Assembly: GCA_050246755.1 (NCBI GenBank)
Contig: JBFWVL010000001.1
Span: 832,001-896,000, forward strand
Source: Bacteriovoracia bacterium
Lineage (GTDB): Bacteria > Bdellovibrionota > UBA1018 > CAIPTA01
Length of the DNA: 64,000 nt
Direction: 5' to 3'
Shown here: piece by piece, positions 1 to 64,000 of the stretch
Numbering within the stretch: position 1 is the first letter of the stretch
Layout: every line of letters begins with the position of its first letter
Notes under the pieces: model-generated
The model's input: only the letters and a program-made list of their open reading frames with translations
Databases searched by the model: none
Told to the model about the DNA's origin: nothing
Made by a program: the position numbers and the translations under genes

Positions 1-228
1 GTCTCGGATCAAAATAAAAAACAAACGCGCCGAGATCAAAAAGGCTCAACCCGATAAAATGAAAAAGGCCGCCCCCAGGTAACAGCCAACCGGAGGGGAG
101 TAGCCTAAAGGCACAGACATGACTTTTATCGATTATAAAAGACGCCTCAAACAAAGTGGGCTCCCTTAGACAGTCGCGCAGGAGAACGCTTAGAAGCCAT
201 GAGGCATATGGAATCGGGCAAAAACTAC

Positions 229-537
229 CTACTCTGCCCGCCTTACCTTCTGCGGACCATTTTTTTCGCCTAGCGCCGAAGCTAAAATCTCTCTTTCGGT
301 AGCGTTAATAATGTCAATCAACTCGCTGGCAGGAATATCATATAGCCTAATCAGCACCTTTAGTTTCTTAACCGGTGGAAGCGCTATCCCTCTCTCGAAA
401 TTGGAAATAAATTGAGCCGAGGAATACCCTAACAGCCGAGCCACACGCCCTTGGGTAAGATTTTTAGCCGCACGGGCCGCCTGCAAATAAACACCCACTT
501 CTTCATATTTCCTAGAAATCAAATATTGTTTCGTCAT
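229..537 (-). CDS. XRE/Cro-C1 family helix-turn-helix transcriptional regulator
   Basis: 102 aa with the HTH_3 pattern LQAARAAKNLTQGRVARLLGYSSAQFISNFERGIALP; divergent from the desaturase. Confidence 0.9.
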   Translation of the reverse strand: MTKQYLISRKYEEVGVYLQAARAAKNLTQGRVARLLGYSSAQFISNFERGIALPPVKKLKVLIRLYDIPASELIDIINATEREILASALGEKNGPQKVRRAE

Positions 538-709
538 CGTCGTTCCAAGGTTAAGAATTTCTTCCCGTCACCCTCACTTAGTTACCGAAATGTGTACCGA
601 ATATATACTTAATATTAATCAGCCAAAAACTTTTTAAAATGGGCGTTTGCTTTTGCCATCAAATCACCTTTCTGCGCCGAATCAATGCGTTTCTATTTGA
701 CAGAACATC

Positions 710-732
710 AATATATTAAAGTTATATATATT
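710..732. promoter_or_regulatory. AT-rich inverted repeat (AATATAT-N9-ATATATT) just downstream of a TTGACA hexamer; candidate operator
   Basis: TTGACA at 697-702; palindrome arms at 710-716 and 726-732, in the divergent XRE/desaturase intergenic region; low complexity. Confidence 0.3.
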
Positions 733-805
733 CTCCTTAAGAGAGCAACGGGCTTAACCGATAGATCGGAGGCCACGGCACAAACGAAAGCGACATGGGT
801 ACTCA

Positions 806-1741
806 ATGCAAAAGGCCTCTTACTCTCGGATAACGCAACAACTCGACTTTTACCCCAACGCGGGCCCCCTGGTGGCTCACATTACTGGGGATGCATTTAT
901 TCTAACGGCATTTCTTTTTACCAATCACGGTAAACTCTATGCTGTATCGCAACTATTGCTTCCGCTTCTAATGTTTCGCGCCTTCGCCCTAATGCACGAT
1001 TGCGTGCACGGAAGCGCGACAAAAATAAAGGCACTAGGAGATGGCATCGGCATTGTCACGGGAGCCCTTTGCCTTCTTCCCTATGAGCCTTGGAAAAAAA
1101 TTCATCTGCTGCACCATAAGTGGACAGGCAATCTAGATCAAGACCCGTCCATGGGCCTTATTAAGCAGTTTCCGGCATTCAGTCGCGCGCGGGTGAGTAT
1201 TCTAAATTTCTGCTGGCGGCATAGGCTTCCCGGCCTGGCGATTTCCCAGCATTTTGTCTTCTGGGCGAAGTCTTATAAATTCGTGCTCACTGCCGAAAGT
1301 CGGGCGGAAAAAGTGAAAAACGCGCTTTCGATTCTTGTTCCGATACTTCTGTACGCAGTGTTTAGTTGGACGAAAAACGTTCCGGGCCTACTGCTTTACC
1401 TGGCAATGGTCGAGATCATTAACTTTCCTCACCACCTGCAAATGCCCATGCTAGAAGGAAGAAATTCTTTTCCCGTATATGAGCAACATCAGACGGCGCG
1501 CTCATGCCATTATCCAAGATGGTTTTCCCGGAATGCACTTAATAATTTTAATCTCCACATCGAGCACCATCTCTTTCCGCGCCTGCCCTGGTACCGATTA
1601 GACACCGCTCGCGATCTCGTACGCGCCGAACTCCAGGGCGAATATACGGCAGGCAATGATTGGATGCGGGAGAATCGACAATGGCCCATCGAAAAAGTTC
1701 TCGCTAAGAATCTGACCCCACCAGCAGAAAAGGCGGCATAG
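806..1741 (+). CDS. membrane-bound fatty acid desaturase family protein
   Basis: Three His boxes (HDCVH, HLLHH, HIEHH) and hydrophobic segments. Confidence 0.9.
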   Translation: MQKASYSRITQQLDFYPNAGPLVAHITGDAFILTAFLFTNHGKLYAVSQLLLPLLMFRAFALMHDCVHGSATKIKALGDGIGIVTGALCLLPYEPWKKIHLLHHKWTGNLDQDPSMGLIKQFPAFSRARVSILNFCWRHRLPGLAISQHFVFWAKSYKFVLTAESRAEKVKNALSILVPILLYAVFSWTKNVPGLLLYLAMVEIINFPHHLQMPMLEGRNSFPVYEQHQTARSCHYPRWFSRNALNNFNLHIEHHLFPRLPWYRLDTARDLVRAELQGEYTAGNDWMRENRQWPIEKVLAKNLTPPAEKAA

Positions 1742-1745
1742 GAAA

Positions 1746-2444
1746 ATGGAAAAATTATCAAACGTCTCCGCTTACAAACTATTCATATTGCCGGGACGCT
1801 GTCCGGCGGGCTTTGAGCACATATCGTTCCACAACGAGGTTTATGCTTTTTGGAAGCAATTCTGGGCAAGCGTGTTTAAAGAGAACAATACCCCAAGCGC
1901 TCCCGACGCCAATATCTTCTACCGCCAGGATTTCGTGGGTGTAGTGACGAAAGAAGAAAAAATCGTTGGTACGGTGTTCTTCACCGAAAACAATTTAGCG
2001 AGCGATGTAGTGTCCGAGATCGGCTACTTTTCCCGCCCCTATGTGAATGAGTTCAGCCAAAGAATGCGACGAGATAAAATTCATACGTTGTCGACCTTAG
2101 AAATGCTGACGGTGGCGCCTGAATTTCGAAAAAAAGTAGCAGGCATCTCATTTGGTACTGTCCTAATCGGAATCGTAATGGAAGCCTTTAAGGCTAGCGG
2201 CGCCGAGATCATTTTTGGCCCTGTGCGTACGGACAATGGCGCGGACAAGCTCCTGATCGATTTTGGCTGGAAACTAATTTCCGACGTCTACTCCATGCAC
2301 GGCACACCGGTGGCCCTCTCAGCCCTCTTTCGCGATGATCTCAAAGCAAGCGAAAGCTCTCTTCACCAAAAACTGGTCGAAGATCTCTGGCATAACCGCA
2401 TGGATTTGCGCAAATCTGATCTAAGGATGCTGAAGGCAGCCTAG
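1746..2444 (+). CDS. hypothetical protein with probable GNAT/acyltransferase (LuxI- or N-acyl amino acid synthase-like) fold
   Basis: Motif-A-like LEMLTVAPEFRKK and the C-terminal pattern ADKLLIDFGWK; 4 bp after the desaturase stop with an AAGGA RBS. Confidence 0.55.
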   Translation: MEKLSNVSAYKLFILPGRCPAGFEHISFHNEVYAFWKQFWASVFKENNTPSAPDANIFYRQDFVGVVTKEEKIVGTVFFTENNLASDVVSEIGYFSRPYVNEFSQRMRRDKIHTLSTLEMLTVAPEFRKKVAGISFGTVLIGIVMEAFKASGAEIIFGPVRTDNGADKLLIDFGWKLISDVYSMHGTPVALSALFRDDLKASESSLHQKLVEDLWHNRMDLRKSDLRMLKAA

Positions 2445-2449
2445 TTATT

Positions 2450-3160
2450 TTAGATAAAATGAATGCTCTCACCCGTCTGATCGCTGCTAGCAAGCACTTC
2501 TTTAGCAGTGGTGGAGGCTATCCAAGCAATCGCTTGGCCGTCCCGAAGTAGCGGAGCGATATGACCAAATGTTACTTTCACGATTTTTCGGTTTTCAGTC
2601 GCGCGCTCGCGCATATAGTGCTCTGGCCCCTCAAGAGGTAGGCACGTCTTCATTTTGGCAACCTTTTCCACATGATCAAGAATGATATTCGTAACGGATT
2701 TGGATCGCTCATAGAGGTAGTCCCAGCTACGTCCGAAAAAATCATCGATCGTATAGTCGGAAATATCAAAGAAGGTCAGATTACGAAAAAGCTGCGTTCC
2801 CTCGAAATCGAAAATTTCTACGATTTCCTCTCCCGTTAGCTGGTTAATGAACTCTTCTGGGATCGAGACGCGAAACCGGAAGGCAATCGACCGTAATGCC
2901 TGCCGGGGATTACGAAGGGCATCGATGCTTTCTTCTTCGAGGTCCTGGCAGATGAGAAAATAATCTCGAAGCTGCCTAAAATATTTTTCCTTGTCGGCAA
3001 TGGGTAGGAGACGGAAATGCTCTAGGCCACCCGCCGAAAAGGTACGCCTGTTGATCCCGTTACGAAGGAGGAAATGCTGAAATTGATTCACAAGCGCCAG
3101 GTATTGTTGATCAATCTCCCCTGACTGGAGCTCGTGAGCTTTTTTTAGGGAAACCTGCAT
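2450..3160 (-). CDS. hypothetical protein with a C-terminal PAS-like domain and no output domain
   Basis: IVEIFDFEGTQLFRNLTFFDISDYTIDDFFGRSWDYLY matches the PAS N-terminal pattern; ends in PAC-like beta strands (IAPLLRDGQAIAWIA). Confidence 0.55.
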   Translation of the reverse strand: MQVSLKKAHELQSGEIDQQYLALVNQFQHFLLRNGINRRTFSAGGLEHFRLLPIADKEKYFRQLRDYFLICQDLEEESIDALRNPRQALRSIAFRFRVSIPEEFINQLTGEEIVEIFDFEGTQLFRNLTFFDISDYTIDDFFGRSWDYLYERSKSVTNIILDHVEKVAKMKTCLPLEGPEHYMRERATENRKIVKVTFGHIAPLLRDGQAIAWIASTTAKEVLASSDQTGESIHFI

Positions 3161-3291
3161 TCGATTCCTGTTTTCTTTCTACTAATATATTTATGCTGTT
3201 ATTTACCCAGGCCTGACACATTAAGTCAACAATTTTCTAGGACCCCGTCCTTTCCTATTTTTTGCGGTGACCGTGGCGACAGAGAAAAAAT

Positions 3292-4938
3292 TTAAACTAT
3301 TGCTCGCACAAACTTAGCCGCCTCTTGGGCCGCCGTGAAGCAGCTCTCGAAAGCTGGGCTCATATAATTATCCTGATTCGCAAAAGCAATCCGGCCATGA
3401 GGCGCCGAAATAAACTCAAACGTGCTTCCCGTGAGCATTCCCGGTTGCGCGAGCGGAAGAGAATGTCCCCAGCGGGTTACGCGGATGCCCTCGATGGAAT
3501 CGGCCGGAAGCCCGAGGCTCACGAGAGTTTTGGGAAATTCCTTTTCGATCTCATCTTTGATGCGCTTATGCGCCACCTCGCTCGAAACCAAGCTGCGCGC
3601 ACCCTCGAAGGGGTACGGCTTGTACAAAGTAAGCACGGATTGCCCTTTGCCACGATCGGCCCAGCCGGCGAATACGAAATCGGCCCAAGGACGATCCGTG
3701 CGGGAGCCGAACGTAGGCGAGGCCGGAACTTTTCCTTCGAGGGAGAAAATATCGAAGGCCGGTGCGGAAACGTTCGTCTTCAGCAATACGTTGCAAACCG
3801 CGTAGGCGCGGTAGAGCAATTCTTTCCAAGTATCGTCGCGATCGGAATCGAGCCCTTTCACGATATAACGGGCCACGTACTTGGGAGCGGCCATCACCAC
3901 GGCATTCGCCTTCAGTAAGCGGATTTTTCCCGTATTGTCTTCGTAGAGAATCTCTATCCCGTCGGCCACGTTCTTTACTTCGAGTACCATCGAGTGGGAT
4001 TTGAGATTCTCGGCTGGAAGTTTTTCCATTAAAGACTGATGGAGCGCCACGCCGATGGCGGCATTTCCACCGGGAAATGCGATCACGCCTTGGGTTTCGG
4101 CGCAGATGAAATTCAGGAACTGCGCGGCGGAAAGCTCGTCGAGCGAGCCCCCAAAAGAAGACCAGCAGTAGATCTGGAAAAACTCCTCCACGTGCGGATG
4201 AAGATCGGGGAATTTTTTTCCTAACCAAGCTTTGGCCGTTTGGTTGTCGAGGGCACGGAATTCTTCCTGGGTGAGGTCACTGTTTTGGGTCCAGGGAATT
4301 TCCGGGTAGGCTTCGCGGTAGATGCGGGAGAGCTCGGCGGTAACTTTTGCGACAGCCTCGCGGCGGGCGGGATCGGTTTCGCCCCGCCAGATTTTCTTGA
4401 GGCCGGAGAAGCTTACTTGCACATCTTCGGGATTTTCCCTCCGATAGGATGGGGCGATGCCGATTTCCGCAAATAATTTCTCGATCTCTCCGCCCTCTTC
4501 CGGCACGCCGATATATGCGGCGCCGATGGAAAAAGCCGAGCCACGGTATTCCTCGCCCTTAGAATTTCCCCCAAAGGCCGGCGCCTGCTCGAAAAGAACC
4601 GGAGATTGATCGCGAAGGGCATAGGCACTTAGTAGCCCCGACATTCCTCCCCCCACCACCGCCACCTTCGTGAACTCCGCGGAGGTTGGCCGCCCGCCTT
4701 TTCCGCGCACGTAATTTTCCACGTTCCAGAGGAGATCGTGCGGGCGGGAAATATCGTCGCCATTGAAAGCTCCGCTCCCGAAGGGGCCGGATATTTTCTG
4801 TATCGGGGAGGCAGAAGGGATTTCGAAAGTTTCTCCGGCGTGCGCCAGCGGGAATCGGAGCAAAGGAAATCCGCGGCTGAAGCCGTAGAGGCCCAAGCCC
4901 GCGGTAGCGCATCTTTGGAGGAACTTTCTTCGGTCCAT
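3292..4938 (-). CDS. Tat-exported FAD-dependent oxidoreductase (amine oxidase/protoporphyrinogen oxidase-like)
   Basis: Twin-arginine signal MDRRKFLQ; Rossmann motif VAVVGGGMSGL; RWGH motif; ATG overlaps the upstream TAA. Confidence 0.85.
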   Translation of the reverse strand: MDRRKFLQRCATAGLGLYGFSRGFPLLRFPLAHAGETFEIPSASPIQKISGPFGSGAFNGDDISRPHDLLWNVENYVRGKGGRPTSAEFTKVAVVGGGMSGLLSAYALRDQSPVLFEQAPAFGGNSKGEEYRGSAFSIGAAYIGVPEEGGEIEKLFAEIGIAPSYRRENPEDVQVSFSGLKKIWRGETDPARREAVAKVTAELSRIYREAYPEIPWTQNSDLTQEEFRALDNQTAKAWLGKKFPDLHPHVEEFFQIYCWSSFGGSLDELSAAQFLNFICAETQGVIAFPGGNAAIGVALHQSLMEKLPAENLKSHSMVLEVKNVADGIEILYEDNTGKIRLLKANAVVMAAPKYVARYIVKGLDSDRDDTWKELLYRAYAVCNVLLKTNVSAPAFDIFSLEGKVPASPTFGSRTDRPWADFVFAGWADRGKGQSVLTLYKPYPFEGARSLVSSEVAHKRIKDEIEKEFPKTLVSLGLPADSIEGIRVTRWGHSLPLAQPGMLTGSTFEFISAPHGRIAFANQDNYMSPAFESCFTAAQEAAKFVRAIV

Positions 4939-5222
4939 TAGATCGCCGTGCATTCCCAGACTACGGGATTTACCGATTCGTTCTCGCGGCAATCGTATTT
5001 GAGCTGGGTACGGTCTTTGAGAGAAATTTCCACGGCAAAACGCTCGTGGCCAGTCAGGGTTGCACTGATCGAATAGAATTGGCGGCGCACGTCTGGAGTT
5101 TGGCTGCGCTGAAACAATTCGGTGGCGGCGAGAACGGCATCGGACGATTGCTTGGCCACGGAGCCGTGCGCGTGGGCCAGCGTGGGGAGAACAGAGAGAG
5201 CGAGCACGAGGATAGCTTTCAT
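4938..5222 (-). CDS. small secreted hypothetical protein
   Basis: Signal peptide MKAILVLALSVLPTLAHA, then HGS; C-terminal Cys pair; TAATG coupling to the oxidoreductase. Confidence 0.75.
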   Translation of the reverse strand: MKAILVLALSVLPTLAHAHGSVAKQSSDAVLAATELFQRSQTPDVRRQFYSISATLTGHERFAVEISLKDRTQLKYDCRENESVNPVVWECTAI

Positions 5223-5300
5223 GGGGATTTTCCTTATCGATAAAGATTTTTTGGGGTTGCGATCCGTTGTTATCCCGAAGGCCACCAGGAGTGCAATTTA

Positions 5301-5319
5301 TTTGATAATGGTTATCAAA
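5301..5319. promoter_or_regulatory. Fur-box-like palindrome
   Basis: TTTGATAA-TGG-TTATCAAA with perfect 8-bp arms, resembling the Fur consensus GATAATGATAATCATTATC. Confidence 0.6.
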
Positions 5320-5450
5320 ATCGCCAAATGGCCTTTCCGAAGAGACAGCGAAGGAAAGGCCTATTTCGATCCTGCCTTTGCCCCATTATATTGTCGTCAC
5401 TTCCCCCTTCATCGCCCCATTGCTCAAAAAAATACCTATGTATTTCAAAT

Positions 5451-5469
5451 ATTTATAACCATAATCAAT
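5451..5469. promoter_or_regulatory. second, weaker Fur-box-like site
   Basis: ATTTATAACCATAATCAAT matches the reverse complement of the 5301 box at 15 of 19 positions. Confidence 0.4.
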
Positions 5470-5585
5470 ATCCGACTATTTTAGTTAACTATGGGCAGCA
5501 TTTCCTGTATACTAATCAGCGAACCCCTCTTTGCGCCCACGCCTCTACCGCCGGACTCAAAGATTTTCGCTACCCAGAGGACGTT

Positions 5586-6575
5586 ATGAAACCAAGCACC
5601 CTGTTTGCCCTAATCACCCTCGTTACCATCTTTGCCCATCCCGCCCACGCCGCAGTGCCCGCGGAACAAGAGCTTACCGAACAAGAGATTCCCGCCACCG
5701 ACGATGACAGCGACGAAGTGGCCGCGAAAGCCAGTACCATCATTAAAGGCGCCATGCAAAACGTGGTGTGCGTGCAGTCCACCACCCTTAACGTCCGCAA
5801 CAGCAATCTCCGCAAAGTTCTCTTCAACGTAAAGCGCTACGAAAAAGTAAAAATGTTTCAAGGCTGGGGTAAAAACTCCCAGGTAAAACGCCTAGGCGGC
5901 AAGCGCCATACGTTCGTAAAAGTTCAATTCCCCGACCGCGACGACAAAATGGGATGGATTGCCAAAGGATTCATTAAACCCGCGTCCCAATGTGGTGGCG
6001 CCGTGAAAGAAGAAAAGAAAATCGTGGAGCAAGCCGAGAGGGAAAATCCTCCTGCCCGCGTTAGCGTGGCCGGTCTTAACGACGAAAAATGCTGTGAGTT
6101 TCCGTTAGCCACCGCCCCGCTTAAACCCATTACCTCTCCCGGGATGTGGAATTTCGGCTGGAGACGCAACGGCGGAAAGCGCACGCACGCCGCATGCGAC
6201 CTATACCACTCCAAAGGCGATGCCGTGGTGGCCGTTGCTCCCGGCGTGGTGGTACGTGATCGCTATTACTTTTACCAAAACACCTACGCCCTCGAAGTGC
6301 GCCACGCCGGCGGCTTCGTGGTTCGCTACGGTGAAATCCTCGGCAAGCAAGCCGCGGGAGTTTCTTCGGGCCGCCGTGTAGAATCTGGCCAAACCGTGGG
6401 TTACATGGGGAAAACCAGCCACCCCGTGCCGATGCTACACTTTGAATTGTATAAAGGCACCGCGCAAGGCTCGCTCAGCGGCCGCGGGAATAAATACCAG
6501 CGTCGATCTGACTTGCTCGACCCCACCCAGTATCTGGTAAAGTGGGAAAGCGCGAAATTCCGCGATCGTAAGTAA
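5586..6575 (+). CDS. secreted M23 family peptidoglycan endopeptidase with an N-terminal SH3b-like domain
   Basis: Signal peptide; TLNVR...GWIA SH3b pattern; HAACD and MLHFE M23 motifs; GAGGA RBS before ATG 5586. Confidence 0.85.
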   Translation: MKPSTLFALITLVTIFAHPAHAAVPAEQELTEQEIPATDDDSDEVAAKASTIIKGAMQNVVCVQSTTLNVRNSNLRKVLFNVKRYEKVKMFQGWGKNSQVKRLGGKRHTFVKVQFPDRDDKMGWIAKGFIKPASQCGGAVKEEKKIVEQAERENPPARVSVAGLNDEKCCEFPLATAPLKPITSPGMWNFGWRRNGGKRTHAACDLYHSKGDAVVAVAPGVVVRDRYYFYQNTYALEVRHAGGFVVRYGEILGKQAAGVSSGRRVESGQTVGYMGKTSHPVPMLHFELYKGTAQGSLSGRGNKYQRRSDLLDPTQYLVKWESAKFRDRK

Positions 6576-6625
6576 GCCGGCCATTGCCGCGCTCCTGCCG
6601 GTCGCCTGACCTGGGAGCCTAAGCA

Positions 6626-7462
6626 ATGAATAAGAAAATAATCTATGTCGCAATCGCATTAGCCGTGGCCATCTCCGCCGCGGCTTTTGTTTTTAGCAAG
6701 AAGAGCTATTCTCCGGGCGAGTCTTCCGCGGTGATGAATTCCGAAACGGAAGGTGGCGCGGCGGGGTCGTCCGCGACCCCGGGCTCTTCCGCTCCTTCTG
6801 CTAGCAGCGAGGATGCTAACCAGGCTTCTTCCTCTTCCACGTCTTCCCCTCCCCCCTCCAGCGGACCCTCTTTGCCGGTCAACGACGCCGCGGGCTCCAA
6901 GGCCAGCAAGTGGGCGGAAGTCCCCCTCTCCGCGAAGGAAATAAAATCGGTACGCGTAATGAGCGCCACGCTCGTAAAATTTCTCGACCCTAAAATGGGA
7001 AATCCCGATCTCCTGGTGAAAGAATTCAATAAGGCTGGCATGCAAGCGGTGATGGCTAAAGACTTCAACCAGTACACCGGGAAAATGATAGTCGTGCGCT
7101 GTAATAACCCTCCGCCGGGAACGCGCTGCTGCCATGCTCAATACTTCGAGGACGAAAACAAAAAATCTTTCCTGCAGCATATGTCGTTCGAGGTAAGGCC
7201 GGGGAAAGGCGCGATGGAGCAAGTTATTAGCTCTCTAGAAGAAGCGCTGAAGCCTCTTAAGCTGGGAAAACTGGAAAAGCCCGTTTCGAAAACCGAAGAC
7301 AAGGTTCACTGGGAACTGCAGGAAGATTATACCGCCACCATCAAAAAGCTTTCTACCGCGGACGACCTAAAGAACGATCCCTTCTGCGCTCACGATCCCG
7401 AAGAAGACAAGGATTCCTATAAAGTAATGGTGGAAATGGCGCCGGACGACGACCATGACTAG
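6626..7462 (+). CDS. membrane-anchored hypothetical protein with a Ser/Pro-rich linker
   Basis: N-terminal TM helix, low-complexity linker, Cys-containing globular C-terminus. Confidence 0.7.
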   Translation: MNKKIIYVAIALAVAISAAAFVFSKKSYSPGESSAVMNSETEGGAAGSSATPGSSAPSASSEDANQASSSSTSSPPPSSGPSLPVNDAAGSKASKWAEVPLSAKEIKSVRVMSATLVKFLDPKMGNPDLLVKEFNKAGMQAVMAKDFNQYTGKMIVVRCNNPPPGTRCCHAQYFEDENKKSFLQHMSFEVRPGKGAMEQVISSLEEALKPLKLGKLEKPVSKTEDKVHWELQEDYTATIKKLSTADDLKNDPFCAHDPEEDKDSYKVMVEMAPDDDHD

Positions 7463-7469
7463 GCCCCGC

Positions 7470-8285
7470 TTAAGCCGTGAGTAAGAATAGCAGTAGCCCG
7501 ATCATCAAATCGGCCACCACGTGGGCCAAGAACGGCGCGAGCATTCCTTCCGATCGTTCGCGCAAGTAGCCGAGCATCAATGCGTAAATAAAAGTCATGC
7601 AGTAGCCGAGCTTGCCGTTGGGAAAGCCCGCGCGGTAATGGGCAGCCGCAAAGGCCGAAGCTTGTAGCGTCAGCACCAAAGGTAAGTTTGCAGGAAAGCG
7701 TTTCTTCAGGGCCTCCTGCAAAAAACCCCGGTATACCGCCTCTTCGGCAAACGCATTCACCAAGGCGAAAACGGGGATGTATATCCCAAGCATGAGCCAA
7801 GCCGGCGTGGTCCGCATCCCCTTCATCATCGAGCTGCCAAGCCCAAGATAATCGGCCCACATCGCCCATAATCCCAAGGCAACCACGGAAACCAGGCTCG
7901 TGATCACCACCAGTGCCAAGGTGATTTGGCTAAGCGAGCCTTTCTTGGCCCACGACAATGCCGGCTTCAGCCAGGCGGTCGGAAGCAGGCAAAGATAGGT
8001 AAAAAGAAGCGCGGCCAGAAATCCACCGGCGGGCACCGACCATACAAAATTAGGGAATAGGAATAGCGGCCCTAGATAGAGCAGGAAAAAAAGTAGGGCC
8101 GCGGGTCCGATATCATCCGCTTTAGCGGCGATACTGCAAACAAGAAGAGCGGCGATTGCCAAACAAAGCGCGTAGGCGGCTCCGATCCCGCCGAAGAGCA
8201 CGAAGGTTTCACCCGCGATCACCAGCAGGAAGAGCGTGCTTAAAAATGTCGGACGAACGCGAACCATGTCCTTCGATTGTTCCAC
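7470..8285 (-). CDS. CPBP (CAAX/Abi) family intramembrane glutamic endopeptidase
   Basis: EEAVYRG, FAAAH and AHVVAD motifs; multiple TM helices. Confidence 0.9.
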   Translation of the reverse strand: MEQSKDMVRVRPTFLSTLFLLVIAGETFVLFGGIGAAYALCLAIAALLVCSIAAKADDIGPAALLFFLLYLGPLFLFPNFVWSVPAGGFLAALLFTYLCLLPTAWLKPALSWAKKGSLSQITLALVVITSLVSVVALGLWAMWADYLGLGSSMMKGMRTTPAWLMLGIYIPVFALVNAFAEEAVYRGFLQEALKKRFPANLPLVLTLQASAFAAAHYRAGFPNGKLGYCMTFIYALMLGYLRERSEGMLAPFLAHVVADLMIGLLLFLLTA

Positions 8286-8457
8286 TTCGTTGCTCCATTA
8301 CTCAAGCCGGGGATCGCGAAAATCTCACTTTGCGCACGTGGCGTGCGCTGAGGTGTGCGGCGCAAGGCGGATATAGGCACTTCTCCATCGAAACGCGTTT
8401 TACCGGGAGCTACAAAGAAGGAGTACGGCTCTGGCCGAAGATTTTTAAGGAGATCCC

Positions 8458-8580
8458 ATGAAAGTGCTTACCCAAATTTTCTTTGTCGCCCTCTTTCACT
8501 TCGTGCTTGTACTCGACGCCGAAGCCACTCCCCAGCATTCGGCTCCGCCCCAAATTTCCACCCGGGCACAGGTTCGCTAG
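8458..8580 (+). CDS. putative 40-aa secreted peptide (below the ORF-track cutoff)
   Basis: AAGGAG RBS then ATG; MKVLTQIFFVALFHFVLVLDAEA|TPQHSAPPQISTRAQVR*; signal peptide with an A-x-A site. Confidence 0.5.
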   Translation: MKVLTQIFFVALFHFVLVLDAEATPQHSAPPQISTRAQVR

Positions 8581-8730
8581 TCTCTCCTTCACCAAGCCCG
8601 GGTGTCCCTTCTATCCTTCAATTCCCGAGCGGGCCGCTAGCCAAATCATTCTCTTGCAGCGCTCGACCCTCCTTGACCCTCCCCGGCGATGCACTACAAT
8701 TTTCTAATCAACCACCATTAAGGAAATTCG

Positions 8731-9318
8731 ATGAAATATTTGCTCGCGTTAGCCCTAGCCCTTTCTCTCCCCCCTCTCGCCCAAGCGGCCAAAACAGAAA
8801 AGTGGAGCGTGGATCCTTCTTCCTCGAGCGTGAACTGGGACGCCACGAAGATCGGCGGCAGCCATCAAGGCAGCGTGAAAATAAAATCGGGAGCTTTGAC
8901 CACCGACAAGGCGGGACTTGCGGGCGGAGAATTCCTAGTGGACATGAACTCGCTCGCCATCACCGACGGCACCAGCGAAGAGATGAAGAAAAAACTCGAT
9001 GCCCATTTGCGTAGCGATGATTTTTTCTCCGTAGAAAAAAATCCCACCGCCGCGATGAAAATTACCAAAGTGGGGCCGATGAAAGACGGCAAACAAGAAG
9101 TGAGCGGCAATCTCACCATCAAAGGCATCACCAAGCCGATTAGTTTTCCGGCTACCATCACGAATGATGGCAAAGGCCTAAACGCGAAGGCCGAGTTCCA
9201 AGTAGATCGTACGGCCTACGATATTAAGTATCGTTCGCTTAAATTCTTTTCTGACCTTGGCGATAAAGTAATTCACGACAAATTCACCCTGAAAGTGGAC
9301 CTCAACGCCAAGAAGTAG
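8731..9318 (+). CDS. yceI: YceI family lipid/polyisoprenoid-binding periplasmic protein
   Basis: LDAHLRSDDFF and GNLTIKGITKPI motifs; signal peptide. Confidence 0.92.
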   Translation: MKYLLALALALSLPPLAQAAKTEKWSVDPSSSSVNWDATKIGGSHQGSVKIKSGALTTDKAGLAGGEFLVDMNSLAITDGTSEEMKKKLDAHLRSDDFFSVEKNPTAAMKITKVGPMKDGKQEVSGNLTIKGITKPISFPATITNDGKGLNAKAEFQVDRTAYDIKYRSLKFFSDLGDKVIHDKFTLKVDLNAKK

Positions 9319-9443
9319 CATTTTAAGCGACCTGAAGCCGCAAAGCGTTAGATTTCGCGGGTTTCTAGGTTCAAAGGATTGACCTCAGGCTAAGCCCATG
9401 ATTATATGGAACTTGCTGCGGCGCACTAATCCGGAGTGGGTCT

Positions 9444-10760
9444 TTGATACTTCGAACTTTGACATCCCAAGCTATTTTTCTCGTGGGTGCTTGCCTCTTG
9501 ATGGCGGCCGACCAAGTGCCGAGCTCCGCCCCGATGCCCACCGTCTCCTCCACCCTTCTCGAAAACCGCCTAAGCTGGTGCCACCGCAATTCTTCCCAGG
9601 AAAGAGGCTGCATGGCGGCGCTCCAGTACATGGAAGACGACCTCCCCGAAACCCTTCGTGCCGAAGCCAAAAAGCTCACCGGTGAAACCACCGAGGCTCG
9701 CTTCCAAGGCCTGCGTCGCCTGCTGCAAAGCACCGGCAAACCGGAAAGCGCTTGGGTAACTGGTGCGCTTAACGCCTGGATCGTAACCCTCGATCTCCAC
9801 GCAAAAATTTTGGTGGTGAAAGAAAAAGAAAAGAGCCTCGCCGACGATCGCATCGTTGTTCAGGGCGCTGGCGCTAAGCTCAGGTTCATCGATGGCCGTG
9901 TGCTTGTGGGGTATATCATCGAAGGCTCCGGCGCCGCCAACGCGGGGCTTCGCGCGGGCGATGAACTGCTCACCGTGAACGGCCTCGCAATGAAGGGCCT
10001 CAGCACCACCGTAAAAAGAAATTTCTTTCGCGAGCTCAAAGCTCCCTACCGCCTCGAAGGGCGCCGCAATGACGTTCCCTTTTCAGTTACGGTGGAGGAG
10101 AAACGCTTCGTATTGCCGAACGTGGAGCGCCGCCTCGAGCTCGGGCTGGGCACGATCCGGATCCGTACTTTCGACAAAGACGATAGTTGCGAAGAAGCAC
10201 GCAAAGCCATCGCCTTCCTGGAAAATGCCGGCGCCCAGCGCCTCGAATTGGATTTACGCGATAATCCCGGCGGGCTCGTGAGCGAGGCTCGCTGCGTGGC
10301 TGGCCTCCTCCTCGGCAAAGGCCAACCTTTCGCCAGCCTCAAGAAGCTCGAAAACCCCGAGCTCCAGGGATTTCTCCCCTCCACCATTTCCGGAAACGGA
10401 ATCGGCGGGCAGAGCGACGTAACGCTGAAAACGGAAGAAGAAAAAATCACGAGCCTTCCGCTTAGTGTGCGCATCAACCAAAATACCGCGAGCGCCGCGG
10501 AGATGCTGGCCGCCGCGCTTCAAGACGAAAAGCGAGCGAAAGTACTAGGCTCTCGTTCCTTCGGAAAAGGATCGATGCAGTCGGCCTTTCATCCTTGGGA
10601 CGACCGCGAGCTTTACCTCATGCGCACTACGCACTTAATCATTCGCCCCTCGGGCAAAAAAATTCAGTACGCCGGAATCACGCCGGATCTCATTCTGGAG
10701 AATGCCGAGGGGAAAAATTTCCCCCGCGAGCAAAATCTCACTCCTGACGCAATGAACTAA
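9444..10760 (+). CDS. S41 family C-terminal processing peptidase with a PDZ domain
   Basis: PDZ segment AGLRAGDELLTVNG; LDLRDNPGG, TASAAE and SFGKGS motifs; start uncertain. Confidence 0.88.
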   Translation: MILRTLTSQAIFLVGACLLMAADQVPSSAPMPTVSSTLLENRLSWCHRNSSQERGCMAALQYMEDDLPETLRAEAKKLTGETTEARFQGLRRLLQSTGKPESAWVTGALNAWIVTLDLHAKILVVKEKEKSLADDRIVVQGAGAKLRFIDGRVLVGYIIEGSGAANAGLRAGDELLTVNGLAMKGLSTTVKRNFFRELKAPYRLEGRRNDVPFSVTVEEKRFVLPNVERRLELGLGTIRIRTFDKDDSCEEARKAIAFLENAGAQRLELDLRDNPGGLVSEARCVAGLLLGKGQPFASLKKLENPELQGFLPSTISGNGIGGQSDVTLKTEEEKITSLPLSVRINQNTASAAEMLAAALQDEKRAKVLGSRSFGKGSMQSAFHPWDDRELYLMRTTHLIIRPSGKKIQYAGITPDLILENAEGKNFPREQNLTPDAMN

Positions 10761-10812
10761 ACTTGCCTTAGTGGCCCAATTCGGGGAAAGTGGAGCCTCT
10801 TTAGGGGGTTCT

Positions 10813-11724
10813 ATGCTTAGTTTAAATCTTCAAGGCAAACTCGCACTCGTGGCCGGCGTGGCCGACGACCAAGGCTACGGCTGGGCAATGGCTAAGGCGC
10901 TGAAAAAAGCGGGGGCTAAAGTGATCATCACTACCTGGCCGCCAGCCCTGAATATTTTGCGCATGTCGCTCGAGCGCGGCAAGCTCGATACCGACCTTGG
11001 AGACGGCGACGGCCAGCTCACCTTCGAAAAAATTTATCCGCTCGATGCGATGTTCGACCAAATGGCCGACGTACCCGAAGATATCCGCACCAACAAACGC
11101 TACCAAGATCTTGGCGACTATACGATCCGCGGCCTCCGCGACCTCATCGAAAAAGATTTCGGCGTCGATCAACTCAACATCGTGATGCACTCTCTCGCCA
11201 ACGGCCCCGAAGTGCAGAAGCCGCTCATCGATACCTCCCGGGCCGGCTATCTCGCCGCTAACTCCGCGAGCGCCTACTCCTTCGTGAGCATGGTCCGCCA
11301 CCTCTCGCCCATCATGCAAAAGGGCGGAAGCTTCCTCGCGCTCTCCTATATGGCCGCCGAAAAAGTAATTCCGGGCTACGGCGGCGGCATGAGCTCCGCG
11401 AAAGCTGCCCTCGAAAGCGATACCCGCCTCCTGGCCTTCGAAGCCGGCCGCCGCCATGGCCACCGCGTGAACACGATCAGCGCCGGCGCCCTCGCTTCCC
11501 GCGCCGCCAAGGCCATTGGCATGATCCAGAACATGATCACCTATGCCGAGCACAACGCTCCTATTCAGTCTCCGCTCCAAGCAGAAGACGTGGGCAATAC
11601 CGCGGCCTTCTTGGCTTCCGATCTCGCCAAGGGAATCACGGGCAGCGTGGTGTACGTGGACAAAGGAATGCACGCCATGGGTATGGCGGTTCCACCTTCG
11701 TATACCGAAACGGGAATGAATTAA
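10813..11724 (+). CDS. fabI: enoyl-ACP reductase, plant/Chlamydia-type FabI
   Basis: AGVADDQGYGWA, HSLANGPEV and YGGGMSSAKAALESD motifs. Confidence 0.92.
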   Translation: MLSLNLQGKLALVAGVADDQGYGWAMAKALKKAGAKVIITTWPPALNILRMSLERGKLDTDLGDGDGQLTFEKIYPLDAMFDQMADVPEDIRTNKRYQDLGDYTIRGLRDLIEKDFGVDQLNIVMHSLANGPEVQKPLIDTSRAGYLAANSASAYSFVSMVRHLSPIMQKGGSFLALSYMAAEKVIPGYGGGMSSAKAALESDTRLLAFEAGRRHGHRVNTISAGALASRAAKAIGMIQNMITYAEHNAPIQSPLQAEDVGNTAAFLASDLAKGITGSVVYVDKGMHAMGMAVPPSYTETGMN

Positions 11725-11726
11725 AT

Positions 11727-12035
11727 TTAGTTAGGCTTCGGCAAGCAAGCAGTAGCTTTGCAGCCGTTCGCATCGGTAAAAGAAGATTCGACCTGCTGGC
11801 TCGAGCAAAGACCTTGGTCCGGAGCCGGGCAATACTGATCGAAGGCTTCGTCTACTTTCGTCGAGGCCGTCTTCACGCACGTTGCAACATCGCAGCCGTT
11901 CTCGTCTTTTTCTATATCCAGGCGCTCTCCGCTTCCGCAGGCCTGGTGAGAATATGCCGGGCAAGAAGTTTCCTCCTCTTGCGCAAAGGCGGCTTGAGAA
12001 ATCAGCACCGCAAAAATCGCGATCAGTACTTTCAC
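11727..12035 (-). CDS. small secreted protein with two Cys-rich repeats
   Basis: Signal peptide; two C-x7-C-x14-C-x4-C units, each containing D.NGC. Confidence 0.75.
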   Translation of the reverse strand: MKVLIAIFAVLISQAAFAQEEETSCPAYSHQACGSGERLDIEKDENGCDVATCVKTASTKVDEAFDQYCPAPDQGLCSSQQVESSFTDANGCKATACLPKPN

Positions 12036-12230
12036 GAAAATCTCCTCTTTAGCCTTTAGTATGGCTCGCCTCTATGGTTCGTCAAAATCACTCTTCCGCT
12101 AAAGCGCAAAGGGCGCTTACACGCTTCTATGTTTTTCCTAAATCACTGAAATTACGTGAGTTTTCTAAGAGACAGTTAAGCTTTCAGCTCAAAAAGCCGT
12201 TGGTAGTGGGTAACTGACGGAGGAATTTGA

Positions 12231-12527
12231 ATGTCTAAAAAGAAAAACAAGTTCGACCTCACTCATCTTGTAAAGGACGGCTACGTGAAAGAAGGCGAGA
12301 CCCTCTTTTTCGTGAGCGATCCCACAATGGCATGTGTGGTAAAAAAGATGCCAGACCACGAATACAAAGTGGATTGCAAAGGCGAAACGTTGACCGTTCA
12401 CGCCGTTTGCGTAAAGTTTCTCGGAACCGAGCCGCCGGATCATGCCTGCCGCTGGTTAAGAACCGCTAACGGAAAGACACTCTACGAATTGTGGCAGAAC
12501 AGCCTAGACGAACAACTAGCAGCGTAG
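12231..12527 (+). CDS. small RAMA/DUF4357-like domain protein
   Basis: Pattern LTHLVKDGYVKEGETLFF ... WLRTANGKTLYEL; GGAGGA RBS. Confidence 0.55.
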   Translation: MSKKKNKFDLTHLVKDGYVKEGETLFFVSDPTMACVVKKMPDHEYKVDCKGETLTVHAVCVKFLGTEPPDHACRWLRTANGKTLYELWQNSLDEQLAA

Positions 12528-12547
12528 AAGAGAAGCGATTCGGCTCC

Positions 12548-13183
12548 ATGCATCGACCTTCGGTCTGGGCAGGAGCCGTTTCCATTTTTCTTCTGCTCTC
12601 AATCGTTGCGATTCGCCTTCTGGGAGAAAAGCTCTACGACTTCCCGGTAAATCCCGGGCCAACGGAGATCCCCAAGAACAGCGCCATCGTAGTGCTCGCC
12701 GGTGGAAAATTCCGGATCGAGGCCGGCTTGGCTCTTTTTGAGGCCGGAATCGGCGACGAGCTATTCATCATCGGTGCCGGCAAGAAGGCCACTTCCTATT
12801 CCCTCGTCCGAGTAAATGCCCCCGAGCTATTGGCGAAAATTCCCGAAGAACGCTTCGCGCGCATTCAGGTGGAAACCGAATCTCGCAATACGATCGAAAA
12901 TGCGTTCGCGGTGAAAAAGCTCCTCCAGCAAAAGCCGGAATTGAAGAACTTGATTCTCATCACATCGAGCTATCATATGCGCCGGGCACAATTCATTCTG
13001 GAAAACCAAATCCACAGTGGTGTAAAAGTGATCCCCTTCACCTCTCCCAACGAGGCTATCGAGCGCAGCAATTGGTGGCACAGCTGGCTCGGAATTCAGC
13101 TCACCGTGCGGGAATACATAAAATTCCTGCTGGCCTCGTTCGTGCTGCCGAAGATTGGCGACGTCGATGTTTCTGCTCCTTAG
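12548..13183 (+). CDS. YdcF/ElyC (DUF218) family protein
   Basis: IVVLAGG, ESRNTIENA and ITSSYHMRRA motifs. Confidence 0.9.
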   Translation: MHRPSVWAGAVSIFLLLSIVAIRLLGEKLYDFPVNPGPTEIPKNSAIVVLAGGKFRIEAGLALFEAGIGDELFIIGAGKKATSYSLVRVNAPELLAKIPEERFARIQVETESRNTIENAFAVKKLLQQKPELKNLILITSSYHMRRAQFILENQIHSGVKVIPFTSPNEAIERSNWWHSWLGIQLTVREYIKFLLASFVLPKIGDVDVSAP

Positions 13184-14018
13184 CATTTTTCTGCTCACTG
13201 TCGACGGTACGGCCGAGGCCGCCGACTGCCACAAAGAATTCGCAATGCTACAGGAAAACGCTCCGACTGTTTTGGCATTCCCCTCGGACGAGGCCGGTAT
13301 TCAAAAAAATTTCGCATTCTCCTTGGAGAGCTGGGAAAAATCATTCCGGCCAAAAGCATTGAAAAAAAAGTTCATTCGTCTAGAAAAAGACGCTTGGGCC
13401 GCTCAGGAATACGCCGAATCATTCCATGCTCTCGCCGAACGGACTCGTTTGCTCTGCATGGCCCACGAAGCTTTTTCCTCGAGCCATACCGTGCCGTCAG
13501 ACCTGAAAATCTTTCTCAATTCGCTCGAGGACCTCAATCGGGCCATCAATGGCCACCAAAGGAAAGAAATCGCGGATTCTGCGCTCGCGACGGAAAAGGC
13601 TTTGGCTCAACTCGAAGAAAAAACCGAATTCAAGAAATTTGCGGCGGCCGAACCCGAATCAGTCCGGGCGCGCCTGCTGAAGAAGCAGCTCGATTTAAAA
13701 AAATTCCTGCGCACGGACCTACCGACGCCGAAGCATCTCGGCGAAGTTTCGCGCGAAGTTAGGGAGCTACTGTTGTTGAGCTTGAACGAACAAGCGATTA
13801 ACCCCTCTCCCGCCTCACGCGGCAGGTATACTTATCTACACGCCCTGGATAGAGATCTCAGCCGCATTCACGACGATTTCTTGCAGCAGGCCAGAAATCA
13901 CGAGATAGACTACGAGAACCAGCGATTGTTTTTAAACCCCATGGTTCGGGAACGTCTGGAAAAAATTGAGGAAGCGATCCGCAATACGCTCAGCTCTTCT
14001 GGCGCTCCACGGAAATAA
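13167..14018 (+). CDS. secreted alpha-helical hypothetical protein, weakly CHAD-like
   Basis: Signal peptide; helical segments FHALAERTRLL and LDRDLSRIHDD; converges on and overlaps the end of rel. Confidence 0.6.
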   Translation: MFLLLSIFLLTVDGTAEAADCHKEFAMLQENAPTVLAFPSDEAGIQKNFAFSLESWEKSFRPKALKKKFIRLEKDAWAAQEYAESFHALAERTRLLCMAHEAFSSSHTVPSDLKIFLNSLEDLNRAINGHQRKEIADSALATEKALAQLEEKTEFKKFAAAEPESVRARLLKKQLDLKKFLRTDLPTPKHLGEVSREVRELLLLSLNEQAINPSPASRGRYTYLHALDRDLSRIHDDFLQQARNHEIDYENQRLFLNPMVRERLEKIEEAIRNTLSSSGAPRK

Positions 14019-16221
14019 TCCCGTCCTTGGCTTCGAGTGAATTGATCACTTTATTGAGCTGCTCCACTCCGGTTACGAGGATCTCGAACACGCACACGGC
14101 GCGGCGATCCTTCATGGTGCGCACGCTGGCCTGGGAAATATTCACGCCCTGGGAGCTGATGGTCTGGGTCATCGAGGCGAGCATGCCCGGCTGATCCTCG
14201 CAGAACACGCGCACTTTCACCGAGCGGCGCGGGCTGGGCTTGGGCGCGCTTTCCTTGCCCTCTTTGTCCTTGGTGGGGGCGGCCACACCGGTCCAAGCCA
14301 CGTCAATCCGGCGGGCATTATCGCTGTCGAGCGCTTTTTTACAGGAAGCATGGTGCACGGTCACCCCGCGCCCGCGAGTCACGAAACCGAGGATGGGATC
14401 GCCTGGAATAGGATGGCAGCACTTGGCGAAGCGGATGAGCACGTCGCCCAAGCCGGTTACCATCACGGCGTTACGGGCTTCGCTCTTCCGCATGGCGGTG
14501 GAAATGATTTTCTGGAGGAAGCCCTTCTGCTCTTTCTCTTCCCCTTGCTTCTCGAGCAACTCGGGGGCGATCACGGCTTTGGAAATTTCCCGCGCGGTGA
14601 GCTTTCCGTAGCCGAGAGCCACGAGAATTTCTTCGTGGTTACGGTAGCCGAGCCCGCGAATGGCCTGGGCCATTTCGGGGGATTTACTGACCTTTTCCCA
14701 ATTCGTCTTGAAGCGGCGGAACTCGCGGGCGAGAATTTCTTCGCCCATCTGCTTAGCCTTAGTGCGCTCGATATGCTTGAGGAAGGCGCGGATCTTGGCG
14801 ATCGCGCGGCTGGTCTTTACGAGCTTCAGCCAATCTTTGCCGGGATGCTGAGTCGCCGACGTAAGAATTTCCACTACGTCACCCGAACGCAGGCGGTAGC
14901 GCAATGGAACAATTTTCCCGTTGATCTTCGCCCCCACGCAGCGGTGGCCCACGTCGGTGTGCACGGCGTAGGCAAAGTCGAGCGGGGTAGAACCGTGGGG
15001 GAATTCTTTTACTTCTCCCTTGGGAGTGAAAACGAAAACGTCGCCGGGATATAGATCTAGTTTCACGCTCTCGAGGAACTCCGTGGGGTCCGTGAGCGTC
15101 TTCTGGGAATCGAGGAGGCGGGAAAGCCATTCCATCTTGTTCTGGTTGGAAACGTCGGCGCGGCCTTCTTTGTATTTCCAGTGGGCGGCGATCCCGCTCT
15201 GCGCGATCTGATGCATCTCTAGCGTACGGATCTGCACTTCCATGCGCTCGTTATACGGCCCGATCACCGTGGTATGCAGCGACTGGTAATTATTAGGCTT
15301 CGCCATCGCTATATAGTCTTTAAAGCGACCCGGGATTGGTTTGTACACGGAATGGATCACGCCGAGCGCCTTATAGCACTCCGTAATATTATCGAGCACG
15401 ATCCGGAAAGCCACGATGTCGTGAATATCGTCGATATCGTTCGCGTTGCGCGACTCCATTTTTTTATAGATGGAGTAAAAATGCTTGGGCCGCCCGCTCA
15501 CTTGCCCGCGAATCCCATACTCCTTGAGATGATCCTCTACGTTCTTTAGAACTTCCTCGATATACTTTTCGCGCTCGCTCTTCTTCTTGGCCACGAGCTG
15601 CGCGAGCTTGTAGTAAACCTCAGGCTTGAGGTGGCGAAGGCAAAGATCCTCGAGTTCGGCTTTCACCCAATGAATCCCGAGACGGCCCGCCAAGGGCGAA
15701 TAAATATCTAGGGTTTCCTGGGCAATGAGCTTGCGCTTCTTCTCGGGGAGATAATCGAGAGTGCGCATATTGTGGGTGCGGTCGGCCAGCTTCACGAGGA
15801 TCACGCGGAGATCCTTCGCCATGGCCACAACCATCTTGCGGAAGTTCTCCGCTTGCTTCTCTTCGCTGGTACGGAAAGTGATCCGGGAAATTTTCGTTAC
15901 GCCGTCCACGAGCTCGGCCACCGAGCCGCCGAATTTTTGCCTGATCTCCTCGAGGGAGGTATCGGTATCTTCCACCGTATCGTGAAGAATGCCGGTGAGC
16001 ACGGAGTCCAGATCTAGGTGCAGCTCGGCCAGCAAGGCGGCCACGCCGATCGGATGCACGATGTAGGGTTCGCCGGACGAGCGGCGCTGATCGCCGTGCT
16101 TGGCGGTGGCGAACTCCACCGCCTGGCGTACCAGGGGGAGATTCACGTCCGGATAATACTCAAGCAGTTTCGTCTCGAGGTTCTGGACGGCTTCTTTTAC
16201 GGCGGGATCAACCGCTACCAA
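13990..16221 (-). CDS. rel: bifunctional (p)ppGpp synthetase/hydrolase (RelA/SpoT homologue)
   Basis: Intact HD motif LHDTVEDT; synthetase GRFKDY and YQSLHT; TGS and ACT domains. Confidence 0.97.
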   Translation of the reverse strand: MVAVDPAVKEAVQNLETKLLEYYPDVNLPLVRQAVEFATAKHGDQRRSSGEPYIVHPIGVAALLAELHLDLDSVLTGILHDTVEDTDTSLEEIRQKFGGSVAELVDGVTKISRITFRTSEEKQAENFRKMVVAMAKDLRVILVKLADRTHNMRTLDYLPEKKRKLIAQETLDIYSPLAGRLGIHWVKAELEDLCLRHLKPEVYYKLAQLVAKKKSEREKYIEEVLKNVEDHLKEYGIRGQVSGRPKHFYSIYKKMESRNANDIDDIHDIVAFRIVLDNITECYKALGVIHSVYKPIPGRFKDYIAMAKPNNYQSLHTTVIGPYNERMEVQIRTLEMHQIAQSGIAAHWKYKEGRADVSNQNKMEWLSRLLDSQKTLTDPTEFLESVKLDLYPGDVFVFTPKGEVKEFPHGSTPLDFAYAVHTDVGHRCVGAKINGKIVPLRYRLRSGDVVEILTSATQHPGKDWLKLVKTSRAIAKIRAFLKHIERTKAKQMGEEILAREFRRFKTNWEKVSKSPEMAQAIRGLGYRNHEEILVALGYGKLTAREISKAVIAPELLEKQGEEKEQKGFLQKIISTAMRKSEARNAVMVTGLGDVLIRFAKCCHPIPGDPILGFVTRGRGVTVHHASCKKALDSDNARRIDVAWTGVAAPTKDKEGKESAPKPSPRRSVKVRVFCEDQPGMLASMTQTISSQGVNISQASVRTMKDRRAVCVFEILVTGVEQLNKVINSLEAKDGIISVERQKS

Positions 16222-16789
16222 GACCCACTTCTCTTTCTACGAGCTCGCAGAGCTCGCCAAAACTTTTCTGCAAATCCTTATTCACGATCTGATGGTCAAA
16301 TCGTTTCGCGTGCTCAATCTCATCGCGGGCTGCTTGAAGCCGGGCCTGAACTTTATCTTCCGATTCCGTGTTGCGCGACCGCAGCCTTTGCTCGAGCTCC
16401 TGCATGCTCGGCGGAAGAATAAATACGCTCAAACAGCGCTCACCAAAATACTTCTTGAGGCTGTCTACGCCTTGCACGTCCACATCAAGTAAAACCACCT
16501 TGCCCGCGCTCACCTGAGCCTCCAGGAATGCCTTACTGGTGCCGTAGCATTGCCCGTGCACCTCGGCCCACTCCACTAGTTCTTGCTTGCGCACGAGATC
16601 GTCGAAGCGAGCACGGTCCACGAAATGATATTCTATACCATTTTTTTCATTTCCGCGTGGAGCCCGGGTCGTGAAAGAGATCGAAAGCGCGGTCTCGGGG
16701 TACTTATCGAGAAGCATACGGCAAAGCGTGGTTTTTCCGCCCCCGCTCGGAGCCGCTAGCGCGATGAAATTTTTCTTAAAAGCCTTCAA
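16208..16789 (-). CDS. gmk: guanylate kinase
   Basis: APSGGGKTT P-loop; TTRAPRGNEKNGIEYHF; LDVDVQG. Confidence 0.97.
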   Translation of the reverse strand: MKAFKKNFIALAAPSGGGKTTLCRMLLDKYPETALSISFTTRAPRGNEKNGIEYHFVDRARFDDLVRKQELVEWAEVHGQCYGTSKAFLEAQVSAGKVVLLDVDVQGVDSLKKYFGERCLSVFILPPSMQELEQRLRSRNTESEDKVQARLQAARDEIEHAKRFDHQIVNKDLQKSFGELCELVEREVGLGSG

Positions 16790-16794
16790 TTCAC

Positions 16795-17712
16795 CTACTC
16801 CAAGTTCTGCACTTGCTCGCGTACCTTCTCGAGGGTTAGCTTCATTTCCACCACCCGGTTCGAAAGCTCGGCCTGATCGCTCTTAGCTCCGATGGTATTC
16901 ACTTCGCGGCCGATTTCCTGCGACAAAAACTCTAAGCGCTTACCTACTGATTTAGAGCTCTTGCCCGCTAGGGCATCCTCACACTGCTTCAGATGGCTAT
17001 GGAGACGATCCAGTTCCTCGGTAAGGTCGGAACGGTCCAAATAGAAAGCCACTTCCTGGTAGAGCCGGCTATCGTCTACTTTTCCTTCGATGCGCTTTAG
17101 CAGATCCTCGATTTTTCCTTGAAGCCGCTTGAAGTAACGCTCGTTCACGCCTTCTCGCTGCTTCTGGATCCAGGTCGTATGCGAAGCGATTTCGTCCAGC
17201 TCACGCTGTAAAACCAGCCCGAGCTTATTCCCTTCCGCCTCGCGCATCGCTAGCAAATTTTTGAGGGCTCCGTCGAGCGCTCGTAGGCCGAGCGTGGCCA
17301 GCTCTTCATCGGCCTCGTAACCGATCGCCTGTTCCCCGCTCACCACTCCGGGGAGCCGAAGGATGGCGGCGGCCGTTAAGCCCGCGCTGAGATTGAGCTG
17401 CTTCGCGAGCTTTTCGGTCTTGGCGGCATAGGCAGAGGCCAGGAGCTCGTCTACCACGGCCTCCACTTTTCCTTCGAGCGGCTGCACGGTGAGAGAAAGG
17501 TCCACTACGCCTCGTTGAAGTTTTTTCTCCACGGCCTCGCGAAGCTTGGGCTCAAGGAAGGCGAGGGAGCGAGGGACCTTGGGTCTTAAATCAAGAAAGC
17601 GTCCGTTCACCGAACGCAGCTCCACCGTTACGCGGAATCGCGCCCCGGCGGCGCTCTCGCGCCCGTAGCCGGTCATGGAATGCAGGCCCTGCTCTCTGTC
17701 TCGGGAACCCAT
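16795..17712 (-). CDS. yicC: YicC/YloC family endoribonuclease
   Basis: SMTGYGR, SVNGRFLD, EELDRLHSH and EIGREVNTIGAK motifs. Confidence 0.95.
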   Translation of the reverse strand: MGSRDREQGLHSMTGYGRESAAGARFRVTVELRSVNGRFLDLRPKVPRSLAFLEPKLREAVEKKLQRGVVDLSLTVQPLEGKVEAVVDELLASAYAAKTEKLAKQLNLSAGLTAAAILRLPGVVSGEQAIGYEADEELATLGLRALDGALKNLLAMREAEGNKLGLVLQRELDEIASHTTWIQKQREGVNERYFKRLQGKIEDLLKRIEGKVDDSRLYQEVAFYLDRSDLTEELDRLHSHLKQCEDALAGKSSKSVGKRLEFLSQEIGREVNTIGAKSDQAELSNRVVEMKLTLEKVREQVQNLE

Positions 17713-17722
17713 TTGACTCCGT

Positions 17723-18697
17723 TCAGGACTGTACGGGGCTGGAGATAATATACTCGAGGCCCATTTTGCGGAATCTCTGTAATCTTCCCTGCATAAGCGC
17801 CTCGCCAGCCTGTGGCAGGAGCTCGCTCAATCGCTCTTCGATGGCATCGGCCAATAGCGTGGCCGCCGCTGCGTGGTCACGGTGCGCGCCGCCTTGGGGC
17901 TCGGGAATAATTCCGTCCACTACACCGAGATCTTTTACTTCCGGCGCGCTGAGCTTCAGAACTTTTGCGGCTTGCTCGCACATCGAGCTGTCGCTCCAGA
18001 GAATGGAAGCGCAGCTTTCGGGCGAAATCACCGAGTACGTGGAAAATTCCTGCATCAGCACTTGATCGGCCACCGCGATCGCGAGCGCGCCGCCAGAGCC
18101 GCCCTCGCCAATCACGGCCGTGATCACGGGTACCGGCAAATTAAACATGCGCATAATACTATCGGCGATCGCTTCACTCTGGCCACGTTCCTCGGCGTCG
18201 ATGCCGGGATAAGCTCCGGGCGTATCTACCAGCGTGATAATCGGGAGCGAAAAACGCGCGGCCATTTCCATCAAACGGATCGCCTTACGGTAGCCTTCCG
18301 GCTTGGCCATCCCGAAATTACGGCGCATTTTTTCTTTGGTGCCCCGGCCCTTCTGCTGGCCAATCACCAACACGGGCTGCCCGCGGAAACGCGCGAGCCC
18401 ACCGATGATCGCGGCATCGTCGCGGAATTTTCTGTCGCCGTGAAGCTCCTGAAAATCGGTAAAAATTAACTGAATATAGTCTTCGGCGTAAGGCCGCTGC
18501 GGGTGCCGCGAGAGCTGCACGCGCTGCCAGGGCGTGAGGTTAGTGTAAATTTCACCGATCAACTGCTCGAGCTTCTTTTCTAGGGCTTTGATCTCGGAGG
18601 AGAAATCCATCTTCTCTTGGATCGACATATCCTTAAGATCGGAGATCTTTTTCTCGAGGCTGGTAATCGGGCGTTCAAACTCGTAATAGGCGTCCAT
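17723..18697 (-). CDS. accA: acetyl-CoA carboxylase carboxyltransferase subunit alpha
   Basis: SRHPQRP, RNFGMAKPEGYRKA and GEGGSGGALAI motifs. Confidence 0.98.
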   Translation of the reverse strand: MDAYYEFERPITSLEKKISDLKDMSIQEKMDFSSEIKALEKKLEQLIGEIYTNLTPWQRVQLSRHPQRPYAEDYIQLIFTDFQELHGDRKFRDDAAIIGGLARFRGQPVLVIGQQKGRGTKEKMRRNFGMAKPEGYRKAIRLMEMAARFSLPIITLVDTPGAYPGIDAEERGQSEAIADSIMRMFNLPVPVITAVIGEGGSGGALAIAVADQVLMQEFSTYSVISPESCASILWSDSSMCEQAAKVLKLSAPEVKDLGVVDGIIPEPQGGAHRDHAAAATLLADAIEERLSELLPQAGEALMQGRLQRFRKMGLEYIISSPVQS

Positions 18698-18758
18698 AAG
18701 GGTCCCTATCCTAGCAAATACACGGTAGCTGAGGGAAGTATTGCCAATCGAGAAAGGG

Positions 18759-19442
18759 CTATTTCGGAGGGTTTTCTAGCAGCTGGGAGATCAAAACACG
18801 CCCTTGGCGCTCCTTGATCTTAAAGAGCATGGCCCCAAACTCGTCCAGAAGTATTTTGCGTCGCGTAATATCTTGGGTTCCTAGACAAGAAGCCAGCTTG
18901 CGAAAGGAAAGTGCCCGAGGGCGCATGGCCCATTTACAGTCCGTGAGAAACTCGCAAGTTTCGCGAGCGCTGAGGGCTTGGCCTTCCGTAGTGGCAATGC
19001 TTTCCACCGACTTTTCTAGCGCACCGTCGATGGCCTTAAATTCTTCATTTGGCTTCAGGGAAACCACGAGACCCGCGGATTCGCTAGGTAGCTGGGCTTT
19101 GGGAAATACTGTATTTTCGCAGCGAAACTCTACGGGATATTTCAGGATCGCGCCAGGCGCAGCTAATACTTTATCGATAGAATGCACGAGCAAGGCTTTA
19201 CAAACGCGGCGCCGCGCAGGCGTTGCGCCCTCACCGTTAAATTTTATACCGTAGCAAAGCTGCAGCGTAAGCAAACGGCGATCAAATTCTTCTTCCTGCT
19301 GGGACGCGAGCGTGCGACCGCCGAGGGAGTTTTTCCCTCCGCGAGGAGCCCGTGCCGGTTCGATCACCGCGAAAAAGAAGATCGTAACCAAGAAAATGGG
19401 CACGACCAGGCGCCATGCCCAATGAATCACTTTTTTTGCCAT
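18759..19442 (-). CDS. membrane-anchored hypothetical protein
   Basis: N-terminal TM helix; several Cys; co-oriented with the accA operon. Confidence 0.6.
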   Translation of the reverse strand: MAKKVIHWAWRLVVPIFLVTIFFFAVIEPARAPRGGKNSLGGRTLASQQEEEFDRRLLTLQLCYGIKFNGEGATPARRRVCKALLVHSIDKVLAAPGAILKYPVEFRCENTVFPKAQLPSESAGLVVSLKPNEEFKAIDGALEKSVESIATTEGQALSARETCEFLTDCKWAMRPRALSFRKLASCLGTQDITRRKILLDEFGAMLFKIKERQGRVLISQLLENPPK

Positions 19443-19450
19443 ATTTTATC

Positions 19451-19900
19451 TTATCGTCGCCAGCCGGCCACGCGGCCGTTCTCAAAAATTACTACCCGAG
19501 AGCCATTCAAAGAATAACGAGAACCGTAGGTCCACTTTTCGTGACCAGTACGGGTGGTGCCCGCTACTTCACGCTGCTGTGGTTCACCCCAGGAAGACAT
19601 CACCTGCTGGCGTGTCATACCGAGAACTACGTCGCGAGATTCGATAGCACGGGTAGCGCGGCGGTCTTCATGGCCGATCGGGCCATTCAATTCGCCGTCC
19701 ATTGCGGGAGCACGCTTCGCTTCGCAATAAGGACCCACGCAGGGAGAATCGTCATCCTCGGCGGTAGAGCCATACCCGCGGTCGTAGGCTAAGGTATCGT
19801 CTTCGGTACCCTCTTCGAAAAGGGTGGCGCAGCCGGTAAGTTGGGAAAGTGCCAAACAGGCAGTTAGTAGACAGAACAATCTGAAAAATCCGTTTTTCAT
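19451..19900 (-). CDS. lipoprotein with a BamE/SmpA-like C-terminal domain
   Basis: Lipobox LTGC; GMTRQQVMSSWGEP and EKWTY patterns. Confidence 0.75.
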   Translation of the reverse strand: MKNGFFRLFCLLTACLALSQLTGCATLFEEGTEDDTLAYDRGYGSTAEDDDSPCVGPYCEAKRAPAMDGELNGPIGHEDRRATRAIESRDVVLGMTRQQVMSSWGEPQQREVAGTTRTGHEKWTYGSRYSLNGSRVVIFENGRVAGWRR

Positions 19901-20013
19901 GGTCTCACCTCCGGGTGAAATTACTTGTATGTCTATCGTCAGAGATGGGCAGGGAGTTTACCGACTATTTCACTTCTTTGCAGGAACGCGGAAGACGTTT
20001 AAACTGGGGGCTA

Positions 20014-20679
20014 ATGGCAAAACTAGACGCTTTAAAAGAGAAATTGGCCGGCCTGAAGCAAAAGCTTACGGAAAAGATCGATTCGATCCCTTTCCTGAAA
20101 AAATTCTTCGCTAAACCGGCACCCTCGACGAATACGGCAACCACTCCAAGCCGTTCCGGCGATGCTTCTCTCGGGAAAATATATCGGGGCGGTGGAACCT
20201 TCACGCGGCTGCAAGTATTAGGTTTTTTTCTCTTCCTATCGGGCGCGATGCTGGCTTCCGCCTTCGTGGCTAAACGGGTTTTTGTTAAGCTTCGCGATAG
20301 CGGCCACGGAGCTCCCGCCGAGGAAGTTACCCACGGCATCGGCGACATTAAACGCCGCATGGAAGAAAACGCGAGCGTGCTTTCACTCGGAAAATTCACC
20401 GTGAGCACCTTTGTGAGCGAAAAGCGCGAAACGGCCATGGGCATCGACATCTGGTTGCGAGTAAGTGGAGTGGACGCCGCGAACTTCGTTCAGAGCCACG
20501 AGGTGGTACTACACGATAAGACCATGGACGCCATGAACGAGCTCTATATGCAGCACGTAAATCTTCTTACCGAGCAAGGCAAAGAAAACGCAAAAAATAA
20601 AATCCGCGACTTCCTCAACCAAGTGATCCCGAAGGGCAAGGTGGAGGAAGTCTATTTCTACAATATGGTGGTGCAGTAA
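20014..20679 (+). CDS. fliL: flagellar basal body-associated FliL family protein
   Basis: Single TM; C-terminal LLTEQGKENAKNKIRDFLN...VEEVYFYNMVVQ is typical of FliL. Confidence 0.75.
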   Translation: MAKLDALKEKLAGLKQKLTEKIDSIPFLKKFFAKPAPSTNTATTPSRSGDASLGKIYRGGGTFTRLQVLGFFLFLSGAMLASAFVAKRVFVKLRDSGHGAPAEEVTHGIGDIKRRMEENASVLSLGKFTVSTFVSEKRETAMGIDIWLRVSGVDAANFVQSHEVVLHDKTMDAMNELYMQHVNLLTEQGKENAKNKIRDFLNQVIPKGKVEEVYFYNMVVQ

Positions 20680-20680
20680 A

Positions 20681-22009
20681 TCAGCGGTTTGCCAGCGGCC
20701 CGTCGCGCAGCCCATATTTACGCATTTTTTCGAACAAGGTGGAACGCGCTATCCCAAGCTCCTTCGAGGCGATACTGCGGGACCATCCGTTTCTCTCCAG
20801 CGAAGCCTTGATATAGTCCAGTTCCAGCTCTTTCAGCGTGAATGGCCTCCGCTGCGTTTTCGGCGGGGCAATATTTCCATTTCCCAGGCCCGCAAAATGC
20901 TCCGGTAAAACCCGTACGGCATTCTCGCTCCGGGCGGTGACGCTCGCTCGCTCCAAGCAAGAACGCAGCTCGCGCACATTTCCCGGCCAGCGGTAAGAGA
21001 TCAGCTTACCTTCCGCTTCGTTATCGAGCTCGAGCCCGCGCTCGTCCAAATACTTTTTTGCGATCGCCAGGGTATCCTGCGGACGATCCCGCAACGGAGG
21101 AATCACCACGGTAAATCCCGCGAGCCGGTAGTAAAGATCCAGGCGGAAGCGCCCATCCGCAATTCTACCTTCCAGATCCTGGCTGGTGGCCGATACCAGC
21201 CGAAAATCTGCGCGCTCCGCCTGATCGGAACCAAGCGCCTTCACTTCTCCTGATTCGAGCGCGCGCAGTAGCTTCACTTGCGCCGCGCCCGGGATATCCG
21301 CCACCTCGTCGAGGAAAAGCGTTCCGCCATGAGCCGCCCGCAGCGCCCCGAGCCGTGGCGTCTCCGCGCCGGTAAAGGCTCCCTTTTTATGGCCGAAGAG
21401 CTCGCTCTCCGCTAACGTGCCCCCCGTCAACGCGCCATTCACCGTAATATACGGCCCCTTCAGCCGAGTGCTCCACTGGTGCAGCAGTCTCGCGAAAATT
21501 TCTTTACCCGTGCCGGTTTCTCCCAGCAAAAGCACGGAAGAAGGAGAATGGGCGATCTTACGCAAATTCTTCACGAGCTCCAGCATGAAGGGATCCGCCA
21601 CGATCCAGCCGTTTTCGCAGGTCTCTTCCAGCTCGGAATCATCACTGGTCCAGCTTAAATTAGACCGCCCCAGCCGCAGAATGCCCTGCGCGGGAAGCGG
21701 CGCGCTCTGCACCCGGATGCCGTTGAGAAAAGTTCCGTTGGTAGAACTTAGATCCTCCACGATGTACCCGTCTCCCGCCGGCAGCAAGATGATGCGCGCG
21801 TGCTGGGGAGAAATATAAGGATCGTCGATGGTGATATCGCAATCCTGCGACCTTCCTATCGTGTATTGCGTGCGGAAAAGCCGCAGTCGTCTTTTTGAAC
21901 CATAGTAAGGGCGCAGTACCAGCTCGTGCATGGGCTGCAATCGTTCCGTTTTCTCCGTGAGCGGGCTTTTTAAGCAGGGCGTGGAAATAGTTTCGAATGG
22001 TTGCGACAT
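20681..22009 (-). CDS. FHA-domain sigma54-dependent enhancer-binding protein
   Basis: FHA motifs IGR...SPQHA...STNGTFLNG; GETGTGKE, GAFTGA and WPGNVREL; Fis-type HTH; start uncertain. Confidence 0.92.
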   Translation of the reverse strand: MSQPFETISTPCLKSPLTEKTERLQPMHELVLRPYYGSKRRLRLFRTQYTIGRSQDCDITIDDPYISPQHARIILLPAGDGYIVEDLSSTNGTFLNGIRVQSAPLPAQGILRLGRSNLSWTSDDSELEETCENGWIVADPFMLELVKNLRKIAHSPSSVLLLGETGTGKEIFARLLHQWSTRLKGPYITVNGALTGGTLAESELFGHKKGAFTGAETPRLGALRAAHGGTLFLDEVADIPGAAQVKLLRALESGEVKALGSDQAERADFRLVSATSQDLEGRIADGRFRLDLYYRLAGFTVVIPPLRDRPQDTLAIAKKYLDERGLELDNEAEGKLISYRWPGNVRELRSCLERASVTARSENAVRVLPEHFAGLGNGNIAPPKTQRRPFTLKELELDYIKASLERNGWSRSIASKELGIARSTLFEKMRKYGLRDGPLANR

Positions 22010-22090
22010 TTCATTTCTCCTGTTGGGATTTCCGGAGAGCAAGTTCCCTGCCACCTTGACTAAGCCTGGAAGCTGTTTCACTCTCTCTCT

Positions 22091-22921
22091 ATGCCGAAGA
22101 CCTTCTTCCTCATGACAGCGGTTCTTTATTGGGGCTGCTTTGTGTTACGCGCTTTTCTGCGCGGTAAGGAAAGCGGAAAATTAGATCGCCTTGCTTCGCT
22201 CGGTGAGCGCCTAAGCTTGCTGGTATTTACGGGCGCGCTCGTGGTTTATATCACCCAGCTGCAGATCATCGATGGCAAGGTACACTCCGAGGCCTACGAC
22301 CGCCCCGTGAGCTTCCTGCTTTTCGCCTGGGCCATCTGCGCCGCCCACCTCGGCACCGAGATTCTTTATGGCAATCGCGCCACCGCCGTATTCGCGAATT
22401 TGTGGACGGCCCTGACCCTCACCATCTCTTCAGCCACCACGGAATTATTCAAAGGCATCTTTACCGACGATCTCGGCTGGCTGAGCTTTCACCGCCTCTG
22501 CTTTCTCGTGGGCTACGCATTTTGCATTCTCGCCTTCCCACTCGTATTTCATTTTATTTGGCTGCAGTTTCGCGCCCCCTCCCTTCCTGCGGAAAAAAAG
22601 GCGGAAACCGAACGCACTCTCTGGAAGCTCGACCGCATGGGCTACCGCATGGTGCTTTGGGCCCTACCCCTGCTCACGGCTGGCATCATCGCGGAGGGGC
22701 TAGTGCTCGCCGACAATCACCAGCTTCCCGGCCCCACCGAGCTTTGGACCCAACAGCGGGAAACCCTGCTCGCACTGGTTACCTGGTTCATCTGCGGGAT
22801 CTATCTGCATACCCGGCTTTTCTTCGGCTGGCGTTACGCGCGTTCGGCGGCACTCTACCTCATTGGCCTCGGTCTCGTATTGATTGGCCACTTCAGCCCT
22901 AGTTTCCCCTTTTTCCTATGA
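22091..22921 (+). CDS. cytochrome c assembly CcsA/YpjD-like membrane protein
   Basis: Multiple TMs; His in WLSFH; C-terminal W..(Q)RET..LVTW....YLH...GWR pattern. Confidence 0.7.
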   Translation: MPKTFFLMTAVLYWGCFVLRAFLRGKESGKLDRLASLGERLSLLVFTGALVVYITQLQIIDGKVHSEAYDRPVSFLLFAWAICAAHLGTEILYGNRATAVFANLWTALTLTISSATTELFKGIFTDDLGWLSFHRLCFLVGYAFCILAFPLVFHFIWLQFRAPSLPAEKKAETERTLWKLDRMGYRMVLWALPLLTAGIIAEGLVLADNHQLPGPTELWTQQRETLLALVTWFICGIYLHTRLFFGWRYARSAALYLIGLGLVLIGHFSPSFPFFL

Positions 22922-24783
22922 TCGCCAAAGCCCGCACTCCTCTGCTCTTTTTCCTCGCGCTCTTCGTGGGCGCCCTCGCCGACACTCTCTCCGGCCCTCC
23001 ACAGCCCATAAGCGCCACCATCACCCCCAACCTTTGGGCCGCGCTCCTCTTTCAGTTTGTTCTCTGGATCGCTGCCACGCGTGGTTGGGGAGCGCAGATC
23101 GCCACCCTCTTAGGGTCAGATCTTCCCGAAGAAGGAAAGTGGCTGGGCCTCGGTGCCTTCTTTTACGCACTTATCGCCTTCACGCTAAGTGCCCTAGGCT
23201 TGTTGCGCCCCGAACTGCGTTGGGCTCTGATCCTCTTGAACGCCCTCGGAATCGCCCTGAGCCCCTCCATTAAAATCCCACGCCTCCATTTTATTCTCGC
23301 CATCGCCGGCGCGCCCATCGCCGTTTTATTGGCGCTCATCGCGATTGATTCTCTCGTGATCCATCCTTATTGGGATCCCCTGCATCACCATCTGCTCGGA
23401 CCCCGCATTTGGTGGGAGCAAGGCAAAGTCTATTTCCCGCGCGAGCAGATCAGCGCCTATCAAGAAGGTGGATTCGAGCAATTATTCCTCTGGCCTCATT
23501 TTTTCTTCGCCGGCAAGGGTGGGCTCGGGCTTCTGCCCGTGCAAATTTTTGCCCAGCTCACCCACTTTCTGCTCGGCTTCGGCGGCTCCCTGATCCTAGC
23601 GTACTCATTCCTCCGGCGAGAAATCTCCACCCCAAGCGGAAGAATTTTTGCCCTCATGCTTTTCGCCATTCCCGCCTCGCTTCAGTTCGGGATTCCCACC
23701 GCGAAAAATGGCTGGGGCATGGTGCTCTGGATTCTCACCGCCTTTTCTCTCCTCGGTGAAAGATCCTTAAAGGCCACCTTCGTGGCGGCTTTTCTTTTCG
23801 GATTCACGCTCTTAGCGAAGATCAGCTCGGTGTACGCAATCTTGCCGATCCTTTTCCTAAGTCTCTGTTTTTTTTCCACTCTACGCCGCCCTAAGCCACT
23901 ATTCCTACTCGCCGCCGGCATGCTCCTCGGCATGCTCCCTCTCGCGCTCCGGAATTTTATCGGCACCGGCGATCCTTTTTTTCCTCTATTCGCCAAATGG
24001 TTCCCCCATGCGGCGCTCGGTCCCACCTGGCTAGAAGCCATCGCCGCCTACCAAACCGGACACGTCTCGATTCTAACGAGGCTCTTTGAGTGGTCCCGCG
24101 AGTTTCTCTTCGCGCCCGCCCTAGTGGCCTTACCACTACTTTGGCGCAAACAAGAATCCGCCCTCGTACGCATATTGGCTTTCTCTTTTCCTTTAGGTTT
24201 CCTTCTTTTTTACTTCACCGCCGGCGAGCCCACCGAGCTCCGCCTCATCGGCGCTTGCCTTCCGATATCGGGCCTCCTCGCGGGAATCCTTCTCGATCGC
24301 CTGCTGCAACGCCTACCCTACCGCGAATCGATGCCACTCTTCCTGGTAGCGCTTTCGATTCCATTTCTTCCGTTTCGCTGGGATGCGCTTTCCCGGATTA
24401 AAAAAATTCCCCATCCCGAAGAGCAAGCGCGGGCTTATATAGGAAGCGAGGCGCAAGCTTGGTTTCGCAGCCAGTTCGTGGCGGGCCAAAAAGCGGCGCT
24501 GCTAGTGGACACGCGCCTCTACCACTCCATGCCTTATCCCATCGTGCGAATTTGGGATTCCCCTGCCTTGGACGCGAAGGTACGCGAAGCAAGGTCAGCC
24601 CCTGAGTTTTTGGCCATCCTAAAAAAAGAGGGATTTAGCCACCTGATACTCACCCAGGAAAAACTCGATCTTTTCTATCCGCGGGCTTTGGTTTCTGAGG
24701 TGGAAGGTTGGATTCTCGCCAACGACCAGCACGTTGTTTTTCGCACGCCGTATTCCCTAGTGGTGGAACTTAGCTCTTACTAA
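22918..24783 (+). CDS. polytopic membrane protein, probable GT-C-fold glycosyltransferase
   Basis: Many TMs; YWDPLHHHL, AKN and RNFIGTGDPFFP motifs; ATGA overlap with the ccsA-like gene. Confidence 0.6.
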   Translation: MIAKARTPLLFFLALFVGALADTLSGPPQPISATITPNLWAALLFQFVLWIAATRGWGAQIATLLGSDLPEEGKWLGLGAFFYALIAFTLSALGLLRPELRWALILLNALGIALSPSIKIPRLHFILAIAGAPIAVLLALIAIDSLVIHPYWDPLHHHLLGPRIWWEQGKVYFPREQISAYQEGGFEQLFLWPHFFFAGKGGLGLLPVQIFAQLTHFLLGFGGSLILAYSFLRREISTPSGRIFALMLFAIPASLQFGIPTAKNGWGMVLWILTAFSLLGERSLKATFVAAFLFGFTLLAKISSVYAILPILFLSLCFFSTLRRPKPLFLLAAGMLLGMLPLALRNFIGTGDPFFPLFAKWFPHAALGPTWLEAIAAYQTGHVSILTRLFEWSREFLFAPALVALPLLWRKQESALVRILAFSFPLGFLLFYFTAGEPTELRLIGACLPISGLLAGILLDRLLQRLPYRESMPLFLVALSIPFLPFRWDALSRIKKIPHPEEQARAYIGSEAQAWFRSQFVAGQKAALLVDTRLYHSMPYPIVRIWDSPALDAKVREARSAPEFLAILKKEGFSHLILTQEKLDLFYPRALVSEVEGWILANDQHVVFRTPYSLVVELSSY

Positions 24784-24880
24784 GCCCCGGGCCATCGAGT
24801 AAAAATAGATTTATTCGCCGCAGCAAAACGCGAATATTGATCGCCCGGGGCAAGGGTGCTAGAAAAGGTCCTTGTCGATT

Positions 24881-24967
24881 GGCCCTTTGGCGGAACTGGT
24901 AGACGCACAGGTTTCAAAAACCTGCGCCTTCACGGGCATCCGAGTTCGATTCTCGGAGGGGCCACCA
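24881..24967 (+). tRNA. tRNA-Leu(CAA)
   Basis: Acceptor GGCCCTT/AGGGGCC; anticodon arm CAGGT-TTCAAAA-ACCTG; long variable arm; GTTCGA T-loop; CCA end. Confidence 0.95.
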
Positions 24968-25058
24968 ACTAAAGCAATATTCTGAGCGCGGTTTGCCGCG
25001 CTTGTTTCTTGCTTCTTCTTCCCTAGCTTCACCAAAAAACTTTCGTTATAAAAAGTAA

Positions 25059-26120
25059 ATGAAATCTATATTTTTCTTGGCACTGCTGGCGCTGGTACAA
25101 ATCCCCTTGAATTCCTTTGCCGCAAAAATGTTCCCAAATTCATTGGGCGACAAAGATTTTTTCGTGACTCAGCTCAAGTTTCCCAAAGCGGCCAAAGCTT
25201 TAGCCGCCGAATCTTGCCGCGAAAATATCGCGAGAACTGTCTGTCTGGTGGATCCCATTCCGGACCACGAGAACCTGGGTGCACGAATCTGCCTCGAAGG
25301 CGGCCAAGCGTATGCGAAATATTTTGAAAATCTCTATGATCGCTATCCTCCTGCTCTTCAGAAAATGTTTTGCTCCCTCCGGCATATCTATATCGAAAAG
25401 AAAATGGCGGGCACGGCTTATGCCGGACTCAACCGGGACACAAATGGAAATCCGGATGGCGCGCTCATGGGCGTACGTAAATCAGTGCTCGACGAAGAGC
25501 TCGACCTAAATACCTGGGCCACCTGGAAAGAGCAGCTTTCCTTCGGGGGCGGCAATAGTTACCGTAATCCTTTGCCGACTCTGCCCACCATCACCTCGTT
25601 CAATTCCGCCGGCACGAGCGATTTTCTCTATTTCGTGATCACCCACGAGTTCGGGCATATTTTCGATTTCGCCAATAACCTTAACCAAACGCAGAACTGC
25701 ACTACTCCCGTAGATAAAACGCAGCAGCCGGAATGCGAAATGGTTCCTGGAAGCTGGGGCAGCATTAGCTGGGCCACCAGCCAAAAAGCCAAGCCTGAGA
25801 ATGAGTTTCCTCTGCGCAAGTATCTTTGTTTCTACTGGTGCAATGGCCAAACCATCGCGCACAACGATGTGCTGAACGTCTATTCCGGTCTTGCGGACAC
25901 CGATTTCATCAGCCTCTACGCTACCAGCCAGGCCTGGGACGATTTCGCCGATAGTCTCGCCTACTACCTGTCCTACAAAAACCTCGGCGCATCGTATAGC
26001 ATCGACACCAAACAGGGCCCATCCTACGACATCATGGAAAAACTGCATGCACCGATCTTTGCCAAGAAACGGGAATACATTGAGCGTTTTCTCGAGCGCA
26101 GCGATATCGTTTATCCCTAG
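25059..26120 (+). CDS. secreted putative zinc metallopeptidase (zincin)
   Basis: Signal peptide; THEFGH; FISLYA...DDFADS distal motif. Confidence 0.7.
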   Translation: MKSIFFLALLALVQIPLNSFAAKMFPNSLGDKDFFVTQLKFPKAAKALAAESCRENIARTVCLVDPIPDHENLGARICLEGGQAYAKYFENLYDRYPPALQKMFCSLRHIYIEKKMAGTAYAGLNRDTNGNPDGALMGVRKSVLDEELDLNTWATWKEQLSFGGGNSYRNPLPTLPTITSFNSAGTSDFLYFVITHEFGHIFDFANNLNQTQNCTTPVDKTQQPECEMVPGSWGSISWATSQKAKPENEFPLRKYLCFYWCNGQTIAHNDVLNVYSGLADTDFISLYATSQAWDDFADSLAYYLSYKNLGASYSIDTKQGPSYDIMEKLHAPIFAKKREYIERFLERSDIVYP

Positions 26121-26948
26121 ATGCTCACCTTTCGGAGATTCCTTTTCGTCGTTGCCGCCGCCATTATTTTTGGGAGCGGGATAGCGTTCTACGCACGCAC
26201 CATCGTGCCGAAAACTAGCGCGCCCCTTCAGGAATCAAACGAGAACGCAAAGCTAAGTATTTCACCGAGTCTTACATCGCAATCGCCGGAAGCAACTCCG
26301 GCCGAAGGGCAGAGGAATACTGGGAACTCCCCGCACTCTCTCCAAACTACCCCACCACCGACTCAAATTCCCGAAAAGCGCATGGAGCTTCCTCGCTTTA
26401 GCGGACGCTTCACCTTCCCGCTGCCGCAGGGGAAACAAGGCCACGCCCGCACGGTTTTTGATCTTCTCAAGCCCGTTCTCGCCCAATCCCGATTCTGGAC
26501 GGGTAAGGCGGTCTTTCTTTCCCACGGCAAGCAAATTCCCGCCACTCTAATTGCCCGCTTTTACGATACCAACGACAATAGGTCCACCGACCTCCTGCGC
26601 AGCGTGACGAAGCCAGAACACCTAGGCTGGATGGCTCTTGGCTATTTCGAAGTGGACGGGGAGACCCATAAGTGGTCGACGTCATCGAGCCTCGAAACAG
26701 TTCCTAAAAAAGAAAGTAATTATTATTTATTTATTAAATTTGATGCGCATCCCATTCTCGGCAAAGACTTCGAATACTTGGCCTTGCCGATCCCCGGGCA
26801 ATCGGGGTTGCCGCTGGAGCTTTTACCTTCCGGCCCCTCGGCCACGTGGCAAAACATTGCCGGATTCAGCTGGCAGCCAATATCCGAAGGCGGCTATCGG
26901 GAGTTCATCGGCGAAATGGATCATCGCACCCAGTCTGCGGCCAAATAA
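26121..26948 (+). CDS. membrane-anchored hypothetical protein
   Basis: N-terminal TM and P/S/T-rich linker; abuts the upstream stop. Confidence 0.65.
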   Translation: MLTFRRFLFVVAAAIIFGSGIAFYARTIVPKTSAPLQESNENAKLSISPSLTSQSPEATPAEGQRNTGNSPHSLQTTPPPTQIPEKRMELPRFSGRFTFPLPQGKQGHARTVFDLLKPVLAQSRFWTGKAVFLSHGKQIPATLIARFYDTNDNRSTDLLRSVTKPEHLGWMALGYFEVDGETHKWSTSSSLETVPKKESNYYLFIKFDAHPILGKDFEYLALPIPGQSGLPLELLPSGPSATWQNIAGFSWQPISEGGYREFIGEMDHRTQSAAK

Positions 26949-26996
26949 CTCTTTTGCCGCGTCCCCGAACTTCCAATCCCGTGATAAGCTGATGCG

Positions 26997-27536
26997 ATGA
27001 AATTATTTCAATTTTTCTCTCTTATTATCCTCCTCCTCGCAACCGGCTGCTCCTCCACTCCCAGCAAAGAACTCCCTTCGCAGGAAACGGTAGACCATGT
27101 GGACCTCCAGCGCTTCATGGGCAAATGGTACGTTATCGCCTCCATTCCAACTTCCGCTGAAAAGGATGCCGTGAACGCTACCGAAACCTATACCTGGAAT
27201 GCCAAGGAAGAACGGGTGGACATTGATTTCCGCTTTCGCCAAGGAAGCGCGAGTGGGGAAGAGAAAATAATTCCGCAAAAAGGCTTCATCGAAAATAAAG
27301 AAACGAATGCAGAATGGCGCGTGCAACCCTTCTGGCCGCTGAAGTTCGCTTACCTCATCGTAGATCTTGCTCCAGACTATTCCGATACTATAATCGGACG
27401 CCCCGGCCGGGAAAACGTGTGGGTACTTGCACGCGAACCACGCATGAGCGACGTTCGTTACCGGCAGCTAATGCGAAAAATAGAAGCCTGGGGATATGAG
27501 GTGAAGGAGCTGAAAAAAGTTCCGCAAGATTGGTAA
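26997..27536 (+). CDS. blc: outer-membrane lipoprotein lipocalin
   Basis: Lipobox ATGC; VDLQRFMGKWYVIA and WVLAR lipocalin motifs. Confidence 0.92.
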   Translation: MKLFQFFSLIILLLATGCSSTPSKELPSQETVDHVDLQRFMGKWYVIASIPTSAEKDAVNATETYTWNAKEERVDIDFRFRQGSASGEEKIIPQKGFIENKETNAEWRVQPFWPLKFAYLIVDLAPDYSDTIIGRPGRENVWVLAREPRMSDVRYRQLMRKIEAWGYEVKELKKVPQDW

Positions 27537-27538
27537 GG

Positions 27539-28102
27539 CTAAGCCGACTTCTTCTTATGCGGCTCGAAATGCCATTTTTCCCTTAAGGAATCCATGGCGT
27601 AAATTTCTACGAAGAAAGATTGTGAATTGCACGTGTAAGGAACCACGATCGCCTTCGCCTGCACTCCGGCCAACGCATCCTTCAATTTCTTTCCGGAATG
27701 CACGATCGGGAATGAACAGCGGAACGAATATCCTAGCTTGCGGAATTCCGGGTCCATCTGCCCGAACGCAATATTTAAAATTTCACCCGCGAGGTCCTGA
27801 TTTTCTTTCGTGATCTCCGTTTCCGCGGATTGGAACATATTTTCATAGAGCTTCAAAAACAGTTCTTTGGAGAATCCGAGAAAAAGCTCGATCGAAAAAT
27901 CCGCGGCCTCAAACCTGATCAAGCCGGCCACCGCCACCGATTCCGAATGCGCTTCCCCTTGAATATAGGGCTTACCCGCCACTACCGGCGTTTTAGTATA
28001 GGATTTGATCGTCGACGTTAGAGCGGAGGCAATGATTTTAAGCGCAGGTCCCTGCTTAAAAAGGCCCTCCAGAAAATCTTTCGTATTCTGTTCTTTACTC
28101 AC
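27539..28102 (-). CDS. cheX: CheX family chemotaxis phosphatase
   Basis: DLAGEILNIAFG (E-x2-N) and FPIVHSG; AGGAG RBS before a GTG start. Confidence 0.8.
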   Translation of the reverse strand: MSKEQNTKDFLEGLFKQGPALKIIASALTSTIKSYTKTPVVAGKPYIQGEAHSESVAVAGLIRFEAADFSIELFLGFSKELFLKLYENMFQSAETEITKENQDLAGEILNIAFGQMDPEFRKLGYSFRCSFPIVHSGKKLKDALAGVQAKAIVVPYTCNSQSFFVEIYAMDSLREKWHFEPHKKKSA

Positions 28103-28144
28103 ACAAACTCCTGAAAAACTAGCTCCCAAAAACCACCCGAAGGC

Positions 28145-29092
28145 CTAAGCGGCTTTTTTTAAGGCACCGGCAACGGTACCCGCTTTTTTCATGGCTTTGT
28201 AAATCGTCTCCATTTGAAAAGGCTTCACTACGAAGCCATTTACCCCTTCTTTAATTGCCTCGGTAACTTCGGTGGCATTTTGCTCACCAGTTACCAGGAT
28301 CACGGGCGAGCCCTTCAATTCCTTATCGCGGCGAATTTTTTTTAGTAACTCAATCCCAGACATGTTTGGCATATGCCAGTCAGCTACCAGCAACGCGATC
28401 TGCGGAGAAGAGCCCGCCATCTTTTTGAATGCCGCTTCACCGTCTTCGCACTCATCCACGTTAATGTATCCCGCCAAATTGAGCGCATGGCGGCTGAGTT
28501 TACGTGAAGTGGCCGAATCGTCCACCACCAGCATACGGCTGTTCGTGGCAAAGCCAAACGAATCCACCGATTTCTGCTCATAAAATTTCTTGTCGAAGAG
28601 AGGGAAAACGAAACTGATCTCCTTATCGTTCGCAGTAAAGGTAAGAGTAACCACCTTCTCCACCATCACGCTCGCCCAGCCAAACAGTGCTTTTTGTGGT
28701 ACCGCTAACATCGAGTTCGGCTCGATCTTCACTTGTTTATCTGTGAGTTCTACTTCAGCCGCGTTATAAACGACTTTGCAGAATTCTTTTTCCGCGTCTT
28801 TCTGGATCTCGGCCATTTCGTCCGCGCTTTTTTCGGCGCCAGCTACCCACGCAAAGAATGCCTTTTCCTGCTCCGGGCTTCCGAAACCTACTGGAAACGC
28901 CGTGGTCGTTTTCATCGCGGTAAATCGCATCGCACAGAAGGGGCGCACTTCGGTAACTTGCTTGGCGGCCGTTTCAGTCGCGCCCGTGGGCTTAAGATCC
29001 AGCTTGTACTTAAATTTTACCCAATCAACGATGCCCTTCTGCAGATTAGCCATGGCACGTTTACTATTGGAAAAAACTTCAGCTGGAAACAT
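28145..29092 (-). CDS. CheY-like response regulator with an N-terminal CheX/CheC-like extension
   Basis: C-terminal receiver (LVVDDS, DWHMPNMSG, FVVKPF). Confidence 0.8.
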   Translation of the reverse strand: MFPAEVFSNSKRAMANLQKGIVDWVKFKYKLDLKPTGATETAAKQVTEVRPFCAMRFTAMKTTTAFPVGFGSPEQEKAFFAWVAGAEKSADEMAEIQKDAEKEFCKVVYNAAEVELTDKQVKIEPNSMLAVPQKALFGWASVMVEKVVTLTFTANDKEISFVFPLFDKKFYEQKSVDSFGFATNSRMLVVDDSATSRKLSRHALNLAGYINVDECEDGEAAFKKMAGSSPQIALLVADWHMPNMSGIELLKKIRRDKELKGSPVILVTGEQNATEVTEAIKEGVNGFVVKPFQMETIYKAMKKAGTVAGALKKAA

Positions 29093-29130
29093 GGAAACCC
29101 CCTACATTCACAATTACCGGCAACCCTGAC

Positions 29131-29158
29131 CTATCGGTGCGTTTACTTATCGGCTTTA
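29131..29158 (-). promoter_or_regulatory. possible sigma28 (FliA) promoter
   Basis: Minus strand TAAAG-N15-ACCGATAG, with an overlapping GCCGATAA, upstream of the chemotaxis genes. Confidence 0.4.
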
Positions 29159-29407
29159 TGCTGCTGGCCACTTTTTGAGGGAAGCTGCTGGAATGGCTTT
29201 TAATTAGAGAGGAAAAGCTCTTTTGAGGCAGCTCGCTACCAAAAGTTCAGAATTTTTACCGGAAACAGCCGGTAGCCTGGCACAAAAAATCACTGCCATG
29301 ATTTTGGCGTGTAAAAACCCTCGGATATTGCCTCCTTTCCTAGAGGAACTTAGCCAAAAATTTTTACCTATGCTCTGACAGCATGTATCCTTAAAGAGGG
29401 GGGATTC

Positions 29408-30394
29408 ATGCGCTTACTCACTAAAGTATTCTTATTGGCTCTGGTAGCAAATTCCGGCCTCGCTTTTTCCGCCGAAGTTACCTCCGAAACTTTTTCAAAA
29501 AGAATCGCCTCTACCGGCAAGTGGGACCAACTCCTTACCGGATTCCGTGATTCCCTGAATCCTCTCGTGCTTAAAGAGCTAACCGCCCTAACCCAAGACG
29601 CAGATTTTCCCAAAATGCGCGCGCAAAGGGGCCGCCTGCTGATCAGCAACGAAAATGGCGAGCACCTCACCGTGGTTTTTTTCCAGAAAGACGGCGCAGT
29701 TACTTTCAATGGCAAAGAGTGGAAGATCCAACCGCTCGCCACTCCCGAGGCCGAAGTGAAGCGCATTACCGAAATCCTCACCTCGCGTAATGCGTTGTTC
29801 GATTTCGTGGTGCCGTCTGCTTTCGCGGGCGGAATGAGTATGACCAAAGGCGTGGCCGCGGCGGCCTACGCTAGCGCCGCTGCGTGGAAGGGCTTGAACT
29901 GCGCGATGCCGCAGCTTTCGGATGAGGCGTTGCGGACTTGCCCTTTGATGGCGGTGGGGATGCAGGGTTTGACTCCTCTCGACCCCAAAGCTCCTATAAA
30001 TTCGGATACCGTTTATCCAATAAAACTAAAGTGTCCAGCTGACAACAATGGAATATTGGAACTGACTCTCAAAAGACGTGACGGAAGCGCCGATAAATTA
30101 GAAATTGATTACTCTAACGGCAATACAAATTCAGTAAGTCTTTCAGTCGCCGAGAATTCAAATCCATATAAAGTATTTTTTAAAGTTAAAGCCTCAGAAG
30201 CAGCTCAATCAAAATTTGCAGAAGACGCGCTTTGGGTACTAAAGCAAGGCGACGCGTTTAATCAGCGCGTTTGTACTTCGAATGAAGTACGTAAGAGATT
30301 TAATGAACTAGCCAACGCGAATGCAATTGAATTACAAAAAAGCACTTCGCTGCAATATGACAACGAATATAAAAAATCGTCTTCAGGAATTTAA
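29408..30394 (+). CDS. secreted hypothetical protein
   Basis: Signal peptide ending AFS|A; GAGGGGG RBS; base composition shifts AT-rich near 29990. Confidence 0.75.
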   Translation: MRLLTKVFLLALVANSGLAFSAEVTSETFSKRIASTGKWDQLLTGFRDSLNPLVLKELTALTQDADFPKMRAQRGRLLISNENGEHLTVVFFQKDGAVTFNGKEWKIQPLATPEAEVKRITEILTSRNALFDFVVPSAFAGGMSMTKGVAAAAYASAAAWKGLNCAMPQLSDEALRTCPLMAVGMQGLTPLDPKAPINSDTVYPIKLKCPADNNGILELTLKRRDGSADKLEIDYSNGNTNSVSLSVAENSNPYKVFFKVKASEAAQSKFAEDALWVLKQGDAFNQRVCTSNEVRKRFNELANANAIELQKSTSLQYDNEYKKSSSGI

Positions 30395-30434
30395 ATTTTA
30401 AGAAATTACTTTTTGATAAAATCAGAGTTAAAAA

Positions 30435-31724
30435 ATGAAAAAAAATAGTCTTAAACTTCTTTTTTTATTTAAGAAAAAATTTTTTCTATTTTTTTTGACT
30501 ACCTTTATAGCTTCTCACTCTGCTTTTTTAATAGCAGCTCCCGGGGGCATTCCTTACTCCAGCCCAGATGGTCGCAGAAGGTCGAATATAGGAACCGGGA
30601 TTATTAATAGTATCGAAAGCACTACTTCACCCGCTGGAACACCCAATACTAGCGATTCTAATGCTCCAGATCCAGCCTCACAAAACGGCGCGGTTGCAAA
30701 AGGCAAAGGTGAAGCCGACAAAGGCAAAGAGAAGTCAGAAGCCGAGCTTGCTCAGAAACGCGAACAAGACAGATTCAAGCAATTGCAGCAAGATAAAGAT
30801 TTAGCCGCTGCCGCAAAAAGAGCTCGCGATTTAAATGCTCAAAAGTCTAAAACTCCGCAGCAACAGTCTCAAATCAAAGACGACATAGACCTGATTGAAA
30901 AGGCCAGAGAACAAAAAAAGAAAGATCAGCTCTTTGCCGAGAAAGAAGCAAGGAAAGCGCATGATGATGAAATAAGAAGACGCCTTCTCGCAATTTCTGA
31001 TGCACAGGTAAAACATCAAGAGTTTAAGAAGGAAGAAGCGCGCCTGACAAATCAAATCGCGGAATTTTCAAATCTTGCTGCTCAGATGATGCAAGCAGGA
31101 ACCGTAATGGGTTCCATAAAAAACCCAAACATAGCTCCCCTCCAAACCGCTCCCAAAAGTGGCGTCGACTCCTCTTCTGTCAGTCAACAGCCGGCCACAG
31201 ATAAGGAAGATTCTAGGCTCACCGACGAAACACAAGCGAGGCTTGATGCGCTCGAAAAAAGTATCGCCCTCGATTCAAAAGTGGATTCAACAAAATCCGC
31301 CGCCTCTAAGCCTAAAGACTACTCCCTCAAGAAAGCTCTCCTCGCCAAACTAGCGGCGGGAGAAAAACTTTCTGCGAGCGAAATGAAGAGCCTCGGCAAC
31401 GGTTCGCCCACGGAAGGCGACGCCAGCAATGTGAGCGCGAAACGAGAAGCTCCCGCCACGAATGTCACCGAAGATTTCTTGGAGTCTCCCGTTAACCAGA
31501 ACTCCGGGGGCTCGCCGAAGTTCAGTATGCGCGGTTCGGAAACCGATGCGGAGGTGAAGCGTCTAGTCGACGGAGAAGCCAGCCGCGGCCTTGCCTCCGT
31601 CGATCCCATCCAAGCAGACGGCGTTCTCGAAACTGACTCCCCTTCTCTCTTTGATCGCGTGAAATCTCATATCTCCGCCTGCCTGCGCCAGCGTTGCGTG
31701 GCTTCCGCTTACATCGCGAAGTAA
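30435..31724 (+). CDS. secreted or anchored coiled-coil, low-complexity hypothetical protein
   Basis: Hydrophobic N-terminus; K/E/Q coiled coil; C-terminal SLFDRVKSHISACLRQRCV. Confidence 0.7.
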   Translation: MKKNSLKLLFLFKKKFFLFFLTTFIASHSAFLIAAPGGIPYSSPDGRRRSNIGTGIINSIESTTSPAGTPNTSDSNAPDPASQNGAVAKGKGEADKGKEKSEAELAQKREQDRFKQLQQDKDLAAAAKRARDLNAQKSKTPQQQSQIKDDIDLIEKAREQKKKDQLFAEKEARKAHDDEIRRRLLAISDAQVKHQEFKKEEARLTNQIAEFSNLAAQMMQAGTVMGSIKNPNIAPLQTAPKSGVDSSSVSQQPATDKEDSRLTDETQARLDALEKSIALDSKVDSTKSAASKPKDYSLKKALLAKLAAGEKLSASEMKSLGNGSPTEGDASNVSAKREAPATNVTEDFLESPVNQNSGGSPKFSMRGSETDAEVKRLVDGEASRGLASVDPIQADGVLETDSPSLFDRVKSHISACLRQRCVASAYIAK

Positions 31725-31853
31725 CCTGCACGTCATCGTTTGCTAGTTTACCTGGAACCGGATTAGGGTCGAGCTTTAACCTCAACTCCCCGATCGAAAA
31801 ATATCATAGCCCGGGTTTGCGAGCGTGCATGCGTTCTTAGCGTGCTTTTTCGG

Positions 31854-33656
31854 CTAGTGGAAGTGCTGGTGCGCTTCGTCCATGGCTTTGATGCCTGAAG
31901 CTTTCAAGCTAGCAGTTTTTCCGCATTTCTTGAGGAACTTTTGCCGAGGGGCATCGGCGCGGTAGAAGTCGGAAGCGCGGATATTTTTATGCCAGCGCTT
32001 GAGCACGTTGGCGGTGAGATCGCGCAAGATATAAGGAGCATCCCAGAAAACCTCTACGGCTTCCGGCGGAATTTTCACGGAGCGTACGCCGCTGCCGCCG
32101 CCGGCGAGAAAATCGCTGGTAGCAATCTTATACATTTTGTCTTTTTCGAGGGGGCGGCCGTTAAGGGTAATCTCTTTGATCTCGCAGCCGTCGCCGGTGA
32201 AGGTAAGGTTGGAAGACCAGGAAAATACTCCCGCGCCGCTGAAGGCCCCTACTTTCACGAGGTCGTATACTTTGCTGCCGGGAATGGTGATGGTTGCGAG
32301 CTGGTTATCGAAAGGCAGAACGTTGAACACGTCGCCGTAGGTTACGGGGCCGGCGGCAATATTAGCGCGGAGGCCGCCGCCATTGGTGAGGCCGATATCG
32401 GCTTCGGGAAGAGCATCGCGGGTGGCGTCGGCCACCAAATTGCCAAGGGCAGATTCCCTCGAATATTCGCGGGTGATTTCATCCAAAGCGGAGAACTCGA
32501 GCGGGGCTTCTTTCAAGGCGCGTACTTTTTCGAGGTCGGCGGCGAGGAGCTTGGTCACCGCGGCATCTGGTTTGATCTGTTCGCCGAAGAAAACGGCGGG
32601 CTCAGGAGCGCCGCGGGATTTTTTGATGTCGTAGGGATCGCAGGTTTTTCCCTTGGCGCCCTCCACTACTTGCTCACATACGGGCACTAGGCCGGAAACC
32701 TCGGAAGTGTGATTTGCCACGTTCACGGTGGCCCAACCTACGTATTTTCCGCCCGAGAAGGCTTGAAGCACGGCGATGCCATTTACTTTTTTCGCTACGC
32801 CGCGATGGGTGTGGCCGGTGAGCACGAGGTCCACGAGGCCGGGAGGCAGCGTTTTGGCGAAATCCAGGGATTCGGAGTCTTTGGCGTTGCAGGAGCTGAG
32901 GTCTTCCTGGCTGGTGAGAGAATTATCTTCGCAGATAGCGCCTACGTGCATCGTCACGATCACTACGTCTACGTTCTCTTCTTTTCTTAGGCGTTCGGCT
33001 TCGTTGCGCACGCTCGGCAGAAGAGGCTGAAACACGAGGCCGGTGAGATTGAGGGCGTTGGTAGAGCCGGGAGTTCCAGGGCTAGCCGCACCCACGATGC
33101 CCACGCGGAGGCCGCCTACTTCCACTACCATCGAGGCCTTCAGCCATTCGGGCATCGCGCCCGAGGTGGTGCGCATGTTCGCGGCCAAGAATGGAAACTT
33201 CGCTTCTTTGATTCTGGCTTTGAGGGCACCGCGGGGATCGTCGGAGGGAGAGCGAGGAACAGCTTTATCACCTTCGGGGCCGTAGTCGAACTCATGGTTA
33301 CCAAGCGCAGAAGCGGTGAGGCCGAGATGATTATAGAGGCGCACTACCGGCGCACCTTCGAATCGGTTGGAAGCCATCGATCCCTGAAAAAGATCGCCAC
33401 TATCGATCCAGAGCAGCGGGCCCTTGGTATTTTTCTTCAGCGTCTTGATATAGGTGGCGAAAACGGAAGCGCCGCCGATGGAGAGCTTCTGCCCGTCGCC
33501 GCTGATTCCCTCTTCAGCTTCAAGAGCGCCGTGAAAATCGGTGGTGGAGACTACGGTGAGCGTGGCAGGAGCTTTCGAACTGATTTGACGATCGACTGGT
33601 TGGGCAGAACAAGCCGTAAGAAATGCCAGCGCGATAAATGAAATTCTAGCTCTCAT
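31854..33656 (-). CDS. bifunctional metallophosphatase/5'-nucleotidase (UshA-like) lipoprotein
   Basis: TTDFHG, DSGDLFQG, GNHEFDYG, GHTH and NGGGLR motifs; lipobox LTAC. Confidence 0.93.
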   Translation of the reverse strand: MRARISFIALAFLTACSAQPVDRQISSKAPATLTVVSTTDFHGALEAEEGISGDGQKLSIGGASVFATYIKTLKKNTKGPLLWIDSGDLFQGSMASNRFEGAPVVRLYNHLGLTASALGNHEFDYGPEGDKAVPRSPSDDPRGALKARIKEAKFPFLAANMRTTSGAMPEWLKASMVVEVGGLRVGIVGAASPGTPGSTNALNLTGLVFQPLLPSVRNEAERLRKEENVDVVIVTMHVGAICEDNSLTSQEDLSSCNAKDSESLDFAKTLPPGLVDLVLTGHTHRGVAKKVNGIAVLQAFSGGKYVGWATVNVANHTSEVSGLVPVCEQVVEGAKGKTCDPYDIKKSRGAPEPAVFFGEQIKPDAAVTKLLAADLEKVRALKEAPLEFSALDEITREYSRESALGNLVADATRDALPEADIGLTNGGGLRANIAAGPVTYGDVFNVLPFDNQLATITIPGSKVYDLVKVGAFSGAGVFSWSSNLTFTGDGCEIKEITLNGRPLEKDKMYKIATSDFLAGGGSGVRSVKIPPEAVEVFWDAPYILRDLTANVLKRWHKNIRASDFYRADAPRQKFLKKCGKTASLKASGIKAMDEAHQHFH

Positions 33657-33767
33657 GAGAAATCCTCCAGCCGAAAAGGCTGAGAAAATTAGACCATAAA
33701 AAGCTCCCCTCTTCACTCGAGAAAAATGGATTCCGCGGCCGTGTTCGCGACGCCATATTTTTGACGG

Positions 33768-33807
33768 AAAAAAGAAAAGCGGGCTCATCTCCAAAGAGAT
33801 GGCCCGC
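33768..33807 (-). terminator. intrinsic terminator of the 33827 gene
   Basis: GCGGGC-TCATCTC/GAGATG-GCCCGC hairpin with an adjacent A-tract (U-tract on the minus strand). Confidence 0.7.
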
Positions 33808-33826
33808 GGTAACTGGCTCTATTTCA

Positions 33827-36121
33827 TTAGCGCTTTGCGGCCTGGGGAAGCTGCGCAGCGTATTCGCGGGAGATGTCCGCGAGCGTCTGTTTAGCGGCTT
33901 CGATGCGGTCGTCGGCCACTTTACGATCTGCGGTGTAAGGAACCAGCAAAGCGTTTACTTCGGCCAAGCGATTGGTTTTCTGGGTGATGGTCTCATTGGT
34001 AGCGATGATTCGCTTATCGAGACTATCACGCAAAGCGGTCTGATCTTTGATGAGCTGTTCGCGATTTTTCACGGAAGCTTTATAGGTCGCGATTTGTTGC
34101 TGAATCGAAGAAACCCGGCTGGCGGTTTTATTCACTTCGGCATCAAGCGCGTCGTAGTTTACCTTCGCCTTATACGCACGGTACGCATCGGTAGAGCGAG
34201 CCACGGCGCGAACCGCGGAGTTCAGCTCTTCGATGGTAGCGTAACGCTGCGACTGCAAATTGGAGAGTTCGTTCTGCAAGCTAGGAATCACGTACTGATT
34301 TAGATCGCGGATACGAGTGTCCATTTGATCGCGGCGGCTTTCGAGGCCGGCAACCCAGCGGCGGGCTTCGGCTTCGCGGCGCACGATTTCGTCGCGCTGG
34401 CGATACACGTCTTGCTCGATCTGGCGCTCGATGCCGTCTTTTTCGGCGGATCTGGCAGCCAAATTATTTTGGGTTTGGGCCAGCGATTGGTTCGCCGTGT
34501 TCAGACGAGCGATGGCGGCATTGAGTTCGTTCCGCTGGGCCGTGCAATCCGGCGCCGAAGGCACAGGTACGGGAGTAGGCACTGGTACCGGCGTGGGAAC
34601 CGGAGTGGGCGTAGGAGTAGGATCAGGGGTTCCGGGGCCATTGCCTCCGCGGCCACCACGGCCTTGTCCGTCGCCACGGCCTTCGCCGCCCCTATCGCCA
34701 CCACCAAAGCCGCCGCCGCGACCACCACGGCCTCCGCGGCCGTTAGCGTCGTCTTCGGCGCTAGCGATAGCGCGGTTTACCAATAATTCGAGGGCGCTAG
34801 CCGCACGTCCGCCTTCGCAGGCACGGAGAGCTTGCTCTCTGGCTAATTGATCAGCCTGAGCGGCAGTCACTTGCTGTTGGTAGGAGCGTACGTTCTGCGT
34901 AAGGGTGCGGATCTCGTTCTCGAGTCCACCCAACCGGCGGTCGCCATCCTTACGGCGACGGATCTCGAAGCTAGGGTCGAAGCTGCGTAATGCGCTTTCG
35001 GCCTCGGCCAAACGCATGCGGGCACGACGGGTTTCGTCTACATTGCGATCAAGCTCGCCACGTAGCTGCTCCGACTCGGCATTGCGATCCGCAAGGTCTT
35101 GCGTCTTGCCGGAAATATTTTGCTCGATATTCGAAAGGTTACTTTCGGCATTCGACTGGCGGTTCTGGTCGTTCTGCAGAAGCGAGCGCAAACGGTCGTG
35201 CTCGGGAACGAACGGTTTAAGGTTCGCGAAAGCGATTTCGTAGGCGGACTGTGCCGATACCAAGAGTGCTTCCTGAGAAGCGATCGAAGCTTTCAACGTA
35301 ATGATATCGCCGTGGGCTTTATCGATCGCGGCTTGGGCGTTATTGCGGGCGGTGATCAAGGCCGGAAGATCGTGGTTCGAAAGCTGGTCGAGAGCGCCAG
35401 CGAGCGTTGCTTTCTCTTGGTTCAGCTTCGCGTAGCGCGCTTCGAGCGCGGCCAATTCGGCATTCATCTTGCCGATATTTTGCTGGGCCGCTACCGCTTT
35501 GGTCACGATATCGCGCAGAAGGCCGGCACGAACGGAATCTACTTTGGTCGCGTCGGTAGTATTTACTTCCGGTGGGAGAAAGTTCTTCTCGAACTGAACG
35601 GAGTTCAGGGCCGGAGAGGCCACGCAGCGTTTTTCGAGTTGCGTGAGCACGGCGGTAGCTCCGCTCATAGAGAAAGGCAGCTCGCCCATTCCGCCAGAGG
35701 CATCCACGTTCAACTGGGCGGAGGCTTTCATTTCCGCGATGAATTTATCGGTGCCACGAGGGAGATTCCAGAAGGTATCTTCGCCTTTAGCAGTGCGCGG
35801 AAGCTTTACGAAAGTATAAGTGCGCCCGGATTCGATGGTTACGCGGAAACTACTCACTTTTGAGGGAGACTTGAAGGGGCGGATCAAAAGCTCCATTGGG
35901 TGCGCGCCGCTTTTATCGATCACCACGTTGAGGGAGTAGGCGCCGTAGTTGCCGAGATAAGTGGCGGTGGCGGCAACGCAGTTGCCCTTGCCCTGCACTC
36001 CGGGTTGGGAATCGTCGAGCGACCAGTCTCCGGAAGAATAGATGGTTTTAGCGTGGGCTTGAGAAGAGAGGGCTAAGGTGATCGTGGTGAGAACGAGCAG
36101 GGCTGGTAGACGAGCGCGCAT
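33827..36121 (-). CDS. large secreted coiled-coil protein with an IalB-like N-domain and an internal Gly/Arg plus Pro/Thr-rich loop
   Basis: Signal peptide; GDW..C and FSMSG..AVL..L...C pattern; long heptad repeats; GRGGRGG and PTPTPVP segments. Confidence 0.75.
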   Translation of the reverse strand: MRARLPALLVLTTITLALSSQAHAKTIYSSGDWSLDDSQPGVQGKGNCVAATATYLGNYGAYSLNVVIDKSGAHPMELLIRPFKSPSKVSSFRVTIESGRTYTFVKLPRTAKGEDTFWNLPRGTDKFIAEMKASAQLNVDASGGMGELPFSMSGATAVLTQLEKRCVASPALNSVQFEKNFLPPEVNTTDATKVDSVRAGLLRDIVTKAVAAQQNIGKMNAELAALEARYAKLNQEKATLAGALDQLSNHDLPALITARNNAQAAIDKAHGDIITLKASIASQEALLVSAQSAYEIAFANLKPFVPEHDRLRSLLQNDQNRQSNAESNLSNIEQNISGKTQDLADRNAESEQLRGELDRNVDETRRARMRLAEAESALRSFDPSFEIRRRKDGDRRLGGLENEIRTLTQNVRSYQQQVTAAQADQLAREQALRACEGGRAASALELLVNRAIASAEDDANGRGGRGGRGGGFGGGDRGGEGRGDGQGRGGRGGNGPGTPDPTPTPTPVPTPVPVPTPVPVPSAPDCTAQRNELNAAIARLNTANQSLAQTQNNLAARSAEKDGIERQIEQDVYRQRDEIVRREAEARRWVAGLESRRDQMDTRIRDLNQYVIPSLQNELSNLQSQRYATIEELNSAVRAVARSTDAYRAYKAKVNYDALDAEVNKTASRVSSIQQQIATYKASVKNREQLIKDQTALRDSLDKRIIATNETITQKTNRLAEVNALLVPYTADRKVADDRIEAAKQTLADISREYAAQLPQAAKR

Positions 36122-36333
36122 GAAAAAAACCTCCGGAACGAACAACTGGGAGCAACAAAGGAGCCCGTACTATATTATAGTTGATTGAATTAGTCAATTT
36201 ATTGTGTGGCTACGTCCACCTGACCATAGCACCCTCACAAAGCATTGATTTTATTTAATAAAATGGAATAAAAAAGGCCCGAGCACCCGACGCAGGAGGG
36301 GTACCCAGGCCAATCTAAAAGAAGGAAGCGCCT

Positions 36334-36594
36334 TTAGTTAACGGCGTCTTTCACTTCGTCGCCCACGTTCTGGGCCTTATGCTTCAGTTTCTTTCCGGCG
36401 CATTCCATTTTGCCATTCACGAGCTCGCAGGTTTTATCCTTCATGTTTCTCGCGCCTTTACGCACGGTTTTTTTCGCGTCTTGAGCAGCCTCGGCCACAT
36501 CTTCCTTCATTTCACTTTCGGCATGCGCCCGCGGAAGAACCGAGGGGAAAGTGGAAAATGCGAATATCGTTGCCATTAGAATTACTTTTTTCAT
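36334..36594 (-). CDS. small secreted hypothetical protein (LEA/CsbD-like helices, one Cys pair)
   Basis: Signal peptide; TCELVNGKMECAGKKLKH; AAGGAG RBS. Confidence 0.75.
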   Translation of the reverse strand: MKKVILMATIFAFSTFPSVLPRAHAESEMKEDVAEAAQDAKKTVRKGARNMKDKTCELVNGKMECAGKKLKHKAQNVGDEVKDAVN

Positions 36595-36636
36595 TACTGC
36601 TCCTTTGTTTGTTGATGGAAATTTACGGCGTTACGC

Positions 36637-37155
36637 CTAATTTACGCCCGCGAGCACTCCTCTACTCTCTTCTAGAGCAGAGGTGCGAATCGGCAATTGA
36701 ATGATCGGCGCAAGTTTTAGCTTCTCCCGGGCTTCCCAATAACGGTCCCCGAGCTCCACAAGCTCCTCGCGGCTGAGAACTTTCTCCGCCATAGGAAAAA
36801 AATCCTCCTCTTCTTCTTTGAGGTGGTGCTCAAGAAGCTCACATAATACCTTCGTGCGCGTCACCCATTGGTCGTCCGTGGCTGCTTGCTTCAGCTTCAT
36901 CGCCTCGAATTCGGTAACGTCGTGCTCCTCAAGGCCCTCCATCGCGAAAGGACGCAATTTCTCCTCGGTGAGGGCACGCGTGATGAGCGTTTCCTCTTCG
37001 GCAAAGGTATGGCACTCGAGCAAAGGAAGAAGCACAGCATAAATTTTTCTTTTCTCTTCCACGCTTTCGGCCGCCTTAAGTGCCGCCATATTCTGGCGCA
37101 AGAGCTCATGATCCACGAGCAGCAGTTTTATAATGTCGGAGGAATCGTTGCGCAT
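36637..37155 (-). CDS. hemerythrin-like (HHE) domain protein
   Basis: LLVDH, H..AEE, EEH and HHLKEEEEDFFP motifs. Confidence 0.88.
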   Translation of the reverse strand: MRNDSSDIIKLLLVDHELLRQNMAALKAAESVEEKRKIYAVLLPLLECHTFAEEETLITRALTEEKLRPFAMEGLEEHDVTEFEAMKLKQAATDDQWVTRTKVLCELLEHHLKEEEEDFFPMAEKVLSREELVELGDRYWEAREKLKLAPIIQLPIRTSALEESRGVLAGVN

Positions 37156-37198
37156 ACTGTTCTCCAGAATCCTTTGTTGGAATACTCAAATAAATCCA

Positions 37199-37381
37199 CT
37201 AGTGGCGGATATGAGGTCCGCGGCCCGAAACAATTCCGGCCACAAAACTAATTACGGCTAAGATCAAGAACACCACTAGTAACGCACGGCCGATTTCCAT
37301 CGATACGCCGGCAATTCCTGTAGCGCCCAGCACTATGGCTATCAAAGCAACCACGAAAAATCCCAAAGCAGTTCTCAACAT
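37199..37381 (-). CDS. DUF1328 (YtjA-like) small membrane protein
   Basis: MLRTALGFFVVALIAIVLGATGIAGVSMEIGRALLVVFLILA is characteristic of the family. Confidence 0.9.
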   Translation of the reverse strand: MLRTALGFFVVALIAIVLGATGIAGVSMEIGRALLVVFLILAVISFVAGIVSGRGPHIRH

Positions 37382-37445
37382 AAATTCCTCCCGATTGAGG
37401 GTTAAACGCCTTTTTTAGGCTTCACCCCACGTTTACCGGCTAAAT

Positions 37446-37462
37446 TGCAACGTCGATGCCTA
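37446..37462 (-). promoter_or_regulatory. sigma54 -24/-12 promoter of the DUF1328-hemerythrin operon
   Basis: Minus strand TAGGCATCGACGTTGCA (GG-N10-GC). Confidence 0.7.
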
Positions 37463-37569
37463 CGCCGTTTGGAGCCGTACTGCCCTTTCTTGCATAGTAG
37501 GGAGATTCCGGTGGGGCATTGCGCCTCGGTCCATTGGGGACATTTGGTACCCGTGCTATCAATGAACTT

Positions 37570-39102
37570 ATGGAAAAAATACCAATGATAGCCGTGGTTG
37601 AAGACGACGAAGACATTAAAGAACTGGTGACGGCATTCTTCCGTCCCAAAGGGTACCAAGTGACACCCTTCGCTGACGCGCGTTCTCTCCTAAAGGAAGC
37701 GGAAAAAGGAAACTTTCCCTACGACGTAATCCTAACGGACTTAATGCTTCCCCATATTTCGGGGATCGACCTTACAAAAAAATTGCGCGGAATGGGAAAT
37801 GAAACGCCCATCATCCTGATCACGGCCCATAAGGGCTCCGAGAAGGCGATCGAAGCCATCGAAGCCGGCGCGTATGATTTCGTGGTTAAACCCCTACACT
37901 TTCCGCAACTTCAAGTTTCGGTAGAGCGGGCCCTACACTTCAACCGCATTCGCTCGGAGAATCAGGCACTGAAGACCGCGGTAGCCATGAAAGAAAGCGG
38001 AGGCGTAGATGGAATTATCGGGCGCAGTCCCGGGCTATTGCGGGCCGTAGATCTAGCCAAAAGAGTGGCCGATAGTGCCGCGAACGTTTTCGTAACCGGA
38101 GAAACCGGAACGGGCAAAGAAGTGATCGCCAAAGCGATTCACTATTTCGGCCAGCGTAAAAAGCACCCTTTCATCGCTATCAATTGCTCGGCCATTCCCG
38201 AGAATCTTCTCGAAAGCGAGTTATTCGGGCACGCGAAGGGCTCGTTCACCGGCGCCTCCGATAAAAAAATCGGGCTTTTCGAAGAGGCCGGCGAAGGCAC
38301 GCTCTTTCTCGACGAAATCGGCGATCTGAGCCTTCCCTTGCAAGCGAAACTGCTGCGCACTCTTCAAGAACGCAGAATCAAGCGCATCGGCGAAAATCAG
38401 TTTCGTCCGGTGAATGCACGGATCATTTCGGCCACGCACAAAGATCTTCGCGCCGAAGTGAAGGAAAAAACCTTTCGTGAAGATCTTTTCTTCCGCCTCA
38501 ACGTGATTCCAATTAACTTGCCGCCGCTGCGCACGCGCAAGGAAGATATTCTTCCTCTCGCGGAATTCTTCCTTAAGAAATTTTCGGCGATCAACGGTAA
38601 AAAAATCGAAGGCTTTAGCAAATCGGCCCTCGAGTACCTCTTGAAGAACCCATGGACTGGAAACGTGCGCGAGCTGGAGAACAGTATCGAGCGCGCCGTG
38701 GTTCTCTGCGATAGTAACCTGCTGAACAGCAGCGATCTCGTATTGGATCCGATGTCCAATATGGACAGCTCCGTTCCGGCCTTCGATGAGGCCAGCGCGG
38801 TGGCTAGCGCAGCCGCCACCCCTTCTTCGCCCCAGAGCAGCGGATCAAGTGCCTTCTACGGGCTCGCGGGAAGCTCCGACGAAAGCTTGGTAACCCTCGA
38901 TGAGCTAACTAACCGTTACCTGCTCTTTGCCCTAAACAGAAATCATGGCGCTAAAGACAAAACGGCCCGTGACCTCGGGATCGACCGGAAGACCCTATAC
39001 CGGCGCCTGCAGGATATGAATCGCGCCAAGCCAGATCAGCCACTCCCAATGGCGGAAGATCATTTTGGCGCGGCCACCGCGAACTCCAGCTTCACGCAGT
39101 AG
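37570..39102 (+). CDS. NtrC/AtoC-family sigma54-dependent response regulator
   Basis: Receiver (VVEDD, TDLMLP, KP); GETGTGKE, GSFTGA and WTGNVREL; HTH LGIDRKTLYRRL. Confidence 0.95.
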   Translation: MEKIPMIAVVEDDEDIKELVTAFFRPKGYQVTPFADARSLLKEAEKGNFPYDVILTDLMLPHISGIDLTKKLRGMGNETPIILITAHKGSEKAIEAIEAGAYDFVVKPLHFPQLQVSVERALHFNRIRSENQALKTAVAMKESGGVDGIIGRSPGLLRAVDLAKRVADSAANVFVTGETGTGKEVIAKAIHYFGQRKKHPFIAINCSAIPENLLESELFGHAKGSFTGASDKKIGLFEEAGEGTLFLDEIGDLSLPLQAKLLRTLQERRIKRIGENQFRPVNARIISATHKDLRAEVKEKTFREDLFFRLNVIPINLPPLRTRKEDILPLAEFFLKKFSAINGKKIEGFSKSALEYLLKNPWTGNVRELENSIERAVVLCDSNLLNSSDLVLDPMSNMDSSVPAFDEASAVASAAATPSSPQSSGSSAFYGLAGSSDESLVTLDELTNRYLLFALNRNHGAKDKTARDLGIDRKTLYRRLQDMNRAKPDQPLPMAEDHFGAATANSSFTQ

Positions 39103-39544
39103 CGTGGCGCGGAGAATTCTTGTAGATCATCTCGATTTGATCGATTACGCCTTCGGCGGATTGCCCTTTAGAGACGACGCCAAGAAATTGGAATCTCTTC
39201 TTTAAGCGGCGCTCCTTTTCCACCTCGGCGCCGTCGCAGGCCGTAACTACGATTACGGGAATTTTTTTCTGCTCGAACCAATCCTGGGGCGCCGCTGGGT
39301 CGAGCGCGAGACCGCTTTCCGCGCGCTCCAGCGAACGAAAACCGTTCATCTCGGGAAGCTGCCAGTCGGTCAAAATTAAATCGTAGCCATGGGCCGACAT
39401 TAAATTTGCCGCTTCGAAGGCATCGTGCGCCAAGGAAACGTTACAGCCGAATTTACGCTCTAAATTAAGCGCCAGCAATTGCCCGTAGGTTTCGTCGTCT
39501 TCAACGAAAAGAATACGGCGGGAAGAAAGCGGATGTTCCAGCAT
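39092..39544 (-). CDS. single-domain response regulator
   Basis: FVEDD, TDWQLPEMNG and VVTA receiver motifs. Confidence 0.85.
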   Translation of the reverse strand: MLEHPLSSRRILFVEDDETYGQLLALNLERKFGCNVSLAHDAFEAANLMSAHGYDLILTDWQLPEMNGFRSLERAESGLALDPAAPQDWFEQKKIPVIVVTACDGAEVEKERRLKKRFQFLGVVSKGQSAEGVIDQIEMIYKNSPRHATA

Positions 39545-39614
39545 AGAAGCTCCTGTTCATCGCACAGTATAGCTTTGCTGGCGCAAAGAAGAGGCGGCCA
39601 AAGTGCCGCGAGAA

Positions 39615-39911
39615 TTACTTAGGGGCTTTTTGCTGCGCGATCCAAGACCGCAATGCGGATAAGCAGGCTTCGGCCTCCGCAGCATCATGGGATTCCGCCA
39701 CCTGCTCTAATTTTTCTCCTAGAACCCCCAAGGAATCGTAGCCAAACGTGGCGGCATTCCCTCTAAGCTGGTGGCCCACTTTCGAAAAAACTTCGAAATC
39801 GCTTTTTTCCAATGCTCCCTGCAGAGAACCTAAATCTTGAGCACGACGATCTATGTACTTTTGGCGCATTTCATCCGGAATAGTTAATACGAAAGTCATG
39901 ATGCCCTCCAT
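39615..39911 (-). CDS. Hpt phosphotransfer protein
   Basis: GHQLRGNAATFG. Confidence 0.88.
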   Translation of the reverse strand: MEGIMTFVLTIPDEMRQKYIDRRAQDLGSLQGALEKSDFEVFSKVGHQLRGNAATFGYDSLGVLGEKLEQVAESHDAAEAEACLSALRSWIAQQKAPK

Positions 39912-40082
39912 CAGCTAGAGAATTAGCGAAAAAATAATTTCCAGTTTTATTTTCTATCACGATGAACTGGGCCCATAAAGGTAGTCTTGGAGGCTGACGC
40001 CTTTTGCCACATGAACGGGGCGAATCCGGCATGCGCCGGCTTGATTATACTTTTTAGCCCGCTTTTTCCGGTGTTTGAGAAC

Positions 40083-40098
40083 TGGCATCGCACTTGCG
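40083..40098 (+). promoter_or_regulatory. sigma54 -24/-12 promoter of the csbD operon
   Basis: TGGCATCGCACTTGCG (GG-N10-GC). Confidence 0.75.
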
Positions 40099-40150
40099 TA
40101 GCCGTAAGAGCAGTTCGTTCTCACACCGTCAAAAAAGGGGCAAATAAATA

Positions 40151-40387
40151 ATGATCAATGAAAATATCGCCAAAGGTAAGTGGAAAGAGTTCAAGGGACA
40201 AATCCAAAAAGCTTGGGGCAACCTTACCGACGATGAACTTGAAAGCAGCAAAGGCGACGTTAACTCGCTCTCCGGCATGATTCAGAAAAAATACGGAATC
40301 GCGCAGGAAGAAGCTCGCTCGAAACTGAACGACATGATGGCCGGCTTCGGAGATAAAGAAGACAAAGACGCATCAAAACGCCATTAA
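40151..40387 (+). CDS. CsbD/YjbJ family stress protein
   Basis: KGKWKEFKGQIQKAWGNLTDDEL...IQKKYG. Confidence 0.92.
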   Translation: MINENIAKGKWKEFKGQIQKAWGNLTDDELESSKGDVNSLSGMIQKKYGIAQEEARSKLNDMMAGFGDKEDKDASKRH

Positions 40388-40409
40388 TTGGCAACCCAAG
40401 GAGTTAACC

Positions 40410-40640
40410 GTGAAAAAAAGCTCACCGGATTTAAAAAATCAATCCATGAATGAAAAGCCTTCGGTGAGCTCGGGTCAGGCCGACGATGCATTCGGTGGGC
40501 GCCACGGTGGCCGCGAAGACATCCGCAGCAGAGCCGGAGAAGAAAATCTTCTAAAAAATGCTTCCAGTCCAGAACAGGAATTTAACCGTGGCAATCCGAA
40601 ACGCGAGTCGCCGGAACAGAAAAATTCGGCGAGAGAATAG
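40410..40640 (+). CDS. small hydrophilic hypothetical protein
   Basis: AAGGAG RBS then GTG; within the operon; looks intrinsically disordered. Confidence 0.6.
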   Translation: MKKSSPDLKNQSMNEKPSVSSGQADDAFGGRHGGREDIRSRAGEENLLKNASSPEQEFNRGNPKRESPEQKNSARE

Positions 40641-40672
40641 TAAGAGCGCCCAAAAGTAAAACAGGAGAATCT

Positions 40673-40939
40673 ATGCAAAATGCAATGAATCAAGATAAAG
40701 CGGAACAAAAATGGAACTCGGCTAAAGGATCTATCGATCGCGCCGTAACGGAAGCCAAGAGCATCGATACCGACGACCTCCGGGCCGTAGCGACCGAGCT
40801 CACCGGCAAAGTACGCGATGTTTCCACGAATCTATACAACGATTCTGTAGGGTTCGTAAAACGCTACCCCGTTAGCTCGGCTCTTGGCCTAGCCGCCGTT
40901 GGTTTCTTCTTGGGTGCATTCACCGCAAAAAGAAAATAA
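40673..40939 (+). CDS. DUF883/YqjD/ElaB-like tail-anchored protein
   Basis: C-terminal FVKRYPVSSALGLAAVGFFLG...KRK; CAGGAG RBS. Confidence 0.8.
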   Translation: MQNAMNQDKAEQKWNSAKGSIDRAVTEAKSIDTDDLRAVATELTGKVRDVSTNLYNDSVGFVKRYPVSSALGLAAVGFFLGAFTAKRK

Positions 40940-40969
40940 TTATCCCGCGCATCACGCATGCACACGGGA

Positions 40970-41003
40970 AACGCCGGCTTGGAGATCCAAGCCGGCGTTC
41001 TTT
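40970..41003 (+). terminator. strong hairpin / intrinsic terminator
   Basis: AACGCCGGCTTGGA-GA-TCCAAGCCGGCGTT followed by CTTT. Confidence 0.65.
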
Positions 41004-41022
41004 AATCACGGAGAGGAAATTT

Positions 41023-41559
41023 ATGAGACAGATTCTTATGTTAGTGGGTCAGAGCCTGATGCAACAATTTCTTCGCTCTCCCGATCCGGGACATCACGCT
41101 GCGATCGGCCCCGCTCTATTTGAGCCCGCCAAGGAATTTGCCGCCGAAACCGCACGTGAGGCGATTCGTAAATATGCGCTAGTAGCCACCCTCAGCTTCT
41201 TCTTCTCCCTCTATTTCGTGGCCGGCACATTAATTATGATCACTGCCGCCGCTTCCAGCTTTGACGCCTTTGGCTTCTTCGCTCCCGGCTCGTTCTTTTA
41301 TTCGGGAGTAGCCGTGACGGTTATCTCCCTAGGCGTTTTAGGCGGATGCTATGCATCGGTACGTAAAGGAAAGAAGAAAAAGACAAAAGCCGAAGTGGTA
41401 GAGGCCCAGGTTCCGGCAATTTCGGCTCCGGCTTTTCAATTCGGGCATGTGGCGGAAGCTATTGTTTCGGGAATCATATCCGGCATTGTTAGCCGAAGAT
41501 TTTCCAAGCCTGCACCCGCGCCAACCACGTTACGCGAACGACTCCGCCAAGTAATATAA
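41023..41559 (+). CDS. two-TM membrane protein (YqjE/holin-like in context)
   Basis: Two hydrophobic helices; follows the DUF883-like gene. Confidence 0.6.
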   Translation: MRQILMLVGQSLMQQFLRSPDPGHHAAIGPALFEPAKEFAAETAREAIRKYALVATLSFFFSLYFVAGTLIMITAAASSFDAFGFFAPGSFFYSGVAVTVISLGVLGGCYASVRKGKKKKTKAEVVEAQVPAISAPAFQFGHVAEAIVSGIISGIVSRRFSKPAPAPTTLRERLRQVI

Positions 41560-41577
41560 TTTTAGGGAGAAAGCCTT

Positions 41578-42723
41578 ATGGCCGTTACCAACCGAAAATC
41601 GGAAGGAACGAACTCGGGCCGCCACTGGCCTCTTCCTCCGGTGAACCGCAAGCTTCTTCTAATCTTGGGGCTCGCCCTGGTGGCGATTTCTTTAATCCCA
41701 TTTTGGGGATCGGTAACGGTGGCGGCGGTATTCGCCTTCGGGCTATATCCCTTCGTAAAAAAAATAGCGCAGCGATTCGGGCATGGCCGGCCCCGGATCA
41801 TCGTGGGCCTATGCGTGGCTGCGCTCGCGCTCACCATGATGATGCCCGTCACTTTCTTTAGCGTTCGCCTTTATAATCTCGCCACTACTCCCAAGGACGG
41901 AAATGCTTCCGGGATTTTTTCTTCGCAAACCCTCACCAAAATTGCCTCGGCCAAGGAAAAGATAGAGGCTAGCTTAATTTCTTACGGCGTGAAGGGAAAA
42001 GTTTTCCGTTCTGAGACGGAAGGCATGGAAGCTATCCGTGGCGGGTCCACGAAGGCGATGAACTTCTTCCTCGCCTTTTTTTCGGCAGTGCTTACCTCGC
42101 TTCCAGACGTTTTCCTCGAATTGCTGGTATTTTGCCTCTTCCTCTATCTTTTTCTTTCCCGGGGAAAGCAGATCCGGGATTCCGCGGTGAAATTCGGCAT
42201 CGTGCCCGCCGGAGACGTGGATCGCGTCTCGCACGTAATGCAAACGAGCTGTTATAACTCCCTGATCTCGAATCTTCTCATCGGCCTCATTCAATCCTCG
42301 GTAGTGGCCGCCGGCGCACGGTTGGGAGGGTACAACGAAGTGGTATTGATTTTCTCGGTGGTTTTCCTGCTCTCTTTCATTCCGTTTATCGGCTCTTCCC
42401 CTCTGGCCTTCTTGTTGGCGGGACTCAGCTTACTGAACCAAAACAACGGAAGCGCCGTTATTTTGCTCGTTACGGGGATGATCTCGGGCACTATCGATAA
42501 CGTGATCCGCCCCTACCTCGTAGCCAACGGAGAGAATGAAGTGCATCCGATCGTGAGCTTCGCCGTAATCATCGGCGCAATCGGGGTATTGGGAATAAAA
42601 GGCATATTCTTGGGGCCGGTGATCCTGACAGCCACGGTAGGACTGCTAAATATGCCGCCTCGCGGAGAAAAGGCGGCAGGTATTTCCAATATCCGCCACG
42701 TAAAAACGAAGCAGGCAAGCTAG
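41578..42723 (+). CDS. AI-2E family transporter
   Basis: SFIPFIGS, IDNVIRP and GIFLGPVI motifs. Confidence 0.92.
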   Translation: MAVTNRKSEGTNSGRHWPLPPVNRKLLLILGLALVAISLIPFWGSVTVAAVFAFGLYPFVKKIAQRFGHGRPRIIVGLCVAALALTMMMPVTFFSVRLYNLATTPKDGNASGIFSSQTLTKIASAKEKIEASLISYGVKGKVFRSETEGMEAIRGGSTKAMNFFLAFFSAVLTSLPDVFLELLVFCLFLYLFLSRGKQIRDSAVKFGIVPAGDVDRVSHVMQTSCYNSLISNLLIGLIQSSVVAAGARLGGYNEVVLIFSVVFLLSFIPFIGSSPLAFLLAGLSLLNQNNGSAVILLVTGMISGTIDNVIRPYLVANGENEVHPIVSFAVIIGAIGVLGIKGIFLGPVILTATVGLLNMPPRGEKAAGISNIRHVKTKQAS

Positions 42724-43359
42724 CTACCGTAAACGAACCTGATCCTCGAGTTCGTTAGTGTCGTCGGCCTTCTTGGGAAAGTGCTCGGCGAGTTTTCCGC
42801 CCACTTCTTCCACCACCTCGACGAGCGCATCCCCGGCCGTTCCATTCCGGAGGCCGATAACGATCTTCTTCACTTCTTCGTCCCAATAGGTGGGAGAAAC
42901 TTTTTCGTTGATGCCTTTATCGGCCAATATCACCACACGACGCTCGCGCAGAGAAATATAGATTAAAATCCCGGTGTGGTCGCGAGTATTAAATAACCCT
43001 TCTTTTACGAAGGCGAGCTGCGCGGCGGAGAAAACTTCCTGCTCCATCCAAAGGTCGCCGAGCAGTTTCCTCATTATCCAGGCCGAGCGGCCCAGCAGGG
43101 CGCCCAACGCCAAGCCACCGCCTTGCAGCGCGAAAATCGTAGAGAGCTCCGCGGCGAAGGGCCAATAGTGCGAAAGCCATAGTCCCGTGCAAGTCCCGGC
43201 GGCTAAACCGAGAACTCCGAGAAGAAATACCAGCCATGCGTAGTGAACGCTTTTGGCCGCTATCACGGGCACAATCTCGCCACTGGTTTTAGCTTCGGCC
43301 TTACCAACCGCTGCTTTGATCCGCTGGAGGTCTTGTTTAATAAAAAATCTGCTATTCAT
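42724..43359 (-). CDS. TPM domain membrane protein
   Basis: AEAKTSGEIV, TRDHTGILIY, ADKGI and DTNEL motifs. Confidence 0.9.
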   Translation of the reverse strand: MNSRFFIKQDLQRIKAAVGKAEAKTSGEIVPVIAAKSVHYAWLVFLLGVLGLAAGTCTGLWLSHYWPFAAELSTIFALQGGGLALGALLGRSAWIMRKLLGDLWMEQEVFSAAQLAFVKEGLFNTRDHTGILIYISLRERRVVILADKGINEKVSPTYWDEEVKKIVIGLRNGTAGDALVEVVEEVGGKLAEHFPKKADDTNELEDQVRLR

Positions 43360-43364
43360 CGTGT

Positions 43365-44114
43365 TCACCAAGAGGAAGAGGAACCGCCGCCGCCAAAGCC
43401 GCCGCCTCCTCCACCCCAACTACCACCGCCGCCCCAGCCTCCTCCGCCGCCAAATCCTCCACCACCCCAGTGTCCCCGGCGAGAAGGGCCGAGCACCCCA
43501 CGGCGACTTAGCCCGAATATGCTGAGGAATGCGGGAAACACAAAAAGAAGGAAAAAAATGAGCGCGAAAACCATGATGGGCATGGGAACTATCGGCCGTC
43601 TCTTATACGCCTGCGCATCCCCTTCCCCCTCTTTCAGGCCGAGGGGGATTTTCTCCTGCAGGCTAGCGATTCCGGCGGTGATTCCTCCGTAGTAATTTCC
43701 ATCGCGAAAAAGCGGGCGCACCGTATTGTCGAGCACCCGGCGCGTGAAGGCATCCGTGAGCTCGCCTTCCAGCCCGTAGCCCACTTCGAAACGCATTTTG
43801 CGTTCTTTAGGGGCCACTACGAAGAGCAATCCTTTATCTTCTTTCTTCCGGCCGAGCTGCCATTTCTCGGCCACGGCAATAGAAAAATCCTCAATCGCGC
43901 GCCCTTGCAACGAAGAGGCAATGTATACCGCAATCTCTACGCCCGAATTTGCTTTGATATCCCTAAGCCAGGCCTCGAGCTGCTGCACTTCTCCGGGTTG
44001 CAAAATTCCCAGTTCGTCCACCACCGGAGCTGGCGCGCGAATCGCGATGCTGCTGTCCCAGGCCCAAGCTGGGAGAGAGAAAAACAGCAGCAGTGCCAAG
44101 CTCGCGAGACGCAC
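43365..44114 (-). CDS. TPM domain (YgcG family) protein with a Gly-rich tail
   Basis: EVGYGLEG; C-terminal GGGGGFGGGGSSSSW. Confidence 0.92.
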   Translation of the reverse strand: MRLASLALLLFFSLPAWAWDSSIAIRAPAPVVDELGILQPGEVQQLEAWLRDIKANSGVEIAVYIASSLQGRAIEDFSIAVAEKWQLGRKKEDKGLLFVVAPKERKMRFEVGYGLEGELTDAFTRRVLDNTVRPLFRDGNYYGGITAGIASLQEKIPLGLKEGEGDAQAYKRRPIVPMPIMVFALIFFLLFVFPAFLSIFGLSRRGVLGPSRRGHWGGGGFGGGGGWGGGGSWGGGGGGFGGGGSSSSW

Positions 44115-44689
44115 TAGAATTTCACTTCGGGCGCTTTCTCGGCGCCGGCCGTGGTGGCCTTAAACGTTTCGCGCGGTTCTAGGTGCAGCAAAAATTTCGC
44201 GGTCAAGTTCGTGGGAAAGAAGCGAACCTGTTTATTGAAATCGGCTACGGTATCGATATAGCGCTTGCGGGCCACGGTGATCCGGTTCTCCGTGCCCTCG
44301 AGTTGCGACTGAAGATCGCGAAAATTTTCATTTGCTTTGAGATCAGGATATTTCTCGATCACCACCATCAAACGGCTAAGCGCGGAGGACAACTGCCCCT
44401 GAGATTGTTCGAACTTCTCGAAAGATTTGCTGTCCGACAACTTCGAAACATCTACCTTCGTCTGAGTGGCTTCGGCTCTCGCCTTAACCACCGCTTCGAG
44501 GGTTTCCTTTTCGTGCTTGGCATAGCCCTTCACGGTATTCACTAAGTTCGGAACAAGGTCCGAACGGCGCTGGTATTGATTTTCCACTTCCGACCAAGAA
44601 GCTTTCACGTCTTCGTCCAACCCTTGCAAGCTATTATAGCCGCAGGACATTAGGGTTAAACTCATCAATGCGATCCATATTTTCTTCAT
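44114..44689 (-). CDS. lemA: LemA family protein
   Basis: [18 protein letters not shown] and EGTENRI motifs. Confidence 0.95.
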
Positions 44690-44804
44690 GAATTCCTCCG
44701 AATTCTTATTGCTCTACTATAGGCTCGATTCCCGACGACGCCAGTGGCAGCCTGTCCGATTTTTCCGTATTTGACTTTTACTACCCGCGGCAAGATAAAA
44801 GGCC

Positions 44805-45914
44805 ATGGAAATTAGCCTGGAAATCACCGATCTCTCTCGCTCGGGAGCCGGAGTTGGACGCGACGCGTCTGGGCGGGTGATATTCGTTCCCTTTACCGCT
44901 CCTGGAGATCAGGTGCGCGTAGAGATCGACGCAGAAGAAAAAAACTACGCGGAAGCTTCCCTCCTGGAAATAGTACGGCCCTCGCTTCAGCGTGCAATTC
45001 CTCCCTGCCCGGTTTTTGGAAAATGCGGCGGCTGTGAATGGCAGCACCTTCCTTATGAACTCCAGTGGGCCACCAAGAAAAAAGGCGTGGAGCATTCGCT
45101 AGCCCGCGTGAGCGTGGACATAAAAAATATTCCCTGGGAAGAATTCCCGGCCGATAGAATTTGGGAATACCGTAACCGCATTCAGCTTCGTGGGCAGCAA
45201 AATGAAATCGGATTTTACGCCCGCAAGAGCAAACAGCTGGTGCCCATCGAAAAATGCTATATCGCAAGACCAGAGCTGAATGCTCTTATTCCTGAAGTTC
45301 GCGAAGAAGGAAAAAGCCGCGTACGAGAATATAAAGTGGAGCTGGAAACTTTTCCGGACGGAAAAACCACCAAGGCCTGGAACGCGGGCCATTCCGCGCA
45401 GGGTTTTCGGCAGGTGCATGACGAGCAAAATAATAAACTGAAAGCCTGGGTAAGCAGTCACCTCGAAGGGGGTGAAACCCTTCTGGATCTTTACGGCGGA
45501 AGCGGAAATCTCAGTCTCGAAATCGCCTCCCGGTTTCGAACCACGCTTTGCGTGGATGTTAGCAGCCCTATTCAGCGCCCCGAGGGTACTCCCGACAATT
45601 ATTTTTTCCAGCGTTCCCCGGTTTTGCCTTGGCTCCGCCGCGAGGAAAAACGCCTTCGTGCCGAGTGCGGCGAAATCCAGGTGATCGTCGACCCTCCCCG
45701 CGAGGGATTCGGCACAGATCTGGCCGCCATCGTGGAACTCTTGAAATCTCTTGGCGTGAAAAAGATATTATCGGTGGGCTGCGATGCCGATTCCTGGGCG
45801 CGCTCCCTGCACCGTTTTCTGAAACATGGATGGGAGCTCGAATCGCTCGGCGCGCTCGACTTTTTCCCGCAAACCCACCACATTGAGGCATTGGCGGTAC
45901 TGAAGCGCCTCTAG
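44805..45914 (+). CDS. RlmD/TrmA family RNA m5U methyltransferase (TRAM domain, 4Fe-4S)
   Basis: CPVFGKCGGCEWQH, DLYGGSG, DPPREG and DFFPQTHHIE motifs. Confidence 0.92.
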   Translation: MEISLEITDLSRSGAGVGRDASGRVIFVPFTAPGDQVRVEIDAEEKNYAEASLLEIVRPSLQRAIPPCPVFGKCGGCEWQHLPYELQWATKKKGVEHSLARVSVDIKNIPWEEFPADRIWEYRNRIQLRGQQNEIGFYARKSKQLVPIEKCYIARPELNALIPEVREEGKSRVREYKVELETFPDGKTTKAWNAGHSAQGFRQVHDEQNNKLKAWVSSHLEGGETLLDLYGGSGNLSLEIASRFRTTLCVDVSSPIQRPEGTPDNYFFQRSPVLPWLRREEKRLRAECGEIQVIVDPPREGFGTDLAAIVELLKSLGVKKILSVGCDADSWARSLHRFLKHGWELESLGALDFFPQTHHIEALAVLKRL

Positions 45915-46034
45915 GCAATTGCCGCGCAGCAGGAAATGATTTCTCCTTGCCAATACCCCACGAACGTGAAAAATTTCCGACTCAATCCTGTAACTTTCCA
46001 AAGCTTAGCGAAGAGGCCGGAAGGTTCTGGAATT

Positions 46035-46119
46035 GCCCAGGTGGCGGAATTGGTAGACGCGCACGGTTCAGGGCCGTGTATTTAACGATGTGCAGGTTCG
46101 ATTCCTGTCCTGGGCACCA
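46035..46119 (+). tRNA. tRNA-Leu(CAG)
   Basis: GCCCAGG/CCTGGGC acceptor; CACGG-TTCAGGG-CCGTG anticodon arm; CCA end. Confidence 0.95.
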
Positions 46120-46151
46120 TCACTCAATTTTTCATTTCACTAAAAGTCGGG

Positions 46152-46373
46152 CTAAGGCTTCGGCCTCAAGGGCTTCAGTAGGTGCTCTAAGCCATTTAGT
46201 TTTATTTCGTAGAGCAGTCCGAGTAGTTCACCTAGCTCCCCGCGCGGAAATCCTTCGCGGGCAAACCAAACCAAGTAGGGCTCGGGCACGTCGGGAAGAT
46301 AACAGTCCTTGTAGCGGCCAAAAGGCATCTTAGTCTGCGCCAATTTTACGAGGATGTCGCCCTTGAGTTCCAT
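46152..46373 (-). CDS. DUF3820 family protein
   Basis: MPFGRYK...PEPYLVWF..EGFP.G.LG...EIKLNGLE. Confidence 0.88.
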   Translation of the reverse strand: MELKGDILVKLAQTKMPFGRYKDCYLPDVPEPYLVWFAREGFPRGELGELLGLLYEIKLNGLEHLLKPLRPKP

Positions 46374-46475
46374 AAGCCTGGCTCATGGTATACCTGCGCT
46401 CCCTTATTTAACACCCATAGAATCGGTGGCGAGGGCATCTTTACAGCAACTCGCACCAGGTGGTTTAATCACGGC

Positions 46476-47582
46476 ATGGCCCGCCCTTTAAAATACTTTT
46501 TGCTCTTTCTCTCGCTGGCCCTTCTTGCCGTGGTGCTGACGCCGCCGTTGATTCTCTTATACAAGGGAAGCGCGCAAATAAGCTTTTCGGGAGAGACCAG
46601 TAATTCCATTTGTGTTCGACCCTCGAGCACGATGATTTATGCTTTTAAGCCAAATTGCCGAGAATCCGCGCCGCGCACTGGGTCGGCTATCATAATGAAG
46701 TATAATAATCTCGGTTTGCGCGATCGTGATTTTCCCAAGAAGCGAAAACCCGGCGTGAAGCGCCTGCTATTCGTGGGCTCCTCGCTCCTGGTAAGCCCCG
46801 GCCTGGAAGATTCCGAAACCCTGCCGCGATTGCTGGAAAAAAAGCTCCGCAGGCAAGGCCTAAAGGTGGAAGTAATCAACGCGGGAGTTGCGGGGCACGT
46901 CGACATTCAGTCCTACATGCACCTACAAAGACTGCTCGACGCCTACCATCCAGATTATGTGGTCTTTATGCCCACTGTTTCCGGCAGCCTCATGCGGGCG
47001 CGCTTCATAGAAAAATTCGCCGTTCGTGACGAAACCGGTCGGCCGACCGCAATCAATATGAATTTCGTGAGAACTTATAACTGGATTCCCGGAATGGAAG
47101 AATCCGCGAAAACCAGCATTGGCTGGCAGTCCCTTTACCTCAGCCTGCAAGCCTGGAATCGCTTCACCCTTTCCTGGGGCTGTGTCCGCTTTCTCACCAA
47201 CGAAGCACGGCTCACGCAGTGTTTATTAGGAGATGCACTCGCCTACGCCGAATGGATCGCGGAAAAAACAAAACAAGCCAAAGCCAAATTCTTAGTGGTG
47301 GCCTTTCCGGGCGCGGTGAATAACTCATTAGCCGTGTCAACGTATGTTCCCCATCGTTTCACGAAAGTCATCGGCTACCTCACTCCCGCGTTAACGGTAT
47401 CCTCCGAAGCGTACCGGACGGAAATCGGGAGAAGAAATCTTCCCGTCTATTTCTTTACGACGGAAAATATTCCTAAAAAACACGGCTTCGTTGGAGACGA
47501 CCTACATTTCGATCTGGAAGGAACAAAATTCCTCGTGGATAAAAACTGGAAAGCTTTTTATGATTTTCTGGCGAAAAAATAG
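46476..47582 (+). CDS. SGNH/GDSL hydrolase-like membrane-anchored protein
   Basis: NNLGLRD, FVGSS (GDS variant), VINAGVAG and DDLHF motifs. Confidence 0.8.
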   Translation: MARPLKYFLLFLSLALLAVVLTPPLILLYKGSAQISFSGETSNSICVRPSSTMIYAFKPNCRESAPRTGSAIIMKYNNLGLRDRDFPKKRKPGVKRLLFVGSSLLVSPGLEDSETLPRLLEKKLRRQGLKVEVINAGVAGHVDIQSYMHLQRLLDAYHPDYVVFMPTVSGSLMRARFIEKFAVRDETGRPTAINMNFVRTYNWIPGMEESAKTSIGWQSLYLSLQAWNRFTLSWGCVRFLTNEARLTQCLLGDALAYAEWIAEKTKQAKAKFLVVAFPGAVNNSLAVSTYVPHRFTKVIGYLTPALTVSSEAYRTEIGRRNLPVYFFTTENIPKKHGFVGDDLHFDLEGTKFLVDKNWKAFYDFLAKK

Positions 47583-47599
47583 AAGAATCCAATCGATCA

Positions 47600-48481
47600 T
47601 CAATTCTTTTTCATTAGCTCCAAAAACGTGCGGGCATTCAGGGAAAGCGCGAAGCTCTTCCTCTTGGCCAAAAGCAGATTCAAAGTAAGCGGCTTTTCCG
47701 GCGCGATCTCCACTAGTTTCCCGCTATCGATCTCTTTTTCCACCATAAATCTCGCGAGAAACGCCACGCCGCCTTTCTCCAGGCAAAGCCTCTTCTGCGT
47801 CTCCTGGCTATTGGACTCGAAAGCGATGCGTGGGTCTTTCCCCATTAAGTCCATCAAGCTCTGAGAGGGATGATTCTGGTATTCGGCGCGGATCGAGCTG
47901 ATCAAGCCCACTTCGCGGACGGCGCTCTTTAGCTTGGCCAACCCCGTTTCCCCCTTGGGAAGAAGTTGCGGATGGCAAACGATGGCCATCTCCACCGGAA
48001 ATAGCGGTTCGTAGCTGATTTGCGGCACGTTCAAGGGAGTCACGAAGAGGCCGAACTCGATTTCATTGTTCAGCATTCCCGCCACGATCTCGTTCGGCGT
48101 GCCCGAGAAAGTACTGGTGATCACTTTCGGGTGTGCCGCGCGCAGCTGCTGCAGTTTCTTCACGAGCAAATAGTTCGTGACATGATCGGAAGCCCCGAAG
48201 CGTAGGTGCCCTTCGCATACGGGTTTAGTGCCCCGGCAGGTATTCTCGATATCGGAAACGGCTTGAAAGATCCCGGCGCTCTTTTGAAAAACCTCGTTGC
48301 CTACCGCCGTGAGCGAAACCCCCTTCTTAGACCGCTCTAGTAACCGCACGCCCTCGCCGTCCTCGAGCAAAGCCACCGCCTTACTGAGGGCCGACTGGCT
48401 GATGCGCAGTTTGCGGGCCGCTTCCGTAAAACTGCCAGCTTTCGCTACTTCGTAAAAATACCTAAGGTGATTTAATTCCAT
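47600..48481 (-). CDS. LysR family transcriptional regulator
   Basis: HLRYFYEVAKAGSFTEAARKLRISQSALS. Confidence 0.95.
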   Translation of the reverse strand: MELNHLRYFYEVAKAGSFTEAARKLRISQSALSKAVALLEDGEGVRLLERSKKGVSLTAVGNEVFQKSAGIFQAVSDIENTCRGTKPVCEGHLRFGASDHVTNYLLVKKLQQLRAAHPKVITSTFSGTPNEIVAGMLNNEIEFGLFVTPLNVPQISYEPLFPVEMAIVCHPQLLPKGETGLAKLKSAVREVGLISSIRAEYQNHPSQSLMDLMGKDPRIAFESNSQETQKRLCLEKGGVAFLARFMVEKEIDSGKLVEIAPEKPLTLNLLLAKRKSFALSLNARTFLELMKKN

Positions 48482-48616
48482 GTTTTTATTCTAGCGCAGG
48501 CATTCCTAAAAGAGATGCTGTTTATGAAAAACATCTGATTTTCAGATAAAGCGATGAAGGCCGAATGCTTCTTTTTCAGAAACATCCGGCCTATTTTTTA
48601 AGACGAGTTCCGAGAA

Positions 48617-49096
48617 CTAGTTCTTGAGGTAACGGGCGCAGTTGAGAGCGGCATGGATGCGAGATCCGTTGCGCTTAACCAAAATCAGGCTACCTTCCAA
48701 ATCAGCGCCAGCAGCCACAGGAGCAGCGTAGGAAAAGTCGATATCGGCGATCACCACGTCGAGCTCTCCAAGTTTGGTGCCGAGGATATTTTCACCCGCA
48801 CGCTTGGTATCGCTGAAGCGAAGATCCACGTTGCCTTCGTAACGGGCCGAGCGACTGTCGAGAACTCCGTTTACATCTTGGAAGCGCGCGATCGTCTTAC
48901 GTCCGTCTTGTACAGAAGGATCCGAGAGAACCATCACGGCGGCCACGCGGGTTCCGGCTTCCGCGCCGGTGTGATTGAAGATCTTTACGTTCAGGTCGCC
49001 ACCGGTGGTTTGGCAAATGAAGCCGTCTGCCTTTGCGTTAGCGGCGAGCAGGGAAGCGGCGATGGTTACTACGGACAATACATTGAAAAGTTTCAT
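48617..49096 (-). CDS. secreted hypothetical protein
   Basis: Signal peptide ending AKA|DGFIC; N- and C-terminal Cys; AGGAGA RBS. Confidence 0.8.
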   Translation of the reverse strand: MKLFNVLSVVTIAASLLAANAKADGFICQTTGGDLNVKIFNHTGAEAGTRVAAVMVLSDPSVQDGRKTIARFQDVNGVLDSRSARYEGNVDLRFSDTKRAGENILGTKLGELDVVIADIDFSYAAPVAAGADLEGSLILVKRNGSRIHAALNCARYLKN

Positions 49097-49275
49097 GGTT
49101 AAATTCTCCTAGAGGTCGTTATAGTAAAAATCCTTCTTGTTAATCCTTGGCCAGAAGTCGCTTTTCATTTCTGTGTCGATCTCGTCGGCGATAGGGAAAA
49201 TAAGCGCAGCCAACGATTTTGTAAAATGCATAATTACACGTTTAATATACTTATATAGAATATATAAAACGACGC

Positions 49276-49311
49276 AAAAAAGCGCCCAGGGTTTTGCCAA
49301 GGCGCTTTTTT
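49276..49311. terminator. bidirectional intrinsic terminator
   Basis: AAAAAAGCGCC...GGCGCTTTTTT. Confidence 0.7.
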
Positions 49312-49344
49312 GATTTTCGAAACTGGGTAACTGCGGAGCCGCGC

Positions 49345-49989
49345 TTAGCGCGGCAAATCTTTTTTGCCGAGATCGGTCACTTTACCATATTTGCGAAGCC
49401 CTCGGCTCCAAGTGTCCAAACCTGGAAGATAGCTAGTTTCACCGCTCTCCTCGTGAGTATAAATATCTTCCATATAAATCCACGCGCTTTTTCCATTGAG
49501 GCAGCGCACATTCAGCCAGCGGTCTTCACGGAACTGGGTTTCGTCGAAGGCCTCCACCACGCTGAAGAGGCCTTGGTCGGCGCTGTAGATTTTTCCATTG
49601 TAGCGAACCGAGAAAATCCCTTCGGATCCACCAATAAGATATTCGAGAGACTCTCCCCGCTTTACGAGGTCGTGCACCAGCTCGCCGTCGCCAAGGTAGA
49701 AATCGGAAGACGCCACCAGGCGAACAATGCGGGAAGCCGAATGGTAGCCGGCCTTACGCGCGCGGTTCCAAGGATGAAAAACCGCCCGGTAAGGAAGGGC
49801 ACAGCTGATTTTTTTCTCGGCATCGAGGTCCATCGCGACACGGGCCGGAACAGAAACACCTCTCTTCACCACGGAAAATCCCGCGGGGTATTCGCCCGAC
49901 CAGCCGGAGGCTTGGTACCAGCCGCTATCGTAGGCAGCAAAGCTCGAGAGCGAAGTGAGGCCAATAAGAATTAAAAACAAAGAGCGCAT
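49345..49989 (-). CDS. secreted hypothetical protein
   Basis: Signal peptide ending SFA|A; GAGGA RBS. Confidence 0.7.
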   Translation of the reverse strand: MRSLFLILIGLTSLSSFAAYDSGWYQASGWSGEYPAGFSVVKRGVSVPARVAMDLDAEKKISCALPYRAVFHPWNRARKAGYHSASRIVRLVASSDFYLGDGELVHDLVKRGESLEYLIGGSEGIFSVRYNGKIYSADQGLFSVVEAFDETQFREDRWLNVRCLNGKSAWIYMEDIYTHEESGETSYLPGLDTWSRGLRKYGKVTDLGKKDLPR

Positions 49990-50076
49990 GAAAATTCCTC
50001 GGTATAGGAGCTTGATATCGCACTAGACGCATTGCGTCAATGCTTCTCGAGGCCTCTTTTGCTTCGAACCCCAAGC

Positions 50077-50092
50077 TGGCCCCTATTCTGCA
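50077..50092 (+). promoter_or_regulatory. candidate sigma54 promoter of the yihY-DUF748 operon
   Basis: TGGCCCCTATTCTGCA (GG-N10-GC). Confidence 0.5.
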
Positions 50093-50106
50093 AAGATGCT
50101 TTTTCT

Positions 50107-51063
50107 ATGACTATGATTCCAAAATCGAAAACACGAAATAACGAAGTAAATTCAATTACTTCAACAAGGCGATTTTGGCCCTGGGAATATTGGCGCACCG
50201 AACTCGAGACATTTTTCCCCGCATTCGGCGGGAAATTTTCCCGCGATCGCACCACCACCTTGGCCGCTTCGTTGGCTTTTTACACCGTGCTCTCGCTCGC
50301 TCCGCTCTCGGTGGTGATTCTTTTCGCTTTTTCCCAGCTCGATCAGTCCCTCATCGATCGCTTTGCCAATGAAACCGCCCGCCTCGTAGGTACCTCGGGC
50401 GGCTCGGCTGTGCTAGCGGCCATAGAAAGCGCCAAGGCCCGACCTGCCACCGGCGGCCTCGCGAGCATCGTGAGCTTCCTGGTGGTTCTTGTTTCGTCGG
50501 GAGCCATGTTCGCGGAAGTACGCGATTCACTCTCCATCGTGTTTGAAAACGTGGAACCCACCGAAGTACCCTCTAGTTTTCTCGGTAAATCTTGGGGCCT
50601 GGTTCGTACGCGCCTGCTCTCGGCTGGGTTTGCGCTCACCGTAGTTCTAGTAATGGCGATCTCCCTGGTACTTTCGGCCTTCCTAACCGCCATGGCCGAA
50701 CGAGCGGGCCTGGTCTCAATTGATTTAGTGATCAGTCTCAGCCTCTACGCTGCCATCTTCACCCTTCTATTCATGTACGGCACGAAACCCGGGCTCCGCT
50801 TTCGCGATGCTGTACGCGGCGGAGTCCTAACTGCCGTTCTCTTCATTGCCGGAAAAATCCTGATCGGCTTCTACGTGGGTAATAGCTCCATCGCTAATTC
50901 CTACGGAGCGGCGGGATCTCTCGTGGCGCTGCTCGTGTGGATTTACTGGGCCACCTTGATCGTTTTCTCCGGCGCCCAATGTGCCTGGCTGCTGGCCGAA
51001 AACCGCTACCGCACCTATGGCACCCCCGCCGATGTGCTGCATTTCAAGGGCAAAAAGCGATGA
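50107..51063 (+). CDS. YihY/BrkB family membrane protein
   Basis: AASLAFYTVLSLAP and YGAAGSLVALLVWIY motifs. Confidence 0.92.
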   Translation: MTMIPKSKTRNNEVNSITSTRRFWPWEYWRTELETFFPAFGGKFSRDRTTTLAASLAFYTVLSLAPLSVVILFAFSQLDQSLIDRFANETARLVGTSGGSAVLAAIESAKARPATGGLASIVSFLVVLVSSGAMFAEVRDSLSIVFENVEPTEVPSSFLGKSWGLVRTRLLSAGFALTVVLVMAISLVLSAFLTAMAERAGLVSIDLVISLSLYAAIFTLLFMYGTKPGLRFRDAVRGGVLTAVLFIAGKILIGFYVGNSSIANSYGAAGSLVALLVWIYWATLIVFSGAQCAWLLAENRYRTYGTPADVLHFKGKKR

Positions 51064-52142
51064 GAAGCTCTAATCGCTCTTGGTGGAGCCGGCCCCACTG
51101 GATCCTATTCTCGGTGATCGTGATTTTGGTGGCCATCCGCGTGGCGCTTCCGAGCATCATTCTCAGAAAGTTAAATAATTCTCTCGCGAACCTCGAGGGA
51201 CCGCTCTGTGGCCATATCGCCGACGTGGACCTCGCCATCATTCGCGGCGCCTACGAGCTGCAGGACTTCACCCTCATGAGCCGCACCAAAAGTGGCGCGT
51301 GCCGCGAAAAGCTTCTTTCGGTGGAGCGCACCAAAATTTCCGCCGCCTGGGGCGAGCTCTTAAAGGGAAAAGCGCGGCTACGCGTGGACCTATTCGCTCC
51401 CCAGGTGGCCGTGGACCCTCTCATCACGGCCCTTGAGACCAGTGACAAACGGGCGGAAGCCGCCGTGGGGGCGCAGAAAACCTGGGACATTCTCGTTCCC
51501 TGGCGCATCGATGCGCTCGGAATCCGCGAAGGCAAAGCCTACTTCGTGCTTTTTGGCCAAGGCGGAATCAGCACGCCCCTAGAACAAGTGGAAGGAGAGG
51601 TGACCGGGATCGAATCCAGCATCGCCTCCGAGCTTCCGATTCTCTACCGCATTAAGGGTTCTATTTTTGGCGGATCTTCTTTAGTAGCCGCCGGCTCCAT
51701 GGCCCTCGGCCCTGGTCCCACCCGCTGGGAAGTAGATTTCAATGCCGAGCAGGTAGACCTCACCAACGCCAATCCATTTCTCTACAACCGCGTTCCGCTC
51801 ACATTCACTACCGGCAAACTGGATCTCTTTGGCGAAGCCGCCGGCAAAGGCGCCGACGTAGAGGGATACGTGCGAACGATTTTTACGAAAGTAGACGTGG
51901 TGGGGAATCGCGAGAAGTGGAAAAACTTTAGCCAAGGGCTCTACGAAATCGTGAGTGCGCTTTTCTTCGTGATTTCCAAAAATACGCGCGTGCACACCGT
52001 GGGTACGGAACTAGTATTCCATAAAAAAGGAACCGATACGGTAGTGGACTGGGCCGGCGCTGTAGCGCGAGCCCTTCAACATTCTGGCGGTAAACTCGTT
52101 CCTCGCGGCGTAGACAATAGTCTCGGGCTGCCAAAACCTTAA
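51060..52142 (+). CDS. DUF748/AsmA-like family protein
   Basis: IRVALPSII...GHIADVDLAIIRGAY; ATGA overlap with yihY. Confidence 0.75.
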   Translation: MRSSNRSWWSRPHWILFSVIVILVAIRVALPSIILRKLNNSLANLEGPLCGHIADVDLAIIRGAYELQDFTLMSRTKSGACREKLLSVERTKISAAWGELLKGKARLRVDLFAPQVAVDPLITALETSDKRAEAAVGAQKTWDILVPWRIDALGIREGKAYFVLFGQGGISTPLEQVEGEVTGIESSIASELPILYRIKGSIFGGSSLVAAGSMALGPGPTRWEVDFNAEQVDLTNANPFLYNRVPLTFTTGKLDLFGEAAGKGADVEGYVRTIFTKVDVVGNREKWKNFSQGLYEIVSALFFVISKNTRVHTVGTELVFHKKGTDTVVDWAGAVARALQHSGGKLVPRGVDNSLGLPKP

Positions 52143-52165
52143 ACTGACCAGCGAAAGGAACTCTC

Positions 52166-52765
52166 ATGAAAAAACTTCTTCTAGCTCTCACGGCGATCGC
52201 GCATGCCTCCTTAGTCTCGGCTTGCTCTACTAGTCCCACTCCCCGCAATATGCCGGTCACGGAAAACAAGGACATCCGCACCGTGGAAGCCAAGTACGCC
52301 GCTAGCGAACTTGGCGCCCAGGAAGTAGCAGAGATCCGTTTTCCCAAAAATTCCACCCGCATCAGGAAAGCGGAGCTGAGAAAACTGAATGCGGCCCTCG
52401 TGAAGGCCCAGGCCGCAGGGAAGATAGAAGAAATTAAAGTGATCGCCTGGGCCGATCGGGAATTCCCTTCCTTCAATAGCGGCTCCCTTCCCAAAGCAGA
52501 CCAAGCCTTGGCGGAACGTCGCACGGAAGAGATTGGCAAGGCTCTGGCCAACAAGGTGAAAGACGTAGACGTGGATAAATATAATATGGCCGTATACCCC
52601 ACGGGCGTAGACCGCCTTTTTAAGACTTCCGACTTCCGGGTGAAACGCTCCCTAGAGCAAGCTGGGATCCCGAACTCCGATTCGGGAGTAAAAACACCTG
52701 CGATGTCGGGAAAGGCGCTCGTTATGATTTTGCTGGAGAAAAAACCGGCTCCCGCTTCGAACTAA
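52166..52765 (+). CDS. lipoprotein with a degenerate OmpA-like domain
   Basis: Lipobox VSAC; IRFPKNS, VIAWADRE and LAERR motifs. Confidence 0.65.
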   Translation: MKKLLLALTAIAHASLVSACSTSPTPRNMPVTENKDIRTVEAKYAASELGAQEVAEIRFPKNSTRIRKAELRKLNAALVKAQAAGKIEEIKVIAWADREFPSFNSGSLPKADQALAERRTEEIGKALANKVKDVDVDKYNMAVYPTGVDRLFKTSDFRVKRSLEQAGIPNSDSGVKTPAMSGKALVMILLEKKPAPASN

Positions 52766-52901
52766 AAACCAATTTTTCCTTTTGCGGACGCTTTGGGCTC
52801 CATTGCGGGGCATAAAATCGCTCTTGTTCTCTATGCTGCCTAGAAACTCTTGAGCAAATCACAATGAAAAGGTACGAAGAGAAGGTTCTTCTTTCCCTCC
52901 T

Positions 52902-52978
52902 GCACTCGTAGCTCAGTTGGATAGAGCGTTGCCCTCCGAAGGCAAAGGTCGTGAGTTCGACTCTCGCCGAGTGCACCA
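52902..52978 (+). tRNA. tRNA-Arg(CCG)
   Basis: GCACTCG/CGAGTGC acceptor; TTGCC-CTCCGAA-GGCAA anticodon arm; CCA end. Confidence 0.96.
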
Positions 52979-53390
52979 TTTTCTGAAATCAAAACAAATA
53001 TTTGTCGATAGCTTAGTCCATTAGCTCGAAGAGCAAGAACTTCAGAACCATGCCCGACCCTTGGGCCTTAGCATGGACAATTCCCATCTTTGTGGGCTCT
53101 CTTTGCTGATAGAGCGGCGGACCATCATTAAGCAGGAAAAATTGTTCAGCCGTTGGCGCATCTGCATTTTGCCGTCGCGCAAGGCCATCCCCAAAATGGC
53201 ACCAGCAAATTTTTCAGCTTGCGGCGGTCATTTTTCCGCCAAGACATAACCATTCGCCGACCAAATCCTAAAATTCAACATTCCTTTTCAGTGGTAAGAA
53301 TAATCACGATTGAGAAATTGGTTTCCCTCAACCGCTGCCGGGATTAGCCATCTTTCCCTCCGCAAATCCCGGCAGCACCTTAGGTAAAGT

Positions 53391-54278
53391 ATGAAGACTA
53401 TTTTCTTGGCCGCTTTCCTTGGTTTCTTGCAGCCCATTCTTTCTTTTGGTCAATCTAACCTCACTGCGATTGATCCAAACTGTGCTTGCGACTCCCTGGC
53501 AAAGGATAACTTTGAAGAGCCCCTTCGATTCGAGTTTGGCCCGTATAAAGGAACTTGCGTAAATTCCTGCGTTTTTCGCCGCTCCTACTTGGCTACAATG
53601 CCCGAAGGTGTGATTTCCGCAGATGGTACGAAGACGGGGCTCACCAATATTTTACATAACGGGCGCTATTGGATGGGCGCTATCGCTGATCAAAAAATAG
53701 AATATGCAGATATTCTCTTTGAGGATTTCTTTTTGGGTGTGGCCCACGTTTCGATTCGGCTTCACTTTTTCCGCCCTCTCGAACTAACGGCACAGACGCC
53801 AAAACTTACCGGGCCCGCAACCACTAAAATATCAGATTTAGTTTTTTCTTCTGAAGCGGCTTACGGCCCAGGCAAAAGAATCAATCTAGTGGAAGGGGCG
53901 ATGGGAAATTACCTTCTCAGTCACCGCTTTCTCTCGCTAGAACAAGTTCACGCAACTTCCGTAGTTACCTTACGTCACTCTATCAAGCAGTTTCGGCTTC
54001 GCTTAAATCAAAGTCAGCTAAATGCCCTATTTCGAAGCGCCATCCTCAAAAGTCAGCGGGAAAGCTTTCGCACGGTTTACCAATTACTTTCTAATAACTG
54101 CGCTACGTCGGCCACTGGACTACTGCAAATAGTCTCTGGGTTCCCTCCTAAATTATTAGAAAATGGCCACCGGGCAGTTTCCGTCAGCGGAAATTACGGA
54201 ACTTTACCTTGGCTCGAAATGGTGGGCCTTTTAGAGACGAGCATTCACTTACCCAATTTGGAACAAGAGTTCCGTTAG
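53391..54278 (+). CDS. secreted DUF4105/Lnb-N-like (papain-like His/Cys) protein
   Basis: Signal peptide; AHVSIRLHF and YQLLSNNCATS motifs. Confidence 0.65.
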   Translation: MKTIFLAAFLGFLQPILSFGQSNLTAIDPNCACDSLAKDNFEEPLRFEFGPYKGTCVNSCVFRRSYLATMPEGVISADGTKTGLTNILHNGRYWMGAIADQKIEYADILFEDFFLGVAHVSIRLHFFRPLELTAQTPKLTGPATTKISDLVFSSEAAYGPGKRINLVEGAMGNYLLSHRFLSLEQVHATSVVTLRHSIKQFRLRLNQSQLNALFRSAILKSQRESFRTVYQLLSNNCATSATGLLQIVSGFPPKLLENGHRAVSVSGNYGTLPWLEMVGLLETSIHLPNLEQEFR

Positions 54279-54289
54279 GAAATTCATCG

Positions 54290-54937
54290 ATGAAATTTGT
54301 AAAAACTCGGGCGAGCAGCTTAGTAACTACCCAAAAAATTGTTGCCGGCGAACACCTCAATCCTAACGGGGTTCTCTTTGGTGGATATTTGATGTGCTGG
54401 GTAGATGAAATTGCCTTCATGTGCGCCAGGCGATTCACGGGTAAGCCTGGTTGCGTAACGGTGAACATCGACAATATCACGTTCAAAACCCCGATTAAGC
54501 TAGGCGAGCATGTGCTCTTGAGCGCCTGGGTGAATCATGTGGGAAAAACCTCTATGGAAATTGAGGTGAAAGTAGAGAAAGAAAATCCGAAAAAACTTCA
54601 ATTAGTTACTACCAATACCGCGCACTTAACTTTCGTATGCCTCAATAGCAAGCTTAAGCCGGTAGCGGTACCGAGAATTTCGCTCGAAACGATTGAAGAT
54701 CATCGCAAAAATCAAGAAGCCCAATTCCGGGCAAAGGTAAGAAAACGTCTCGGCAAACATATGGACCGAAAACTAGTCGAAGACTGGAACTCTCCCCGGT
54801 CGGGAACAAATGGGTTTGAGGGCGAGATCGGCGGAATGCTTCAGCGAAGGCTTTCTCCTGCGTTTCCTACTTATCCAATCAAAGAATGGATTAAATCAAA
54901 AATTTCAAATCGCATGCGCCAAAATTTTACGAAATAA
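54290..54937 (+). CDS. acyl-CoA thioesterase (YciA-like hot-dog fold)
   Basis: HLNPNGVLFGGYLMCWVDEIA and GKTSMEI motifs. Confidence 0.9.
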   Translation: MKFVKTRASSLVTTQKIVAGEHLNPNGVLFGGYLMCWVDEIAFMCARRFTGKPGCVTVNIDNITFKTPIKLGEHVLLSAWVNHVGKTSMEIEVKVEKENPKKLQLVTTNTAHLTFVCLNSKLKPVAVPRISLETIEDHRKNQEAQFRAKVRKRLGKHMDRKLVEDWNSPRSGTNGFEGEIGGMLQRRLSPAFPTYPIKEWIKSKISNRMRQNFTK

Positions 54938-54992
54938 AAAAGCCGCTTTTAGCGAGCAGCCAGCGGCTTTCCAAGTACAAATGTTTAGAAAA

Positions 54993-55241
54993 TTACTGAA
55001 AGATCCAGCACTCTACGGCACCGCTAGAAAAGCTTTTCTGGCAGCCAATATTTTTTCCATACTTTGCCACAGCGAAATCTGGGCCGCCGTGTTCATCACG
55101 AACGCCAATCTCAGCGATATTTAACTTCTCGAACATTTCTGCCGCAGCACTGCCAGTGATTCTGAATTCGGCAGCCTGTGCCATAGAAGCCGCGGTGAGT
55201 AATGCGATTCCTAAGATGAGTGATTTCATATTTATCTCCAA
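54993..55241 (-). CDS. small secreted hypothetical protein
   Basis: Signal peptide ending AQA|A; C-terminal Cys pair; true start probably MKSLI. Confidence 0.7.
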   Translation of the reverse strand: MEINMKSLILGIALLTAASMAQAAEFRITGSAAAEMFEKLNIAEIGVRDEHGGPDFAVAKYGKNIGCQKSFSSGAVECWIFQ

Positions 55242-55443
55242 TGACTACAATTTTCTGCTTTTTAGCAGCAGCGTATAGCGATGAAAAGTCATGATTCGGT
55301 TAGGCAATCTCAATCATTTCCTAACGAGACTTTCGATCTCCTCTCTGCGAGTTTGAGCAGAATTCAAACTTCTAAGGCGCTCAATGTTCAGCATGCTACT
55401 GGAATTTGGATTCAGAACAACAATAACTAATTAGGAGTTTCTT

Positions 55444-55923
55444 ATGAAAATCGTATTCGCAATGATGATGGCAATCGGACTCAACGCTTCCGCTCAAGCT
55501 TGCAGCGAAGGTCAGGCACAATATTGGCCCTCCAATAACCCTGCTCTTGTTAACAGCGAAGGCGGCGCTCAGGACGTGCTCTGGACCTGCGTAAACGGCA
55601 AGTACGTAGAAGAGTACGCTGCTCCTGCCCCCCAGTACCGCAGCTGCGTAGAAGGCGACATTCAAAATTTCCCCGTGGCTGATAGCCGCAATGGTGGTGA
55701 GTCTGGAACTATTGATGCTTCCTTTGTGTGCCACAATGGAAAATACAGCCCCGTAAATGCCGGTGCTAAACGCGCTCGTCGCGCGGGTCGTGGCTACGTT
55801 TGCAAAAATGGTTCTGAAATGTACTTCGAGGAAAACAGCAGCAATGCTGGTGGTGAATCCGGTACCGTTCAAGTTCTTTACACTTGCAAAAATGGCCGCT
55901 TCGTTAAGAAATACGCTCGCTAG
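55444..55923 (+). CDS. secreted protein with three tandem two-Cys repeats
   Basis: AGGAG RBS; signal peptide; three C.[EN]G...GG[EA]...C.NG[KR][YF] units. Confidence 0.8.
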   Translation: MKIVFAMMMAIGLNASAQACSEGQAQYWPSNNPALVNSEGGAQDVLWTCVNGKYVEEYAAPAPQYRSCVEGDIQNFPVADSRNGGESGTIDASFVCHNGKYSPVNAGAKRARRAGRGYVCKNGSEMYFEENSSNAGGESGTVQVLYTCKNGRFVKKYAR

Positions 55924-55961
55924 TCGATAATTTAAGCGAAGCAATTTCCGCTTATTTTTGG

Positions 55962-55988
55962 GGTATAGCCTTTGGGCTATACCTTTTT
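55962..55988 (+). terminator. intrinsic terminator
   Basis: GGTATAGCC-TTTG-GGCTATACC-TTTTT. Confidence 0.75.
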
Positions 55989-56154
55989 AATTTGTGGTGG
56001 CAACCCGAATGCCTTGGCTAAGATCATGGGACACTCGAAAGCTTCCACGGCCGAACGCTATGGTCACATAACCCTCAGTCACGTGGCAAAGGAGTTAGAA
56101 AAAAATCGTTTTGGCGATAAACCACTAATTTTATCTGAGATTCAGGATAGTTAG
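55984..56154 (+). pseudogene. C-terminal fragment of a tyrosine recombinase/integrase
   Basis: GGNPNALAKIMGHSKASTAERYGH matches box II (LGH...T..Y.H); the N-terminal catalytic region is absent. Confidence 0.8.
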
Positions 56155-56169
56155 AAGATACAGTGCCTT

Positions 56170-56187
56170 CTCTCGCCGAGTGCACCA
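56170..56187 (+). repeat. att-like duplicate of the tRNA-Arg 3' end
   Basis: Identical to 52961-52978. Confidence 0.9.
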
Positions 56188-56263
56188 ACTTGAAACCCTT
56201 CAGCACAACTGAGAGACTATTCTCAGTGATGCGTTCCCCACCCAACCGAATCAGGAATAACCG

Positions 56264-57022
56264 ATGACCTTCGCCGAAATCATCTTTTTGGTGAGGCCAT
56301 ATTTTTTTTGGTGTTTCCTCGCTTTTTTATTTTTATGGGAGCGCTGTTTCCCGGCCAATCAACCCGCTTCCCGGAATTTCTGGTGGACGCGAGCCCTGTT
56401 ATTTTTCGGCGTGCGCATTTTCGGAGTTCTATGGGTGAGAAGTCTCATGAACACTCATCTCACCGGACTCCACCCGTTCTTTTCCCTAAAAAATATCCCC
56501 ATTTTACCTGGGGCAATGATCAGTATTTTTGTCTTCACTTTTTTTCACTACTGGTGGCATCGCCTTCGTCACCGGAGCCATTTCGTTTGGCGTACTTTTC
56601 ATCAGATTCATCACAGTCCCGCCAGAGTGGAACTATTGACGAACTACTACAGCCACCTAACGGACTTTCTCGCCAACTTCGCCCTGTTTAATTTCGTTTG
56701 CGTTTTTCTTCTCGAGCTATCTATTCCTCAATTAATCTGCGCCAATATTTTAGACGGCGCCATAAACGCCTTTGCTCACGCCAACGTGAACACGCCCCGG
56801 TGGCTAGGCTACTTCATAATACGGCCGGCCCAGCATCGCCTGCACCACCAGCAGAATCTCCATTACTATAACTTTGGGATGATTCCGATTTGGGACCTGC
56901 TGTTTGGCACGTTCAAAAATCCCTTGAAACACGAAGCCCCCTGCGGATTTTCGCTGACGCAGGAATTTCAGCTCAAAGAAATGCTGCTCTTCAAGGAAAT
57001 TGGGGCACAGAGGAAAATCTAG
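56264..57022 (+). CDS. sterol desaturase / fatty acid hydroxylase family protein
   Basis: YWWHRLRH, HQIHHS, AHAN, HRLHH and WDLLFGTF motifs. Confidence 0.92.
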   Translation: MTFAEIIFLVRPYFFWCFLAFLFLWERCFPANQPASRNFWWTRALLFFGVRIFGVLWVRSLMNTHLTGLHPFFSLKNIPILPGAMISIFVFTFFHYWWHRLRHRSHFVWRTFHQIHHSPARVELLTNYYSHLTDFLANFALFNFVCVFLLELSIPQLICANILDGAINAFAHANVNTPRWLGYFIIRPAQHRLHHQQNLHYYNFGMIPIWDLLFGTFKNPLKHEAPCGFSLTQEFQLKEMLLFKEIGAQRKI

Positions 57023-57237
57023 TTCTCCCAGCTCCACACTGAAAAAGGAATTAACGGCCATCCTGAAGCCCCTCACCGCGATGGACGCGCTGCGGGAGAG
57101 GCACAAAAGCTGATTCCCAAGCACAATTACTCGACCCCGCCGCCAGAACAGCGCAACATCTAAGTGCAGCTCTTCCGAGAAATCTGCGCACGCCACCTTC
57201 GGCCTGTAAAATCGTTTTTCCAGATGGGAGATGCCGG

Positions 57238-57954
57238 GTGGCTTCTAGTTTCGTGATTCTCCAAAATGCCGACTTCGAAGAGCCGGGCTTATTACTCGAG
57301 TGGGCCGAAAAAAGGAAACTTTCCGTTACGGTGATAAAAGCCTTCGCCGGAGAAAGTTTTCCTCCCACCGACGATATCACCCACCTCGCGGTGCTTGGCG
57401 GCCTGGTCAGCGTGAAGGACATGAAAGGCACTCCTTGGATGGAGGCCGAGGCCCAGTACGTAGTCTCCTGCCTCCGGGCGGGGAAGAAAGTGCTCGGGAT
57501 TTGCTTTGGTGCCCAGCTCCTCGCTCATTTACTCGGCGGCACCGTGAAAGCGGGAGCCCATTCCGAAGTGGGATGGCACCAGATGGAAATTGCCAAAGAC
57601 AAAAGCCTCAGCGCACTCAGCCCCCTTGCCGGAAAATCCTTTCCCCTCTTCCAGTGGCACCGCGAGGTGTTTACTTTGCCAAATGGCGCCTCGGCTTTCG
57701 GAAAAAGCTCCGCCACGGCTTTGCAGGGATTCGAATGGAAAGATCACGTGCTAGCGCTATCGGGCCATCCGGAAATGACTTTGCCGCTCGTGAAAAAATT
57801 CATTGCGCGTTGTTGGAGCGAAGATTGGTTCCGCCAGCAGCCAAGCACGAAATTCATCCAGAGTCCCGAGCTCATGCTCGGCGATGCAGACCGCCATCTA
57901 AAGAATAGCAATAAGCTGATCCTCGAGCTCTTTGACCGCTGGTCGCGTCTCTAG
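57238..57954 (+). CDS. class I glutamine amidotransferase
   Basis: LGICFGAQLLA, QWH and HPE motifs. Confidence 0.9.
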   Translation: MASSFVILQNADFEEPGLLLEWAEKRKLSVTVIKAFAGESFPPTDDITHLAVLGGLVSVKDMKGTPWMEAEAQYVVSCLRAGKKVLGICFGAQLLAHLLGGTVKAGAHSEVGWHQMEIAKDKSLSALSPLAGKSFPLFQWHREVFTLPNGASAFGKSSATALQGFEWKDHVLALSGHPEMTLPLVKKFIARCWSEDWFRQQPSTKFIQSPELMLGDADRHLKNSNKLILELFDRWSRL

Positions 57955-58025
57955 TTTCCGGTAAACTGGCGGACCCAGGTGAGGCGGCTTGCCTGCTCAC
58001 TGTGCCTGCTCTATGGTTGGACTCA

Positions 58026-58745
58026 ATGCTAGCCTTCCGCATTCTTTACGAAGACGATTTCCTGATAGTGGTGGATAAGCCCACCGGCTTTCATACCCAT
58101 CCCCCCGAAGATCAAGCCGTCCGGATTGCGCCGAAGTGGAACGGCCTGCGTATTCTCGAACGTCAGTTCCAGATGAAGTTATACCCGGTGCATCGCCTGG
58201 ATCGCGCGAGCTCCGGCGTCTTAGTTCTTTCGAAGAAACGGGAACTTAATGGCCATCTACAATCCCAGTTCGCCGAGCGCACAGTGCATAAGCAATATGC
58301 TTTTCTGGCGAGGGGGGAGATTCGGGGAAGCCGCACTCTAAACGACCCGATCGCCACCGAAGCCGGCGCTATGCAAGAAGCATTTACCGGCGTGGCTCCC
58401 GTGCACACGTTTGCTTTAAGCATTCCCACAAAAACGGGGGAAGAAGCGCGGGCCTTCACGATCGCCTGGGCCTATCCCGAGACGGGGCGCTTTCATCAGA
58501 TCCGCCGGCACCTCGCCCGGGCCGGCCATCCCCTCGTGAACGATTCCCGCCATGGCGATAAAAAACTAAACCGCGCCTTCGCCGAAAAGACCGGTCTTTC
58601 GCGGCTCCTCCTTCGCTGCATGGAAATGAGATTTCGCCACCCCGATTCCGGCGCGGAGATGAAAGTGCGCACCCGCTGGAGCCGCGACTGGCATAAGGTT
58701 TTTGAATTGTCGGGAATATGTCCGTTACCAAGAGAACGAGACTAG
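58026..58745 (+). CDS. truC: RluA-family pseudouridine synthase, TruC-like
   Basis: VHRLDRASSG; TGRFHQIRRHL...HGDKKLNR. Confidence 0.8.
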   Translation: MLAFRILYEDDFLIVVDKPTGFHTHPPEDQAVRIAPKWNGLRILERQFQMKLYPVHRLDRASSGVLVLSKKRELNGHLQSQFAERTVHKQYAFLARGEIRGSRTLNDPIATEAGAMQEAFTGVAPVHTFALSIPTKTGEEARAFTIAWAYPETGRFHQIRRHLARAGHPLVNDSRHGDKKLNRAFAEKTGLSRLLLRCMEMRFRHPDSGAEMKVRTRWSRDWHKVFELSGICPLPRERD

Positions 58746-60067
58746 ATTTTTACTTTTTCCAGGGCGGCCATCACCTTCTTGAAATTGCCCTGATTGAAAA
58801 ACCTCTTCCGGTCTAATATGAAATTCGGTAGCGAAAATTTTTCCTGCTGCGCAAGAATTTCCTGCGTGAGCTCGTGCGAAACGATGAATAGCGCGCTTAG
58901 GGGGGCGATATAATTATGGGCCAGGCCGCGGGGAAAGCCGCCGCCAGTTGGGCGCTCATGATGCTGCAGCACGATCAAATCCACGTCCGGCGGAATTTCC
59001 TGGAAAGAGCGAATCACGTCGGCGGATTTCGCGGGATGCAGGTGGTAACTCTTCACCGCTTCTTCGGGAAATTGGGCCTTGCTTTGCTCCAGCTCCTGGA
59101 GGGAATTGATCTTCGCCAGCTCGGGATGGCTTAGGGAAATATCGTGCATAAACGAAGCGAGCACCAGCTTAGAAAAAGTGGCTTCCGAGCCCCAGTCCAT
59201 TTCTTTGGCCAAGCAGCAGGCCATATGGGAAAGCAGGGTGCTGTGCTGGGATAGATAGTTTCCGCCCTTAGTCACTTTTCCGATCAAGGCCGACAGTTTC
59301 GGCTTATCGCCGATCGCTTTTAGCACCAGCTGAACGTTCTTCTTGGCCAGCGTTTGCACTTCGGGCGTAAATCCCACCCGGTGAACCAGCTCTTGCATCG
59401 CCTCTTGGGCCATCTCGGCCGTCGGCATAGCTTCTTCAGGCTTTAAATCCGTTCTCTTCAGTAGCTCATCTAACTCGTTCGTAAACTTTTGGATGAACTC
59501 GGAGGTCTCCTCCCGACGCAAGTACATATACTCCACGTGCTTTTCTTCGTAGTAGCGAGTGAGATCTTTCTCGTCGAATTCATCCCCGGTCTGAAAGAGC
59601 TTCACGAATTTCTCTCCCGAGAGCCGGATATAAATATCGCTCTTTAGCGGAGATACCCGGATCAAGAGGGAAGTGCGGATCGGGCAGTATTCCATGCCGC
59701 TCTCCGGCGGACTTTTCTCGGATAAAGGCTTTAAGAGCAAAGTGATGCCATCTACTAGCTTTACCAGCTCTACGGCGCCTAAAAGCTGTACTTCCGCTAA
59801 CTTAGACTGGTCCGGCGCTTTTCCCTTAGGGTCGTAAAAAAGAACTAGGGGAGTAGTTAACTTCTGCTCTCGAATATAAGTAAGCAGAGGAGAATCCACG
59901 GACTTGAACTCTCCGATGATGGAGTCTACTTTTTCGCCCTTCGTGAGGGCGGCAACCGCCTCGGTTTCACTGGAACATTCCAAAACGGTGGAAGGGAGGC
60001 GCGAGCTCAGCTGAAAGCTGAGAAGCTCCTTCAAATCCTTATTCTCCGTAACTAGAAGTACCCTCAT
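58742..60067 (-). CDS. HD-GYP-like phosphohydrolase with an N-terminal degenerate receiver domain
   Basis: FMHDIS and HHERPTGGGFPRGL; REC-like N-terminus. Confidence 0.85.
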   Translation of the reverse strand: MRVLLVTENKDLKELLSFQLSSRLPSTVLECSSETEAVAALTKGEKVDSIIGEFKSVDSPLLTYIREQKLTTPLVLFYDPKGKAPDQSKLAEVQLLGAVELVKLVDGITLLLKPLSEKSPPESGMEYCPIRTSLLIRVSPLKSDIYIRLSGEKFVKLFQTGDEFDEKDLTRYYEEKHVEYMYLRREETSEFIQKFTNELDELLKRTDLKPEEAMPTAEMAQEAMQELVHRVGFTPEVQTLAKKNVQLVLKAIGDKPKLSALIGKVTKGGNYLSQHSTLLSHMACCLAKEMDWGSEATFSKLVLASFMHDISLSHPELAKINSLQELEQSKAQFPEEAVKSYHLHPAKSADVIRSFQEIPPDVDLIVLQHHERPTGGGFPRGLAHNYIAPLSALFIVSHELTQEILAQQEKFSLPNFILDRKRFFNQGNFKKVMAALEKVKI

Positions 60068-60320
60068 TTACCCATTCCCTACTCGGCCGGAAGCCAAAAA
60101 TTGTGTCTATACTAAAGTTTACTCCCGGGATTTATAAACTGCCAAGAAAACCAAGCACTTACACGGAAGGTACCGGCCTAAGCGAAAAGGGTCTGAACGA
60201 TTCTTAAAAAGAAACAATCGTTCGTAAGCAATTTCTGTTGCTGGCCGTGTAATTGATGCATAAAGTTGTGCACCGCTGCAGACCCCAGGTGGGTATGACT
60301 GCCGCGCACCGAGGGGCCCC

Positions 60321-62804
60321 ATGAATATCCAAAAATTTGTTTTACTGCTTACGCTTTCCGCCACCGCCGTATTGGCTGGCTGCTCTAAGGAAAAACAAAC
60401 CGCCTACGAGCCACTCGTAGTGGGCATGAAACAGGAATCGGCCGTGGCCACTTCCGTAGTGAAGCCGGAAGCTAGGCTCCAGAGCCTGATGCCCGTGAAT
60501 TATAATTCGGTTATCACCGAGGTCACCCTCCGCCGATCTTCCCTTCTTGGCCGTACTTTCCTTTACGGAACCAGCCTCCAGTTTTCTTCCATCCCTGAAG
60601 AAGACATCAACGTAACCCTCATGGGCATTGCGCTCGGCCAAGTGCCCGCACAATTCCAGGTGATCGATAATTCCTTGCGCTTGATAACCGACGCCCGCCT
60701 GAATTTCGAATCGGACGTGAACCATCCCTCGCGCCTGATCCACGAATTTCCCATCCTTAAGCAGGATGCGGAAACGATCACCATCCGCGCGGAAAAAGCC
60801 TCTCCCATCTTAGGCTCCTTCATCTTCGGCCCTAAGAATGAAGTTCCCGAAATGGCCACCTTCATCCGTTCGCTGGAATATTCCGCCAGTGACGAACTCT
60901 TCCTGATCGAGAGCACCATCGAGCTCCGTAACGGATCTCTAGCGGAATTCATGGAAACCCTAACCCCCCGCGAACGCATCGTTACGGCCGACGTGAAGCC
61001 GATCTATAACGACGAAGACCTCAACGACAACGCCGCTCGCTTCCGTTTCCTCGATTCCGGAAAAGTTTTCATCGATCAGGATGCGAAACGCATTCCCACG
61101 AAAGTAGCTAACCGTTTCTTGCTCAAGAATGGCGAGCCGATCCGCTGGTACGTAACCCGTAACGTGAACACCAAATACCTCGGAGACATCAAAACCTCCG
61201 TGGAAGGATGGAACCGTTATAGCCGCGCGATGGGTAAAGCCGACATCATCCGCTTCGAAGGCCTCCTGCCCGAGGGCGTGAAAGTGGGAGACCCCCGCTA
61301 CAACGTGATCATCTGGGATAATATCCAGGACGCCGGCGCGGCCTACGAGAGCCAGAACGCCGATCCCCTCAGCGGCATACAATCGAACTCCCTGATCTAC
61401 GTTCCTTACGCTTGGATTAATATCGGGAAGCAATACTGGGCCGGAGCCAGCCATTCCGATAAGGAAAGTGCGCGCGCTGCAGCCGCCACGAAGATCCTCA
61501 AGAACCATAAGTTCATGGGCCGCGATCTTCCCGTAAATTGCATCGACAATGCCGAGCTCCACGTTTCCGAAGCCGCCAAGCAGAATCCCGAAGAGTTTGC
61601 CCGCGGCCTCCTCAAGGGCGTGATCTTTCACGAGATCGGGCACTCCCTCGGCTTAGCCCACAATTTCAAAGGTTCCCTTACCTTTGATCCGGACAATAAA
61701 GAGAAGCCGTTCTCCACTTCGATCATGGACTATAACCATTACAACGAAGAAGAGACCGCCTTCTACAATCTCGACACAGCCGATGGGCCTCTGCTCGAGT
61801 ACGACCGCCAGATCATCTCCGTGCTCTACAACGAGGGCAAAGACGTGAAGGCAACCGACGCGAAGCTTCCCGCCTGTAACGACGAAGAAGCCGACTCCTT
61901 CACGGGGGGCGTGGATCCGCTCTGCGCGCGCTACGATATCGGCGCCGATCCTACCAAACAGGCCCTGCGCATCTTGGATGTGATGACGAAGGACGATGCC
62001 CAAAATGGACGCATGCGTTCCCTATCGGCTGCGATCAAAAGCACCGTGGACGAACTGGGCAGTCCGGCCGACGTGAAAACACTGGACGAAGCCAAGACCG
62101 CCATCACCAAGCTGGCGACCGTAGTGAAAGGCACCGTGAATATTTACGTGGGCGGCGGCGCGAATAGCTTCGCCTATATCGGCTCGCAGGCGATGAAATC
62201 GCTCTACGTATTCCGCGACGACGTTCTCCCCGAAGGTTACGACGCCAACGAAATGCGCGAGCGCGCCCTTTCGGTGCTAGAAACCGCGGCCGACAATAAC
62301 TCTCTTTCGCCCGCCGCCAAGCAAGCTCTGGCCCAGGTGAGAGAAGCCGCGGGAGCTTTCCTCCTCCAGACCCAAGCCATCGCCAGCCTGGGCGCCCCGG
62401 AGAAAGAAGCCGCCTTGAATACCCTGCTCTCTACGCTGGATAAATCCTTCGTGGCCACGGAAGCTTCCTTGCTTTCGAAAGCCCGGGTAAGAATCCTCGA
62501 GGCCACTGCTTACCACGCCGAAGCTCCCGTGAGCTTCCTCACTCGTGGCGGCGCAGCGGTGGACGGCGAAGCGGCCGTGATCGGAATCCTCGAGCGCCTG
62601 GCTTCGGCAAAAGCGGGAGCAAACGATCGCCCGGTAGCGGAGCGTCTCTCGGCCATCAAAACCCTGGCCACCTACGCGAAGGCCGGCATCGGCAAAGACG
62701 CGGTTTCCCGCCTGCGTGAGTCCATCAACGTGGAAATCCGCGGCAGCACCGACGCCCGCAAGCGCGCCGACCTACGGAAACTATTGGCCACCCTGCCGTC
62801 GTGA
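60321..62804 (+). CDS. lipoprotein zinc-dependent metalloprotease (metzincin, DUF4953/EcxA-like)
   Basis: Lipobox LAGC; GDPRYN, HEIGHSLGLAHNF and the SIMDY Met-turn. Confidence 0.9.
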   Translation: MNIQKFVLLLTLSATAVLAGCSKEKQTAYEPLVVGMKQESAVATSVVKPEARLQSLMPVNYNSVITEVTLRRSSLLGRTFLYGTSLQFSSIPEEDINVTLMGIALGQVPAQFQVIDNSLRLITDARLNFESDVNHPSRLIHEFPILKQDAETITIRAEKASPILGSFIFGPKNEVPEMATFIRSLEYSASDELFLIESTIELRNGSLAEFMETLTPRERIVTADVKPIYNDEDLNDNAARFRFLDSGKVFIDQDAKRIPTKVANRFLLKNGEPIRWYVTRNVNTKYLGDIKTSVEGWNRYSRAMGKADIIRFEGLLPEGVKVGDPRYNVIIWDNIQDAGAAYESQNADPLSGIQSNSLIYVPYAWINIGKQYWAGASHSDKESARAAAATKILKNHKFMGRDLPVNCIDNAELHVSEAAKQNPEEFARGLLKGVIFHEIGHSLGLAHNFKGSLTFDPDNKEKPFSTSIMDYNHYNEEETAFYNLDTADGPLLEYDRQIISVLYNEGKDVKATDAKLPACNDEEADSFTGGVDPLCARYDIGADPTKQALRILDVMTKDDAQNGRMRSLSAAIKSTVDELGSPADVKTLDEAKTAITKLATVVKGTVNIYVGGGANSFAYIGSQAMKSLYVFRDDVLPEGYDANEMRERALSVLETAADNNSLSPAAKQALAQVREAAGAFLLQTQAIASLGAPEKEAALNTLLSTLDKSFVATEASLLSKARVRILEATAYHAEAPVSFLTRGGAAVDGEAAVIGILERLASAKAGANDRPVAERLSAIKTLATYAKAGIGKDAVSRLRESINVEIRGSTDARKRADLRKLLATLPS

Positions 62805-63469
62805 TCGCTCTTCCGTTCGTAGCCCTTAAATTATTCCTGAAAAGCCCGAGGCTCCTCGCCTTGGGCTTTTTTCCGGGTTTCTTTACGCTATTAGCCTCAT
62901 CGGTGGCCGTTTATTTTCTATGGACGGTCTATCTCATTAGCTATGCCGCGTGGATCAGTTATCCGGTGGCCATTCTCACGTTCGTGCTAGCCTGGCTCGC
63001 CTTCGGAAAAGTTTCTATCTTGCCGGTGGAAGATTTCCTGATCGATGAGTGCCAGCGCCAGAGGTTCGGCTCCGTGATCCTTCCCGGCAGACCTTGGAGC
63101 CTCGTGCGCACTTTGCTGGAGGTTCTTTTTGGGCTGATGCTCGCCTTTTTCGGTTTCTTCGTATTTTTGTTAGGGCTGGTTCCAGTATTTTCGATCCTGG
63201 CCTTGGTTTTCGCCAGCTGGCTCACTGCCTACAGTTTTCTCACCCCGGTATACCAGCGGAAATCTCCTAAGATAAGCGGGCGCCTGGCGCTTTTTTTTCA
63301 GGATGCCGCGGCGAATTTCTTTCTCGGACTGCTTTTGAATTTTCTGCTCTTCGTGCCGGCGCTCAACGTGCTGCTATTGGGTTATGCGCAGATCCTCGCC
63401 ACGCTCGTGGCCTTACGTAAGTTCCCAACGGCTAACAACCCACTGCTTTCTAGTACATATCGTAGGTAA
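62801..63469 (+). CDS. EI24/CysZ-like membrane protein
   Basis: Multiple TMs; GTGA overlap with the protease; PALNVLLL pattern. Confidence 0.6.
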   Translation: MIALPFVALKLFLKSPRLLALGFFPGFFTLLASSVAVYFLWTVYLISYAAWISYPVAILTFVLAWLAFGKVSILPVEDFLIDECQRQRFGSVILPGRPWSLVRTLLEVLFGLMLAFFGFFVFLLGLVPVFSILALVFASWLTAYSFLTPVYQRKSPKISGRLALFFQDAAANFFLGLLLNFLLFVPALNVLLLGYAQILATLVALRKFPTANNPLLSSTYRR

Positions 63470-64000
63470 GCAAGCGGCATTCGATCGGCCCATTCCAAAG
63501 AGGAATCCGGCGAGTGGCGCGCAGCCCGATCACCTTCGCAAGCTCGGAGCTGCCGGTGAACACGGCCGCCCTCCAGCCGGGACACTTCTTCTTAAAAGTA
63601 TCTCCAAACTCTTTGTAGAGGGGCTTTAGGCTTTCCACGTCGTCGAGGCGTTCGCCGTAGGGAGGATTCATCACGATGAGCCCGGGCTTGAGGCCGGCAG
63701 GAATCTCAAAATCCTGAAAACTACGTAAGGCCACTTCCACCGTCTCGGCGAAGCCTAAGGTTTTCATTGCCGATTTCGACTGAGCCACCGCCTCGCGGTC
63801 TTGGTCAAATCCAAAGATCTGCCCGGCAACGGGATCTTTCGTGGCGTTCTCGGCATCGCCTAGGATTTTTTCCCAGCGGGGCTCGTGAAAATCGGGCCAG
63901 TTCATAAAAAGGAAACGCTCGCGCAAAAGCCCTGGCGCAATATTGCAAGCCTTCAGCATTCCTTCCGCAAGGAAAGTCCCGGAGCCGCACATAGGATCGA
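63450..64000 (-). CDS. rlmL: RlmL/YpsC-type (THUMP) RNA methyltransferase; 5' part lies beyond the window
   Basis: DPMCGSGT, NPPYGERL and LWNGPIEC motifs. Confidence 0.88.
   Translation of the reverse strand, partial: DPMCGSGTFLAEGMLKACNIAPGLLRERFLFMNWPDFHEPRWEKILGDAENATKDPVAGQIFGFDQDREAVAQSKSAMKTLGFAETVEVALRSFQDFEIPAGLKPGLIVMNPPYGERLDDVESLKPLYKEFGDTFKKKCPGWRAAVFTGSSELAKVIGLRATRRIPLWNGPIECRLLTYDMY

Follow-up and report, generated by a model that had tools for sequence, protein, structure and literature searches.

Gene organization of the locus

The window analyzed here is a 64,000-nt stretch of DNA, and its open reading frame calls include a four-gene locus encoding an XRE regulator, a membrane desaturase, a GNAT acyltransferase, and a PAS protein (Table 1). 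The gene coordinates, the 4-nt gap between the desaturase and GNAT genes (positions 1742 to 1745), and the 5-nt gap between the GNAT and PAS genes (2445 to 2449) had been given in the original prediction and proved exact when the sequence was reread. No paralogues of the four genes were found elsewhere in the window, and a scan of the window for sigma-70 promoters and terminators performed no better than chance. The XRE gene of the window is not adjacent to the PAS gene.

Table 1. Genes and candidate regulatory sites of the locus, with positions in the window
Feature	Position	Strand	Length	Remarks
XRE (HTH_3) regulator	229..537	-	102 aa	Candidate DNA-binding output; Pfam E = 2.8e-9
Degenerate dyad TATAT-N7-ATTAA	602..618			Near the XRE promoter side; 2 mismatches; PWM 5.5 bits versus 12 to 19 for true sites; weak operator candidate
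Symmetric dyad TATAT-N7-ATATA	712..728			8 nt upstream of the -35 box; PWM 5.4 bits; from a post hoc pattern search; weak operator candidate
Match to the FliA (sigma-28) promoter consensus TTAAG-N16-CCGATA	737..763	+		Perfect consensus match; 42 nt before the desaturase start
Membrane desaturase-family diiron enzyme	806..1741	+	311 aa	PF00487, E = 4.5e-33; three His boxes
Extended GNAT acyltransferase, unnamed family	1746..2444	+	232 aa	AlphaFold2 model and fold searches
Stand-alone candidate sensor, helical domain plus PAS	2450..3160	-	236 aa	AlphaFold2 model and fold searches

An extended GNAT acyltransferase without LuxI catalytic residues

The GNAT fold, originally proposed from the motif LTVAPEFRKK (residues 121 to 130), was borne out by an AlphaFold2 model (pLDDT 95.4) that had 242 PDB matches at E ≤ 0.001, with Z scores up to 16.7 and motif A on beta-4/alpha-3. 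FeeM was the top Foldseek match (E = 2.7e-7, TM 0.57/0.68) and shared the extended fold of the model (2g0b; Z 15.5, rmsd 3.0, 174 aligned residues), and RpaI aligned over 190 residues with a Z of 14.3 to 14.7. The best named structural neighbors in the Atlas were Acetyltransf_5 (TM 0.73) and FeeM (0.64 to 0.70). The protein had no meaningful match in Pfam or NCBIfam. PDB sequence searches with queries A1 and A2 and with the desaturase returned no matches, and the single short match of query A3, 3vu0, is likely spurious. The GNAT and PAS proteins each come from a large unnamed family found mostly in Bdellovibrionota; the GNAT family comprises 781 clusters at 50% identity and has no Pfam name, and no relatives were found in the plasmid and phage collections. 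Its nearly invariant residues are W36, W40, F58, R60, Y94, E119, R161, G174, and W215. Among these, E119, which lies on beta-4 (codon at nt 2100 to 2102) and is present in 143 of 148 family members, is a candidate general base.

The original description of this protein as LuxI-like holds for the fold and fails for the catalytic residues. The LuxI motifs sought, read from TraI/LasI/EsaI/TofI/MesI/BjaI alignments, were R-x3-F-x5-W, E-x-D-x-[YF]-D, a beta-3 Arg, and E-x-[ST]-R-[FY]. Among the 148 family members, E.D.[YF]D occurred in none, E.[ST]R[FY] in one, and a loose R...F..W pattern anywhere in the sequence in 15, and the inferred LuxI-equivalent columns contained the expected R, W, E, and R in 0, 0, 0, and 0 members, respectively. 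None of the 148 matched the Pfam Autoind_synth profile at E ≤ 0.01 or the FeeM profile PF21926, and hhalign of the GNAT to TraI gave a probability of 0.9%. A role as an AHL synthase was rejected, and an AHL product is unlikely because the LuxI residues are absent.

A stand-alone PAS protein

The PAS protein, modeled with a pLDDT of 87.2, consists of an N-terminal helical domain (residues about 1 to 100) and a PAS domain (about 109 to 222; nt 2495 to 2836). Among the approximately 40 Foldseek matches listed, all were PAS/LOV proteins (best E = 2e-5); the PAS domain aligned with a Z of 9.8 and an rmsd of 2.5 over 104 residues, and the Atlas feature neighbors were PAS_9 at 0.96. The only fold matches were to the PAS domain and the N-terminal helical part, in agreement with the predicted PAS protein lacking an output domain. 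The match of residues 1 to 77 to the PezA helical bundle (Z 8.2) was rejected, being within the helical-bundle background. Residues Q123, Y136, L149, R152, H181, and E185 are invariant. The protein had no meaningful Pfam or NCBIfam match and no transmembrane segment (maximum KD19, 0.78), and its profile did not align with a canonical kinase PAS sequence.

A conserved cassette in Bdellovibrionota

Related loci were collected in a scan anchored on the GNAT through a degenerate DNA motif, which matches just 34 to 49 of 160 known family proteins and is blind to PAS-XRE pairs that lack a GNAT. Two of the 18 hits, L003 and L014, were false positives and are excluded from the counts, leaving 16 true loci. 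A PAS gene lay within 1.6 kb of the GNAT gene in all 16 true loci and was missing from both false ones, so the clustering exceeds chance. An XRE gene was present in 12 of the 16, was an immediate neighbor of the PAS gene in 12 of 12, and often overlapped it; one of the four loci in which no XRE gene was seen, L005, is a 3.5-kb contig. The window XRE is 27 to 42% identical to the 12 cassette XREs and carries the family motif Q-F-I-S-N-x-E-R-G. Together with the oxidase, found in 15 of the 16 loci, these counts substantiate the predicted conserved core of XRE, GNAT, and PAS with swappable tailoring enzymes.

A reading of the coordinates gave 14 different arrangements among 17 cassettes. The convergent GNAT-PAS junction, likened in the original prediction to that of luxI/luxR pairs, was rejected as a shared trait, since a direct tail-to-tail arrangement occurred in just 2 of 17 related cassettes (L005, with a 33-nt gap, and L013, with a 4-nt overlap). 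Homologues of the PAS protein, the XRE, or the heme-oxygenase-like enzyme outside the cassettes were not found in 220 kb of loci, and within the closest subfamily, the GNAT homologues and the PAS homologues had six contigs, matched by size, in common. Median pairwise identity was 26% for the GNAT and 23% for the PAS protein, and their codivergence was weak (trees by FastTree; Mantel r = 0.28, p = 0.018; without close pairs, r = 0.24, p = 0.097). The window locus represents a single copy of a synthase-sensor cassette that is conserved in Bdellovibrionota and whose genes travel together in many different orders.

Interchangeable diiron oxidases

The membrane desaturase was confirmed by its Pfam match and its three His boxes, HDCVH64 (nt 995 to 1009), HLLHH100 (1103 to 1117), and HIEHH251 (1556 to 1570). 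It is 56% and 38% identical to its counterparts in L005 and L013, respectively, and with NCBIfam scores of 17 to 56 bits against cutoffs of 350 to 500, it falls in none of the characterized subfamilies (DesA, GntB, CrtW). In the window, it takes the place of the heme-oxygenase-like oxidase found in most relatives: that type was present in 13 of the 16 true loci, and a desaturase was present in only 4. The conserved step is accordingly diiron oxidation rather than specifically acyl-chain desaturation, so the acyl tailoring that was first proposed describes a minority partner, although its standing as an interchangeable tailoring enzyme was upheld.

The heme-oxygenase-like enzymes of the relatives retain E74/H77/E128/H157/D161/H164, the ligand-set motif of three His and three carboxylates of heme-oxygenase-like diiron oxidases (PMC13108848). 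This class and the membrane desaturase-like class can carry out similar reactions (PMC13185094). The closest PDB sequence was the uncharacterized 3dde (E = 1.8e-14), with MboA at only E = 0.0026, and there was no match in NCBIfam. A natural GNAT-oxidase fusion was found in one case, P0138, and a literature search found no coupling of a heme-oxygenase-like diiron oxidase to a GNAT.

Candidate operator dyad and predicted FliA promoter

A family dyad, TAAAY-N7-RTTTA, was perfect in 8 of 18 synthase upstream regions (shuffle mean, 0.09; maximum, 1) and in none of 11 other regions. When dyads of any kind were considered, the best one occurred in 9 of 29 regions (shuffle mean, 4.2; maximum, 7). Loci L001 and L007, in which no XRE gene was seen, also bear the dyad, so the XRE is not proven to be its reader. 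The dyads of the window itself all have two mismatches, a level that chance gives in about half of such regions.

The FliA site in the window matches the attack-phase promoter consensus of Bdellovibrio (PMC3627812) and is the only site with no mismatch in the 64 kb; shuffling the upstream regions 150 times never produced a perfect match. Across the family, a match with two or fewer mismatches was present in just 3 of 18 regions (shuffle mean, 0.57; maximum, 4). Judged from the promoter sequence, FliA probably transcribes the synthase operon of the window in the free-swimming attack phase.

Proposed circuit and alternative explanations

The cassette looks like a self-made chemical signal together with its receptor. 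In our main reading, given a probability of roughly 45%, the synthase and oxidase would make an oxidized N-acyl amide, and the PAS protein would bind this product and control the XRE, forming a split MmyB/LuxR-like circuit. With E119 as the base, the GNAT would acylate a small amine, using acyl-CoA or acyl-ACP as the donor; the diiron enzyme would desaturate, hydroxylate, or oxidatively decarboxylate the product or its precursor; and methyltransferases or CoA ligases might vary the product further. The PAS domain would then bind the product and alter DNA binding by the XRE through direct contact, as a split MmyB/MltR, and the XRE would act at the synthase-promoter dyad and, in some loci, at neighboring two-component genes, closing a feedback loop. 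That the cassette is a functional module is close to certain, and it quite likely makes a small acylated metabolite. Binding of this metabolite by the PAS protein is slightly favored, control of the XRE by the PAS protein is a tentative proposal, and a role of the product in cell-to-cell signaling is doubtful.

A substrate-responsive regulator beside modifying enzymes is a common arrangement, and the cassette could serve detoxification or catabolism: the PAS protein would sense a prey-derived or environmental compound, the XRE would switch on the operon, and the compound would be inactivated through oxidation by the oxidase and acylation by the GNAT. Small generic acetyltransferases equal or exceed FeeM by Z (1xeb, 16.7; ElaA, 16.3; FeeM, 15.5), L006 and L008 each have an MFS transporter close to the cassette, and predation is inhibited by some compounds from prey, among them quinolones and indole (PMC8461301). 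We nevertheless consider this explanation unlikely, given the extended FeeM/RpaI-like fold (174 to 191 aligned residues versus about 145) and the enzymes that would build rather than inactivate. The latter comprise PaaK-like CoA ligases (2 of 17 cassettes, both in one genome) and SAM methyltransferases (2 cassettes), whose genes are co-oriented, and a B12 radical SAM enzyme encoded alongside (1 cassette). The dyad also precedes neighboring kinase/regulator genes in L004 and L012.

A comparably low probability is assigned to the product being an effector rather than a signal, either an N-acyl amino acid with antibacterial activity or a modified aminolipid of the membrane (ornithine-lipid type). 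The PAS/XRE pair would then switch this one pathway in response to a precursor, as has been proposed for MmyB-type regulators. FeeM-type enzymes make surface-active, hemolytic N-acyl amino acids (PMC4897644), and the Atlas neighbors of the GNAT are compatible with such a product. On the other hand, a scan of 110 proteins from the cassettes and their flanks showed neither an O-acyltransferase nor an ACP, and the extreme divergence of the GNAT and PAS proteins and the varied tailoring would be easier to reconcile with a diversifying signal than with a structural lipid.

Still less probable is that the PAS protein passes its signal to a kinase or some other partner, with the XRE a plain autoregulator, or that the GNAT acylates a protein. 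The PAS gene is universal and the XRE gene is not, two PAS genes but no XRE gene occur in L010, L004, L012, L017, and L018 each have histidine kinases or response regulators on their flanks, and protein N-acetyltransferases of the Naa60 type rank high in Foldseek; yet the XRE gene, where present in these loci, always adjoins the PAS gene, and an oxidase fused to or cotranscribed with the GNAT suggests small-molecule chemistry. The only matches in PADLOC were generic ones to HTH, methyltransferase, and radical SAM proteins, and a defense system was rejected on this basis.

The split circuit favored here may be extended to an endogenous Bdellovibrionota autoinducer, a rather unlikely proposal in which the GNAT and a swappable diiron oxidase would yield lineage-specific oxidized acyl amides, possibly enamides formed by oxidative decarboxylation, read by a split PAS/XRE receptor at a TAAAY-N7-RTTTA box, so that attack-phase predators would sense their own density. 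According to a 2011 paper (PMC3189940), group predation had yet to be observed in laboratory Bdellovibrio. The cassette, for which a literature search found no describing paper, offers a candidate for each of the synthase, receptor, regulator, operator, and promoter. It also delineates a GNAT family without a Pfam name, an uncharacterized subfamily of heme-oxygenase-like oxidases, and a naturally occurring exchange of one class of diiron enzyme for another, unrelated one, all of which are of natural-product interest even without signaling.

Comparison with known systems

The oxidase of the relatives shares its ligand set of three His and three carboxylates with the heme-oxygenase-like diiron oxidases UndA, BesC, and MboA. 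As in the fee cluster, the synthase of the cassette would be followed by oxidative tailoring. Unlike the fee cluster, the cassette has a dedicated PAS/XRE pair, and no ACP gene was seen in it. Its GNAT is only 12 to 13% identical to FeeM, and the conserved Glu of the GNAT seems to lie two residues later on beta-4 than the catalytic Glu95 of FeeM (PMC4897644), in a register inferred from LuxI rather than from a FeeM alignment.

As in LuxI/LuxR systems, including those with the CoA-dependent RpaI, BjaI, and MesI, a GNAT-fold synthase is linked to a regulator with a predicted ligand domain, and a dyad lies in the synthase promoter; the beta-4/motif A register of MesI aligns with that of the cassette GNAT. 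The cassette differs in lacking the LuxI catalytic motifs and LuxR, in almost always including a diiron oxidase, and in having its receptor and DNA-binding parts in separate genes.

MmyB and MltR likewise have an XRE DNA-binding domain and a PAS-type ligand domain encoded beside biosynthetic genes. No MmyB-type Pfam match was found, and 3pxp was not among the fold hits listed for the PAS protein. MltR, from a group found mainly in actinomycetes, carries the XRE and PAS-like domains in one chain and has a fatty acid ligand (PMC3406030), whereas the cassette divides the two domains between separate genes, both in the window and in all 12 XRE-bearing loci.

The four genes and their surroundings

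The XRE, desaturase, GNAT, and PAS open reading frames were recovered with the originally predicted lengths, strands, and 4- and 5-nt gaps (see the table). Neither the 232-amino-acid (aa) nor the 236-aa protein had a Pfam match that would name it, with NCBIfam concordant, and the desaturase fell far under the cutoff of every NCBIfam subfamily. The nearest relatives belonged to Bdellovibrionota, and no paralogs of the four genes were found elsewhere in the 64-kb window, whose GC content was 47% in the first 2 kb versus 50 to 57% across the following 14 kb. The flanking genes, encoding a flavin amine oxidase, an M23 peptidase, and an enoyl reductase, were excluded as cassette parts because they were generally absent beside related cassettes.

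Features of the window and of related loci
Feature	Position	Strand	Remarks
XRE gene	229-537	-	HTH_3, E = 2.8e-9 (Pfam)
Desaturase gene	806-1741	+	PF00487, E = 4.5e-33 (Pfam)
GNAT gene	1746-2444	+	232 aa
PAS gene	2450-3160	-	236 aa
Degenerate dyad, operator candidate	602		Weak
Degenerate dyad, operator candidate	712		Weak
Perfect TTAAG-N16-CCGATA	737-763		Sole perfect match in 64 kb
Flavin amine oxidase-like protein gene	3292-4992	-	Twin-arginine-like leader; immediately 5' of PAS gene, same strand; not found adjoining related cassettes
CheY-like response regulator gene	28145-29092
FliA-type promoter, 1 mismatch	29132-29158	-	5' of CheY-like response regulator gene
AT-rich intergenic stretch	49241-49268		Similar to the window's degenerate dyads; adjoining ORFs without Pfam match
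Fatty acid hydroxylase family gene (PF04116)	56264-57022	+	Separate; not linked to cassette
Perfect dyads	L004:7921, L004:9327, L012:5218		5' of histidine kinase/response regulator genes adjoining cassette
Two tandem cassettes	L008:887-9509		Around MFS transporter gene; each with PaaK-like CoA ligase

Conservation of the cassette

GTDB genomes were scanned once, by means of a degenerate motif for the GNAT, and of the 18 loci returned, two (L003 and L014) were false and excluded; the 16 true loci, carrying 17 GNAT genes, are a sample only, since the motif recovers just 34 to 49 of 160 known proteins. A PAS gene lay within 1.6 kb of the GNAT gene at all 16 loci, and the XRE family was present at 12, directly adjoining the PAS gene in every case. 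A heme-oxygenase-like enzyme (PF14518) was encoded at 13 loci and a desaturase at 4, with one or the other at 15 of the 16, so that the survey returned the conserved core with variable tailoring enzymes that had been anticipated. At L016, a B12 radical SAM enzyme took the place of the diiron oxidase. Among the accessory genes, methyltransferases were present at L002 and L010, and each of the two L008 cassettes had a PaaK-like ligase. By our count, the 17 cassettes showed 14 gene arrangements. The two L008 PAS proteins were sister sequences.

No core family occurred outside cassettes in the scanned flanks, and six contigs, matched by equal size only, were apparently common to the GNAT and PAS matches of the closest subfamily. 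One 466-aa protein (P0138) was a natural fusion of GNAT and heme-oxygenase-like oxidase. L011 and L015 were close kin, as were L004 and L012, and GNAT-PAS codivergence was weak. The cassette is real, conserved, and apparently undescribed: no description was found in the largely open-access literature searched.

The GNAT and PAS proteins

A profile search placed 781 clusters (50% identity) in the 232-aa family at E ≤0.001 and 481 at ≤1e-10. For the alignment, 143 of the top 150 matches were combined with the query and four close relatives; none of these 148 sequences had a meaningful Pfam match. The AlphaFold2 model (pLDDT, 95.4) had a GNAT fold, for which Foldseek ranked FeeM first (E = 2.7e-7), followed by Naa60, MesI, and RpaI. 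Small GNATs scored slightly above FeeM (Z scores of 16.3 to 16.7 and 15.5, respectively), and the aligned residues numbered 174 for FeeM and 190 for RpaI versus about 145 for small GNATs.

The original prediction of a GNAT/LuxI-like synthase held for the fold but not for LuxI. The LuxI motif E.D.[YF]D occurred in none of the 148 members and E.[ST]R[FY] in one; in a register anchored on MesI, the column corresponding to the LuxI beta-4 Glu appeared to be Ser/Thr in 140. A LuxI identity was ruled out on these grounds. In the same putative register, Glu119, two places past that column, was conserved in 143 of 148; Glu at such a position is a base in polyamine acetyltransferases. Judged from sequence and model, the protein's predicted working resembles that of an amine N-acyltransferase.

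The 236-aa model (pLDDT, 87.2) consisted of about 100 helical residues followed by the expected PAS domain. Its Atlas neighbors were PAS_9, the protein was predicted to be soluble, and six residues were invariant among 31 family sequences.

Many cassette proteins (GNAT, oxidase, and desaturase; window positions 1741 and 2444; family alignments A3 and A9) finish with basic residues and one or two Ala, the final GNAT alignment column being Ala in 122 of 148. These endings resemble a ClpXP-type degradation tag and suggest rapid turnover.

Exchange of the oxidase

The window, L005, and L013 encoded a desaturase without a heme-oxygenase-like gene. The L007 and L009 desaturases, which co-occurred with one, formed a different subfamily, nearer the GntB hydroxylase model yet under its cutoff. 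The swap between desaturase and heme-oxygenase-like enzyme suggests that the conserved requirement is diiron oxidation, of whichever type. UndA and UndB are a parallel for decarboxylation. The heme-oxygenase-like proteins retained the complete 3-His/3-carboxylate set, in agreement with the motif given in PMC13108848, where such diiron enzymes decarboxylate, desaturate, or N-oxygenate fatty or amino acids; similar chemistry is described for MboA and membrane desaturase-like enzymes in PMC13185094.

Regulatory DNA

The perfect promoter match is to the FliA attack-phase consensus, as given in PMC3627812. Elsewhere, the consensus was matched with one mismatch at L008a and two at L005; the other 15 regions had no match, so attack-phase expression is claimed for the window's subfamily, not for all cassettes. 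In Bdellovibrio bacteriovorus HD100, the Bd2462-Bd2468 region has the flanks of L010:5879-11058 (lytic transglycosylase and thioredoxin), enclosing the hypothetical genes Bd2464, Bd2465, and Bd2467, of PAS-like size; judged by size and flanks, these may be synthase-less "solo" PAS genes. PMC3627812 lists Bd2465 as having a FliA promoter and being high in attack phase (6883 versus 145 RPKM) and Bd2467 as high in growth phase (16 versus 1626 RPKM, attack versus growth).

Upstream regions, 29 in total, were picked by hand. Of the 18 that precede synthase operons, 8 carried a perfect TAAAY-N7-RTTTA palindrome, against a mean of 0.09 in shuffled sequences; none of the remaining 11 did. Because this dyad was derived from the same regions, the best dyad of any kind was also compared; it reached 9 regions (8 without one twin) versus a mean of 4.2 and a maximum of 7 in 100 shuffles. 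Of 15 perfect dyads in 284 kb, 9 lay in synthase promoters, 3 preceded adjacent two-component genes (L004 and L012), 2 were inside genes near the L002 cassette promoters, and 1 was unexplained. The two-component genes are a possible output regulon. The 64-kb window contained no perfect dyad, and its six one-mismatch dyads were at chance level and all outside the cassette.

Proposed mechanism and comparison with known systems

In the preferred reading, to which we give a probability of roughly 45%, the GNAT and the oxidase would make an oxidized N-acyl amide, which the PAS protein would bind and then control the XRE at the dyad. Such PAS-XRE control would resemble that of MltR, a fused XRE-PAS regulator (PMC3406030). 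Computation gave the linkage, the folds, the pattern of catalytic residues, the enrichment of the dyad, and the match to the promoter; the product and its lipid nature, binding of a ligand, contact between PAS and XRE, and signaling are inferred. Among rival readings, detoxification of an outside compound is unlikely, and equally so is a pathway whose product is an effector or an aminolipid and whose switch senses a precursor. PAS signaling elsewhere, or protein acylation, is the least likely of these rivals. That the cassette is a predator autoinducer system with a split receptor is doubtful.

By profile, the GNAT of the cassette falls outside FeeM. Although this GNAT also falls outside LuxI, and the cassette outside the MmyB-controlled clusters, the proposed lipid-signal circuit would work similarly to both LuxI/LuxR and the MmyB-controlled cluster.
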